Shown here piece by piece: positions 1 to 46,177 of a stretch of DNA of 46,177 bases. A program made the position numbers and the translations under genes. The notes under the pieces are model-generated. The model worked only from the letters and a program-made list of their open reading frames with translations, did no database searches and had not been told where the DNA came from. The stretch covers positions 1-46,177 of the IMG/VR virus record IMGVR_UViG_3300035156_000180; one strand, 5' to 3'. This stretch comes from a virus. Every line of letters begins with the position of its first letter. Position 1 is the first letter of the stretch.

Positions 1-127
1 CCGGCACCAACCGTTACAGTTTCGGTAGCTGCCAAAGCTGCAGCTGGGATTATAAAGTCGCCCAGGCCCCCGGCACCGCCACCACCACCGCCAATTCTAA
101 GCGTACCGGCTGCACCCTTGCGGCCAC
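1..127. repeat. Terminal direct repeat, identical to 46051-46177. It marks the end overlap of a circular or terminally redundant genome.
   Basis: Read directly. The string ccggcaccaaccgttacagtttcggtagctgccaaagctg...tgcacccttgcggccac occurs at both window ends. Confidence 0.95.
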
Positions 128-254
128 CGCCCCCGCCACCGCCACCAGACACAATGCGCACCTGCACTACTTTAGCGCCGGCCGGCTTAGTCCAGGTACT
201 GTTACCTACAGTGGTAAATGTCTGTATATCTTGGGTTGGTGCATGTTTAGGCAT
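1..254 (-). CDS. Glycine-rich fibre-like protein, N-terminal part. ATG is at 254. The gene continues across the junction into 45426-46177.
   Basis: Hand translation from 254 gives MPKHAPTQDIQTFTTVGNSTWTKPAGAKVVQVRIVSGGGGGGGGRKGAAGTLRIGGGGGGAGGLGDFIIPAAALAATETVTVGAG. This runs in frame into the 45426-46085 ORF through the 127-bp repeat. SD AGGA lies 7 nt upstream. The T-W-T-x-P-x-G...V-x-V...GGGGG opening is typical of phage glycine-rich minor tail/fibre proteins. Confidence 0.7.
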   Translation of the reverse strand, partial: MPKHAPTQDIQTFTTVGNSTWTKPAGAKVVQVRIVSGGGGGGGGRKGAAGTLRIGGGGGGAGGLGDFIIPAAALAATETVTVGA

Positions 255-255
255 T

Positions 256-3144
256 TTATATTCCTGTCGTGGTTAATATACCGTCATTGTCCACCGTAAT
301 GCGGTAACGGGTATTGTTAGGGCTGCGCAGCACTACGCCTTTGGCAAAGTTCTCTATTTCGATATCGCCAATGCCCAGGCGTATGTCGCCATTAGGCATA
401 AACTTAAGTATGCCGGCAATGCTGGTGCCCGTACCGTCGTTTACTACGTCCAGCTTTAGCATTTTTACGCCGTTGGCCATAGTCCAGGAAAAGTGTAACG
501 GGTTGGCTGCCTGGTTGGCGGCAATCATGTCCACAATCATAGGCCCGTCGCCAACCTGCGTACCGTCAAAGCCGGTGTGTGAGCCGGATATTATCATTTT
601 GCCGCGGCCATTGGGGCCGTTGCCAATAAGGTCAATGCGCGACTTTAGGTCGCTGCCGCCGTCGGTAATTACCTGCTGCACACTGTCAGAGGTGTTATTG
701 TAATTTATCAGCGCACCCTTGCTAATAGTAATGGAATCGGCGGCATGCGTTATGGTTACATCCCCGTTACCAAAGTCGATAATTGAGTTTAGGGCCATGT
801 AAAGTGCCGGCCATGCGCTGCTTGCGGTACCCAATTTAGCATTGTTGTCGCCGGGTATAAGCGTGCGCATTACCTCTATTGGGCCACCGTTGGCCCGCAA
901 AATAAGCTGGTTGTGCTGGGCACCAGTATAGTTGTTGCCAGACCAGCAGGAGATGTACAAATCGCCCACGCTCTCAAAGTCGGTAGCCCCGCCAAACCGT
1001 GCGCGGAAAGCCTTGGAGCCGTCGCTAGAACGTACCACAAAGCCGTCGCCGGTTACGTTAAAGGTTTTGTTGTATACTTCCTCGCCAATAGCAATTTGGC
1101 TGCCGTTCCACCAAATGCCCGCGCCAGCAAATGCGCCGTCGTCATTGTACTGCAGCTGGTGGTCATCACCTCCCGGCGTACCGCTGCCGCCCCCGCCACC
1201 GGAAATTGTAACCGTGCTATAGCCGGTAACGCGGCCCTTGCTGTCAATTACCAGCACGGGTATTTGGTTTGATGAGCCAACTGTGCCGGCCGTTACTACA
1301 TCGGCCAGGGCTGCAAACGTGGTGGGTTGAAAGGCAAAGCTAAGGTGCTTTTGCAATACAACCATTTGGCCCTTGTCGGTGGTGTAGTTATTTTCTGGCT
1401 GTATGCTGGTTGGCGAGGTGTACCAGGAGCCGCCGGCCCAGTGCGTACCGTACACCCCGTACTCGTCCATGTACTGCATAAAGGTGTCCATATCGGCCAG
1501 GTAGTCGGCGTTGTCGTTCAGTACGCCGTACTCGCCCATAAACACCGGCACATTATGCTTGCGTGCCCACTTAAATGCCGGCAGGCAGTCTGCAGGTATG
1601 CGGTTGCGGTATGCCACATCCCACGCCCCGCTGTAAGCGCCGCTGTGGTCGCTGTCAAAATAGTAGTGGAACGATACCATGGTTTTGTTGGAGGGGTCAG
1701 TCCACCACGGTGTAGGGTCGCTGCCGTAGGTGCTGGTAAAGCCTGATAGGCTGGCAAAATGGTCTGTTTCCACCGCAATCCAGGTGTCAGGGTCAACGGC
1801 CCGTATAGCATCAATACCGGCCTGGGTCATGGCGCTGTTTGTCGACACTACGCCAGTGTTGGTGGTAGCAATAAAGTCTGTGGCAACGCTGCCCGGCGTA
1901 AGGTTAAAACCGTCATAGTATGCGGTAACCGGGTTGCCGTTGTTTTGTATCTGCAGCCACACCTGGCTGTAAGCGCCGCTGTTAAATGGTACTGTTACGC
2001 GCGTCCAGGTGCCGGTTGGAATTAGCGGCTGCACATCTGTTATAGGGTCGTTAAACATGCTGCCGCGGTTTATGCGTACGTGGGGCGCAGCATATTGGCC
2101 GTCGGCAGTTATTTTGTAGTAGAACGTGGCCACATAATCGGTGTTGGGTGTTACGGGTATGCCGGCCCCGGAGCCTAGCGACTGGTAGCCGCCGGTAGAA
2201 ACTTGCTTTATACAGTAGCCGCCGTTCCAGGGGCTTTCAGCGGATAAGGTAAACTCGCTGTCGGCATACCAGCCGTCGCCGTTGGTGGCAAACGAGGGGT
2301 TGCTAATAAGCTGCATGGTACCCTCCTGCAGCATGTAGTTGCCGGTGGTGGTGCCTATGGGCATGTCGTGTGTTTCGTTCATCAGGTCATACATAAATAT
2401 GGCGGGCTCGTCTTTGTAGAACGTGGCAAAGCGCGTCCAAAAGTCGGCAAAGTGTGCCAGGGTAAGCGTGCCGTCGCCAATGGTGCGCTTAACACCGCTC
2501 ATGTACCGGCTGCCGTAGTTGTGCGGCTCGGGCACCAGCTGCAGGTTGTATTTGCGGGCAAACCCTATGGCGCTGTCAATGTAGCCCTTGTATGTAGCAT
2601 CAAAATCACCCATAACCGTAGGCTGCAGCCGCTCCCACAAAAATGGCAGGCGCACCAGTTGGAAGCCTTTTTTAGCGTAGTACTTAAAGTCGTCCTCAAC
2701 CGGTATGCTGTAGGTAACATTGGCAGTGCCGGGTATAGTGTCGCCGGCAAACTCTAGGCCGGATAATGACACGCCGCGCTTGTTGCTGCGGGCTATGCTG
2801 CTTAGTATGCTCTCGGTAGCGTTAACGGCCTTTTGCAGGTCGGTGGTGTTCTGTGCCACATCTAAAAGCCCCACGTTGCAGGGGCTGGTGTGTGCCAGTG
2901 TGGTGGCGCTAATAGTAAAGCTATCCCCTGTGCGGCCGCTACACAGCACCTTTTCCATGTTAGGGTCGGCGCTGGGGTCGGCCCCGTTCCAAAGCGTTAA
3001 ATAAAAGCCGTTGCCAGGAACGGGGAAAAGTGCCCCGTCTCCGGTATCAACTGTTATGGCTGTAACGCCTGGTGCCGATAGATTAGTAGCCGAGGTACTA
3101 AGAGCATTATCCGCAACCTGCTTAAAGGCTGTTTGTGGGTTCAT
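256..3144 (-). CDS. Tail or head fibre protein with an internal GH5 (cellulase-superfamily) glycoside hydrolase domain and a CBM-like insertion. Putative polysaccharide depolymerase.
   Basis: 962-aa ORF. GH5 signatures are LMNETHD (acid/base NE, aa 256-257) and VFMGEYG (nucleophile GE, aa 537-538), plus LPFLWERLQP and SFHYY. A fibre-like N-terminus and a fibre-type C-terminal tail (RYRITVDNDGILTTTGI) flank the catalytic region. Confidence 0.8.
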   Translation of the reverse strand: MNPQTAFKQVADNALSTSATNLSAPGVTAITVDTGDGALFPVPGNGFYLTLWNGADPSADPNMEKVLCSGRTGDSFTISATTLAHTSPCNVGLLDVAQNTTDLQKAVNATESILSSIARSNKRGVSLSGLEFAGDTIPGTANVTYSIPVEDDFKYYAKKGFQLVRLPFLWERLQPTVMGDFDATYKGYIDSAIGFARKYNLQLVPEPHNYGSRYMSGVKRTIGDGTLTLAHFADFWTRFATFYKDEPAIFMYDLMNETHDMPIGTTTGNYMLQEGTMQLISNPSFATNGDGWYADSEFTLSAESPWNGGYCIKQVSTGGYQSLGSGAGIPVTPNTDYVATFYYKITADGQYAAPHVRINRGSMFNDPITDVQPLIPTGTWTRVTVPFNSGAYSQVWLQIQNNGNPVTAYYDGFNLTPGSVATDFIATTNTGVVSTNSAMTQAGIDAIRAVDPDTWIAVETDHFASLSGFTSTYGSDPTPWWTDPSNKTMVSFHYYFDSDHSGAYSGAWDVAYRNRIPADCLPAFKWARKHNVPVFMGEYGVLNDNADYLADMDTFMQYMDEYGVYGTHWAGGSWYTSPTSIQPENNYTTDKGQMVVLQKHLSFAFQPTTFAALADVVTAGTVGSSNQIPVLVIDSKGRVTGYSTVTISGGGGGSGTPGGDDHQLQYNDDGAFAGAGIWWNGSQIAIGEEVYNKTFNVTGDGFVVRSSDGSKAFRARFGGATDFESVGDLYISCWSGNNYTGAQHNQLILRANGGPIEVMRTLIPGDNNAKLGTASSAWPALYMALNSIIDFGNGDVTITHAADSITISKGALINYNNTSDSVQQVITDGGSDLKSRIDLIGNGPNGRGKMIISGSHTGFDGTQVGDGPMIVDMIAANQAANPLHFSWTMANGVKMLKLDVVNDGTGTSIAGILKFMPNGDIRLGIGDIEIENFAKGVVLRSPNNTRYRITVDNDGILTTTGI

Positions 3145-3156
3145 GGTTTTGTGTTC

Positions 3157-3531
3157 CTACGATTCGGTAACAACAATACCACCGGCAGCGATGGTTACTG
3201 TGTCGCCAGGGTTGGTGGTTTTGGAAGCCGTGGCGGGCGCGTAGTATAGCAAGTTGCCGGCGGTTGAAGCGTCGTATATTGCTATATAGCTAACTGTGGT
3301 GGCTGGCATGTTGCTAAACGTAAGCCCGGCGCTGTTGGATGTGCTGCTCGATGCTGGGGCCGTAAAAGCCGCAGCCTGGCGGGTATATGAGCCGCCAGTT
3401 ACCTCGGTACCGCCTGATGTGGGGTTGCCATTAAACAACGCCGCATACACTGCTGCGGGCGGTGTGTATGCGGTTGCTGTAAGCACCTGGGCCAACAGCT
3501 TGTTGTTTAAGTAGGTCGATTTAGCAGGCAT
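3157..3531 (-). CDS. Small fibre-associated or virion protein (hypothetical)
   Basis: 124-aa ORF tightly packed between 3533-3931 and the fibre gene. Ala/Thr/Ser-rich. Its pattern (YAALFNGNPTSGGTEVTGGSYTRQ...) resembles small phage fibre-module proteins. Confidence 0.55.
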   Translation of the reverse strand: MPAKSTYLNNKLLAQVLTATAYTPPAAVYAALFNGNPTSGGTEVTGGSYTRQAAAFTAPASSSTSNSAGLTFSNMPATTVSYIAIYDASTAGNLLYYAPATASKTTNPGDTVTIAAGGIVVTES

Positions 3532-3532
3532 T

Positions 3533-3931
3533 TTATTGTACCTGTGCTGCGGTATTAGCTACGGCCTGTTCCTGTGGTGTCAACGGGCGGCCGCCGGGCT
3601 GTCCGGGGGCTGGCAATGCTGGGCCTTGCGGCGCAACTGGTGCAGCTGGTGGTGCTACAACCTGGGCTTGCTGGTTAGCTGCAGCTGCTGCTGCGGCCTG
3701 GGCGGCTGCCTGTTGGTCAACGCCAACTACCTGGGCCTGGCTGGTGCGCGGGTTGCTAACGTCGATTACTTCCGTTGGCTGCTCGGCCTTTACTTCTTCA
3801 ATGGTGCCACTAAGCTTAAGCCGCTCAACAACTGCTACGCTAAGGCCGGTAACTACCTGGCCAGGTGTGTAGCGCACTTTGTCGTGCTTAAGGTTTCGCA
3901 AAATGCGGTATTTGGTGTCGGTACTTTCCAT
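3533..3931 (-). CDS. Hypothetical virion-module protein with a low-complexity A/Q/P-rich C-terminus
   Basis: 132-aa ORF directly downstream of the capsid gene. SD AAGGAG precedes the ATG. Confidence 0.6.
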   Translation of the reverse strand: MESTDTKYRILRNLKHDKVRYTPGQVVTGLSVAVVERLKLSGTIEEVKAEQPTEVIDVSNPRTSQAQVVGVDQQAAAQAAAAAAANQQAQVVAPPAAPVAPQGPALPAPGQPGGRPLTPQEQAVANTAAQVQ

Positions 3932-3970
3932 AACACTCTCCTTGGTTAAGTTTTATTGTGCGCGGTGCGG

Positions 3971-4909
3971 TTAGGCAATTACGTCTTGCAGTAGGAAGAA
4001 ACAATCGGTGCTAAACGCCATCTGGTCGTAGTAGTCGTTGTTCCTAATCCAGCTACCCTTAGGGTCAAACTCGTCCTTGCGGTCAACATACTTACCATTT
4101 TTAAGGCGCAGTGTGTAGCCACCGTTAACCTGGCGCAGGCCCGGTGTAGGTGTTACGTATGCCAGCAAAGCGTCTTTACCCCAGACTGATGCCAGACTGT
4201 CTGCTGCACCCTCTTTGCCGGTGTTTTCCTGTACTTTACCGATTAAAATGTTGGTAATGCCGTAAGGTGCAAACAGCTTAAGCATGTCTGCGGTGCTAAC
4301 AACGCCGGTTTGCGTGTGGATGATGCGGGCCAAAAGGTCCGGGTGGTCAACCAGTGTTAGCCATGTTTCCCAGCCAAACGTAAGGGTGTTTGGGGTTTTA
4401 AGCATGTGGTTGCGGCCCTGGATACATGCCTGCTTGATGTCATCAAACGGGCTACTGTTTCCGTAGTCGTTCCACTGGCTGGTACCGCTAAGCTGGTCAT
4501 TGTGAACAATAACCGTTGGGTCGGTAACAAACTGGGCCAGCGCCTTTTCCTGGATGATTGCCATTTTTTCGCTAAGCGTGTCAACAACATCGCTTTCTGC
4601 GCTAAGTGGGGCATCGGTCATTTCCAGTTCGTCTTTGGTAATAAAGTCCTTAAGCGCGTGCTCGCTCAAAGGCCCAAAGTCTTCCAGGTTTTTACCGAAG
4701 CTTGACTCACGGGTCTTGCTGCGGCCGGTGCGTACGTCGCTGGTAGGCACTTTCAGGTTGTCTTTGTTGTAGGCCCAGTACTTACCAGTGCGCTTGTCGA
4801 CGGGGATAACTGGGAAAAGCTTTTCCGCAATAAAATCCTCGCTGTTGTTCTTCCAGGCTTGGCTAACATTAGTCAGCACTGGGTCGCTGTAAAATTCTCC
4901 GTTTGGCAT
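3971..4909 (-). CDS. Major capsid protein (HK97-fold, E-like/Mu T-like class)
   Basis: 312-aa ORF in the canonical slot after the protease/scaffold and decoration-like genes. SD AAAGGA upstream. Sequence character is typical of major head subunits. Confidence 0.75.
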   Translation of the reverse strand: MPNGEFYSDPVLTNVSQAWKNNSEDFIAEKLFPVIPVDKRTGKYWAYNKDNLKVPTSDVRTGRSKTRESSFGKNLEDFGPLSEHALKDFITKDELEMTDAPLSAESDVVDTLSEKMAIIQEKALAQFVTDPTVIVHNDQLSGTSQWNDYGNSSPFDDIKQACIQGRNHMLKTPNTLTFGWETWLTLVDHPDLLARIIHTQTGVVSTADMLKLFAPYGITNILIGKVQENTGKEGAADSLASVWGKDALLAYVTPTPGLRQVNGGYTLRLKNGKYVDRKDEFDPKGSWIRNNDYYDQMAFSTDCFFLLQDVIA

Positions 4910-4944
4910 TTGATTGTGTCCTTTGTACCTTTTTTATTTACTTA

Positions 4945-5316
4945 TTAAGCAACGCCGTTAAACCTGAAGTATTCAACAACTTCATTTGCAGCAGCAGTGC
5001 CGCGGGCAATACCAAAACAACGCTGGCCAGTAGTTGCCAATACGGCCTTGCCGTTAGCATCACTGGTAAGCTTGTTTCCGTAAGCGATATTGCCGCCGGC
5101 AACAACCTTAAATGTGCCATTGCCGTTAATTACGGCTACATCAGCACCCCAGCCTGGCTTTGGTGCGTTGTTAAGCACCCCAACAATTGCCACATCTGCA
5201 GCACCAGCCAAAACGGCTTTGTGTGCGGATGTTTCCTTAACGATGTAGAACTGCTTTTCGCTAAGGTCTGCATCGTTTTCGATTGTTACAAAATTGCCTT
5301 CTTGAAACTCTGCCAT
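4945..5316 (-). CDS. DUF2190-like head decoration/cement-type protein
   Basis: 123-aa Gly/Ala/Val-rich beta-type sequence (GVLNNAPKPGWGADVAVINGNGTFKVVAGGNIAYGNKLTSDANGKAV) placed between the scaffold/protease and the capsid gene. Confidence 0.6.
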   Translation of the reverse strand: MAEFQEGNFVTIENDADLSEKQFYIVKETSAHKAVLAGAADVAIVGVLNNAPKPGWGADVAVINGNGTFKVVAGGNIAYGNKLTSDANGKAVLATTGQRCFGIARGTAAANEVVEYFRFNGVA

Positions 5317-5338
5317 GGTATATATCCTTTATGCCTTA

Positions 5339-6562
5339 TTAGTTAACGCTACCCGCGTGTTCTGCTCGCTCGGTCTGTACCCGTTGTGCCAGTTCAGAAT
5401 TATCAGCCAACACCTTGGTTTGCGCCTGGGTGTAGCTAAGCTTGTCATCTTCTTTTTGAGCAGCCTCGATTGCAGTTTTCAGTTCTGCAGCTGCAGAAGT
5501 GCTGGCATTTGCATCAGCGCCAGTTTTACCCTGTTCCGTACCCATGCGCCCATTACCAGCAAGCCCCTCTAAAAGCTCTTTGTTGCTGGCATCGGCCTCA
5601 ATCATCTTTACCCACTTGTCTTTTTGGTCGGCAACAATTTTGCCGTCCGCAATGGCAGCATCAACGCTGGCAACTGCAACGTCGTGCTTTTTAGCCTGGT
5701 TGTCGGCTTCAACGGCTGCCAGGCGGTCGTTGATAGTCTTAAGTGCGCTGGCATCAACAGTTACCAGGCCCTCGTTGCCGGTAACCTGGCTGGCATCTAC
5801 AACTGTTTGCGTAGTCGTAGTGGTGGTAGCCGTGCTGGCTTCAACCTTAATACCAAACTTGGTTTTTTCGTCGGCGCTAAGTTCAGCCGCGTGCGCTTCA
5901 ACAAATGTGCGCTCCTCGGCGGTTAAATCAGCACTTGCCTTTACTCGTAGTGCTTCTAAATTGTGCATGCTTGTCTCCTTAGCTTTTGCATTTATATAAA
6001 TAACCTGTTTGTCTGCATCTGCAGCATCCGAGGACTCTGCAGAGGCCATAACCGGCTCGTTACCAGTAAACATTGGAATATTGGTAAGGGCCGCGCCGGT
6101 AAATACGTTACGTGCCCGCTGGCTGGTATTTTCGGGGTTAACCCACATACCGCCCAGGCAGCGGGGCGTAAACTCGCTGCTTAGGCACTTATAGTCGCCA
6201 TCGGCCAACACCTTTTTACCGGTGCCGGTGTAGTCCAGGGGCGTACCCCATAGGTTGGTGCCGTCAAACTCAAGCCCGTTAATCCAGGCAGCAGCAACGC
6301 CGCCCTTATCGTGGCGCAAGTTAACCGGCACACCCAATTTGCCATTGCCAGGGCGGCCAAAGCCCTGGTTGTAGTGGTCTACGTACTCGCGCATGTCATC
6401 TGCAGTTACGGTTAATTCGCCGTACTTTTCAGTATCAAACGTGCCAATACGCAGCAAGTGTATGCGGCCCGGCAAGTCGCCGGTGGTGCTATCAGCCTCA
6501 ATAGCCGTTAAAGTGGCTATGTGGTTTAGTGGTTTTGTTTTAGTGCCCGTTTGGGGGTTCAT
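5339..6562 (-). CDS. Prohead protease (Mu gpI-like) fused to a coiled-coil scaffold region
   Basis: The N-terminal domain resembles Mu-like prophage protein I. The C-terminal half is Ala/Glu/Lys-rich coiled coil. Position between the morphogenesis and capsid genes fits. The first ATG is at 6562. The ORF-track start at 6598 is a TTG. Confidence 0.65.
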   Translation of the reverse strand: MNPQTGTKTKPLNHIATLTAIEADSTTGDLPGRIHLLRIGTFDTEKYGELTVTADDMREYVDHYNQGFGRPGNGKLGVPVNLRHDKGGVAAAWINGLEFDGTNLWGTPLDYTGTGKKVLADGDYKCLSSEFTPRCLGGMWVNPENTSQRARNVFTGAALTNIPMFTGNEPVMASAESSDAADADKQVIYINAKAKETSMHNLEALRVKASADLTAEERTFVEAHAAELSADEKTKFGIKVEASTATTTTTTQTVVDASQVTGNEGLVTVDASALKTINDRLAAVEADNQAKKHDVAVASVDAAIADGKIVADQKDKWVKMIEADASNKELLEGLAGNGRMGTEQGKTGADANASTSAAAELKTAIEAAQKEDDKLSYTQAQTKVLADNSELAQRVQTERAEHAGSVN

Positions 6563-6634
6563 GTTTATAAGTGTCCTAAAACACAAGCGCTTTGTCAAGC
6601 AAGTTGCGCAATTAAATTATTCACACTGCCCTGC

Positions 6635-7480
6635 CTAAAGCGGCTTATAGGTATAGCTAACATTACATTTGCAGCGTGGGTGGGCCGCACCGCTGCTGTG
6701 GCCGCTTTGGAATCGCTCACTAATAGGTATTGTACCCTGCGCAGCGTTCTTGCTGCAGGCATCTTCCCTGCCGGCTGTGTTGCGGTTCCATTTGTGCCCG
6801 GTAGCGCCACTATTTACGGCATAGGTGCGCCGGCCGCCACCAAAGGCGTTTACGGCTTCAGTTTCAGCAATAAGCGCTGCACGGGCCGGGTTGGCTATGG
6901 TTTTGCGCAACCGCTCGGCAGCATCGGCCTGCTTTTCGCCCAGGCGTACGCTGGTTTTAATGCTTTGGGCTATGCGGTCGCGGGTAGTATCGGTAATAGC
7001 TATGCCCTTTTTGGGGTTGTCTATCAGTTGCCCGGTGGCCTTATCTATCTTTTTGCCAACCATATTGGCCAGGTTTTCGGTGGTTAGCTGCTGTATCAAC
7101 GTGCTGGTACTATCAAGCCCCAACGGTATGCCTGGTAACGTACGCTCGGCAGCCTGGGCACCGGCGGCCCCCATGCTTGCCACGGTATCAAATACTATTT
7201 GCAAAAAGCCAGCCTCCTGCAGGGTAAGCGCTACGTCGTCGACAATCACATCAACGTCAAAGGCATGCACTGCAGTATGGTAGCTGCCCCAATGTATAAA
7301 CCGGTCCATGTTGCCGGCCAGTTCCTTAAAGTGGGCCAGGGTCTGCCGCTCTAGCCGGCCGGTAAGGCGCAGCAGCTTGCCAAACTCTGTGGGCGCATCG
7401 TAATAACCAGGTGCCCAGTCCTCGCTGGCTAACACACTGGCGCTGGCTATCTCAAAGTTGCGGTTAAAGTCATTGTCCAC
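6635..7480 (-). CDS. Head morphogenesis protein (Mu F / SPP1 gp7 family)
   Basis: 281 aa, immediately after the portal gene. The C-terminal AAHPRCKCNVSY matches the conserved HPxCRC-type motif of this family. Confidence 0.75.
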   Translation of the reverse strand: MDNDFNRNFEIASASVLASEDWAPGYYDAPTEFGKLLRLTGRLERQTLAHFKELAGNMDRFIHWGSYHTAVHAFDVDVIVDDVALTLQEAGFLQIVFDTVASMGAAGAQAAERTLPGIPLGLDSTSTLIQQLTTENLANMVGKKIDKATGQLIDNPKKGIAITDTTRDRIAQSIKTSVRLGEKQADAAERLRKTIANPARAALIAETEAVNAFGGGRRTYAVNSGATGHKWNRNTAGREDACSKNAAQGTIPISERFQSGHSSGAAHPRCKCNVSYTYKPL

Positions 7481-7483
7481 GCC

Positions 7484-8965
7484 CTACTCCATCATGGCTT
7501 CAACCATTAACTGCTTAGCCTGGCGCATAGCAGCATCAGCCTGGGCCTTTTTGCTGGCCGGCTTGTCGTGCGGGTCGGTTGGCAGGTCGCCAGCACCCTT
7601 TTTGTCCTGGGGGGTGTTGGCAGGCGCACCGGGCTGCGGCGTATTGGCAGCGGGCTTGCCTGGCTGGTTGCCTGCAGGTAGCGCCGGCTTTTCAAGGCCG
7701 GGGCGGTCGTCATAGTTGTCGCGGGTTTCCTTTGGCAGCTTAGGCATACGGCCCATGCTACGCAGGTAGTCTTCCAGGTCGGCATCCGGGGTAATAAGTT
7801 TGGCGGTGGCCAGCTTGCTAAGGTACTCGCCCATAATCTGCAGGTCTTCGTCGCCAATGTTGCCAAAGGTAAGTTTAGGGTAGCCGTTTGGCAGCTTGGT
7901 AAAGTTCATATCGCACAGCGGCTTAATTACCTGCTCGTTAAACGTATCGGCAATAACCTGGGCCACGCTTTCCAGGCTTTTCTCAAACATCTTGCTGTGG
8001 TCTTCGGACACGGCCCGGCTGCCGCCACTGTTGCTGCCCAGGTCCAAAAAGCTGGCCATTATGGACTTTTTCATCATGGTTTCGTGGTACTGAATGGTTG
8101 GCAGCATGTCTTTTACGCTGTTGCTTTTCATATCCAGCATTTCAACTTCCCAACCCTCGGGCAGTTCAATGTAGGCTTCCTGGTTTATGCGCATTGCACG
8201 CAGCGCCTGGCGGGCCTTGGCCATATCCTTTTTATCAGCCTGGGCAGGGGCCTTAAGTACCGGTATGCCGCCGCCTAGCTTTTCAAGGCTCACCGCATTG
8301 GCAATAATAAGCTTATTGCGGATGTCGTAGTCCTTGTAAGCGGCACGTAGCAGGCTGCGCCCCTCGTAGTTGTCGCCCTCTTTTTCGTTGGTAAATACAA
8401 CCAGGCGGTCTTTGTCGATGCTTTTGATATCGCCGGGCAACTGCTGCGTAACGCCGGGCTTGTGCTCGGTGGTTTCCCATTTATCAATACTAAGCTGCTT
8501 GCGGCTGGCAAACGTCTTAAGGCCCACGCGGGTTTTGCCCTCAAACTCGGTAAGCTCCAGCGTGGTTTCAAATAGCGACCAGCCATAATCTAGGCAGGTT
8601 AATGCTTCGCGGTTGGTGCTGTGGAAGTTGATATTGCGGCCAAACAGCTCCCGCTTAATAAAGCGCATGGCGTACTCGTCCAGCTCGTCGTCGCTGGCCT
8701 GGTCAATTTTCCACTGCACGCTAAGCAACGGTTGCTTAACAGCTTTAAGTAATTGCTGCACGCCACTGTCGCTGCGGCGCATCTCATCGTAAATACGCAG
8801 GCCCTGCTTACCTACCAGCTTGCGGTTGTATTCCTCGTTGGTAATAAGGCCGCTATAAATCAGGGTACCGCTTGCGCCCTGTTCTTTGCCGGCTCCGCGG
8901 GGTACGTCCGTGGGGTTGGTGGTGCGGGGTGTATCTTGGTTTTGCGTAGGTGTTTGGTTAGGCAT
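7484..8965 (-). CDS. Portal protein (DUF935 / Mu gp29-like)
   Basis: Large ORF directly after terL. The IYDEMRRSD...LLKAVKQPLLSVQWKI region is typical of DUF935 portals. The first ATG is at 8965. The ORF-track start at 9007 is a TTG. Confidence 0.75.
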   Translation of the reverse strand: MPNQTPTQNQDTPRTTNPTDVPRGAGKEQGASGTLIYSGLITNEEYNRKLVGKQGLRIYDEMRRSDSGVQQLLKAVKQPLLSVQWKIDQASDDELDEYAMRFIKRELFGRNINFHSTNREALTCLDYGWSLFETTLELTEFEGKTRVGLKTFASRKQLSIDKWETTEHKPGVTQQLPGDIKSIDKDRLVVFTNEKEGDNYEGRSLLRAAYKDYDIRNKLIIANAVSLEKLGGGIPVLKAPAQADKKDMAKARQALRAMRINQEAYIELPEGWEVEMLDMKSNSVKDMLPTIQYHETMMKKSIMASFLDLGSNSGGSRAVSEDHSKMFEKSLESVAQVIADTFNEQVIKPLCDMNFTKLPNGYPKLTFGNIGDEDLQIMGEYLSKLATAKLITPDADLEDYLRSMGRMPKLPKETRDNYDDRPGLEKPALPAGNQPGKPAANTPQPGAPANTPQDKKGAGDLPTDPHDKPASKKAQADAAMRQAKQLMVEAMME

Positions 8966-9009
8966 AGTGTTTACGTTTAGTATTCCGTATTGCTTATGTT
9001 TTTGCAACT

Positions 9010-10749
9010 TTAGTATGGGTCGTTACCAATGCCACTGGTTAGCGGTTCGGCAACAACGCTGTGGTCTTCCTCGTCCACAAAATCCTCATCATAATCATTG
9101 TCAATGGTTTGCACTACCTTGCCGGCATGCAGGTGGCTGTTTTGCAGGGTGTCTGCCAGGTCGTTATTATCAAACTCCTGCAGCCAGCGCCCGGCACCGC
9201 TGCCCATAAACGCCAGGGCCAGGGCATCGGCTTTGTCCGGGCTCTTGCCGTCGGGGCTGCGCTTTTTAATTTCGCTCTTAGGTTCAATTTGGATAATCTG
9301 TTTATCCTTGCCGGTAAAGTCGTAGCGTATGCTGGCCAGCTCATAAATCAGGTCTTCGTCTTCGGGTATGGCAATTTGGTGCTTAAAGAATTGCTGGCGC
9401 AGGTTCCAAAACATTTCGGCCCGCAGGTTAAAGTACTTGTCCGGGAAATGGGTGCCGGCACCAAAGTTTATAGGCACAGTGCGGTAGTGGTATACGTCCG
9501 GGTTTTCGGCTGCAGCATGGCGCAGGTGGTCAGTAACGCCACCGCCCACGCCCGTGTCGTCCACCTTAACAATGGCGTTCCAGTCGTCCATGTTCATGGC
9601 TTCAATAACCCGCTCCCCTGTAATGTGCGTATCCAAATATGCCCAATCGCTTATTTTTTGGACAAAGCCGCCGCGCCGCTCAATAAGCACGCTGCGGTCA
9701 TCACCAAACCGGGCAACGTCCAGGCCATACTCCAGCTCGCCCTCATCGCTAACCCGCCACTCGGTACGCACCTTGTATTCTTTCCACTCCGGGCTGCCGG
9801 GCACCATGCCGCGCAGCTTAACCATTTGCTTGTGTACGTCAACGGCTTTCATAATCAAGTTTAGCGGTATCAGGCTGTTGCTTGCCTGGCTTGGGAACTC
9901 ACCCAGCACCAGGGCCTGCCACATTGGCGAGTCTTCGCCCCATTGCACCAGGCGCTGGTAGGCGTTGGCCGGGTTGATAAGCTGCGGTATGGGCATAACC
10001 AGGCTAGACTTTACGGCAACGAAATGGTCGAGCGGCTGCACGCCCTGCGGTGGCCTAAACAATGCCACCAGGTCTGCCGTGTCCTTAATGCCGTTGGCTG
10101 TAAAGTTGGGCGTATCAAATGCGCTAATCGTAAAGCACTTAACCAGTGGGTCGCGGAACGCCTTAAAGAATCGCCCATCCGGGTTGGTGGGGTTGCCAAT
10201 CATAAGCACATGGGCGTTGATGTTTGGCGTAACGGCATCTACGCCTAAGAATATCTCCTCCTCCACGCCGCTGGCCTCGTCGACAATAACCAGTATGTCG
10301 TCGGCATGGTAACCGAAAAACTTTTCGCTATCCTTGGTGCTAAGCCCCACTGCATACCAGTCGTCGGCAATATCAAGCCCCACCTGGGTGGCCTGGGCTT
10401 CGGTTAGCGGCCGGGCACTCATGTTAAGCCGGCGGCGTATGTAGCGCCAAAGCACATCCTTTACCTGTCGCCACGTAGGGGCCGTGGTAATAACGATGCT
10501 GCCAGGCTTTAGGTTTAGGAACGCCAGGGCAATGTCGGCACTAACGTGGCTTTTGCCGGTACTGTTGGCAGACTTTACGGCTACAATGGGGTACTTAAAA
10601 ACAGCCGTTACAATTTCCTGCTGCTTATGCCAAAGCGGGCTGCCCAGTATGTCGCGTACGTAGTCTACTTGCCGGCCGTCGTCATAGTAGGCCCGTAGTT
10701 CTTCAGCTTCCTGCGGGGATATTTTGGGGTTGTTCTTGGTGGGTATCAT
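9010..10749 (-). CDS. terL: Terminase large subunit
   Basis: 579 aa. Walker A-like KSANSTGKS and Walker B-like ILVIVDEASG are followed by a nuclease-type C-terminal half. Position upstream of the portal fits. Confidence 0.9.
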   Translation of the reverse strand: MIPTKNNPKISPQEAEELRAYYDDGRQVDYVRDILGSPLWHKQQEIVTAVFKYPIVAVKSANSTGKSHVSADIALAFLNLKPGSIVITTAPTWRQVKDVLWRYIRRRLNMSARPLTEAQATQVGLDIADDWYAVGLSTKDSEKFFGYHADDILVIVDEASGVEEEIFLGVDAVTPNINAHVLMIGNPTNPDGRFFKAFRDPLVKCFTISAFDTPNFTANGIKDTADLVALFRPPQGVQPLDHFVAVKSSLVMPIPQLINPANAYQRLVQWGEDSPMWQALVLGEFPSQASNSLIPLNLIMKAVDVHKQMVKLRGMVPGSPEWKEYKVRTEWRVSDEGELEYGLDVARFGDDRSVLIERRGGFVQKISDWAYLDTHITGERVIEAMNMDDWNAIVKVDDTGVGGGVTDHLRHAAAENPDVYHYRTVPINFGAGTHFPDKYFNLRAEMFWNLRQQFFKHQIAIPEDEDLIYELASIRYDFTGKDKQIIQIEPKSEIKKRSPDGKSPDKADALALAFMGSGAGRWLQEFDNNDLADTLQNSHLHAGKVVQTIDNDYDEDFVDEEDHSVVAEPLTSGIGNDPY

Positions 10750-11275
10750 TTGTAATTACCTGGGCATCCATAATTTGTTTGGGTGGCTGGTCGCGGGCCT
10801 TAAACTCGCGGGCACGCTGCAGCAAGTCCATAAAGCCCTGGCTGTCATCGTTCTGCTGTTTTTCGTTCGGCATCTTAAACTCGGGGTCAAAGTTGGTTAG
10901 GTATAAAGCGGCTGCCTGGGGGTTGCCGGCTGCGGCCTTTAAGTAAATACCGTTCCAAACCTGGGCCAGCCTGTCCTTGCCAAACAGCTCCTTGCGGCGC
11001 TTGGCTACCAGCTCCCAAATGTCAGGTATGTGCTTGCGCCAATAGTATAAAGTTTCACGTGAAACACCAATGCTGTGGGCAAAGTCCTCGGCCTTAATCT
11101 TTTTGCCTGGGCCATCCTCGGCCGGTACCATGCCCCCTACAGCCAGGTAGCTTATGTAGTTGTCTTGTTGTGCAGTTAAAAACAGTTCGCCCTCGGCAGC
11201 GGGTTGCACAATGGCGGGTGGTGTACCGCTTATGGTTGCCGCATTTTCTGTGTAGTTTTGTGTATCACCCTGCAT
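10703..11275 (-). CDS. terS: Terminase small subunit (HTH-containing)
   Basis: 190 aa. Contains the HTH-like FAHSIGVSRETLYYWRKH. Overlaps the terL start by 47 nt. First gene after terminator 11325-11348. Confidence 0.55.
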   Translation of the reverse strand: MQGDTQNYTENAATISGTPPAIVQPAAEGELFLTAQQDNYISYLAVGGMVPAEDGPGKKIKAEDFAHSIGVSRETLYYWRKHIPDIWELVAKRRKELFGKDRLAQVWNGIYLKAAAGNPQAAALYLTNFDPEFKMPNEKQQNDDSQGFMDLLQRAREFKARDQPPKQIMDAQVITNDTHQEQPQNIPAGS

Positions 11276-11324
11276 TTAGCATAAGCATACCACGCAGCTG
11301 GCTGGCTGGAAACTCCCCCCAAAC

Positions 11325-11348
11325 AAAAAAGGCCACATTGCTGCGGCC
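11325..11348 (-). terminator. Intrinsic terminator closing the early/middle leftward block
   Basis: The minus strand reads GGCCGCA-GCAA-TGTGGCC followed by TTTTTT. This is a 7-bp stem with one G-U pair and a GNRA loop. Confidence 0.7.
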
Positions 11349-11368
11349 CTTAATGCGCGGTCAGTACA

Positions 11369-11572
11369 CTATTGGCGGGCTGTGGCAAAGTCCCGGCGGC
11401 TAATACGGCCACCTACTTTACCGGCTCGGCTGGCTAACTCAGGGTTGCCATAAAAACCCCCAGTGTGCCCTTTCCGGCCACCCTTAGCGCCAATAGCTTT
11501 ATAAAAATCAGCACCAAACTTTTTACGGTTGGTGTCGGCAGCTGCAACGCCACCTGTTCGAGTTCCGGCCAT
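11369..11572 (-). CDS. KGG-repeat general-stress-type protein (GsiB/YciG-like)
   Basis: 67 aa. Contains GAKGGRKGHTGGFYGNPELASRAGKVGGR, the KGG stress-induced repeat motif. Confidence 0.7.
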   Translation of the reverse strand: MAGTRTGGVAAADTNRKKFGADFYKAIGAKGGRKGHTGGFYGNPELASRAGKVGGRISRRDFATARQ

Positions 11573-11591
11573 ATCGTATACTCCTAGTTTT

Positions 11592-11840
11592 TTATTTTGT
11601 ATTGCCGTGGATTGGGCAATCTACGCGCCTACCCGCCGGCGGGCAAATGCAACTCCCATTTTGTTGACTGTCTGATATTGCACCGGAGGGCATAACCATG
11701 TTGGTTGTTACCATGCCCTGGCGTATTACAGCCTGCAGGCGTATGGCATCCGATACTGCGTAATTGCGGTATGGCTGGGCCATTTGCTTGTCTGCTTTCA
11801 GTTCGTCAATAAGGTGCTGCATTATTGTAGGTATGTCCAT
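11592..11840 (-). CDS. Hypothetical protein
   Basis: 82-aa ORF, tightly packed with its neighbours on the same strand. Confidence 0.5.
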   Translation of the reverse strand: MDIPTIMQHLIDELKADKQMAQPYRNYAVSDAIRLQAVIRQGMVTTNMVMPSGAISDSQQNGSCICPPAGRRVDCPIHGNTK

Positions 11841-11842
11841 GG

Positions 11843-12181
11843 CTAACTATAGTCCTTTTCGCTTGTGCTTGGTGTTACATTTTTAACATTGCTTATGCTT
11901 TCTGATACTATCCGGCTACCATTGGGCGGGTGCATGATGCTGCCCTTGAGCCTAAAGCGCCAGGTACTACGGTCTAAACGCAGGTAGCGCATAAAGCGGC
12001 GCAGCCGGGTTGGTTTTTCCCATATGGTAGTTACGCCATAATCACCACTAGGGCTTGCTGGGTCATAGCCATAAAACACCCCGGTATTGTCAGCAATGCG
12101 TTTCATGCCAACGGCTGCAGCTTGCATTGTGAATGGCTCCGGGCTTAAGTCTTGGCCATTGTATTCTACTTTTGCGTTCAT
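11843..12181 (-). CDS. Hypothetical protein
   Basis: 112-aa ORF. Its start overlaps the upstream gene by 4 nt. Confidence 0.55.
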   Translation of the reverse strand: MNAKVEYNGQDLSPEPFTMQAAAVGMKRIADNTGVFYGYDPASPSGDYGVTTIWEKPTRLRRFMRYLRLDRSTWRFRLKGSIMHPPNGSRIVSESISNVKNVTPSTSEKDYS

Positions 12182-12843
12182 TTTGCCCCCCTGCGTTGTT
12201 TAAGCTTTGCTGCAACACTGGCTGCACTGGCATACCCACTGTCAGCTTTGCGTTCTGATGCTGCTGCAGCTTTTTGCGTTTGCTGTTCGTCAGCCCTAAC
12301 ACCACGGGCGTATGTTTTTGCAGCTTCCCCAGCCAACTTGTTTGGCCCTGCCGGCTTGCCGGGTTGGGTTAGGTTAGGTTCTATTATATTAGTTTCATTT
12401 AGCTTCAATTGGGGGGTGTCTGTAGGCAGTCTGTTACCAGTCTGTGTGCTAACAGATACGTCCATACTCATTTGGTTGTAAAAAGGCGAAAACTCCCTAA
12501 GTTTGGCCTGGAGCCATTCCGGGAGTTCGTTGTAAGCCTTTTCTATGCCGCGCAGTATGCTTGGGTTGGGCCGCTGGTGCTTTATAAAATTACGCACTAT
12601 CAGCCAGCCATCCTGGTAAAACATTTTGCCGTCGCCTATAAACTTGTTAAGTATTTTCTCTACCATGTCTTTATCAATGCCAGTATCAAACGCAGCCTGG
12701 CGCAGGCTAATTTCATACACACCAGCCAGGTTGGTATTGGTGTTGGTCAGCAGGTAAATAAATAGTAGTTTTTGTATTGGGTCTAGGTCGATAATATACG
12801 TATCGCGCCAAAAGTTGGTGTTGACTATACGCCCTGTAGCCAT
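12178..12843 (-). CDS. Replication-organiser / DnaD-like winged-helix protein (putative replication initiator)
   Basis: 221 aa. The N-terminus NFWRDTYIIDLDPIQKLLFIYLLTNTNTNLAGVYEISLRQAAFDTGIDKDMVEKIL looks like phage replisome-organiser/initiator wHTH domains. The C-terminus is basic. Confidence 0.45.
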   Translation of the reverse strand: MATGRIVNTNFWRDTYIIDLDPIQKLLFIYLLTNTNTNLAGVYEISLRQAAFDTGIDKDMVEKILNKFIGDGKMFYQDGWLIVRNFIKHQRPNPSILRGIEKAYNELPEWLQAKLREFSPFYNQMSMDVSVSTQTGNRLPTDTPQLKLNETNIIEPNLTQPGKPAGPNKLAGEAAKTYARGVRADEQQTQKAAAASERKADSGYASAASVAAKLKQRRGAK

Positions 12844-12872
12844 TAAAAAAGCCCCCCGTTGGCATAGGGAGG
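12844..12872 (-). promoter_or_regulatory. 5'-leader hairpin abutting the ATG of 12178-12843. Terminator-like and possibly SD-sequestering.
   Basis: The minus strand reads CCTCCC-TATGCCAAC-GGGGGG-CTTTTTTA-ATG. The G-run sits at SD distance from the ATG and pairs with an upstream CCUCCC. Confidence 0.45.
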
Positions 12873-12898
12873 TCTTTAGTTTTTTTAGATTGGTACCC

Positions 12899-13003
12899 GC
12901 GTAATTAAGACACTACAATGGTACCAAAAACTAAGGTTGCCTGCAACCCCCGTTAGCCGTTAATTGCTATGGTTTTGAGGTATTGCATCTGTCTTAATTA
13001 CGC
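12899..13003. repeat. 14-bp perfect inverted repeat (arms 12899-12912 and 12990-13003) bracketing divergent promoters
   Basis: gcgtaattaagaca and tgtcttaattacgc were read directly. The palindrome ggttgcctgcaacc lies at 12935-12948 between the arms. Confidence 0.85.
12918..12946 (-). promoter_or_regulatory. Sigma-70-type promoter for the replication-organiser gene (TTGCAG-N17-TACCAT)
   Basis: Hexamers and the 17-nt spacer were counted by hand on the minus strand. Same architecture as the TTGCAT-N17-TAnnnT family. Confidence 0.5.
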
Positions 13004-13011
13004 AATACGCT
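12983..13011 (+). promoter_or_regulatory. Candidate plus-strand promoter (TTGCAT-N17-TACGCT) with no obvious coding target
   Basis: Hexamers were counted by hand. The right arm of the 14-bp inverted repeat lies in the spacer. It points toward the 3' end of the 13224-13466 gene. Confidence 0.35.
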
Positions 13012-13072
13012 ACAGCCTGATAATAGCATTTATGGTTTGCCGGAGCAATTCATTGTGCATAAGCCTGGGGAT

Positions 13073-13101
13073 AAAAAAACCGCCAGGCGAGGGGCCGGCG
13101 G
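13073..13101 (-). terminator. Intrinsic terminator (second of two after 13224-13466)
   Basis: The minus strand reads CCGCCGG-CCCCTCGC-CTGGCGG followed by TTTTTTT. Confidence 0.7.
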
Positions 13102-13140
13102 CACGATTATACTTTTTAAGCCCGTCAATGGTACTGGACT

Positions 13141-13181
13141 TAAAAGGCCATACAAGAGGGGGTGGGCACCGCTTGTATGGC
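13141..13181 (-). terminator. Hairpin / probable terminator (first after 13224-13466)
   Basis: 10-bp stem gccatacaag / cttgtatggc with a 15-nt loop, followed on the minus strand by TTTTA. Confidence 0.5.
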
Positions 13182-13223
13182 TTCAGGTACACATTGTAAA
13201 CACTAGCGCAATTATTGCAAGTA

Positions 13224-13466
13224 CTAGGCGTTAACGCGGGGCATAACTATATGGCGCAAAATTACTATGGTAAGCACCAGGGTGGCAGCAATAACACTAT
13301 AAGCAAACCGGTACGTGTGGATGCCGCAGCGCTTAGCTTTGTAGGCAATAAACTCGTTGCGGTTAATCATCTCGCCGGCACTGTAGCAGGGTAAAAACTC
13401 ACCCTGGCGGTAACCGTAAAGTGCTAAGTGTATTTTGTTTTGTATGGTGTGTGTTATGTTTAACAT
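13224..13466 (-). CDS. 80-aa protein with a C-terminal transmembrane helix. Stand-alone, probably leaderless transcription unit (moron-like).
   Basis: The first ATG of the ORF is at 13466 (MLNITHTIQNK...FAYSVIAATLVLTIVILRHIV...). The ORF-track start at 13556 is a TTG. The unit has its own promoter and two downstream terminators. Confidence 0.55.
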   Translation of the reverse strand: MLNITHTIQNKIHLALYGYRQGEFLPCYSAGEMINRNEFIAYKAKRCGIHTYRFAYSVIAATLVLTIVILRHIVMPRVNA

Positions 13467-13472
13467 AGCTAC

Positions 13473-13501
13473 ATTGTAGCATATAGTTGTATATAATGCA
13501 A
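13473..13501 (-). promoter_or_regulatory. Promoter TTGCAT-N17-TACAAT. The -10 hexamer ends 6 nt before the ATG at 13466.
   Basis: The minus strand reads TGTACTTGCAT-tatatacaactatatgc-TACAAT-gtagct-ATG, counted by hand. Confidence 0.65.
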
Positions 13502-13609
13502 GTACATTTTGTATGACTGTACCACCAATGGTAACCTGGGCGGCCCACTGTACCAAAAAACGGGTATTTTGATGCGGTGCTATTGCCTGCCCTGCTACAC
13601 TAGCCCACT

Positions 13610-13636
13610 AAAAAACCACCCCCATAACAGAGGTGG
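13610..13636 (-). terminator. Intrinsic terminator after the HAD gene
   Basis: The minus strand reads CCACCTC-TGTTATG-GGGGTGG followed by TTTTTT. Confidence 0.6.
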
Positions 13637-13701
13637 CTTGTTACACACTGGACTAGGTGGCGCTAAACAACAGAAAATTAGCCCACTGGCTAAATATAGC
13701 C

Positions 13702-14106
13702 CTAGTTGTTTAGGTGCGCCACTACCTTGGCGGCTATCTCATCAGTCAAACCGGTTTCCCACTTGGTTAAAAACAATGGCTGGTACGGGTAAAAGTCGTC
13801 GTCATCGTCCAGTATGGCGTGCCTGGTAACTTTAGGGTGCTGCTGCAGCCAGGCTTCTACCTCATCGCCGCGGGTTTTGCCCTGGCCCGTTTTGTCGTAT
13901 AGCTTAACAATTTGCTTTTCAACCTCGGCTATACCGTCCGGCATGTGCCGCCAGCTGCTGCTAAGCACTACCTCACAGCCAGTATCAAGCTGTATTTTGC
14001 CAACCAAAAACGCCATGTACGGGTCAATAACCAGGTAGTCGCCCCGCTTGGTAAACGTAGCCTTGCTATTGCATACGCCGTCAATATCTAAAAATAGCAC
14101 TTTCAT
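13702..14106 (-). CDS. HAD-superfamily phosphatase-like protein (RNA-repair 'Swiss-army-knife' HAD type)
   Basis: MKVLFLDIDGVCNS carries the DxDG(V/T) nucleophile motif. LSSSWR and DDDDD follow downstream. The ATG at 14106 forms an ATGA overlap with the stop of the upstream gene. Confidence 0.6.
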   Translation of the reverse strand: MKVLFLDIDGVCNSKATFTKRGDYLVIDPYMAFLVGKIQLDTGCEVVLSSSWRHMPDGIAEVEKQIVKLYDKTGQGKTRGDEVEAWLQQHPKVTRHAILDDDDDFYPYQPLFLTKWETGLTDEIAAKVVAHLNN

Positions 14107-14321
14107 TGGCACATACACCCAGGCCCGTGTGGCCCCATTATGTCATCAGGCCCCATAAAGTCATGCGGCGGCACTGTTTCAACCACTATGCTGTCAAGCT
14201 CCGGGGCCAGCTGCGGCACTACCGGGCGGCGGTAACCGTACGGGCACTTTGGGCACGGGCCAGGCCGGTCAAACACTGCGCTGCAGTCCGTACATTTATA
14301 GTCAGTAATTAAGCGGTCCAT
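14103..14321 (-). CDS. Small zinc-ribbon-like protein
   Basis: 72 aa with CTDC...CPKC (two CxxC pairs). Confidence 0.55.
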   Translation of the reverse strand: MDRLITDYKCTDCSAVFDRPGPCPKCPYGYRRPVVPQLAPELDSIVVETVPPHDFMGPDDIMGPHGPGCMCQ

Positions 14322-14323
14322 GG

Positions 14324-14497
14324 CTATATAATACCCTCATCGCGCATACGTTTGGCAAACGTCTTAAAGTCCTCGGTAACGTCGTGCTTTTCCAGCGCAT
14401 GGTAAACGCCGTTAGCTCCCTTACGCCACCGGGTTACTATGTACACTTTTTTAGTAAAATCGCCATAGCTAAACAGCGGTACCTGCTTAGCTGCCAT
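14324..14497 (-). CDS. Hypothetical 57-aa protein (below the ORF-track cutoff)
   Basis: Hand translation gives MAAKQVPLFSYGDFTKKVYIVTRWRKGANGVYHALEKHDVTEDFKTFAKRMRDEGII. It exactly fills the gap between two same-strand genes. Confidence 0.5.
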   Translation of the reverse strand: MAAKQVPLFSYGDFTKKVYIVTRWRKGANGVYHALEKHDVTEDFKTFAKRMRDEGII

Positions 14498-14762
14498 TGC
14501 CGCGCTCCGCTACAAATACCTCGTCCTCCAGTTCGTGGCCCACATCATGGAACCAGCGGCCAACGCTGTTTGCCTGCGGCCACGGGCTGGTTGGGTCGGG
14601 GCGGTGTTCCAGCATTGTCATTATGGCCGTATGGTCAGCCAGCGCGTGCAGCACCATGGCCACTTGCTTTTTAGTAGGCACGGGCTCACCCGTAATGCGG
14701 TTATCCAATTGGCCCATAAGCCTATCGGTTGCGTTTTGCCCGGCTACTTGTATTTTACCCAT
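14487..14762 (-). CDS. Hypothetical protein
   Basis: The likely start is the ATG at 14762 (MGKIQVAGQ...), just after the stop of the upstream mini-ORF. The longest ORF starts at 14783. Confidence 0.5.
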   Translation of the reverse strand: MGKIQVAGQNATDRLMGQLDNRITGEPVPTKKQVAMVLHALADHTAIMTMLEHRPDPTSPWPQANSVGRWFHDVGHELEDEVFVAERGNGS

Positions 14763-14763
14763 G

Positions 14764-14895
14764 CTATTTAATCTCCCATCCACAATTTAAGCAGTAATCA
14801 CCTTTATGCTGGTGTACGTCCGGGTGCATGCCATGATCCTGGTTCATGAAATGCCCGCCCTTTAAGCGGCACAGTATGCGTTGCCAAATATTCAT
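14764..14895 (-). CDS. Hypothetical 43-aa Cys/His-containing peptide (below the ORF-track cutoff)
   Basis: Hand translation gives MNIWQRILCRLKGGHFMNQDHGMHPDVHQHKGDYCLNCGWEIK. The ATG forms an ATGA overlap with the stop of the GT2 gene. Confidence 0.4.
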   Translation of the reverse strand: MNIWQRILCRLKGGHFMNQDHGMHPDVHQHKGDYCLNCGWEIK

Positions 14896-16280
14896 CGCTC
14901 AATCTCCTGGCCAACGGCCTTTGGTGTGGGGTTCCACTTAATACCTTTGGTGCCAGTACACCACTTAAATATTGCCACCGCCGGCCCGGTCGTATCGTAT
15001 AGCCCGGCAAACGGCGTGCGCACCAGCACTGTCAAATGCTCCCACAGCTTTGCCCAGCGGCTCATGCGGGTATAGCTTAGGTTTTGGGCCAGGCCAATTT
15101 GGGTTGCGCCCAGCCACATTACTAAGCCAGGCACTGCCAGCCAGGTAAAGTGTATTGGGGTCGGGTCGCCCAGTGCCCACATAAGTAAGCCGGCCGCGCC
15201 AATAAACAGCCAGGTAAGCAACGATATGAAGCTAACCGGCATGCCTACCCCGTACGTAAATACCCGCAGGCGTATTACTACTTTAATCTTAAAGCGGTCG
15301 TACCAGCTTAGCTGCTCCCAGCCTGGCAGGTCGCTAACATGGGCCACACCCTGCAGCGCACCCATAACCCAGCGCTCGCGTTGCTTATAGGCGGCACGCA
15401 GCGTAAACGGCGGCTGCTCTATCATTTCGGCACCGTGCCAGCCAAAAGCCTTTTTGCCGTAGGCTATGTATGCCATAAGCCCAAATACTAAATCCTCGGC
15501 AATCAGCGGGTTGTCGCGGTACTGCCCAATATCCCAGCCAATTTCGTTTTCCAACCGTTCCTGGATAACCAGATTGCTGCCGTGCAAATGCAGCGGTACC
15601 GGGTGTGTCATAACCACATAGCACTCGTGGCAGCCAAACGGCCGGTTGCTTTCCATGGTGCGGCACATCGGGTGGGCCTCCTGCCAGTCCAGGGCATAGC
15701 TAATTGTGCCCTCGCTTATGCCAACGGGGTTGGTAAGCAAATTGCGCACCAGGCGGGCCAGGTTGTCCGGCGTAAATACACTTTCCTCATCGTAATGCAC
15801 GATATACGCATCCCGCGGGTTGGCCCGGTGCAGCTCCACCATGTAGTGCAGTGCCCTGGCCTTAAGCTGCGTGCGCTTTGGCGTTTGGTAGTCAGCCGGC
15901 AGGCAGTAGGCCGTTACCGGTATGTCGGCCCGGTTAAACTCCCGGTTAATAATCTCCACCTCGCTGGCCTGCTCGGTAATTACCTCAACAATCAGCAAGT
16001 TTTCAAGTGCCGGGTATTTGCGTACGGCCTGCAGCGCATAGCGTATGCCGCGCAGCACCACCTTTAAGCTGCCGCCCTTGGTAGTAATTTGGATAGTAAA
16101 ACGGTACGGGTGCTTGCCCTCGGCAAACGTGCCTGCAGCCAGGGCTTTTATTTCGGCATTACTTACCGGGCTTTTATCAATATGCTTGTGCGCCCTGGCG
16201 TAAATAACAACCAGCCAGTAATAGAGGTAGCTAAGGTTTAACAGCACTATTATTGGTAGCAAAATTAAATAAGGGTTCAT
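14892..16280 (-). CDS. Membrane-embedded family-2 glycosyltransferase of the processive-synthase type
   Basis: 462 aa. An N-terminal TM helix is followed by a GT-A domain with HYDEES (DxD-like), IAEDLVFG (ED) and YKQRERW (QxxRW). Several C-terminal TM helices follow. Confidence 0.8.
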   Translation of the reverse strand: MNPYLILLPIIVLLNLSYLYYWLVVIYARAHKHIDKSPVSNAEIKALAAGTFAEGKHPYRFTIQITTKGGSLKVVLRGIRYALQAVRKYPALENLLIVEVITEQASEVEIINREFNRADIPVTAYCLPADYQTPKRTQLKARALHYMVELHRANPRDAYIVHYDEESVFTPDNLARLVRNLLTNPVGISEGTISYALDWQEAHPMCRTMESNRPFGCHECYVVMTHPVPLHLHGSNLVIQERLENEIGWDIGQYRDNPLIAEDLVFGLMAYIAYGKKAFGWHGAEMIEQPPFTLRAAYKQRERWVMGALQGVAHVSDLPGWEQLSWYDRFKIKVVIRLRVFTYGVGMPVSFISLLTWLFIGAAGLLMWALGDPTPIHFTWLAVPGLVMWLGATQIGLAQNLSYTRMSRWAKLWEHLTVLVRTPFAGLYDTTGPAVAIFKWCTGTKGIKWNPTPKAVGQEIER

Positions 16281-16633
16281 ATTTGTTGGCTCCGTGGGGA
16301 GGTTTCTGGTCCTATCCAGTCTAGTTGATATTTGGCGCAGGTTTCACGCTGCACATGGTCGGGCAGGCTAATAAAACGCAAGCACTGCCCCGCAAATTGA
16401 AAGTCGTTAAGCTGGTACTTGTTTCCGTTAGCAAGCGTAACCTGTATGCAGGCCGTGGTAACGCAGGGTATGGCCGGCGGCTTTGGCGGGTCTTTGGGCT
16501 TGCCGCCTATCAGTATGCAAATGTACAGTACCAGGCCGGTAAACAGCAGGGTAAAAAACATATTTTTAAGGGCGGTGCTGCGCTTACTCATCGTCGCCCG
16601 CCAGTAGCTGCTGCATAAACGGCTGCTCAACAT
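16277..16633 (-). CDS. Small membrane-anchored Cys-containing protein, translationally coupled to the GT2 gene
   Basis: Has the TM segment MFFTLLFTGLVLYICILIGG and then a 4-Cys domain. Its stop overlaps the GT2 ATG. The start may be at 16591 rather than 16633. Confidence 0.55.
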   Translation of the reverse strand: MLSSRLCSSYWRATMSKRSTALKNMFFTLLFTGLVLYICILIGGKPKDPPKPPAIPCVTTACIQVTLANGNKYQLNDFQFAGQCLRFISLPDHVQRETCAKYQLDWIGPETSPRSQQI

Positions 16634-16663
16634 TTACATAATATGGGTCGTCTTCTCTGTCCA

Positions 16664-17020
16664 TTACTTGCCGGCCTCCCTTGGCCCGGTGCCTACGTAA
16701 TAATCACGGGCATCATATCTAAACTCGCGGCCCACCTTATCCCAAAAGTTGCGGCGCTGCCACTCGTTTATCATCGTTATCTTAAAAAGCGCCACCGCCA
16801 TTTCCACGGGCACTTTGGCCCCCAGCTTGCGTATGCGGGCAATATCCCACTCCTGGTCGCTTTCGTCTCGCGGCTCGTCGGGGAAAATGTGGCGGCCGGC
16901 ATCCTGGGCACCCATGTAACACTTAAAGCCGTCGTGCTGGTCATATATCAGTACGGCACCAATGCCCATGCCTGGCCCAGGCGTAAGCCACTCTGCAGCT
17001 ATAAAATCACTCATGGCCAC
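16664..17020 (-). CDS. Hypothetical protein
   Basis: 118-aa ORF in the same-strand gene array. Confidence 0.55.
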   Translation of the reverse strand: MAMSDFIAAEWLTPGPGMGIGAVLIYDQHDGFKCYMGAQDAGRHIFPDEPRDESDQEWDIARIRKLGAKVPVEMAVALFKITMINEWQRRNFWDKVGREFRYDARDYYVGTGPREAGK

Positions 17021-17237
17021 CTCCGAGCAACGGCTGCTTAGCCGGCATGTTGCCTATAGCTGCCTGCAGCTGCGCACTAAGCCGGTGTTTTTCGGCCGCC
17101 AGCTGCAGCACCAAATCCTCCAGGGTTTCGGTATAGTCCTGGGCGTTATCCTGGGCGCTGCGCATAATTGCCAGCACGGTGCTGTCATGCAGCGCCAGGG
17201 CCAGTATTTTGTCGCGCTTGCTTGGGTAGCCACTCAT
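17007..17237 (-). CDS. Hypothetical protein
   Basis: 76-aa ORF. Its start has a 4-nt overlap with the upstream gene. Confidence 0.5.
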   Translation of the reverse strand: MSGYPSKRDKILALALHDSTVLAIMRSAQDNAQDYTETLEDLVLQLAAEKHRLSAQLQAAIGNMPAKQPLLGGGHE

Positions 17238-17566
17238 TGGTTAACCTGCAGTTCTTTGTATTTATCGGTAGCAGCCTCTAGCGATTCAACAGTAATACGT
17301 ACCCGCCCATTGTATTGGCTTGCCATGCCGCGTGGGCTTTCAACTATCAGCCCGCTGTCATCGGTCTTAAAATAATCCCAACTGGTATTAACAGTTGAAC
17401 CGCGCCAACTTTGCCCGGCCAAAATACGTACGTACCAACCCTTGCCCCCACTGTTGCGGCCAATAGCCGGCGAAAAATGATTGTAGCCAAAGCTGTAGCT
17501 GGCTAACTTATGGGTAACGCCCAATCTGTCCAGCTCGATTACTTGCGGGTTTTTAAGCGCTTTCAT
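17234..17566 (-). CDS. Hypothetical protein
   Basis: 110-aa ORF. ATGA coupling with the upstream mini-ORF. Confidence 0.55.
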   Translation of the reverse strand: MKALKNPQVIELDRLGVTHKLASYSFGYNHFSPAIGRNSGGKGWYVRILAGQSWRGSTVNTSWDYFKTDDSGLIVESPRGMASQYNGRVRITVESLEAATDKYKELQVNQ

Positions 17567-17730
17567 CCCTGCACCTCGGTAGCCTTGTGCTGTTTATGCT
17601 CGGCAATCAATTTGTCGATGGTTGCCGGTATGGTAAGTGGCTTGGTGCCGCCAAACTCAATTGCCAGCTCGCTAAGCGCGGCGTGGGTGTCGTCCGGCAA
17701 CGTGGTGCCTTTACTGCCTGGTCGTGCCAT
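17563..17730 (-). CDS. 55-aa ribbon-helix-helix-like protein (below the ORF-track cutoff)
   Basis: Hand translation gives MARPGSKGTTLPDDTHAALSELAIEFGGTKPLTIPATIDKLIAEHKQHKATEVQG, which has a beta-alpha-alpha pattern. ATGA overlap with the next gene. Confidence 0.5.
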   Translation of the reverse strand: MARPGSKGTTLPDDTHAALSELAIEFGGTKPLTIPATIDKLIAEHKQHKATEVQG

Positions 17731-17914
17731 TGTTTAATCCTTTCGCGGCCTCACGGGCCAATATATATTTGGTAGTTTCCTGCACAATTTGGTCGCGGAT
17801 TTGCGTAACGGTTTTGCTGGTTGATTGTTTAGCAGTCAAAACGTGGGTGGCGTTAAGCTTGGCGTTATCCAATATTTGGTACAAATCCGGGCCTGGGTTT
17901 TCATCAAAAGGCAC
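17711..17914 (-). CDS. Hypothetical protein
   Basis: 67-aa ORF directly after the helicase gene. Confidence 0.5.
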   Translation of the reverse strand: MPFDENPGPDLYQILDNAKLNATHVLTAKQSTSKTVTQIRDQIVQETTKYILAREAAKGLNNGTTRQ

Positions 17915-19161
17915 TATGCCACCCCCTCGCTTGCCTGCAGCAGCTGCGCGTCAAACTCATAAATGCTATCGTGCATCGCCAGGGCCATGTCGTTTAGGCC
18001 CAGCAAGTACAGCCCGTCCAGGCTACGCACCCGGCTAAGCGCCACGTACCCCATACTGGGCGTAAATGCCTGGCCCAGGTCAATTAGCGCAGCATCCAGG
18101 CTCATGCCCTGGCTTTTGTGTATGGTAATTGCCCAGGCTAACCGCAGCGGCACCTGGGTAACTTCTGCCAGGGTGCGGTCGTCTTCCTGTATTTTCCAGC
18201 TGTGCGGCTCCACGGTAACAACGCGGCCGCTGGTCATTTTAACTATGGGCTCGCCTGCCTTGGTAAACTTAAGCACCCGGCCGCGGGTACCATTAACAAA
18301 GCCGGCCTGGAAGTTGTTGGCTACAAACATTACCTCGGCGTTTACTTTAAGCAGCAGTGTTTCCGGGGCCAGCACCTGCTTTTTAAGCTGCTCCACTTTG
18401 TACTGGTCGCCGCCGCTGGTCATATCAAACTTCTTAAACTCGCCTGGCAGCTTGGCCAAAAAGCCTTGGTTAAGGTCGTCCACATCCACGTTATGGCTAT
18501 AAAGCCTGGTTAAAACCGTATCGGCTGGCACCTGGGCACCTACGCGCTGCTGCAGCCGGCCACGGTGGCCATCGGTTACGGTGTTTTGGCGCATTGCCTG
18601 CAGTATGTCCAGTAGCTCATCGGTACCGGCCTGGCGGTGCTGCTCGGTAATGTAGCAAACCTTTGGGGCCAGCTCCTGCCAGGCTGTGCTTTCATGGGCA
18701 AAATCAAACACGCTGCTGCCACGGGTAACGGGCGGCAGTTGGAATAAATCGCCCACCAGTACTACCTGCAGCCCGCCAAATGGCCGGTTGTTTTTGCGCA
18801 GGGTCTTTGCCACCAGGTTAATCATGTCCAGGCGGTGGCCGTGCAGCATGCTTATTTCGTCAATAACCAGCACATCGGTTTTTTTGTAGCGCTTAACTAC
18901 CCGGCTGTTATTTTCCAGCTTTTGCAGGTCGTATTTGGTTACGGCCTCGCTAATGCCCAGGCCACTCCAGCTGTGTATGGTAACGCCGTTTAGGTGGCTG
19001 GCCGCAATGCCGGTGCTGGCGGTAATGGCAACGGCCCGGCCCTGCTCCTCGGCAGCTTTGATAAATTGGTTCAGCACGTAGGTTTTGCCGGCACCAGGGG
19101 CACCAGTCAAAAACACGTTAGCGCCGGTCAGCATAATATCTAGTGCGGTGGTTTGTTTCAT
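17914..19161 (-). CDS. PIF1/RecD-like SF1 DNA helicase
   Basis: 415 aa. Walker A is FLTGAPGAGKT and Walker B is VLVIDEISM. The C-terminal TIHKSQG motif is typical of PIF1/RecD helicases. Confidence 0.85.
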   Translation of the reverse strand: MKQTTALDIMLTGANVFLTGAPGAGKTYVLNQFIKAAEEQGRAVAITASTGIAASHLNGVTIHSWSGLGISEAVTKYDLQKLENNSRVVKRYKKTDVLVIDEISMLHGHRLDMINLVAKTLRKNNRPFGGLQVVLVGDLFQLPPVTRGSSVFDFAHESTAWQELAPKVCYITEQHRQAGTDELLDILQAMRQNTVTDGHRGRLQQRVGAQVPADTVLTRLYSHNVDVDDLNQGFLAKLPGEFKKFDMTSGGDQYKVEQLKKQVLAPETLLLKVNAEVMFVANNFQAGFVNGTRGRVLKFTKAGEPIVKMTSGRVVTVEPHSWKIQEDDRTLAEVTQVPLRLAWAITIHKSQGMSLDAALIDLGQAFTPSMGYVALSRVRSLDGLYLLGLNDMALAMHDSIYEFDAQLLQASEGVA

Positions 19162-19511
19162 TTCGTTAACTCCAAATTATGGTGCAAGTCGCCAATAACA
19201 TTGCCCTCTTTAACATGCCAGGCATGTGCTACCTGGCCGCGCATCTCGCCAAAACCTACCAGGTCAAACCGGGCATTTCCCTCGGTGTACGATACTAGCC
19301 AGTTACTGCCCTTGATTCTTACGATGTCGCCGTCATAAACCTGTATGCCCTGCAGGTCGGTAAACCCACAGCTAAGCTCTACGGAACAATCGGGCAGTGC
19401 TCTATCGTCCTTAAGGTGCCATATGTCGCCATCGCCCATGGCGGCAGCTATGCCGGGGTCTAGGTACTTACGGTTTTTATCATCCCAAATGCGGTAGCGT
19501 AATTTTGTCAT
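19158..19511 (-). CDS. YopX-family protein
   Basis: Starts MTKLRYRIWDDKNRKY and ends GNVIGDLHHNLELTK, matching the YopX ends (KFRAWD... / IGNIHENPELL). Confidence 0.7.
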   Translation of the reverse strand: MTKLRYRIWDDKNRKYLDPGIAAAMGDGDIWHLKDDRALPDCSVELSCGFTDLQGIQVYDGDIVRIKGSNWLVSYTEGNARFDLVGFGEMRGQVAHAWHVKEGNVIGDLHHNLELTK

Positions 19512-20101
19512 ATGCCGGCCTCGTCTTTAGCTTTTTGCAGTTCCAGCCAGTCAGCGGTGCTGCCGCCTTTGTCGGGGTGCTTTGACTGGGCCAGCGCCTT
19601 AAACGCTGCCCTGCGCACCTCAATGGGGCTGTCAGGCGATACGCCCAGCACATCGTGCCAGCGGCGCGGCCCGGTACTATTGGGGCTGGCTTCAGCTGGC
19701 AGCGCAGTAAAGCCGGATAGGGTAGCCTCTACTATGTCGCTGGTGCCGTAGCGCTCCATGCGGCGTATGGCTTCGATTGTCAGGCCAACAGCCCGCAAGT
19801 TGTCGCGTACGCTATTAAAGCCGTCGCAGGGTATGCACAGCTGCTTAGGCTGGCCGTCTGCGCCCGTGCGCACAAAGTATACGGCAACACCAGGCGTAGC
19901 TGCTGGCTCATTGCGCCGCGGCCGGCCGTCCATGCGCAGCGGTTGGTCTGTAGAAATATAGGCCGTGGTAGCGCCTAGGCGTTCCAGCTCGGCCATTAAC
20001 TCTTTTTCGGCTTCCTCGTAGGTAACCTTAAAGCTGCCGGAAATTGGGGCTTTGGTATGCCGCCAGCCAACCGGCCATTGCAATGGGTAGTGGTGTATCA
20101 T
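19508..20101 (-). CDS. J-domain (DnaJ-like co-chaperone) protein with an N-terminal domain of unknown function
   Basis: The C-terminal VLGVSPDSPIEVRRAAFKALAQSKHPDKGGSTADWLELQKAKDEA contains the HPD tripeptide in a J-domain context. Confidence 0.75.
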   Translation of the reverse strand: MIHHYPLQWPVGWRHTKAPISGSFKVTYEEAEKELMAELERLGATTAYISTDQPLRMDGRPRRNEPAATPGVAVYFVRTGADGQPKQLCIPCDGFNSVRDNLRAVGLTIEAIRRMERYGTSDIVEATLSGFTALPAEASPNSTGPRRWHDVLGVSPDSPIEVRRAAFKALAQSKHPDKGGSTADWLELQKAKDEAGI

Positions 20102-20403
20102 GCTGCAGGTTCTCCGTTTAATAGTTGCTCGTATTTGCGCTTAAGTTCCAGGTATTCAGCCTGGTTAACTTGGCAGCATAAGTCCATATCCTCAAATGGC
20201 TCATATTGCAGCCCGTACTTTTCAACCTGGCCGGCAAACCTCTCGGCGGTATAGCTAAACGAAAACTTTTCGCCAAACTTGGCAAAATATATTTGCCGGG
20301 CCTCGGTTTCAGTCTCGGCATCAATAGTGGTGTACCAGCCCATAAGGCTGCGGCCGCGGGTGTCGTGGTGCCCCCCGCCCAGGGTTATATAGTAGGTATT
20401 CAT
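20098..20403 (-). CDS. Hypothetical protein
   Basis: 101-aa ORF, overlap-coupled on both sides. Confidence 0.55.
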   Translation of the reverse strand: MNTYYITLGGGHHDTRGRSLMGWYTTIDAETETEARQIYFAKFGEKFSFSYTAERFAGQVEKYGLQYEPFEDMDLCCQVNQAEYLELKRKYEQLLNGEPAA

Positions 20404-20732
20404 TAAAATGGTATATCCCCTAAGTCAATTGGCTCATCGTTTGCGGTAACCTTTTGCTTGGGTGCCGCTATGGTTAACTGGCTGTCGCGGCAATGCGCAA
20501 CTGCAGCGCGTTCAATGATGCGGCCCAGCTCGCCCATAAGCGGCAGCGCAGTAATAGGTACGTCCAGCGGGTCGCTTTTCCAGCTGTGGCTGCTAACGCT
20601 ATAAGTGGTTACAACCTTGCCGCCGGGTGTCATTAGGGCCAGGCTGGCAGAAACTACCGGCCCGTCGTCTTCTATGCTTACGGTGTAGCTGGTTAGCTGG
20701 GCCTTAGTAATACTAATGTCCAGCTTTTTCAT
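20403..20732 (-). CDS. Small protein ending in an SSB-type acidic C-terminal tip (DLGDIPF). Candidate non-canonical ssDNA-binding protein or SSB-tip mimic.
   Basis: 109 aa. The C-terminus NDEPIDLGDIPF resembles the bacterial SSB tail NEPPMDFDDDIPF. The N-terminal ~85 aa does not look like a canonical OB-fold SSB by eye. Confidence 0.55.
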   Translation of the reverse strand: MKKLDISITKAQLTSYTVSIEDDGPVVSASLALMTPGGKVVTTYSVSSHSWKSDPLDVPITALPLMGELGRIIERAAVAHCRDSQLTIAAPKQKVTANDEPIDLGDIPF

Positions 20733-20890
20733 GCGCTTGCCCCCGCCCCCACTTTTACATTTTTGCGCTTGTCTGCGGCAGCCTGGGCGGCCCGGCGCTG
20801 CTTATGGGTTACGTGGTCGCAATTATCATTGCCGCACCAGCCAACTGTAATTGGCCGGTCGCGCTCGGTAATACCTTTAATGTCTGTCAT
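20729..20890 (-). CDS. Hypothetical small protein
   Basis: The likely ATG at 20890 (MTDIKGITERDRP...) lies right after the upstream stop at 20893-20895. Confidence 0.45.
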   Translation of the reverse strand: MTDIKGITERDRPITVGWCGNDNCDHVTHKQRRAAQAAADKRKNVKVGAGASA

Positions 20891-20892
20891 GG

Positions 20893-21117
20893 TTAAGCCT
20901 CCAGCCCCCATTTATCTGCTAATTTTGTTAACCGGCTGTCCAAAGCCTTAAATGTTTTGCTTACGTGTATAAACGTACCGTTAAACCAAATGCGGAAGTC
21001 GCCGCGTTCACTAAAATCAACTTCGGCGGTGCGGCTGCCGTCTGGCGTGTCAAACTCGTATGTTTTGCCCTGGCGCAGTTCGCTTTCGCTAACACCTAAT
21101 TTATTTACTGTCTGCAT
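20893..21117 (-). CDS. Hypothetical protein
   Basis: 74-aa ORF in the array. Confidence 0.5.
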   Translation of the reverse strand: MQTVNKLGVSESELRQGKTYEFDTPDGSRTAEVDFSERGDFRIWFNGTFIHVSKTFKALDSRLTKLADKWGLEA

Positions 21118-21126
21118 AATTGGCTC

Positions 21127-21321
21127 CTACCGCATTAGCGCTGCAAAACTTAAACGTGTTGCCCGCTGGTTATATTTTTTTGCTATTACTTTGGCCCGCT
21201 CGTAAATCTCGTCAATAATGGGGTCAGCCTCGGCCTTGGCTTCATCGTAGGTAATCTCGCCGCTCAACATGCGCTTGCGGATGTCCTGTATTTTGGCCTG
21301 GTTGTCAACTGCCTTTTCCAT
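21127..21321 (-). CDS. Hypothetical protein
   Basis: 64-aa helical, charged ORF. Confidence 0.5.
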   Translation of the reverse strand: MEKAVDNQAKIQDIRKRMLSGEITYDEAKAEADPIIDEIYERAKVIAKKYNQRATRLSFAALMR

Positions 21322-21539
21322 TACTTTGTTACTGCCGGCTTAAAATGCTGTACCATGCGTGCTATATATGGGTCTTTTTTGGCGGCGGCAATTGCAGCAG
21401 TTAAAGCAGTGTCGGTAAACTCGTAACCGTAATCGGTAAGTACAGCCGCAATAGTTTCTTTGTCGTCGCGGGCTATCTGTACTTCCAGGTCGCCGTTTAT
21501 CACCGCTGCCGTAAGTTCTGCTGGTGTTGCCTGTGCCAT
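21321..21539 (-). CDS. Hypothetical protein. First gene of the middle operon.
   Basis: 72-aa ORF with SD AAAGGA 8 nt upstream and promoter 21572-21600 just upstream. Confidence 0.55.
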   Translation of the reverse strand: MAQATPAELTAAVINGDLEVQIARDDKETIAAVLTDYGYEFTDTALTAAIAAAKKDPYIARMVQHFKPAVTK

Positions 21540-21563
21540 GTTGTTGGTCCTTTATTTAACTTA

Positions 21564-21624
21564 GTACCCTTATAGTACCCCCTCTGCGTGGTACATGCAA
21601 GTACAAAATAGTACAATATAGTAC
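21564..21624. repeat. Array of six GTAC-core motifs (AGTAC[AC]) with 10-11-bp phasing, overlapping the promoter
   Basis: GTAC occurs at 21564, 21575, 21591, 21601, 21611 and 21621, giving spacings of 11, 16, 10, 10 and 10 bp. Confidence 0.8.
21572..21600 (-). promoter_or_regulatory. Promoter TTGCAT-N17-TACTAT for the 21539-and-downstream operon
   Basis: The minus strand reads TGTACTTGCAT-gtaccacgcagaggggg-TACTAT, counted by hand. It lies immediately downstream of two terminators. Confidence 0.6.
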
Positions 21625-21636
21625 ACCTGTGGATAA

Positions 21637-21676
21637 GAAAAAACCCCTTAAGCAATCTCGCATTGAGCTTAAGGGG
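21637..21676 (-). terminator. Intrinsic terminator closing the MTase/speD cassette
   Basis: 9-bp stem ccccttaag / cttaagggg with a 15-nt loop, followed on the minus strand by TTTTTT. Confidence 0.65.
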
Positions 21677-21772
21677 CACTGCATAAGGCTCTCAACCATA
21701 TGCTGCGTGGCTAGTTTGGGCCACCCACTTATCATTTTAGTAAAACCACCTCTAAATACAAGCATTAAAATG

Positions 21773-21808
21773 CCCGCCTGCGGAAAGGACCAACTAACTG
21801 CAGGCGGG
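21773..21808 (-). terminator. Hairpin / possible terminator directly after the 54-aa membrane ORF
   Basis: 9-bp stem cccgcctgc / gcaggcggg, followed on the minus strand by the U-rich ATTTTAATGCTT. Confidence 0.4.
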
Positions 21809-21815
21809 TATAGGC

Positions 21816-21980
21816 TCACTTTATCTTAGGGCGGATAAACAGTAAAGCAAAAAGCATAAGCCCGCTAAACCAGGCTGTGTTGCCCATTACCGCGCCGTCC
21901 GTAATTATGGTAGTAAAACACGCTATGGCAAACACCAGGCCCATGGCCACGGTAATGCCGTCAAATATTAGCTTTTTCAT
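21816..21980 (-). CDS. 54-aa two-TM-helix membrane peptide (below the ORF-track cutoff)
   Basis: Hand translation gives MKKLIFDGITVAMGLVFAIACFTTIITDGAVMGNTAWFSGLMLFALLFIRPKIK. The ATG overlaps the speD 3' end by 20 nt. Confidence 0.45.
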   Translation of the reverse strand: MKKLIFDGITVAMGLVFAIACFTTIITDGAVMGNTAWFSGLMLFALLFIRPKIK

Positions 21981-22332
21981 ATTGGCCCCTCTCTATCATG
22001 CGCAGACTGCTTTGCTTAGGCTGCAGCTGGCTTATTAAATACCGCCCGGCCTTTTCGGGGTCGCACACATCACCGCAGGTAAATATGTCTGCCATAAACA
22101 CCCCCAGCTCCGGGTAGGTGTGTATGCTAATGTGGCTCTCACTTAATACAGCCACGACCGTTACGCCCTGCGGCTCAAACTTTTCGGTACGTATGTGCAG
22201 CACGGTGGCCCCGGCCACGTTGGCAGCCAGGGCAATAAGCCGCTCTAGGTTCTCCGGCTCGTTCAATATATCAAAACTGCAGCCGCTGGCATCCAGTAGG
22301 CAGTGCTTACCCGTTGCTAGGTGTTTTGTCAT
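21961..22332 (-). CDS. speD: Pyruvoyl-dependent S-adenosylmethionine decarboxylase proenzyme (SpeD/SpeH class)
   Basis: VAVLSESHISIHTYPE contains the self-cleavage Ser. ADIFTCGD is also present. Length and overall alignment by eye match the small bacterial SpeH type. The first ATG is at 22332. The ORF-track start at 22359 is a TTG. Confidence 0.85.
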   Translation of the reverse strand: MTKHLATGKHCLLDASGCSFDILNEPENLERLIALAANVAGATVLHIRTEKFEPQGVTVVAVLSESHISIHTYPELGVFMADIFTCGDVCDPEKAGRYLISQLQPKQSSLRMIERGQYEKANI

Positions 22333-23773
22333 CTTCGGCAAACTCCGCTGGCATTTCAACCTCTAGGGCTGGGAAATGGTTTTTAATGTCTTTGATATTG
22401 CCCTTATAGAACACCAGCAAGTTTTGGTGTACGCGCACTACCTTGCGGCTGCCCATATTGCGGGCGGCCCGGATGGCTGCAGTGCCAATGGCATTTACTA
22501 TAATGATGTCGTTATAGAACTGCAGGCCCAGGTCGGTAAACAGCTTTACGTTGTCGCCAACAAAGTTGCGGTACACGCCGCCCTTGTCTCGTATCTCGGT
22601 AATGTTGATTACTACAAAGCGGTTGTCATTGAGCAGGCTCACCGCACCAGTAAATGCCTGGCGGTAGCTTTCCATAAACTCGGCGTAGGTGCCCAGGGTG
22701 CTCATATCCTCGGGCCGGTCGCTGTACACTTCCAGGTCGTAAAACGGCGGGCTGCTAAATACCAGGTCGGCCGTGGTGCCGGCAAAAATCTGGCCGCAGT
22801 GCCGGGCATCGCCAACCTGCAAATTAACCAGGGCTTTTTGCTCGTCAGTAAGCAAGCCAATTTTGGTGTAGGTTTCGGTAACCTGCTCCGGCCGTATTTC
22901 TGTGCCATGGTAGCGGTTGCCTGTAGCTGCTGCAACAAACGCGCTAACCGGCTCACCGCCAAATGGATTAAAGACTGTGCCGGGGCCGGGCATAAACCAT
23001 TTATATGAAACCTCACACAGCACCGGGTCTAGTTCGCTCACGCCGCTTGCCGCAAAAGCTTTGCCGCCATATTTGTCGCCCGCCAGGCTAGTTAGGCCGA
23101 GCGTGCCCTCGCGGGTTGCGCTTACGTCTCCGATGCGGTCGCCCCACGCACGGGCGCGGCTTTGCCAATAGCCCTGGCGTGTGTCCAGTATGCTAAATGG
23201 CGGCACCAAAAAAGCATCGGTTAGGCTGCCATGTTCCTCGGCCTGCTCGTCCTCGCCAACGCCCACGCTTGCCAACAGCTTTTTAATTTCGGCATCGTCC
23301 TGGCCGCTCAACCGCAGCAGCTCCTCACCATTTTCCAGCTGGCTTAATTCGTAGTCCATTTGCGCCAGCAGTTCCAAATCAAACTCGCCCTGGATGCGGT
23401 TGGCTGCAATATTGGCCGCGGCCTCCCAGCCGGCATCCCAGTCGACTTCGCGGTACGGGAATTGGGCCTGCCCGATAATAATATGGCCTATGCCCACAGT
23501 GCCTAAAGCATCGCGCTCAAGTGGGTATGGCTGCAGCATTTCAATGCGCACGCCCGGCTGGTTTTTCATTGCATTGATGCGTTGGTGGCCGCCCACCAGC
23601 TGCCCGGTGCGCACGTTAAATACTATGCAGCTTAGGTCGCCAAACTTTTGTATGCTCTGCTCCAGTGCCTTAAAATCATGCTCGCTAATGCGCCGCGGGT
23701 TCTTTACGTTTGGCAGTAAGTCGCGTATGTCGCGGCCGGCTGCCGGCTGGGTTGGTTGGTTGGCTGGGTCCAT
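22307..23773 (-). CDS. ParB-N (ParB/Srx-like) domain fused to a class-I SAM-dependent (DNA) methyltransferase-fold domain
   Basis: The N-terminus has NPRRISEHDF...VGGHQRINA (ParB-like). The C-terminus has VFNPFGGEP (motif I) about 70 aa before DLVFSSPPFYD (motif IV, SPPF). GAGGA lies 5 nt before the ATG at 23773. An alternative ATG is at 23785. Confidence 0.8.
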   Translation of the reverse strand: MDPANQPTQPAAGRDIRDLLPNVKNPRRISEHDFKALEQSIQKFGDLSCIVFNVRTGQLVGGHQRINAMKNQPGVRIEMLQPYPLERDALGTVGIGHIIIGQAQFPYREVDWDAGWEAAANIAANRIQGEFDLELLAQMDYELSQLENGEELLRLSGQDDAEIKKLLASVGVGEDEQAEEHGSLTDAFLVPPFSILDTRQGYWQSRARAWGDRIGDVSATREGTLGLTSLAGDKYGGKAFAASGVSELDPVLCEVSYKWFMPGPGTVFNPFGGEPVSAFVAAATGNRYHGTEIRPEQVTETYTKIGLLTDEQKALVNLQVGDARHCGQIFAGTTADLVFSSPPFYDLEVYSDRPEDMSTLGTYAEFMESYRQAFTGAVSLLNDNRFVVINITEIRDKGGVYRNFVGDNVKLFTDLGLQFYNDIIIVNAIGTAAIRAARNMGSRKVVRVHQNLLVFYKGNIKDIKNHFPALEVEMPAEFAEDDKTPSNG

Positions 23774-23831
23774 GTAAGTCCTCATTTAGTTAGTGGGTAC
23801 AATTATTACTATATCAAACTACTTATGTTTG

Positions 23832-23921
23832 CTCCCCTGCCCTGCGCTTGACCTCCCCCCTGTTTTATGTTTTAAGGTGTTAATCGAGAAATAAATTAAA
23901 AAACATAGCAGGGCAGGGGAG
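23832..23921. repeat. 14-bp perfect inverted repeat (23832-23845 and 23908-23921) separated by 62 bp
   Basis: ctcccctgccctgc and gcagggcaggggag were read directly. Confidence 0.85.
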
Positions 23922-24003
23922 TTACAATAAGTCAAGTAAATGCTATGAAATAAGGCTGCTGCAACCACTACAACAACACCTTAAGCCAATAGGGGTAGGG
24001 CAT

Positions 24004-24044
24004 AAAAAAACCACCGCCTGCGAGGTACGGTGGTTTCTTTTTTA
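24004..24044. terminator. Bidirectional intrinsic terminator
   Basis: Reads AAAAAAA-accaccg-cctgcgaggta-cggtggt-TTCTTTTTT. The stem is flanked by an A-run and a T-run. Confidence 0.65.
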
Positions 24045-24086
24045 GAGGTTTTGGTTTGGGTTTTATGAGGGTTTTGGTTTTGGGCG
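24045..24086 (+). repeat. G/T-rich tandem repeat (GGTTTTGGTTTGGG / GGGTTTTGGTTTTGGG)
   Basis: gaggttttggtttgggttttatgagggttttggttttgggcg was read directly. Confidence 0.75.
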
Positions 24087-24127
24087 ACGAGTTTATGGCT
24101 GCTCATCACTAAGCACATGGTAAGTCA

Positions 24128-24156
24128 TTGCTAACACCTTAGCAAGCACTTTTTTT
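24128..24156 (+). terminator. Possible plus-strand terminator hairpin
   Basis: TTGCTAA-CACC-TTAGCAA, then GCAC, then TTTTTTT. Confidence 0.35.
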
Positions 24157-24252
24157 GGGGCCTGTGGATGTTCAATTTTAGTGTACAGAGCGTTGTTAGA
24201 GCTGCCACAGAACCGCTAGTGTATACATTTTTTATACTCCTATTTTGAGCAA

Positions 24253-24735
24253 CTACTTTTGCAGGAAATCTATGACCCTGCGTTGAACAATTTGCGGTTT
24301 ATACGTCAAATCCACGGCCGGAATGTGCAGCAGCTCAAAGCCATATTGCCGCACATATTCATCCCGCTGCTGCTCGCGCAGTACGTCCTGGTGCCAGGCC
24401 CGGCCGTCAATCTCAATGCCCTTTTTGTAGTACGTGGTGCATACTGCAAAGTCAATATACATGGCCCCGGCCCGCACCTCCCGCTGCACCAGCTCGTTAT
24501 TTAGAATGGTACCCAGGCTGGTTATGCGGGCAAAACAAAAGCCGGTGCGCGGGTCTTTTGGCCAGGCATATTTTTTGTAGGTGCCGCCCATTATTGACAC
24601 AAAACGCAGCTCGGCCGGGCTTGGAAAATACAGCCGGCGGCGGCGGCGCAGCGCTGCCCTCTTTTTATAAAACTGGTACTTTAAGCCGCGCCATTTCCAG
24701 CGGGCCTTTATATACATATTGCGGTAACTGGTCAT
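24253..24735 (-). CDS. DUF559 / Vsr-like PD-(D/E)xK endonuclease-domain protein
   Basis: 160 aa. IDFAVCTTYYKKGIEIDGRAWHQDVLREQQRDEYVRQYGFELLHI matches the DUF559 core pattern (D...E.DG..H...D..R...L...G). It sits alone in the divergent control region. Confidence 0.65.
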   Translation of the reverse strand: MTSYRNMYIKARWKWRGLKYQFYKKRAALRRRRRLYFPSPAELRFVSIMGGTYKKYAWPKDPRTGFCFARITSLGTILNNELVQREVRAGAMYIDFAVCTTYYKKGIEIDGRAWHQDVLREQQRDEYVRQYGFELLHIPAVDLTYKPQIVQRRVIDFLQK

Positions 24736-24804
24736 GCTTAGATTATGTCATAGGTGGCAACCCCTGGTGGCTGCCGGGCCAAAAAAATACATGTGGAAAA
24801 GCAT

Positions 24805-24833
24805 TTGCATTGTTACGTGTATGCACGTACTAT
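24805..24833 (+). promoter_or_regulatory. Rightward early promoter TTGCAT-N17-TACTAT
   Basis: ttgcat-tgttacgtgtatgcacg-tactat, counted by hand. The palindrome atgcac/gtgcat overlaps the -10 region. Confidence 0.6.
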
Positions 24834-25048
24834 GTGCATGTACCTTACTTGTGTGGGGTAAGCAATTAACTAGGCAAACCGAAAATGTGGCCCGGCCCAA
24901 ACCGCCGGCAGTAATGATTAAGGGAGCTTGGAAAGGACCAAATGTATGTATACAGCAAATGCTGTGATTGGCTTGCTAACATGCAGCCGCCGCGATTGTG
25001 GGCAATATTTAATACATTGCCGGCATACGGACGGAGGGCGTTTAACAC

Positions 25049-25195
25049 ATGCCTAAATTACAAAAAACCGTTAAATACAAAAAGGGAGTTGCCATGTTTG
25101 GCCTACGCAAAACACGCCGCAAAAATTCGGGCGTACATATATACAAAGCTGTTAACGAGGGCTGGCCAAAATCTGGACAGTTCATCTACTACTAA
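25049..25195 (+). CDS. Possible 48-aa highly basic peptide in the early leader
   Basis: Hand translation gives MPKLQKTVKYKKGVAMFGLRKTRRKNSGVHIYKAVNEGWPKSGQFIYY. GGAGGG lies 10 nt before the ATG at 25049. An internal ATG at 25094 has AAGGGAG upstream. Confidence 0.3.
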   Translation: MPKLQKTVKYKKGVAMFGLRKTRRKNSGVHIYKAVNEGWPKSGQFIYY

Positions 25196-25218
25196 GCTTA
25201 ATATATATACCACTCTAC

Positions 25219-25316
25219 GGCCGGGCAGCACTACGTTGCCCACCGCGCCGCCCACCTGCGCAGACAATATTATATGCACCCAGGGCAAAGGCTGCGGTTG
25301 GCAACACTGCCCGGCC
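25219..25316 (+). promoter_or_regulatory. About 98-nt imperfect long hairpin in the leader of the rightward operon
   Basis: The outer stem is ggccgggcag / ctgcccggcc. The inner stem is gttgcc / ggcaac. The palindrome ctgcgcag lies in the centre. Confidence 0.5.
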
Positions 25317-25371
25317 CGTACACTTAGTACCCGTTATTTTATCCGCAAACTTAAAAAGGAGTTTACCGCCG

Positions 25372-25584
25372 ATGACACCCTCGATTGGACGCATAGTACA
25401 TTACAAACGTGAGGACGGGAGCATTAGCCCGGCAATTATAACGGCCGTTAATACAGCCGATATAGTACTCACCGTGTTTGGAAAAACCGAAACCCTGACG
25501 GGTATGATTAGCTACAACCAGGCAGCCGGCCCGGATAGTGCCGAGCCACGCAACTGGTGGTGGCCTGAAAGGATTGCAGGATAA
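25372..25584 (+). CDS. Hypothetical small protein
   Basis: 70-aa ORF with a strong SD (AAAGGAG) upstream. Confidence 0.65.
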   Translation: MTPSIGRIVHYKREDGSISPAIITAVNTADIVLTVFGKTETLTGMISYNQAAGPDSAEPRNWWWPERIAG

Positions 25585-26000
25585 TGCCGGCAACCAAAAC
25601 TGCTGCGGCAGTAGAGGGCGAGGTTTTAAGCACCGTAGAAATGCAGCAGCAATTGGCCAGCTTAGAAAACCAGCTAATGCAGCTGCCGGACTTTCAGCAG
25701 TTTATTGCGCTTACTAAATCAGTAAATGCCAGGCTGGCCGAAGTGCGGGCCAATGTTGAAGCGGTTATGGTGCCAGCCTACCAGCGCGGCGAAGTAGACA
25801 AATCTATCAAAGGCGATTGGGGCAGCGTTACCGTTACGGAAAGCGACAAGTTTGAGATTGATGAAGCACAGCTGGCCCCTAAGTTCTTTAAGAAAGTGGT
25901 GGACGAATCCAAAATCCGCGCTACGTACCAGCTGGAGGGCAAAGCGCCCAAAGGCACTAAGCCATACAAAAAGTACGGCATAATGATTAAGTACAAATAA
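25584..26000 (+). CDS. Gp157-like / coiled-coil recombination-module protein
   Basis: 138 aa. Has an N-terminal coiled coil and a position immediately upstream of recT, as in Firmicutes siphophages. Confidence 0.45.
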   Translation: MPATKTAAAVEGEVLSTVEMQQQLASLENQLMQLPDFQQFIALTKSVNARLAEVRANVEAVMVPAYQRGEVDKSIKGDWGSVTVTESDKFEIDEAQLAPKFFKKVVDESKIRATYQLEGKAPKGTKPYKKYGIMIKYK

Positions 26001-26008
26001 GGAGTAGC

Positions 26009-27088
26009 ATGGCCAACGACCTACAGACAACCAACAATAATGGGGTGGCAAAAAAGGCCACCCCCCAGGGCTTTATAAAAGACCTGAACGTGCAAAAGAT
26101 GATTACCGAGCGCCTGGGCAAGCGGGCAGGGCAGTTTACTACCAGCCTGCTTAGCCTGGTAAATGCCAACGCAAAAATTGCCGAGTGTACGCCAATTACG
26201 ATTGTGCAGGCGGCGCTTACGGCGGCCAGTATGGACTTGCCCATTAACCAAAACCTGGGCTTTGCCTACATTGTGCCGTACAAGAGTAACAAAAAGGTAT
26301 TTAACGCCAACACCGGGCGTGATGATTGGGTTAGCACTATGGAAGCCCAGTTCCAAATGGGCTGGAAAGGCTTTGTGCAGCTGGCCCAGCGCAGCGGCAA
26401 GTTTGAGTTAATTAACACCACCGAAGTACGCGAGGGCGAACTGGTGGGCCGCGACCGCATGACCGGCGAACTTAAGTTTGTATGGAGCGATGCCGACGAC
26501 CGCGACGACATGCCAGTAATAGGCTACCTGGCATACTTTAAGTTGCTTAACGGGTTTAGCAAATCCCTGTACATGACCAAAGCCGAGGTGGAAAAGCACG
26601 CCGGCCGCTACAGCCAGGCATTTAAGGGCAGCAGCAAAGCTAAGGCAGAGGGCCGCAAGTCATTTGATACCCCTTGGGAAAGCGACTTCGACCTAATGGC
26701 CCAAAAAACTGCGCTTAAATTACTGCTTAGTAAATACGCCCCGCTTAGCACCGAGATGCAGGAGGCCGTTACTGCCGACCAGAGCGTGGACGACGGCACC
26801 GGCCGCCAATACCTGGACAACCCAACCAGCGCCAACGATGATATGGCAAATGTTGGTGCCGATGAGAGCAAGCAAAACGATATTGTAAACCAGCACGCAC
26901 GCCCGGCTAACGTGGACGAAAACGGCGAAGTACACGACGATGCAGTTGAGGGCGAGGTGGTAGCGCCGCCGGCCGATGCACCCGCAGCCAAAGCTGCACC
27001 CAAAAAATCAGTTAAAGACATGGCAGCAGAGCGCGGCTGGACTGGTGGCAAGGGTAAAGATAAGGACGCCGAGCCGGCCGCAGCGTAG
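26009..27088 (+). CDS. recT: RecT-family single-strand annealing recombinase
   Basis: 359 aa. ...CTPITIVQAALTAASMDLPINQNLGFAYIVPYKS... is a typical RecT core. SD AAGGAG upstream. Confidence 0.85.
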   Translation: MANDLQTTNNNGVAKKATPQGFIKDLNVQKMITERLGKRAGQFTTSLLSLVNANAKIAECTPITIVQAALTAASMDLPINQNLGFAYIVPYKSNKKVFNANTGRDDWVSTMEAQFQMGWKGFVQLAQRSGKFELINTTEVREGELVGRDRMTGELKFVWSDADDRDDMPVIGYLAYFKLLNGFSKSLYMTKAEVEKHAGRYSQAFKGSSKAKAEGRKSFDTPWESDFDLMAQKTALKLLLSKYAPLSTEMQEAVTADQSVDDGTGRQYLDNPTSANDDMANVGADESKQNDIVNQHARPANVDENGEVHDDAVEGEVVAPPADAPAAKAAPKKSVKDMAAERGWTGGKGKDKDAEPAAA

Positions 27089-27091
27089 GCT

Positions 27092-27634
27092 ATGATTACC
27101 GTACATGATATTGAACAGGGCACGCCGGAATGGCTAGAATTGCGGGCCGGGAAATACACCGGCTCCAATGCCCATAAGCTACTGCGGTTTGGCGCTATTG
27201 AATATTCACGCACCGAGCAGGGTAGCTTTGGCGGCAACTTTTACACGCGCCGGGGCCACGTACTGGAAGATGAAGCGCTGGCCCTGTACGAACGGATATA
27301 CAAAACCCAGGTTGACCGCCCAGGTTTTATTACCAACAGCGAGTACCCCACCTGCGGCTACAGCCCCGATGGACTGGACGGACTTATATTGTTGGAGTGC
27401 AAGGCTTTTAACCCAGCCAAACACATGAAAATAATTAAGGAGGGGCCACCGTTTGAGATTGAAGCCCAAATACATTTTGGCCTTACGCTAACAGAGCTTA
27501 AGCAGGCCCGGCTAATACTATACAACCCGGACTTAGAGCCAAAATATGCGCTGCACATCGTCGAGATTAAAGCCAACCGTAACATTAAAAACAATTTTAG
27601 GCGGTACATTCTGCCACAGCCGGTGGGCATTTAA
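27092..27634 (+). CDS. YqaJ-type (lambda-Exo fold) recombination exonuclease
   Basis: The GTPEWLELRAGKYTGSNAHKLL opening and a PD-(D/E)xK core (DGLILLECK) are present. Confidence 0.8.
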   Translation: MITVHDIEQGTPEWLELRAGKYTGSNAHKLLRFGAIEYSRTEQGSFGGNFYTRRGHVLEDEALALYERIYKTQVDRPGFITNSEYPTCGYSPDGLDGLILLECKAFNPAKHMKIIKEGPPFEIEAQIHFGLTLTELKQARLILYNPDLEPKYALHIVEIKANRNIKNNFRRYILPQPVGI

Positions 27635-27650
27635 CACAGAAAGGAATCAC

Positions 27651-27893
27651 ATGCGGTTTATACCAAAAAACCCCACCCTGGCAGAGATAGTGCAGCGCCA
27701 ATACGGCACGCTGGAAAACTACCTAAACGACCCGCTGCAGATGAGCGGCAACAACAACCTTAATTACCGGGATATTATGCTGCTGCTCGATGTTAGCATT
27801 GCTGCTGCAGTAGACAAAACCGGCCGCAATAAACGCACCGTTATGAAGTGGCGCGACATCAGGGAGCAGGAGGCCCAGGCAAATGGCAACTAA
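27651..27893 (+). CDS. Hypothetical small protein (possible HTH)
   Basis: The ATG at 27651 is preceded by AAGGAA. The longer ORF-track version overlaps the exonuclease gene. Confidence 0.5.
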   Translation: MRFIPKNPTLAEIVQRQYGTLENYLNDPLQMSGNNNLNYRDIMLLLDVSIAAAVDKTGRNKRTVMKWRDIREQEAQANGN

Positions 27894-28473
27894 AGGTATT
27901 AAACTAGGCCCAGCCGCCCAGCGAGTGGTTAGCGGGCCGGAGCCTAAAGATATGGACGAGGCGCTGGCAAATGCCAAAGCCCTGGTAGATGAAATTAACG
28001 GGCCAGACCAGGCCGACATGATTGTTAAAGTTAAGCAGCTGGATGGCCACATATTCAATTGCAACGGCCGGCTTAAAACACTCAAAGAAGAATTGGACGA
28101 GCTACTGGAAGAACACACCGCCTACCAGGAGCTGGTTAAGGCTAAGGAAGCCATGGCCCGCGCAAAAGACGGCCTGCAGCGTGCCCTTATGGGTAACGAG
28201 CGCTACAACGAGTTAATGGAAGCCATAGCCGCCGAGCGTACCGACATTAAAGAAACCAAATACACTTTAAGTGCATACCTGGTTGAGCATTACGCCCAAA
28301 CCCACGCCCACCAAATAGAACTGGACGGCGAGGGCCAGGCCCGTGATGTGGTAGTAACCGGTAAGCTGGGCAAGCCTGGCAAGTTCCAAACCAATTTATT
28401 TACCAATAATGACAGCCCGGCCGCAGTTACCGAGGGGCAATCTGCTATGGGCATGCGGAGGCAACCAGAATGA
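27883..28473 (+). CDS. Hypothetical coiled-coil protein
   Basis: 196-aa ORF in the array. Confidence 0.6.
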   Translation: MATKGIKLGPAAQRVVSGPEPKDMDEALANAKALVDEINGPDQADMIVKVKQLDGHIFNCNGRLKTLKEELDELLEEHTAYQELVKAKEAMARAKDGLQRALMGNERYNELMEAIAAERTDIKETKYTLSAYLVEHYAQTHAHQIELDGEGQARDVVVTGKLGKPGKFQTNLFTNNDSPAAVTEGQSAMGMRRQPE

Positions 28474-28652
28474 ATGACGAATTAAAACCCGAGGGCGTAA
28501 AGGTAATACAGCTGGTTAGCAACACCATACCGCGGCCGGCCAATCCGATGAACCAGGCCCCCGGCGGTTTTAGTATCGCCATTTATGGGCTGGGCGATGA
28601 CGGCAATTTGTACTCGTTTAATTTTAAGCAGCGCAAATGGGCGGCCGCATAA
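28470..28652 (+). CDS. Hypothetical small protein
   Basis: 60 aa. ATGA overlap with the upstream gene. Confidence 0.5.
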   Translation: MNDELKPEGVKVIQLVSNTIPRPANPMNQAPGGFSIAIYGLGDDGNLYSFNFKQRKWAAA

Positions 28653-28867
28653 TGCTGGACGACATATACTATTACGCAGTTGAATACAGCCCGGTAGTGC
28701 TAACCATAACAGCCACAATCATATGTACCATTGTTGCCGGCAACATATTTTGGGGCGCAATATTAGGGCTTTTGCTTACCGCCAGCGTTGCATTGATGAT
28801 GCAAAAGGCCAGCGACAACACGCTGCGCCAGGTTAAAACAGTACTAAAAAGGCGGCGCAATGGCTAA
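28652..28867 (+). CDS. Small two-TM membrane protein
   Basis: TAATG overlap start. MLDDIYYYAVEYSPVVLTITATIICTIVAGNIFWGAILGLLLTASVALMM. Confidence 0.5.
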   Translation: MLDDIYYYAVEYSPVVLTITATIICTIVAGNIFWGAILGLLLTASVALMMQKASDNTLRQVKTVLKRRRNG

Positions 28868-29072
28868 GGGCAGCCAAAAGGGTTACGTTACCCTGCAGTT
28901 TAGAGACCCCCGCACGGGCCAGGTGTACCACCAATCTGTTAAAGTTGGCAGCAGCGTACATAAAAACTGGCTGCGGCAAAAGCGGCAGCATGAGAAAATA
29001 CAGCGGGCCGCCCGGCAAGCTGCAAAGCGGCCACCAATGTACGGCGACGGCCTAGACCGGATAATACTGTAA
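28860..29072 (+). CDS. Hypothetical basic protein
   Basis: 70-aa ORF, overlap-coupled. Confidence 0.5.
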   Translation: MAKGSQKGYVTLQFRDPRTGQVYHQSVKVGSSVHKNWLRQKRQHEKIQRAARQAAKRPPMYGDGLDRIIL

Positions 29073-29506
29073 TGCCCGCCGATGCTACCACCCGCAGCGC
29101 AGCGGCTAAGAAAGCTGCAGCAACCCGTATGGCTACTACCACAGCCGAGGAGCGTTCAGCGGCGGCCAAAAAGGCTGCAGCCACCCGCAAAGCCAACGGC
29201 ACCGACAGGCATGTTGATAAGCGCACACCTGATGCCCGCAGCGCTGCAGCTAAAAAAGCAGCCGAGACACGCAAGGCCCGTGGGTTTAAGGCATTTGCTA
29301 CCGTTACCAAAGAGCAGCGCGTTGCAGCTGCCCGAAAAGCAGCCATTACCCGCCGGGCCAACGAAGCTGCAGACCCAAATGCCAGAGCCAAACGCCTGGC
29401 TGCAGCACGCAAGGCCGCAACCACCAGGCTAATTGCCAGGGCCGCTATGCGCCAGGCATCTATTGACAACGATGTGGTGGCCGTGCGCCGGCTGTATGGC
29501 CAATAG
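29072..29506 (+). CDS. Basic Ala/Lys/Arg repeat protein (histone-H1/AlgP-like), five copies of an [RS]AAA[KR]KAAxTR unit
   Basis: The repeats are TRSAAAKKAAATR, ERSAAAKKAAATR, ARSAAAKKAAETR, QRVAAARKAAITR and KRLAAARKAATTR. Codons differ between copies. Confidence 0.65.
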   Translation: MPADATTRSAAAKKAAATRMATTTAEERSAAAKKAAATRKANGTDRHVDKRTPDARSAAAKKAAETRKARGFKAFATVTKEQRVAAARKAAITRRANEAADPNARAKRLAAARKAATTRLIARAAMRQASIDNDVVAVRRLYGQ

Positions 29507-29546
29507 TGTATACTGAATTGTGTAAACATAACCGTAAAGGGTTAAG

Positions 29547-29840
29547 ATGAAAAACAAAATCGTAGTCATATTAAGCCTACTAATCGTATTTGCAGCCGGT
29601 GCTTTATCGGTGGTAAGTTACGAAAATTGGAAAGGCTGGGCAGACAGCCAGCACCGCAAGGCTGTAGCCGCGCAGCAGGAGCAGGCCAAAGCCGACCTGC
29701 TGCAGCAAGTACAGTTTAACCGGGAGCTTGACCGCCTTAAAGCTGTTTGCATCAAGGAGCAGCAGGACTACAACGCCCTGTTGCCGGCGCAAAAGCTTAA
29801 GGCAGTTGCCCCCGACTGCAATGCACAGTTAGTGCAATAA
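29547..29840 (+). CDS. N-terminally membrane-anchored or secreted small protein
   Basis: The signal/TM segment is MKNKIVVILSLLIVFAAGALSVVSY. The rest is coiled-coil-like. Confidence 0.55.
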   Translation: MKNKIVVILSLLIVFAAGALSVVSYENWKGWADSQHRKAVAAQQEQAKADLLQQVQFNRELDRLKAVCIKEQQDYNALLPAQKLKAVAPDCNAQLVQ

Positions 29841-29956
29841 GTAAACGTAAGCGGTACAATAGCCGCATGTCTGTATATCATAATGAAGCGGCTGCAGACG
29901 CCGCAGTAATAGCAACCCTACTAAGGGAAGTAAACCGCCTAAGGAGGCAAAATACT

Positions 29957-30313
29957 ATGGGTAGATTAATCGTATCAGTTGACGGCAATGTATATGAAAC
30001 AGAGCACGCGCGTGTTTTAACACCGGCAGAGTTGGAAGACCGCCAGGCAAAATTGCAGGCCGACTTAAACGAATTAAACCAGGCTGTTAGCATCCGCGCC
30101 GTCGGCAACGCGCCAACAGCGGTAGCGCCAGCACCAGTTGCGCCAGCCACCCCTGTAGCACCTGCTGCACCGGTCGACGTAACTCCACAGTTTAACCCAC
30201 AGCCCAGCGTAGGCAATGATGTTACACCAGCACCGGCCCCTGTAGCCAGCGGTGAAGCCCAGGCACAGCCGGTTGACCTGCAGGTAGCACCACAGCCACC
30301 CGTCCTTAGCTAA
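29957..30313 (+). CDS. Hypothetical protein with a Pro/Ala/Val-rich C-terminus
   Basis: The ATG at 29957 has a strong SD (AAGGAGG) 9 nt upstream. The longest ORF starts at 29867. Confidence 0.5.
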   Translation: MGRLIVSVDGNVYETEHARVLTPAELEDRQAKLQADLNELNQAVSIRAVGNAPTAVAPAPVAPATPVAPAAPVDVTPQFNPQPSVGNDVTPAPAPVASGEAQAQPVDLQVAPQPPVLS

Positions 30314-30347
30314 TAACCCACCGACAGCCCGGTAAAAAAATAAAAAT

Positions 30348-30599
30348 ATGCTTGACCTGTTAATACCAAATATTCACCACCTTTCCTGGCAGCAGGCCGT
30401 AGTGTATATATTGCTGGTGCAAGTACTTTTTTACCGGGTTATTTGCGGGGCTATAGCAGACCTTATGCGCTGGGCACTTAAGAAAATATACATGCGCAGC
30501 CGGCATGACCTTATACTGTGGTACCACATAAAGGGCGGCCACGGCCGGCACCACCCGTTGGAGTGCCAAAAGGAACACTGCGCCAGCTACGACTTTTAG
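30348..30599 (+). CDS. Possible small membrane protein
   Basis: 83-aa ORF at the end of the rightward block. It has no clear SD and converges on the VRR-NUC gene with a 4-nt overlap. Confidence 0.3.
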   Translation: MLDLLIPNIHHLSWQQAVVYILLVQVLFYRVICGAIADLMRWALKKIYMRSRHDLILWYHIKGGHGRHHPLECQKEHCASYDF

Positions 30600-31189
30600 A
30601 ACACGCCCAGGCTTTGCTGCCTGTCCAGGTATTTGTCAATCTTATTGCACGCATCATCATACCCCACGGCAAACGCCGCCATGTAACCTTTGGCCCGGTA
30701 CTTTTTAATCATGGCCGCCTGGTCTTGCAAATGGTCGCCGGACTTTATAAACGGCTTACCCCGTACCCAGGTAGTGCGGCTGTACTTTTGCTGCCGCAGG
30801 GTTTTGCCGTCCTTTTTATAAATCTTGGTACCCTCGGTTTTAAGTTCCAGGCGCAAGCCATGGTAGCCGCGGCTGGGCTCGTCAATTACCATGTCGCACA
30901 TGCCGTCGTCGCTGCGGCTGCTCATCATAACTTTGCGCTGGGTGTCGCTCAAGTCTGCACCGGCCCCACTGTCGCAAAAGAATATTACATCCGGGTAAGT
31001 ACTTTTTATGTGCCGGGCAATGCGCACCTGCAGCTTATCCTCGTGCCGCTCCGGGCGCTTGCGTTGCTTTGGTTGGGCCGCCGGTTTACCCTCAATAGCA
31101 ATAGCCCCCTGGGCCGGCTTGGCAACAGGGGGCTTATAGTATCGCTTAGTGCGCTGCTTGTATGGTGTTTTGGCAAATACGCTACCCAT
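30596..31189 (-). CDS. VRR-NUC-type PD-(D/E)xK nuclease
   Basis: CDMVIDEPSRGYHGLRLELKTEG...GDHLQDQAAMIKKYRAKGYMAAFAVG matches the VRR-NUC D...ELK...Q pattern. The N-terminus is basic. Confidence 0.6.
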   Translation of the reverse strand: MGSVFAKTPYKQRTKRYYKPPVAKPAQGAIAIEGKPAAQPKQRKRPERHEDKLQVRIARHIKSTYPDVIFFCDSGAGADLSDTQRKVMMSSRSDDGMCDMVIDEPSRGYHGLRLELKTEGTKIYKKDGKTLRQQKYSRTTWVRGKPFIKSGDHLQDQAAMIKKYRAKGYMAAFAVGYDDACNKIDKYLDRQQSLGVF

Positions 31190-31205
31190 ACCGCTAGTGT
31201 ATCAG

Positions 31206-31637
31206 CTAGAAGTCAGGCTGTGAAACAGGGGCGGTGTCTGATGCCAGGCTGGCGGGTGGGTCAATGTCGGCAACATCGCGGTCGGCTGCGGCGGCACCGG
31301 CGGCTGCAGTTGCGGTTGCTGTCTTGCTTTGGTTGTAGGCGCGTACTTCCTCAAAAAACTTACCAGCTACTTTGGCGTACTTAAATACAGCCTGGCTAAA
31401 ACCATATATGGAGGTGCTGGTTACGCCTAATACCTGGGGTGGCAGCTGCGCATTAAGTACCAAAAGATACTCTGCTACGCCGGCCAGCCCGGACAGGGCA
31501 AGCACCAGGGTGTGCAGTACGCTGTCGCTTTCAAGGCCAAACCACCTTTTGCAAAGCAGCGCGACCAGGTTAACTGCCAGCCCACCACCAACGGTAAGGC
31601 CCAGCAATGTTGCCAGTAAACTTGATGTAATTTCCAT
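31206..31637 (-). CDS. Holin-like membrane protein
   Basis: 143 aa with at least two TM helices. Its start overlaps the stop of the lysin gene. Confidence 0.45.
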   Translation of the reverse strand: MEITSSLLATLLGLTVGGGLAVNLVALLCKRWFGLESDSVLHTLVLALSGLAGVAEYLLVLNAQLPPQVLGVTSTSIYGFSQAVFKYAKVAGKFFEEVRAYNQSKTATATAAAGAAAADRDVADIDPPASLASDTAPVSQPDF

Positions 31638-33295
31638 TACTTTTTATCTCCCTTTTTTTTAAATCTGCCTAAAAACCCATCCAGGTTAGCGGCCTTAATT
31701 ACGTTTTTTTCGTGCCGGGTATAATTACCTGCCTCGCGGCGCAGGTGGTCGGCAACCTGTAGCATGTCGTCAACAAAATCATCTTTGTCAACTTCGTCTT
31801 TGCGCTCCAGGCTAACCTCTGGTATGCCGTACCAGGTTTTGTTGTTAGTGCTGGTAACCGTGCGCAGGTACTTTATGCCGTCCTTTACGAACGGGCCGGC
31901 AATTTTATATATGCCGTGCTTTACCAGTTGCTGCTTGGCGGCATTGGGGTTAGCCAGGTCGCCTACCTTAGTGCTTGTCTGGGCCACGTATTCAACTGGC
32001 CCCAGGAAAGGCTTAAAGGTTTTCTGCCAGGCAAACGGGTCGTTAACCACGGTAACCTGCACATTGTCCTCGCTTGGCGCAGCTGCAGGGGCTGCAGGCG
32101 GCGTAATGGCAACAGGAGCGGCAACTACCTCAACTGGCGTTACGGGCGCTGGTACGGCCTCTACGGGCGCAGGAGCGGGTGCTGGTGTAGGGCGTGGGCT
32201 AAGGTCTACGGTGTTTACGCCGCAGTTGTGGGCCGGTACGCCGGTAACATCAGCCTGGCCAAAGTCGCCCTCGGTCATGTAGTAGCACGGCTTGTCATCG
32301 TCTGTGCGCTGCGCTTTGCCGTAAGCAATAAACTCTGCGCCCTGTGCAAGCTGCTCTACGCTAGTGGCCAGGGTGTTATTGGCAAAGCCCAAATCCCATT
32401 TGTTGGTAGGGGCTTTGTTAGTAATCAGGTTAAGCGGCTGGCTAAACTTGCTGTAAACAGTGTCTGCAGGCTTAGGTGGCTCTGGCGCAGGTGCGGGTAC
32501 TACGGTTACTTGCGGGGCTGGTGCCGGAGCGGGCGCAGGTGCCGGGGCAGGGGCTGGTGTGGTCTTATCTCTGAAGCCGGCCGATGTATCGCTGCCGGCA
32601 TAAATTGCTACCTGGCCAAACATTTGGGTTTGGATAATGTACATGCTGCCTGCAGGGTTGCCCAAAATCTCGTACTCTAAGCCACCAAACTCTGCCGGGT
32701 TAAGCTTGGCTACCTCGGTGCCAACAGTCCACGGGCCGGCAACTCTATATACGCGCCAGCTGTTAACGCTGCCGGGCAGCACCAGTATTTGGCCAACGTG
32801 GTTAGCTGCGTGTGGGGCAGGGGCTGGTGCCGGCTGCGCAGGTGCAGCTACTACGTTATTTTTGTAGCGCCACACGCCCGCAATACGGGTACGGGGTATA
32901 AAGCGGGTGCGTATTGCATCGCCGCCGGTACCGGTACCGCCGCCGGTTTGGCCGTTCTGTTCCGATATTTCAATTTGTGTATTGTCGCTGTTAACGCGCC
33001 CGGTGCCTAAACCAATATGGTTGGGCGTAAGTATAACTACGTCGCCCTGGCGTACGTCGTTGCCGCCTGGGATGCCGTCAAAAGCGTCTTTAAGTGCTTT
33101 GCGCGGGTTGGTCCAATAATCTATAGCATCGCCCCAGTATGTGGCCGTAACGCCAAACAGCGCCAGGTATGGCTTGATGTAGCTAACACACTGGTACCAT
33201 TGGCTTTCAGGCAGCTGGCCCCTTAGGGTGGTGTCTGCAATACGGCCGCCTTTGCGCTCGTTCCAGTAGTTTGTGTATATTTGGCTTACATCCAT
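31637..33295 (-). CDS. CHAP-domain peptidoglycan hydrolase (endolysin) with Pro/Ala linkers and wall-binding-like modules
   Basis: The CHAP Cys context is WYQCVSYIKPY and the His context is TPNHIGLGTG. ISEQNG is also present. Three (PA)n/PAPV linkers separate SH3-like modules. Confidence 0.8.
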   Translation of the reverse strand: MDVSQIYTNYWNERKGGRIADTTLRGQLPESQWYQCVSYIKPYLALFGVTATYWGDAIDYWTNPRKALKDAFDGIPGGNDVRQGDVVILTPNHIGLGTGRVNSDNTQIEISEQNGQTGGGTGTGGDAIRTRFIPRTRIAGVWRYKNNVVAAPAQPAPAPAPHAANHVGQILVLPGSVNSWRVYRVAGPWTVGTEVAKLNPAEFGGLEYEILGNPAGSMYIIQTQMFGQVAIYAGSDTSAGFRDKTTPAPAPAPAPAPAPAPQVTVVPAPAPEPPKPADTVYSKFSQPLNLITNKAPTNKWDLGFANNTLATSVEQLAQGAEFIAYGKAQRTDDDKPCYYMTEGDFGQADVTGVPAHNCGVNTVDLSPRPTPAPAPAPVEAVPAPVTPVEVVAAPVAITPPAAPAAAPSEDNVQVTVVNDPFAWQKTFKPFLGPVEYVAQTSTKVGDLANPNAAKQQLVKHGIYKIAGPFVKDGIKYLRTVTSTNNKTWYGIPEVSLERKDEVDKDDFVDDMLQVADHLRREAGNYTRHEKNVIKAANLDGFLGRFKKKGDKK

Positions 33296-33332
33296 GCGTA
33301 TAGTCCTTATGTTTTAGTGTATCACTATCATC

Positions 33333-34049
33333 TCATAAAATACCGAAAAAGTTATTTTGGGCCAGGGTGGTGGCATACAATGTGCCGCTTTCAGTCCATA
33401 GCCCGCTGTCGGCCCGCTGCACAGCAACCTTAAAGTCGTAGGTGGTTTGGCTGGCCAGGTTATGCAGCTCCTTAACAAACCAGCCCTGGCCGCCGCTACC
33501 CTCGTCATGGTGCGCCCCGCCGTCAATGCCGCTGCTCCACCAGGATATGGCGCTAACATTGCTGTCGCTGTGCCAGGCAATGCGTATGGCCTCGTCTGTA
33601 GTCCAGTCGACATTAAAGCCGTCTATATTGGCATAGCGGTTTATGTGCGGCATGCCTACGTTTTGCGCAACCGCTGCACTGGTAATAAGCGGGCTGTTAG
33701 CCATATCAAAATTGGCACCAAATACCGGGTTAGCGTTGCCGGCACCGTCGTGGTAAATCCAATAATCTTCGTTTTGGGCCAGGTAGTAGCGGCGGCCTAC
33801 CTCGTTAACCGGCCAAATGTAACCACCAATGGCCCGCTGCGGGTTGTGCCCATTTATATTGGTGTTGCCGTACGTGGTGCTGTAGTTAAACGGTGCGCTG
33901 CCGCCGGAAGACTGGACACGCTCAAGCCATGCGGTGTACCTAATAAGCGAGCGGTTATTGCCCTGCTCCTGGCCTATAACATCGACATTGACACGCAGCC
34001 TAAACTGGCCGCCCAGGCTGCCGCCAAACCCCGCCTCCATAAACGCCAT
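33333..34049 (-). CDS. Tail/baseplate accessory protein with a C-terminal FN3-like domain
   Basis: 238 aa. The N-terminal part resembles siphovirus minor structural proteins. The C-terminal WTTDEAIRIAWHSDS...YDFKVAVQ is FN3-like. Confidence 0.5.
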   Translation of the reverse strand: MAFMEAGFGGSLGGQFRLRVNVDVIGQEQGNNRSLIRYTAWLERVQSSGGSAPFNYSTTYGNTNINGHNPQRAIGGYIWPVNEVGRRYYLAQNEDYWIYHDGAGNANPVFGANFDMANSPLITSAAVAQNVGMPHINRYANIDGFNVDWTTDEAIRIAWHSDSNVSAISWWSSGIDGGAHHDEGSGGQGWFVKELHNLASQTTYDFKVAVQRADSGLWTESGTLYATTLAQNNFFGIL

Positions 34050-34052
34050 GGT

Positions 34053-34496
34053 TTACCCCTGCCTGCCTATGCTTAGCACATCCCATTTACCATCGTCGCT
34101 CATGTACATCATAGTTATGTACATAAGTTTGCCGGCCGTCGTGGCGGTGGGCAGCGTAACACCAATGCCCCGGTAAATGGCGTTCCAGGTAATCGAGCGG
34201 GCCGTGCCGTCATCTCTAATGCGTAGGGTAATAACCTGGGTGTTATAAGGGCTGCCGGTGGGTGCCAGTATGGTTAGGTTGGCGGCCAGCGCTGCAATGG
34301 GTATAACATCGTCGGTGGCAGTATTTGGCGTAAGGGTTGCCGAGCTGGTAATTGGGGTTACGCGCTTGGTAGCAAACAGTGCTCGCAGGTCTTCTATTTT
34401 ATATTTAACAGAGGTAGGCCCCGACATATCGGTGCCGTTTAAGTAATCGTTAAAAGTTGGCGTGGGGTCTGGTGGTAATAGTGAGCCTTTAGGCAT
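34053..34496 (-). CDS. Hypothetical tail-module protein
   Basis: The ATG at 34496 is preceded by AAGGA, 7 nt upstream. The longer ORF version overlaps the upstream gene by 50 nt. Confidence 0.5.
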   Translation of the reverse strand: MPKGSLLPPDPTPTFNDYLNGTDMSGPTSVKYKIEDLRALFATKRVTPITSSATLTPNTATDDVIPIAALAANLTILAPTGSPYNTQVITLRIRDDGTARSITWNAIYRGIGVTLPTATTAGKLMYITMMYMSDDGKWDVLSIGRQG

Positions 34497-34518
34497 TTGA
34501 TAGTCCTTATGTTTTAGT

Positions 34519-36732
34519 TTAGCTTGGTGCGCTCGGGTTAGCAATCGTTTGCTGCGCCAGTAGTCCACGGTTTACCTGTTCCAGGGCCAGGTCAAGCCGG
34601 CGCGGTAATGCCCCCAGGGCCAGCGTGGCAATGTCGCCCTCGTAATCTATGCGCACAATGCGCAGCACCAAAGTGTCTACAAATGTACCGTAACCTCTAA
34701 GCCCAACGGTCATACCGTTTTTTAGCAGCGCCAAATTAAGGTACTTGTTGGTAACCTTTACGGTGGTTTGGAATTGCTCATCTTTTTGGGTAGCCACGGC
34801 GCTGTTGGCCACGGCTTGCACCTGGGCTGTGGTAACGGCACGGTTTTGGCTCACCCTGTCCAGGCGCTGCCCATACGCGGCAATGCTGGTGCCGTCTTGC
34901 TGCGTGCCGTATAAGTTGGCACCGCTTTGCTGGCCACCGCTCACGTATGCCAGGTTGGCTACGTTTTCAATTGATGCGGCCAGGCGCAGCCCGGCAATGT
35001 GCCGGCCCTTAACCAGCAACACATCGGCAGTGGCAGAAGATTGCTTAAATATAACGGCATTGGTGGCCAGGTCTACGGTGTAGTAAAAACCGGCAGGGCA
35101 AACCGAAAGCATGGACTGCATGCCCTCGTACACGGTGTTGGTGTTAAATGTCCACGGCACAGTAAGCCCAGCTGCCTGCATAGTGCCTTTAATCATCTTG
35201 CCGCCGCGGCTTACGTAATCGTCCATAAAGGCGCTGTATATACCGGTAATTGGGTCTTGCGTAGGGTACGTTGCCAGCGTGGTGCCAGGGCTGCTGTATG
35301 TCCTAAAGTATAGGTCGTAGTTAGTAAATATACCCCAGCCGCCGCCCCCACCACCGGCGTACTGTGCATTGTAGGCGCTGCCGCCGGCGTACACGTTGCT
35401 GTTTTGCATAAATATATATATGGTGCCGGAGCCTATGGTTACGGTAAAAAAGCGTACGCTGCCGGCCGTGGCAACAACACGGGCCGGGAAGTTGAACTGC
35501 ACATCAGCCGCACCGCCGCCGGTATTTACTGCCAGGGTGGTAGCGCCCAATACTGTTTGCATGGCCGTGCTCTCGTACAGCGTTACGGTTACGGTGGCAG
35601 CGCCCTGCAGCTTAAGTAGTACGGCACTAATGTTGGTTACGCCGGCCCCCACAGTAAAGCTTTGGCCATAAAAATTATAGCCGGCTCCCTTTTCGCCGCT
35701 GTCGTTCAATATAATATTGCTGGTGTTTTGGCTGTTCTGCTGCTGGTCGGCGGTGTAGGTATTGGCACTGCCCAGCAATAAGTAGTTGTCCAGGTCGGTG
35801 CCGTCGCTATAGCAAAGCACGTTTATTATATTGTCGGTATCGCTGCCGCCAAATAAAGCCTCCCAGCGCTCCATGGTGCCGCGGAATGCCACCCGGCCAT
35901 TGGGGTAGTAATAATTGACCTCTACCACCACAAGCTGGTTACCGTTTTTAATAAGGCTGTTGCTGTTGCCCAGGCCCACCAGGCTAACCGCACCCTCGCT
36001 AAGTATGGCGTTGCCGGCCTCATCAAGCAGCGGCGTGCCGTCCTCTAGCAATATAGGGCCAGTGGTAGGCTGCCGGCTAGTGTCGGCGGTGGTTGGTATC
36101 TCCAGGCTAATTTGTGAGCCTACGGTGTTAATTTCCTGCGGCACCTTAAACTTATTTTTTGGCTGCGGCAGTAGGCCCAAAAACGCATTGTTGCGGAACA
36201 CCTTATAAAAGAAGCGGCTGGGCACATCTGCCGGCGCAGTCTCCCAGTACACCGTAATGCGCATGCTGTCCACGCTAACATTACCACCGTTACCGCTGGT
36301 GGTGCTGGCCCAAAACTTAGCCCCAAATGTTGGGTCGCTTACCTCTGCGCCTGTCCAGGTGGTGCCCCATAAGTCGGTGGCGCTACCAAATATGCGGTAG
36401 CCGTTGCCCTGCAGTACGCTGCTGTTTTTGCTGGTGCCCTTGGTTAGTGCGGCATTAAGAAACATGCCGTTTGATGTCATCTTTATTTCAACCACAATGC
36501 CAACCACTACAGCGCCGGCCGGTATATTAAAGCCGTGGCCGGCGCTTTTTAGGTGGTCAGTAAAAACCTGCGTGGATGCACCGCCGGCGCTGGCGCTGCT
36601 ACCGTCATCAACCGCACCATTGGCGGCGTTAGTCCATTGGCCGCCCTCGGAGTAGTTGCCCTGGTTGTTGCCACCGGTATTTGGTATTGCCGCAGTACTG
36701 GCGGCGGTTAGTGGGCCAGCTATGTTTGCCAT
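34519..36732 (-). CDS. Tal-like tail tip / baseplate protein
   Basis: About 737 aa, immediately after Dit. TAATG start overlap at 36732. Confidence 0.55.
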   Translation of the reverse strand: MANIAGPLTAASTAAIPNTGGNNQGNYSEGGQWTNAANGAVDDGSSASAGGASTQVFTDHLKSAGHGFNIPAGAVVVGIVVEIKMTSNGMFLNAALTKGTSKNSSVLQGNGYRIFGSATDLWGTTWTGAEVSDPTFGAKFWASTTSGNGGNVSVDSMRITVYWETAPADVPSRFFYKVFRNNAFLGLLPQPKNKFKVPQEINTVGSQISLEIPTTADTSRQPTTGPILLEDGTPLLDEAGNAILSEGAVSLVGLGNSNSLIKNGNQLVVVEVNYYYPNGRVAFRGTMERWEALFGGSDTDNIINVLCYSDGTDLDNYLLLGSANTYTADQQQNSQNTSNIILNDSGEKGAGYNFYGQSFTVGAGVTNISAVLLKLQGAATVTVTLYESTAMQTVLGATTLAVNTGGGAADVQFNFPARVVATAGSVRFFTVTIGSGTIYIFMQNSNVYAGGSAYNAQYAGGGGGGWGIFTNYDLYFRTYSSPGTTLATYPTQDPITGIYSAFMDDYVSRGGKMIKGTMQAAGLTVPWTFNTNTVYEGMQSMLSVCPAGFYYTVDLATNAVIFKQSSATADVLLVKGRHIAGLRLAASIENVANLAYVSGGQQSGANLYGTQQDGTSIAAYGQRLDRVSQNRAVTTAQVQAVANSAVATQKDEQFQTTVKVTNKYLNLALLKNGMTVGLRGYGTFVDTLVLRIVRIDYEGDIATLALGALPRRLDLALEQVNRGLLAQQTIANPSAPS

Positions 36733-37505
36733 TAAAACCACCTCGGGTAATACTGCACGTTGTAGTTATAGGTGCGGGCCGTAAAGGTATCGGAGTAGCC
36801 CAGCGCCTGCAGCCCAGGCTCAAGCTCAACAAATGCGCCGGCAAAATCTACGGCAACGCCATTAACGCGCACCTCTTTGGCCACACAATCAAATACAATT
36901 ACGTCATTAACCGCAAACGTACGGGTAACGCTAAGCTGCTGGCCGGTATTGTTATTGCCAAAGCTTACAGTTTGGTTGCCGGTTGCAGTAAGCGCGGTAA
37001 TAGTACTGGTGGCAATTGGCAGCTGGTAGTCGGCCGAGCCTATCAGCGTTACGTTGTCGGTGTAGGCTGCAGCAGTACGCCCGGTTGCGCTTACCGGTGT
37101 TTGCGGGGCAATGTCCTGGCCAAATGGCTTGCACAAAAACTCTATGGTAAATGTCGCCAGCTGCAGGCCGCCTGGGCGCTTTATGTCTAGCCCGTTCTCG
37201 GTGGCAATATAGCGGCGCACACTACCAGCATAGCCAATATCAAGGTTTTTATCCTTGCCCCGGAAATAGCCGCGGAACTGGTCAAGTATTGGGTCTAGTG
37301 CCGCCGGGTTGTCGGCGGTAATCTGGCCCTTAATTTTAATGGTTTTGCTGGGCCGGTCGCTATTAGTTATGGTAATGTCGTTGCTGTTGGCCTGCGGGTA
37401 GGCGTTCAACTCTTTTTCTGCCGGGCTCTCAAAATCAATATCCTGGGTAACTATAATCTCACTCTGCAGGTTAAAGCCGTTAAAAGTTATGCTGCGTGCG
37501 CTCAT
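36732..37505 (-). CDS. Distal tail protein (Dit-like)
   Basis: 257 aa, directly after the tape measure gene. The opening is MSARSITFNGFNL. Confidence 0.6.
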   Translation of the reverse strand: MSARSITFNGFNLQSEIIVTQDIDFESPAEKELNAYPQANSNDITITNSDRPSKTIKIKGQITADNPAALDPILDQFRGYFRGKDKNLDIGYAGSVRRYIATENGLDIKRPGGLQLATFTIEFLCKPFGQDIAPQTPVSATGRTAAAYTDNVTLIGSADYQLPIATSTITALTATGNQTVSFGNNNTGQQLSVTRTFAVNDVIVFDCVAKEVRVNGVAVDFAGAFVELEPGLQALGYSDTFTARTYNYNVQYYPRWF

Positions 37506-40150
37506 GCTGCGGCTCCTGTATTAGCTGTAAACCCTCGGCTAACCAGTAAATTGTCTTGGTTAAGGTCGGCCCACCAGCCAGTAGCTGCAGCGGCTGTAGG
37601 CAATACCAATTGCTTTACGGTAACAGTTTGGTGGTTGGTTACGTGCCGGCTATTGTCAATGCTACCCCCGCCGCCACCGCCCTGCATCAGACTGCGGGTT
37701 TGCGGTGCGCTTTTAATTTGCGTGCCAGCTGGCAGTATAGCCACCTCCGGCCCGTCCTCTCCAACCATAGTAGCGCCGCCGGGCCAGTAGTTGGTACCCG
37801 TGGCGTTGCCCTGCAGCTTACCGCCGCTGCCTTGCAGTCCAGTGCTGGCACCCTGCAGGGTTTTTGCGGAACCGTTGGCGGCTTTAAGTGTGTTATTTAT
37901 GGCATCGCTCTGGCCCTGGATGCGCTGGATTGTGCTGCTGGTGCCAAATAGGATGTTGTTAATGGCCGGGCTTTGGCCTTGGATATTTATAACAGCCTGG
38001 TTCCAGCTGCTAATCACGCCGCCAATGCTTTGCTGCAGCTGGGCTATGCCACCTATTTGTGCCAGGGCAGTGGGGCCAAACTGCGCCACTACGCCCACGC
38101 CGCCATTTAACTGGTCGTTAAAGAACTTTTGCAGGCTGGTCGCATCGTGTACCGCGGTATTTAGTATGCCCAGGGCATCTTTATAATTGCCGGTCTTAAC
38201 GGTCAGGTCTAGGTTTTTGGTAACCGTATCTGCCAGCGCCCAGTTGTAATCGCTTTGCTTTTGCTTTAAGTTGTCGACCGCTGCCTGGTACTGTGGGCTG
38301 TTGGCACCAAACTTGTCGTGGGCATCGCGCACGGCATCCTGGGCAACCTTTAAGTCGTCGCCTTTTTGCTTGGCAATTTGCTGGGTATTATTAAAGTTTT
38401 TTATGGCCTGGTCGTGCTGCTCGGTGGCTGCCTTGCTCATGTCCTGAGCGTTTTTAACCCCGTTTTGGGCTATTGCTAACAGCGTTGAGCCGTTGCTGGT
38501 ACCCGTTAGCGTAACGCCTAAGTCCTCGGCCAGCTGCCGGTACTCGCGGGTAGCCGGGCTAACCTGGTCCCTAAGGTTGCGGGCATCTTCTTTGGCCAAA
38601 TCATCAAAGTGTTTTACGGCCAGGTAGGTGCCGCCGGCCACTACAGCAATTGCGCCCAGGCCCAAAGCTACCGGCCCCAGGGCAGCCAGTAAGCCGCCGC
38701 CGCCAGCCAATGCCGCAGTGGTGCCGCCTGCACCTGCAGTAAGGGCACCCAGGCCGCCTGCTCCTGCAGTAGCCAGGCTTGCGCCGCGCATTAGTAACAT
38801 GCCCTTGGAAGCCATGGCAAACAGGCTGCCAACGTCGCTTACGGTACGGCCCAGCTTGCCAACAGCCAACGTAGCCGGCCCCAGCACTATGGCTATTTTG
38901 GCGGCATCAATCAAAAACTCTTTTTGGCTGGGGCTAAGCTCGTTAAACCAGTCAGATAAACGGCTTACGGCATCGGTGGCTTTTTTAAGTTCGGCGGTAA
39001 CAATAGGTAGCAGGTCGCTGCCTATTTCAATCATGGCAGTTTCGGCGGTACTCTTTAAGTTGTCCAGGGCACCGTTAAACCCGGCGTTTTGCGCAGCCGC
39101 CAGCTCGGTTGCAGCGCCGGCCTTATTAACAGAGGTGGAAAGCTTATCAAAGCCTAGTGCGCCCTCTTTTGACATTACTATGGCGGCACGCATGGCATCG
39201 CTACCAAAGGCGGCCTCCATGTTAAACAGCTTTTGCTGGTCGGTCATGTTTGCTGTGCCGGCCTGCAGCTGGCGGGCGGCTTCGCGCATGCCCACAAACT
39301 TGCCCTGGCCATCGAACATTTGCAAGTTCATAGCCTTAAATGCAGCCGATGCTTTGTCGGTGCTAGGGGTCAGGCTGTTCATAAATGTTTTAAGCGAGGT
39401 ACCAGCATCCGAGCCTTTTATGGCGTTGTTGCTCATAAGGCCCAGCCCAGTAATCAGGTCGTTAACGGGCACCTTAAGCGCAGCTGCGCCGGCACTGGCC
39501 ATCTGCATACCCAGGGCCATGTCCTGTATGCTGGCGCTGGAACCGTTGGCACCGCCGGCCAGCATGTCTGCAACCTTGGTGGCTTCGGTACCTTTAAGGC
39601 TAAAGGCGTTTAGCGCGTTGGCGGTTACCTCTGCAGCAAATGCCGTTTCAACCTGGCCGGCTTTAGCCAGGCTAAGCACGCCCTTGCTGGCGCTCATAAC
39701 ATCGTTTACGCCCAGGCCGGCTTTGGCCAGCTCGGTCATTGCCAGGGCGGCATCCTTGGCGCTAATGCCCGGCAGTGTAACGTCGTTGCCCAGGTCTTTT
39801 GCTACCTGGCTAAGCGAGGTCATTTGTTGGGCGGTGGCCCCGGTAACACTTCTAAGTATGTTTAAGCTTTGTTCATAATCGCCGGCCATTTTTAGGCTGC
39901 TTATAGCAACGGCCGCAAGTGGGGCGCTAATATAAGTAGTCATGCCGGCACCCAGGCGGGCTACGGTGTCGCTGGTAGTGCCCAGGCTGCGGTTAAACTT
40001 CTCAAAAGAGGCGGTGGCATCATTGGTGCTTTTTTTGGCGGTATCGCCAACAGTACCCAGGCCCGTATTGGTTTTATCAATACCCGAGTTGTCGGCGGTT
40101 GTTTTGATTAAAACGCCTACAGTGTCATTGCCGCCTAATATGCCTGCCAT
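37502..40150 (-). CDS. Tape measure protein
   Basis: 882 aa, Ala/Gly/Leu-rich and helical, with a central hydrophobic Gly-rich segment. Canonical position after the chaperone pair. Confidence 0.85.
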   Translation of the reverse strand: MAGILGGNDTVGVLIKTTADNSGIDKTNTGLGTVGDTAKKSTNDATASFEKFNRSLGTTSDTVARLGAGMTTYISAPLAAVAISSLKMAGDYEQSLNILRSVTGATAQQMTSLSQVAKDLGNDVTLPGISAKDAALAMTELAKAGLGVNDVMSASKGVLSLAKAGQVETAFAAEVTANALNAFSLKGTEATKVADMLAGGANGSSASIQDMALGMQMASAGAAALKVPVNDLITGLGLMSNNAIKGSDAGTSLKTFMNSLTPSTDKASAAFKAMNLQMFDGQGKFVGMREAARQLQAGTANMTDQQKLFNMEAAFGSDAMRAAIVMSKEGALGFDKLSTSVNKAGAATELAAAQNAGFNGALDNLKSTAETAMIEIGSDLLPIVTAELKKATDAVSRLSDWFNELSPSQKEFLIDAAKIAIVLGPATLAVGKLGRTVSDVGSLFAMASKGMLLMRGASLATAGAGGLGALTAGAGGTTAALAGGGGLLAALGPVALGLGAIAVVAGGTYLAVKHFDDLAKEDARNLRDQVSPATREYRQLAEDLGVTLTGTSNGSTLLAIAQNGVKNAQDMSKAATEQHDQAIKNFNNTQQIAKQKGDDLKVAQDAVRDAHDKFGANSPQYQAAVDNLKQKQSDYNWALADTVTKNLDLTVKTGNYKDALGILNTAVHDATSLQKFFNDQLNGGVGVVAQFGPTALAQIGGIAQLQQSIGGVISSWNQAVINIQGQSPAINNILFGTSSTIQRIQGQSDAINNTLKAANGSAKTLQGASTGLQGSGGKLQGNATGTNYWPGGATMVGEDGPEVAILPAGTQIKSAPQTRSLMQGGGGGGSIDNSRHVTNHQTVTVKQLVLPTAAAATGWWADLNQDNLLVSRGFTANTGAAA

Positions 40151-40162
40151 TTGTTTGCCTTT

Positions 40163-40396
40163 TTATTCCCCTGCCTCGGTAACTTGGCCCGCCCGCGGCT
40201 GGTACTCTGTTTCTAGGTTCATCATGGCAATGTCGTTTTGTATAACATACCAGGGTGTCGCCAACATTTCAGCGTAGCTAATGCTCATGCGTTGGCGGTA
40301 TTGAAACAGCAGATACTCAAGCGGCGGGTCGGGCACCACATTGTCGGTGCCCAGCTCCGCGTTATCCCTTAAGGCGTCAAGGTGCAGTATTAACTT
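40163..40396 (-). CDS. -1 frameshift extension of the tail assembly chaperone (gpT-like part of a G/GT pair)
   Basis: The slippery A AAA AAG lies inside an A9 run (minus strand 40403-40394). The -1 frame stays open for 77 codons (KLILHLDALRDN...QVTEAGE) and ends 12 nt before the tape measure ATG. Confidence 0.65.
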   Translation of the reverse strand, partial: KLILHLDALRDNAELGTDNVVPDPPLEYLLFQYRQRMSISYAEMLATPWYVIQNDIAMMNLETEYQPRAGQVTEAGE

Positions 40397-40737
40397 TTTT
40401 TTTGACCGTCATCGAGTGCCTGGTCAGCCGCCACAAATGGTTGGCTAATCAAGTAAACGAAGTCCTCGCGCTGCAGCAGTGCCATGCTTTCAAGGCTAAC
40501 CGGCAGCGCCGTGCCATCCTCTAAAGTAAGGTTCCACTCTTTAATGCGGGCCAAAAACAGCTTGGCCATACGCATATTTACGTTGTCGCCGTCGGTCAAG
40601 TCCGGGTTTAATATATCCCCGGTAAGCATTGGTGCTACATCAACAATTATGTAAGCCTGCTGCTCCAGTGGCAGGGCTTTGGTGCTGGGCAGGTAAAACT
40701 GCTTGCGGTTCTCAATGTGTGCTTTAATTATTGCCAT
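40390..40737 (-). CDS. Tail assembly chaperone (gpG-like)
   Basis: 115 aa between the tail tube and tape measure genes. Ends in the slippery A-run. Confidence 0.7.
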   Translation of the reverse strand: MAIIKAHIENRKQFYLPSTKALPLEQQAYIIVDVAPMLTGDILNPDLTDGDNVNMRMAKLFLARIKEWNLTLEDGTALPVSLESMALLQREDFVYLISQPFVAADQALDDGQKKS

Positions 40738-41939
40738 TACGATATTGCCGCAATTCCGCTTTTAACAGTAACGCTAAACATAACGCCGTCAGTTCGGTCT
40801 TCCTGTGGGCGGTATTTAATGTTGCTGTAATTAACTTCTTTAGGCTTAATCTTTGGCATAGGGTCGTCAGTCTTGAGGTGGTTAAACACAATTTGCAGGT
40901 TGTATGGGAACACGCCAGCTACGGGCGCACCAGCATAGTGGTTAATAACCACGGCTGTTTTGCTCTGCAGGTTCATGGCCATAAGGTCTTCTGCCGTATC
41001 AAAGAACCGTTTAATGGTAAGGCCACAGTTAACCGTGGTGCGTACCAGGCTGGTTGGGTCAGCAGAGCCGCTGCGCTGTTCGCCGCTGTCGTTGTTCACG
41101 TTGTGTACCAGCTCCCAGTTGCTGCCCTGTTCTACCTGGGTCTGTGCTGCAGCCAAAGCGGCCGTAGCGGTAGCACCAAAGTGGAAACGGGTGTTGCTCC
41201 AAAGGAACGATTGCAGGGTATTAAGCGCTGCAGTTTGTGGCCGCAGGTGTAGTACGCCGGTAGTGTAGCCGCCAGTTACTGCTGTGCTGGTAGTTACAAA
41301 CTGTAGTGCAGCATCTATGGTGGCAATGGTGGCATCAAGTGTTGTTTGTGCAACCGGGTCGTATAGCCGGATTAAATCGCCTACAACCAAACCTTTTGCT
41401 GGCTGGTCGCTGTAAGTGGTATCAAGGTTTATTGTGTACGGGCCGCTGCCGCTAACGCTGGCAATTTTTGCACCTTGGAACGATGCCAGGGCGCTTATGG
41501 TAGCTTTAAGCTGCAGCTCGTTCTTATTCCAGCTCGGTGCCAATTTGGTGGTTACGCAACCAATAAAACGCTTTACTATGTTGCCCAGGCTAACGTCCAG
41601 GGTGTAAGTTTTGCTGTTGCCGCTGTGGCTAAATGGCCAGGTGTATGGGCCGGCACCGGTAACGCTGCCACGGGTAAGCAGGCTGTCTACTAAAAAGGTG
41701 GCCGTGTTTGGCTCACCAATAATAGTAATGTCGCCCTTATGGTCGCGCTGGCCAGGTATAACGGCGTACACCTCGCTTTTACTGCCGTAGGCTGCAGATT
41801 GGTCTTGCAGGTTTGGGCTAGTGGTCATATTGTCTTCGGTTAGCAACGTAAACTTGCTAGGTATGGCTGCTGCGCCGGGCGTGGCTTCAGGGGCCAATGC
41901 AGCATAACCCAGGTTACCGTGGCGTTCTATTCCAGGCAT
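40737..41939 (-). CDS. Major tail (tube) protein
   Basis: 400-aa ORF directly upstream of the chaperone pair. Beta-rich composition. Confidence 0.55.
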   Translation of the reverse strand: MPGIERHGNLGYAALAPEATPGAAAIPSKFTLLTEDNMTTSPNLQDQSAAYGSKSEVYAVIPGQRDHKGDITIIGEPNTATFLVDSLLTRGSVTGAGPYTWPFSHSGNSKTYTLDVSLGNIVKRFIGCVTTKLAPSWNKNELQLKATISALASFQGAKIASVSGSGPYTINLDTTYSDQPAKGLVVGDLIRLYDPVAQTTLDATIATIDAALQFVTTSTAVTGGYTTGVLHLRPQTAALNTLQSFLWSNTRFHFGATATAALAAAQTQVEQGSNWELVHNVNNDSGEQRSGSADPTSLVRTTVNCGLTIKRFFDTAEDLMAMNLQSKTAVVINHYAGAPVAGVFPYNLQIVFNHLKTDDPMPKIKPKEVNYSNIKYRPQEDRTDGVMFSVTVKSGIAAIS

Positions 41940-42238
41940 TATTTTTGCTCCATGTTAATTGGTTGTGGTGCTGCAGCTGGCTGCTGCGGTACGTATGTCT
42001 GCTGTACTGCAGGTGCTGCGGCAGGTATGGCGGGTGCCTGGGCAACCTGTGCCTGGGGTGCCGGCTGTACTGCAGGCTGGGCAACTGGTGCCTGGGCCTG
42101 CTGGTTTTCCGTGCTGTTAACCAACTCAAAGTTGCTATTTTCAATAACTTGGTCGGTTTCAATCATCCCACCAGTAGTAGCGCCAATGCCGGGCAAAACA
42201 TAATCCTGCCCGTCTTTTGTTTTATATTGGTTTGCCAT
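41939..42238 (-). CDS. Hypothetical protein with a Q/A/P-rich C-terminus
   Basis: 99-aa ORF in the neck/tail module. Confidence 0.5.
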   Translation of the reverse strand: MANQYKTKDGQDYVLPGIGATTGGMIETDQVIENSNFELVNSTENQQAQAPVAQPAVQPAPQAQVAQAPAIPAAAPAVQQTYVPQQPAAAPQPINMEQK

Positions 42239-42272
42239 ATTGCTTTTATCCTCTCAATTATGCTTATGTTTG

Positions 42273-42770
42273 TCAATGCCTATTAAGCACAGTTACACGC
42301 GCCGTTATATTAAGCTGTATGTCAGCCTCGGCAATAAATGCCGCATCCCGGCGGGGCGTGCTGCTGTAAGTAATAGCTGCCGTACTATCAATAATGCTGG
42401 CATCCAAAGTAAGGTTGTAGCGCAGGGCGTGCATTAGCGTGCCCTGCTTAAACTCGGCGGTTGCTGGCTCCCGGCCCTCCACTTTTTCCTCAAGCTCTCG
42501 CATAACCGTGTCAATTGTGTTGTCGCTACCCATGCTGTCCATGCGGTTGCTCATCAGGTGTATCATAATGGCCTCGGTCATATCGTCAGACTGGCTGGCA
42601 CCGGCGCTATAGCTGGCGGTTTGCTTGTAAACAATAACGCAAGGGTAGGCGGCTTCGGGCGGGGTTTGGCTGGGCAAACCTTTGTAGTACACCTTAAAGT
42701 AATCGCCAAATGTCTGCTGCAGCAGCTCGTCAATATGTGTAACCGTGTCTTTATAATCAGGCATATGCAA
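42273..42770 (-). CDS. Neck / tail-terminator-like protein
   Basis: 165 aa. Position and size are consistent with a tail completion/terminator protein. Confidence 0.4.
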   Translation of the reverse strand: MHMPDYKDTVTHIDELLQQTFGDYFKVYYKGLPSQTPPEAAYPCVIVYKQTASYSAGASQSDDMTEAIMIHLMSNRMDSMGSDNTIDTVMRELEEKVEGREPATAEFKQGTLMHALRYNLTLDASIIDSTAAITYSSTPRRDAAFIAEADIQLNITARVTVLNRH

Positions 42771-43317
42771 CCTTTACGTTAGGGTCGTTTGCCGCATCAA
42801 TACGCTTGCGCACACCCTCGCCAATAATGTCGCGCACAATGGTGCGTACCCGTGGCGTTATGCCAATCATTTGGCGCTGCGGTAAGTTACGGCCGCGGCC
42901 CTGTCCACCAAAGTCGCTGTACGCGCGGGCCAGGCCACCCAGCAAGCTAATGCTGCCCTGGTTGCCGCCAACGCCAGTGCCCAGCTGGTGGTAAATAAAG
43001 TGGTCGCTATTGTTGCTAACGTACACGCTGGTTTTGTCATGCTCGTAAAAAAAGCCGGCCTGTAAATCGCCCTCGCGCTGCAGTATGTCGCGCCCAGGGT
43101 AATTGGCGTTTTTATATTTGGTGGTGGCGGCGGTTAAATCTTTCCAGGGTTTTGGGAAGTCCTCGCCGTGGCTAATAAATACGTCGTTGCCAAAGTACGT
43201 TTTAAGCTCGGCACCAATGCTTTTCATTTCCGGCTTAAAGTTTTGGAATGACTTGGCCATGCCCACCAGCAGGGCCTGCTTTTCCTCTAGGCCGGTAACT
43301 ACTACTGTTACGTGCAT
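42757..43317 (-). CDS. Head-tail joining / virion morphogenesis protein (HK97 gp10 / Mu G-like)
   Basis: 186 aa. The N-terminal region resembles this family by eye. Position after the adaptor fits. Confidence 0.45.
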   Translation of the reverse strand: MHVTVVVTGLEEKQALLVGMAKSFQNFKPEMKSIGAELKTYFGNDVFISHGEDFPKPWKDLTAATTKYKNANYPGRDILQREGDLQAGFFYEHDKTSVYVSNNSDHFIYHQLGTGVGGNQGSISLLGGLARAYSDFGGQGRGRNLPQRQMIGITPRVRTIVRDIIGEGVRKRIDAANDPNVKVAYA

Positions 43318-44285
43318 TAGTATCTATCCCCAATGTTAAACATGCGCCTGTCGCTCACGTTTGGCCCGCCGGTGCCGTATGCCGGGCGTACGCCGTTATT
43401 GGTTGCCGGGTAAAAACTGGGGCTGTTTGGCCCATCCGGTATGCTGGCATCGTTAAAATTGGCATCATCAAGCACCAGTACCTTGGTAGCAATAAGGCTA
43501 AGGGTGGCCCGGCCCTCGGCAACTTTGGCGTCGCCCTCCTTGGCTAAACTGGGGTTCATGGTGCCATATTGGCTGCTCATAAGCAGGCCGGCTGCAATTT
43601 GCATGGTGGCGTTCATAATGTTGGGGTTTACGGGTTGGGGCAGGGGAAACTGGTACACGCTGCGTATGGTACTAACAACCTCCGCCTGGGCCACCTGGCG
43701 CTTTTCGTCAATCAATTCATCGGTAATGTATGGGGCGTTCTTAAAGCCGGCCTCCTGGCGTATCTGTGCCAGGCTACAGTAGTTTTGGTTCCGGTCGCCC
43801 CGGCGTGCGGTGGCTGCAGCCAGGCTGCTTTCGCCGCTGGTAACGCTATTGCGGAACGTGGCTTTATACCAGCGGTCGCCGTCGCCCAACGGGTCAGTAA
43901 ACGGCGTAAGTGCTTTGGTTACGTCAATAGCTTGCGTGCCAATAAGCTCAAAAGTATCATCTGGCGGCGCGTTGCCGTCAATATTTGGCGCGGCATATAT
44001 ACAAATCTGGTTGCCAAACAGGTAGGTAAGCGGCTCGCCAAAGGTATGCGGCAATACGGTGGGGCCGTTCAATTTAACGCTAACGCCGTTTACTGGGGCA
44101 AATATGCTAACCATTTCTGCGGTATCGCTACCCAGCACACCCAGCACAGCAAAACTGCCGGGCAGGGCAGCGGCAGAGTTTTCAAGCACCAAAACATCAA
44201 TACCGGCCGGGGCCAGCACTCTTAGTTCGGAATCGCCTAAGGCGTTATTGCTACCGTAGCTGTTGATATTTACTGTTTGCGACAT
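43317..44285 (-). CDS. Head-tail adaptor-like protein with an N-terminal extension
   Basis: The C-terminal half (YCSLAQIRQEAGF...ITDELIDEKRQVAQAEVVSTIRSV) looks like gp6/gp15-type connector proteins. Confidence 0.4.
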   Translation of the reverse strand: MSQTVNINSYGSNNALGDSELRVLAPAGIDVLVLENSAAALPGSFAVLGVLGSDTAEMVSIFAPVNGVSVKLNGPTVLPHTFGEPLTYLFGNQICIYAAPNIDGNAPPDDTFELIGTQAIDVTKALTPFTDPLGDGDRWYKATFRNSVTSGESSLAAATARRGDRNQNYCSLAQIRQEAGFKNAPYITDELIDEKRQVAQAEVVSTIRSVYQFPLPQPVNPNIMNATMQIAAGLLMSSQYGTMNPSLAKEGDAKVAEGRATLSLIATKVLVLDDANFNDASIPDGPNSPSFYPATNNGVRPAYGTGGPNVSDRRMFNIGDRY

Positions 44286-44317
44286 GTGGTTATAACCCTT
44301 ATGTTTTAGTTTATCAC

Positions 44318-45421
44318 TTAAATGTAAATTGTCTCTCTCACATCCTGCTCCAGGCTAATAACCATATCATCATCGCCGCCCAGGTATATGTTTTTGCGCT
44401 CGTGCGTGTCTAGTATTACGGGTTTGCCAACGCCCGGCTTATACGTAATAACTGCCATGTCGGCGTACATTATGCCGTCGCCGGCCAGCAACGCACTAAG
44501 CGTGGCTATATTTTGCGCTGTGCTGGTGGCCGTGCTGCTTGCCTCGATTATTGCGGCGGTGCCAATACTGTTTTTTACGTTACCGGTACTGCTGGTTTGG
44601 CCGGCAATTACCGTGGCCAACATAACATTGTTGCTGGCAGCTGCGGCCATTGCGCCGGCACCGGTAGCCTGGGTGTTTATTCTGGTGCTATTAAGTATGC
44701 TGGCGGCTACGGCTGCGGCACCTGGCATATTGGCACCCACCTGGGTGTATACGGTTATAGTGGCAGTTGCAGTTGCTGCGCCGGCTGCATTTGCCGCAGC
44801 CGAGGTGGTATTTTTAAGCGCTGCAGTTGCGCTGGCTGCACCGTGGCCCGTACCAATAATGCCGTTAATAGCAGATAAAACAGCCGTTGCGGTGGCCGCG
44901 CCGCCCATGTTTGCGCCTAGCAGCCCCTCAATCTCTGCAGCTGCGGTTACTGTGCTGCTGCCGGCCATAACTGCAGTTAGGTGCTGCTTGGCAGTAAATG
45001 CGGCCAATACCTGGGCCGTGGCTGCCATGGTTGCGGCTACTGCAGTGCTGTTACGTGGGTTTGCGGTTACGGCTGCGCTACCAGGTGCGTTGCCGGCAAC
45101 CTGGGTGGTGTTTTTGGTTTGGCCAGTCATTTGGGCCGCACCGTTCATGGCGGCGGTCAAATTACTTAAGGCCGCAATGGCACCACTGGCTGCAGCTGCA
45201 CCGCTTGCCTGGCCGGCCACGTTCATGGTGTTTTGTACGGCTGCAGTTATCTGCCCAGCACCGTTTATAACTACGGCTACGCTGGTGCGGCTTTGTACTG
45301 CAGCGGCCATGGTGCTGCCGCCAGTAATGGTTGCAGCCAGGGCAAGGTCGGCCAGCACAGCCAGCATTGCGCCGTTATAACTACGCTGGTTAAAGGCGGT
45401 AGAGTTGTAGCCGCTGCGCAT
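44318..45421 (-). CDS. Ala/Thr/Gly-rich fibre-like protein built from about 14 tandem 20-residue repeats
   Basis: Residues ~32-311 parse into exact 20-aa units, for example INGAGQITAAVQNTMNVAGQ, MNGAAQMTGQTKNTTQVAGN and MGGAATATAVLSAINGIIGT. The C-terminal ~55 aa is non-repetitive. Confidence 0.7.
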   Translation of the reverse strand: MRSGYNSTAFNQRSYNGAMLAVLADLALAATITGGSTMAAAVQSRTSVAVVINGAGQITAAVQNTMNVAGQASGAAAASGAIAALSNLTAAMNGAAQMTGQTKNTTQVAGNAPGSAAVTANPRNSTAVAATMAATAQVLAAFTAKQHLTAVMAGSSTVTAAAEIEGLLGANMGGAATATAVLSAINGIIGTGHGAASATAALKNTTSAAANAAGAATATATITVYTQVGANMPGAAAVAASILNSTRINTQATGAGAMAAAASNNVMLATVIAGQTSSTGNVKNSIGTAAIIEASSTATSTAQNIATLSALLAGDGIMYADMAVITYKPGVGKPVILDTHERKNIYLGGDDDMVISLEQDVRETIYI

Positions 45422-45425
45422 GGCG

Positions 45426-46177
45426 TTAAAAAGTGGTTATTACTATTACGATACCCTGGGCACCCGCGCCACCACCGCCGGAGTTGCCAACGCTATCAGT
45501 AGCTGCGCCCCCACCGCCGCCGCCTGCGCCATAAAGCCCACCAGCACCGCCGGTACCACCGTTGGTTGTTAGGCTAGAACCACCGCCGCCGCCAGCCGAG
45601 CCACCCTGCATGGCACTTACGCCTAAAGACGTACCAGCGCCACCGTTGGAATCTACGGCTCCTGCCGTTCCTCCGGCTACGGTAGTGTTGCGGCCGGCCT
45701 CCGTAGCACTGCTTGAAAGCGCACCCCCGGTACCGCCAGCCGAGGCTACGTTAGCAGCTGTAATGCCGCCCCCGGAACCACCACCGGCACCAGATAAGCG
45801 GCTGGATTGGCCACCGTTACCAGCAACACCGGTAGCAGTAGATGCAATACCGGCCGCGCCGTTTGTTTGGTTGCTGGCAGCTGGGTAGCCCATACCGCCC
45901 GCGCCACCGTTTGCGGCTGCACTGTTACCACCACCGGAACCGGCAAGCCCTGGTGTTGTCTTAAACCAGGCACCAAACGAGCTGGCTAAGCCAGGGCTGC
46001 CGCCTGTACCGCTGGTTGAGTTTGCGGTTATAGCTGGCGCACCGTTACCACCGGCACCAACCGTTACAGTTTCGGTAGCTGCCAAAGCTGCAGCTGGGAT
46101 TATAAAGTCGCCCAGGCCCCCGGCACCGCCACCACCACCGCCAATTCTAAGCGTACCGGCTGCACCCTTGCGGCCAC
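45426..46177 (-). CDS. Glycine-rich fibre-like protein, C-terminal part. The N-terminus is at 254-128 across the junction.
   Basis: The ORF is open to the window end. Joining through the 127-bp repeat gives an 879-nt gene (292 aa). Confidence 0.7.
   Translation of the reverse strand, partial: GRKGAAGTLRIGGGGGGAGGLGDFIIPAAALAATETVTVGAGGNGAPAITANSTSGTGGSPGLASSFGAWFKTTPGLAGSGGGNSAAANGGAGGMGYPAASNQTNGAAGIASTATGVAGNGGQSSRLSGAGGGSGGGITAANVASAGGTGGALSSSATEAGRNTTVAGGTAGAVDSNGGAGTSLGVSAMQGGSAGGGGGSSLTTNGGTGGAGGLYGAGGGGGGAATDSVGNSGGGGAGAQGIVIVITTF
46051..46177. repeat. Terminal direct repeat, identical to 1-127
   Basis: Read directly. Confidence 0.95.

Follow-up and report, generated by a model that had tools for sequence, protein, structure and literature searches.

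A phage SpeD and a ParB-fused methyltransferase homologue with a covarying cofactor pocket: a candidate two-enzyme module for DNA alkylation with decarboxylated SAM

Results

A bracketed cassette of three overlapping genes

The window analysed here is the whole 46,177-nt stretch of viral DNA (IMG/VR record IMGVR_UViG_3300035156_000180). Three overlapping genes lie together on its minus strand, encoding a ParB-fused amino-methyltransferase homologue (MTase), a class-1b SpeD and a 54-aa peptide with two transmembrane (TM) segments. The fusion gene (22307..23785, 492 aa) combines a ParB-like N-terminal region with a permuted amino-methyltransferase fold; in public gene calls it starts at the second ATG, 23773, giving 488 aa. 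The speD gene (21961..22332, 123 aa), predicted to specify a class-1b pyruvoyl S-adenosylmethionine decarboxylase (AdoMetDC) proenzyme, starts with the ATG at 22332 and stops at 21961-21963. It shares 26 nt with the fusion gene and 20 nt with the two-TM peptide ORF (21816..21980).

Two hairpin terminators follow on the same strand, the first at 21770..21811 (-21.3 kcal/mol, z = -3.3) and the second, with a U6 tail, at 21637..21676 (folded part 21644-21676, -18.4 kcal/mol, z = -2.6). Upstream of the cassette lies a further intrinsic-terminator-like hairpin (24004..24040, minus strand; 13-nt arms, U7 tail), which is also kept in the related locus L083 and is predicted to stop transcription of the MTES_1575 gene ahead of the cassette. 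A preliminary description, made from the letters of the window, had proposed three overlapping minus-strand cistrons, two terminators 3′ of them and an insulated cassette; the ORF coordinates support the first and folding the second, and since there are hairpins on both sides, the unit is indeed bracketed. The upstream hairpin was absent from that description.

Between this hairpin and the fusion gene, a leader (23786..24003, minus strand) forms the putative promoter region. Aligned to L083 it shows long invariant blocks and a conserved stretch, TTGACT...CTGCTATGTT, and it contains a 25-nt inverted repeat (23821-23845 / 23908-23932). Counts of consensus promoters and terminators from a simple scan were at chance level. 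No Rfam family was matched in 21400-24400, hence no SAM riboswitch, and a search of deposited phages with the cassette at DNA level gave no matches.

The small ORF appears to be a real conserved gene, with homologues of 54 aa in L083 and 64 aa in L086, the latter sitting directly after an MTase without SpeD, and its overlap suggests that it is translationally coupled to speD. It may be a passenger on the same transcript in the phage lineage of the window: its earlier inclusion in the cassette holds for the transcription unit, while the conserved, widespread module comprises only the other two genes.

SpeD and the fusion protein

The window SpeD matches PF02675 over the whole profile (positions 1-107 of 107) with 122.4 bits against a cut-off of 25, scores 128.6 against the TIGR03330 equivalog (cut-off 75.65), and aligns along its entire length with the AdoMetDC structures 2iii and 1vr7. 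Kept in this alignment are the self-cleavage site E65-S66 (S66 codon at 22135-22137, minus strand), H71 (in LSESHISIHT) and C86 (in FTCG). The protein probably decarboxylates SAM to decarboxylated SAM (dcSAM); some phage homologues decarboxylate arginine or ornithine, not SAM. Among the phage class-1b AdoMetDCs described as SpeD/SpeH (PMC9992855), it is a full-length member above curated thresholds.

In the fusion protein, a ParB/Srx-like N-terminal domain with NPRR and GGHQR motifs occupies aa ~18-184 (23234..23734, minus strand). It matches phrog_620 over aa 18-184 (1e-22), and a profile built from the homologue alignment (A1), in which G66 and R69 of GGHQR are invariant, matches the ParB/Spo0J structures 4umk (2e-07) and 6sdk. 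PF02195 gave no match to the window protein at E<=0.1, and many homologues do match it.

The transferase core, delimited by the A1 alignment, covers aa 188-470 (22376..23224, minus strand) and spans the VPPFSILDTRQGYW motif, motif X, motif I, motif II (E296), motif IV and HQNLLVFYKG. Its AF2 pLDDT is mostly above 90 and its best fold matches (Foldseek, PDB) are aTrm11, TrmN, Trm14 and TrmM. Motif IV, read from the sequence as S344-S-P-P-F348 (22742..22756, minus strand), has P346 and P347 invariant across the 36 homologues of A1; motifs of this SPP(F/Y) type serve catalysis in enzymes whose targets for alkylation are exocyclic amino groups. Motif I (F275-G-G-E-P) precedes motif IV by 70 aa. 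Motifs IV-VIII do not precede X-I-III here as they do in the beta class, and the beta-class enzyme 2zie was matched by profile in two pieces of swapped order, so the motif order is truly permuted. The fusion protein scores 25.3 bits against PF01555 (N6_N4_Mtase), below the cut-off of 26.7 and over profile positions 2-110 of 221, and matches phrog_498, ‘DNA methyltransferase’, at 6e-98.

These results agree with the preliminary description as regards the retained catalytic residues of SpeD, the ParB/Srx-like N-domain and the non-beta-class motif order, but not with its hint of kinship to spermidine synthases. The core as a spermidine-synthase relative was rejected: PF01564 (Spermine_synth) had no match to the fusion protein at E<=0.1, and no aminopropyltransferase or spermidine synthase occurred within the top 50 Foldseek PDB fold matches.

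Several features are shared with characterised enzymes. Trm11, Trm14/TrmN and TrmM, m2G/m6A RNA amino-methyltransferases, have the same motif order (X, I ... IV) and a (N/D/S)PP(Y/F/H) catalytic motif in common with the window enzyme, although they act on tRNA via THUMP or other domains, use SAM, and have a sequence identity to it of only 12-17%. The ParB-N6_N4 DNA methyltransferase fusions (PMC12704722) show the same domain architecture and the same enrichment in phages and prophages; unlike them, the window family shows a circular permutation with respect to the beta class.

The MTase-SpeD pair recurs across phages and prophages

Relatives were recovered by a profile locus search, a single-sequence locus search having given none. 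In 56/170 homologous loci SpeD was encoded on the strand of the MTase and directly abutted its stop codon; the figures for viral and prophage loci were 23/80 and 29/80, respectively. The association is tighter when approached from the other side, as the MTase lay directly upstream of a short ‘mini-SpeD’ in 80/80 retrieved mini-SpeD loci, and IMG/VR alone contains 330 relatives of this mini-AdoMetDC clade. Hosts of SpeD-MTase loci belong to several phyla, and two cultured phages, Croceibacter P2559S and Stutzerimonas ZRG1, carry the pair. Genes of the MTase family stand next to terminase genes in most loci, and about a third of family members combine a non-SAM-type pocket with a dedicated SpeD; in all, the family numbers more than 550 viral loci. 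The preliminary description would have counted failure of the adjacency to recur in relatives against a functional link: it recurs in hundreds of contigs from several bacterial phyla, and the pair is no local oddity. A literature search on speD with ParB/MTase, aminopropyl DNA and dcSAM in phages found no prior description.

The MTase family has two other partner genes, one for a PALP-fold enzyme and one for a protein of ~168 aa. The latter matched no Pfam, PHROG or NCBIfam family, and its own assignment to the PALP fold was rejected (hhalign probability only 16.5%).

Residues of the cofactor pocket covary with SpeD

Two sites in the transferase core distinguish enzymes with and without SpeD: Leu252 in motif X (VSELDP; codon 23030..23032, minus strand) and the motif I loop, E278-P-V-S281 (codons 22943..22954, minus strand). 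Position 252 is Leu where SpeD is present and Phe where it is absent; position 281 is Arg or Lys in SpeD-less enzymes and non-basic in SpeD-linked ones; and position 278 is acidic (Asp/Glu) in all SpeD-linked enzymes. The exceptions to this signature are L093, L096 and L010. In a set of 250 loci, SpeD accompanied 133/135 enzymes with Leu252 and a non-basic residue 281, compared with 0/110 of those with Phe252 and Arg/Lys281. The result held for clusters at 70% identity (38/40 compared with 0/79; Fisher p = 4e-29, in a test that ignores shared ancestry). Blind predictions from the signature only were correct in 6/6 cases, five with SpeD (P0006, P0022, P0046, P0009 and P0111) and one without (P0039). 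Exceptions L093 and L096 retain no SpeD remnant and look like recent SpeD deletions in prophages. The loop of the exception L010 is aberrant.

In the fold neighbour PfTrm14, contacts to the α-carboxylate of SAM come from S228 and T230, which lie in or beside motif I, together with a residue close to motif X (PMC3367198). By motif register these contacts fall at window positions 278, 280/281 and about 252. We infer that the SpeD-linked pocket has lost its SAM-carboxylate contacts and that the covariation of positions 252, 278 and 281 with SpeD reflects a transferase pocket matched to an altered cofactor, this structural role being read from motif register. SpeD-linked and SpeD-less enzymes were alike in motif IV and in the other active-site residues, and the sequence carries no signal of a changed transferred group.

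Position 308 was also considered as a specificity site, being basic in most SpeD-linked enzymes, but was set aside because it is located at the distal end of helix B and discriminates imperfectly.

Separate switches and mosaic cassettes

The pocket appears to have switched in at least two lineages, with differing replacement residues: the window group has GGEPVSA, with Ser281, and a large GD[TS]VFG clade has Phe281. Positions 283, 271, 304 and others do not toggle in both lineages, and are therefore apparent clade markers. The SpeD partners of linked enzymes are themselves of three sequence types (mini, ZRG1/L044 type and window type). In the family tree, a neighbour-joining tree without support values, SpeD-less subclades with Phe and Arg/Lys (L084/85 and the GDTQKG group) are nested within linked clades, and these are probably reversions to Phe plus Arg/Lys.

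The closest syntenic relatives of the window, L084 and L086, are without SpeD and have a SAM-type pocket. Comparison with L086 gave 73% identity in the ParB domain and only 43% in the core, whereas for the SpeD-bearing L087 the core was 67% identical and the ParB domain 23%, a contrast indicating that core and SpeD move together.

Discussion

The covariation and recurrence described above suggest that the pair places a dcSAM-derived group, perhaps aminopropyl, on phage DNA. We lean, with some reserve, towards an explanation that pairs the MTase core with speD in a two-enzyme module for DNA alkylation, the transferase working on dcSAM. SpeD would turn SAM into dcSAM; the ParB-fused transferase, translationally coupled to it, would have a pocket retuned at the methionine part of the cofactor, the SAM-associated basic residue and Phe being gone and an acidic residue standing in the glycine loop. 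It is from this retuned pocket that use of dcSAM in place of SAM is deduced. Brought to DNA by its ParB domain, the enzyme would use its SPP(F/Y) motif to alkylate adenine or cytosine of phage DNA at the exocyclic amino group, and transfer of 3-aminopropyl would yield a cationic base modification that may shield the DNA from restriction. Aminopropyl is favoured because a switch of donor for methyl only gives no reason for excluding SAM, yet this step is the weakest in the explanation. More tentatively, SpeD-linked members may be the first nucleic-acid aminopropyltransferases, which after replication would attach 3-aminopropyl to adenine N6 or cytosine N4, using phage-made dcSAM. The preliminary description had set a dcSAM-using transferase of aminopropyl type among three options; dcSAM use is the part that the covariation of pocket and SpeD best supports, while the choice of aminopropyl over methyl is still conjectural.

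A precedent is CmoA-CmoX of Synechococcus phage S-B43, in which phage CmoA makes carboxy-SAM for the methyltransferase homologue CmoX and an Arg of CmoX matches the altered cofactor (PMC12783734). There too a SAM-altering gene lies beside one for a DNA-methyltransferase homologue whose pocket has a residue suited to the changed cofactor, as is proposed for the window pair, and ParB-domain proteins are often encoded nearby; as with CmoA/CmoX, the window family has a SAM-modifying enzyme beside a transferase, kept across many phages. The chemistry differs, carboxy-SAM being made by CmoA from prephenate whereas the cofactor enzyme of the window is a pyruvoyl decarboxylase, as do the transferases: CmoX, a homologue of C5-cytosine MTases, has gained an Arg, and the window enzyme, of exocyclic-amino (N6/N4) type, has lost Arg/Lys.

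The same recurrence and covariation could also arise if SpeD drained SAM against type I/III restriction-modification (R-M) systems and BREX, with the methylase adapted to the accumulating dcSAM and the phage DNA bearing ordinary m6A or m4C. The unchanged motif IV and catalytic region would fit an unchanged geometry of methyl transfer, and there is precedent in the SAM-destroying phage enzymes, which are established counter-defence. Were the product the same from SAM or dcSAM, however, there would be little selection for uniform loss of the carboxylate contacts and little reason to fix an acidic residue expected to repel SAM; dcSAM is in general a poor methyl donor; and the occurrence of mini-SpeD only beside the MTase, in all 80 retrieved loci, fits the supply of a cofactor better than wholesale depletion. 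Counter-defence by SAM alteration has been raised for CmoA (PMC12783734), and depletion with a dcSAM-driven methylase, although we consider it unlikely, is the form in which an earlier proposal survives. As first put, that proposal had the phage enzyme out-compete host defences for SAM, and it fails on the covariation, the linked enzymes having lost, not strengthened, their carboxylate contacts.

It is improbable that the two genes have unrelated functions, with SpeD a polyamine gene or anti-restriction SAM sink, the MTase SAM-dependent and the pocket residues lineage markers. Cyanophage speD is widespread as a stand-alone auxiliary gene, and L084 and L086 do without SpeD despite their closeness to the window. 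P2559S SpeD rescues spermidine synthesis in E. coli lacking speD, and was read as a polyamine gene (PMC9992855); it frees enough dcSAM for E. coli SpeE, and a polyamine role is accordingly possible in addition. That study treats phage SpeD as polyamine biosynthesis and leaves the neighbouring methylase unmentioned, but the P2559S enzyme assayed there belongs to the MTase-SpeD module. Unrelated functions would leave unexplained the contrast between 0/79 and 38/40 clusters, the convergent replacements in separate lineages, the reversion in nested SpeD-less clades and the six correct blind predictions, as well as the location of the switch, in the two motifs binding the very part of SAM that SpeD removes. 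Plain polyamine boosting, an option raised at the outset, too leaves the covariation unexplained.

Still less probable is that the MTase-fold protein is a non-canonical polyamine aminopropyltransferase, a SpeE analogue acting perhaps on or near DNA via ParB and making, with SpeD, spermidine or an unusual polyamine: the pocket changes are of dcSAM type, and the acidic glycine-loop residue resembles that of spermidine synthases, with their GGGDG signature, but SPP(F/Y), the ParB DNA-binding domain and the SpeD-less homologues point to a nucleobase amino acceptor, and neither its sequence nor its fold shows affinity to SpeE. What SpeE and the SpeD-linked enzymes have in common is a class-I Rossmann-like fold, an acidic glycine-loop residue, the lack of a carboxylate-binding residue and a SpeD partner gene; no sequence or specific fold relationship is detectable between them, and the nucleobase-amino motif and the ParB fusion are peculiar to the window enzyme.

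If a dcSAM-using DNA alkylation module is the correct explanation, the mini-AdoMetDC clade would be reassigned from making polyamines to supplying a cofactor with which DNA is modified, and dcSAM would become, after carboxy-SAM, another of the few alternative cofactors derived from SAM that are used on DNA. The two-residue rule would predict cofactor type in an uncharacterised, phage-enriched ParB-methylase family, and the cultured phages P2559S and ZRG1 are material in which a possible new base could be sought. A base carrying a cationic aminopropyl group would have consequences for restriction evasion and DNA packaging, would affect the sequencing and cloning of phage DNA and might provide an enzymatic DNA-labelling tool; it would represent a new cationic hypermodification, shared by hundreds of phages and prophages from Bacteroidota, Proteobacteria, Firmicutes and other groups.

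Results

Adjacency of the fusion protein gene (MTase) and SpeD, central to the proposal that the transferase uses decarboxylated SAM (dcSAM) for an aminopropyl-type modification of DNA or another target, recurred in relatives. The best match among deposited phages, Croceibacter phage P2559S gp66 (37% identity), is followed with a 38-nt overlap by gp67, an AdoMetDC. This gp67 enzyme made up for the loss of speD in E. coli by restoring spermidine synthesis (PMC9992855), an account from which the neighbouring methylase is absent. The pair also occurs in Stutzerimonas phage ZRG1. An MTase profile search returned 80 viral and 80 prophage loci (individual loci are given below by L or P numbers), and in 56/170 loci SpeD lay on the MTase strand, −280 to +7 nt from the MTase stop (one case +230), large negative offsets being an artefact of longest-ORF gene calling. 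A reverse search with the profile of a clade of short ‘mini-SpeD’ proteins (about 90–105 aa) found 330 relatives in IMG/VR, with an MTase directly upstream in 80/80 loci retrieved from among them. The pair is conserved and tightly coupled, and obligate for one SpeD clade. No MTase-type gene was found next to cyanophage speD genes.

Mini-SpeD proteins have ELSSC in place of FTCGD and lack the C-terminal strand region. They (L001:5352–5672, which is P2559S gp67, and its clade) scored 63.3 against TIGR03330, below the equivalog cut-off of 75.65, despite which the P2559S protein is active by experiment (PMC9992855). On a short metagenomic contig, L088:337–753 is a PTPS/QueD-like gene of the 7-deazaguanine pathway, some 1.4 kb upstream of an MTase that is SpeD-linked; a second route to DNA modification may be present in this phage.

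The carboxylate-side pocket of the MTase switches with the presence of SpeD. Two alignment positions discriminated perfectly between enzymes with an adjoining SpeD gene (SpeD-linked) and those without (SpeD-less): motif X (S-x-[F/L]-D-P) has Phe in SpeD-less and Leu in SpeD-linked enzymes (L252 in the window), and the motif I loop (PF[AG]G-x-x-x-[R/K]-G) has Arg or Lys in the former and Phe, or Ser in the window group (S281), in the latter. Moreover, position 278 was Asp or Glu in all SpeD-linked enzymes. Among 250 loci, Phe with a basic residue occurred in 110, none with SpeD, and Leu with a non-basic residue in 133 with SpeD and two without (L093 and L096, a pair of sister prophages from which SpeD has been cleanly deleted). 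When loci were clustered at 70% identity, SpeD was present in 38/40 clusters of the second kind versus 0/79 of the first (Fisher p = 4e-29, uncorrected for phylogeny). In a blind test from the signature alone, SpeD was predicted in P0006, P0022, P0046, P0009 and P0111, and found in all five; its absence was predicted in P0039, where there was none (6/6 predictions right).

In PfTrm14, a top fold match of the window MTase, three contacts hold the SAM alpha-carboxylate: S228, inside motif I (M225-x-G-x-G); T230, which adjoins it; and the main chain of a residue near motif X (PMC3367198). Because, in motif register, window position 278 is the counterpart of S228, 280 (beside 281) that of T230, and approximately 252 that of the motif X contact, the covarying residues would surround exactly the group that SpeD removes.

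As judged from sequence, the SpeD-linked state has more than one origin. In a neighbour-joining tree of the MTase core, the window group (the window MTase, L083, L087 and L088) lay beside SpeD-less clades, with a SpeD-less pair, L084/85, nested inside it; a large GD[TS]VFG clade lay elsewhere, with a nested SpeD-less GDTQKG subclade. These nested SpeD-less groups have Phe plus Arg/Lys. The two SpeD-linked lineages differ from one another at position 281 (Ser or Phe) and at 278 (Glu or Asp), and between them they have three SpeD sequence types (mini, ZRG1/L044 type and window type). Compared with the syntenic, SpeD-less L086, the window showed 73% identity in the ParB domain but only 43% in the core, whereas compared with SpeD-bearing L087 the core showed 67% and the ParB domain only 23%, contrasts indicating that core and SpeD were exchanged as a unit. 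The fusion protein is itself mosaic, with a recombination joint between ParB domain (23234–23734) and core (22376–23224).

Other partners accompany this family. In a SpeD-less GEQTKG/GSLARG clade, the sister of the window group, the MTase has a downstream partner dedicated to that clade: a protein of about 160–180 aa that matched nothing in Pfam, PHROG or NCBIfam (L059:5130–5636, L003:5328–5816 and 18 other loci: L004, L006, L011, L012, L016, L018, L020, L032, L036, L047, L051, L052, L056, L058, L094, L095, L107 and L134). In some GGSVRG-type members (L019, L049, L079:5364–6077, L082, L119, L121, L132 and L168) the gene after the MTase encodes a PALP-fold PLP enzyme of about 237 aa (phrog_7093 ‘threonine dehydratase’, PF00291); in L002:3905–6394 (Pseudanabaena phage Pam4 gp70) and P0029 this enzyme is inserted into the MTase. 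That both the PALP-fold enzyme and SpeD accompany the MTase suggests that the family often works with enzymes acting on an amino-acid moiety.

By profile and alignment, the window SpeD is a canonical class-1b AdoMetDC (PF02675, 122 bits; TIGR03330 equivalog, 128.6, cut-off 75.65), aligning over its whole length with two enzymes of solved structure, 2iii and 1vr7, and retaining the cleavage site E65-S66, H71 and C86. The fusion protein joins an N-terminal ParB/Srx domain (phrog_620 match; ParB structure matches) to a C-terminal class-I fold core, and its AF2 model (pLDDT 79 overall, >90 in the core) best matched the amino-methyltransferases aTrm11, TrmN/Trm14 and TrmM. It scored 25.3 against Pfam N6_N4_Mtase, just under the threshold of 26.7, and 6e-98 against phrog_498. 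The nearest solved enzyme by sequence, the beta-class DNA methylase TTHA0409 (2zie), was matched by profile in two pieces of swapped order; the family is therefore a circular permutation of the beta class, bearing out an earlier suspicion that the motif order is not that of the beta class. The 54-aa peptide, conserved in L083 and L086 and in the latter directly following a SpeD-less MTase, is a real gene, independent of SpeD.

The window is a phage genome, complete at about 46 kb. Its fusion gene (492 aa, 22307–23785, minus strand; start at 23773 in public calls) overlaps speD (21961–22332, minus) by 26 nt, and speD overlaps the 54-aa ORF (21816–21980, minus) by 20 nt. Stable hairpins lie downstream at 21770–21811 and 21644–21676 (the second with a U6 tail), and a third, with a U7 tail, lies before the cassette at 24004–40, so that the unit is bracketed as the preliminary description, confirmed overall, had proposed. 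RecT and YqaJ genes lie on the divergent strand; further genes encode a Dda-like helicase, a Mu-type portal and a tape-measure protein, and the replication-side block includes a 462-aa family-2 glycosyltransferase (PF13632, 3e-18; 14892–16280, minus). In the window lineage the MTase is the first gene of the replication operon, lying opposite RecT/YqaJ. Most phages and prophages (most of L003–L249, e.g. L124:4825–6135, L251, L253) have the MTase, with or without a partner, directly upstream of the small- and large-terminase genes.

The leader upstream of the fusion gene aligned with strong conservation in the closest relative and had no Rfam match; consensus promoter scans gave counts at chance level. 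A 25-nt inverted repeat (23821–23845/23908–23932, 84% complementary, GCAGGGCAGGGGAG core), mostly kept in L083, flanks the putative cassette promoter and may be an operator or leader structure. Two tandem 23-nt direct repeats (TTTTxxxGAGGxTTTTGGTTTxGG, 24038–24083) adjoin the upstream terminator. Between the second terminator and the gene after it lie two TAGTACCC copies (21562–21580) and three GTACA-N5-GTACA units with 10-bp phasing (21591–21625); the whole (21562–21625) resembles an array of operator or promoter elements. TGTACT was not enriched across the window genome. Directly upstream of the cassette (24253–24735, minus), and in the same position in L083, L086 and L255, lies the gene for a 160-aa protein that has an endonuclease-like REase_MTES_1575 domain (34.9 bits, under the cut-off of 38.2); this protein could partner the modification enzyme as a nuclease.

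Discussion

SpeD-linked enzymes would bind dcSAM, and we favour aminopropyl as the group transferred from it. Uniform loss of the basic residue, with fixation of an acidic one, points to selection for keeping out SAM, by far the more abundant cofactor, and such selection would be sensible only if SAM gave the wrong product. The spermidine synthase GGGDG loop holds an Asp, to which the same logic applies. However, SpeD-linked enzymes show no change in motif IV or the remainder of the active site, which counts against aminopropyl transfer, and dcSAM-driven methylation, combined with SAM depletion, is a serious rival. A SpeE-like polyamine role is much less likely; for the kinship with spermidine synthase once hinted at, the fusion protein gave no match by sequence or by fold. 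Hitch-hiking of unrelated genes is likewise much less likely. Of the original proposal, use of dcSAM by the transferase draws support from the covariation of pocket and SpeD and from recurrence of the pair, and may now pass from speculation to leading hypothesis as regards cofactor use only; the product chemistry goes beyond this.

The pair belongs with ‘cofactor-maker plus MTase-homologue’ systems, its closest working analogue being phage CmoA/CmoX, in which carboxy-SAM, made by a phage enzyme, serves a C5-MTase homologue whose Arg is matched to it (PMC12783734). Phage AdoMetDC has already been described in the context of polyamine synthesis (PMC9992855), ParB-N6_N4 fusions are known to be enriched in phages (PMC12704722), and full-text literature searches found no report of speD-MTase linkage, dcSAM-dependent DNA modification or aminopropylated DNA bases. 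Within this family a simple sequence rule predicts the presence or absence of SpeD, and two cultured phages, P2559S and ZRG1, carry the pair.
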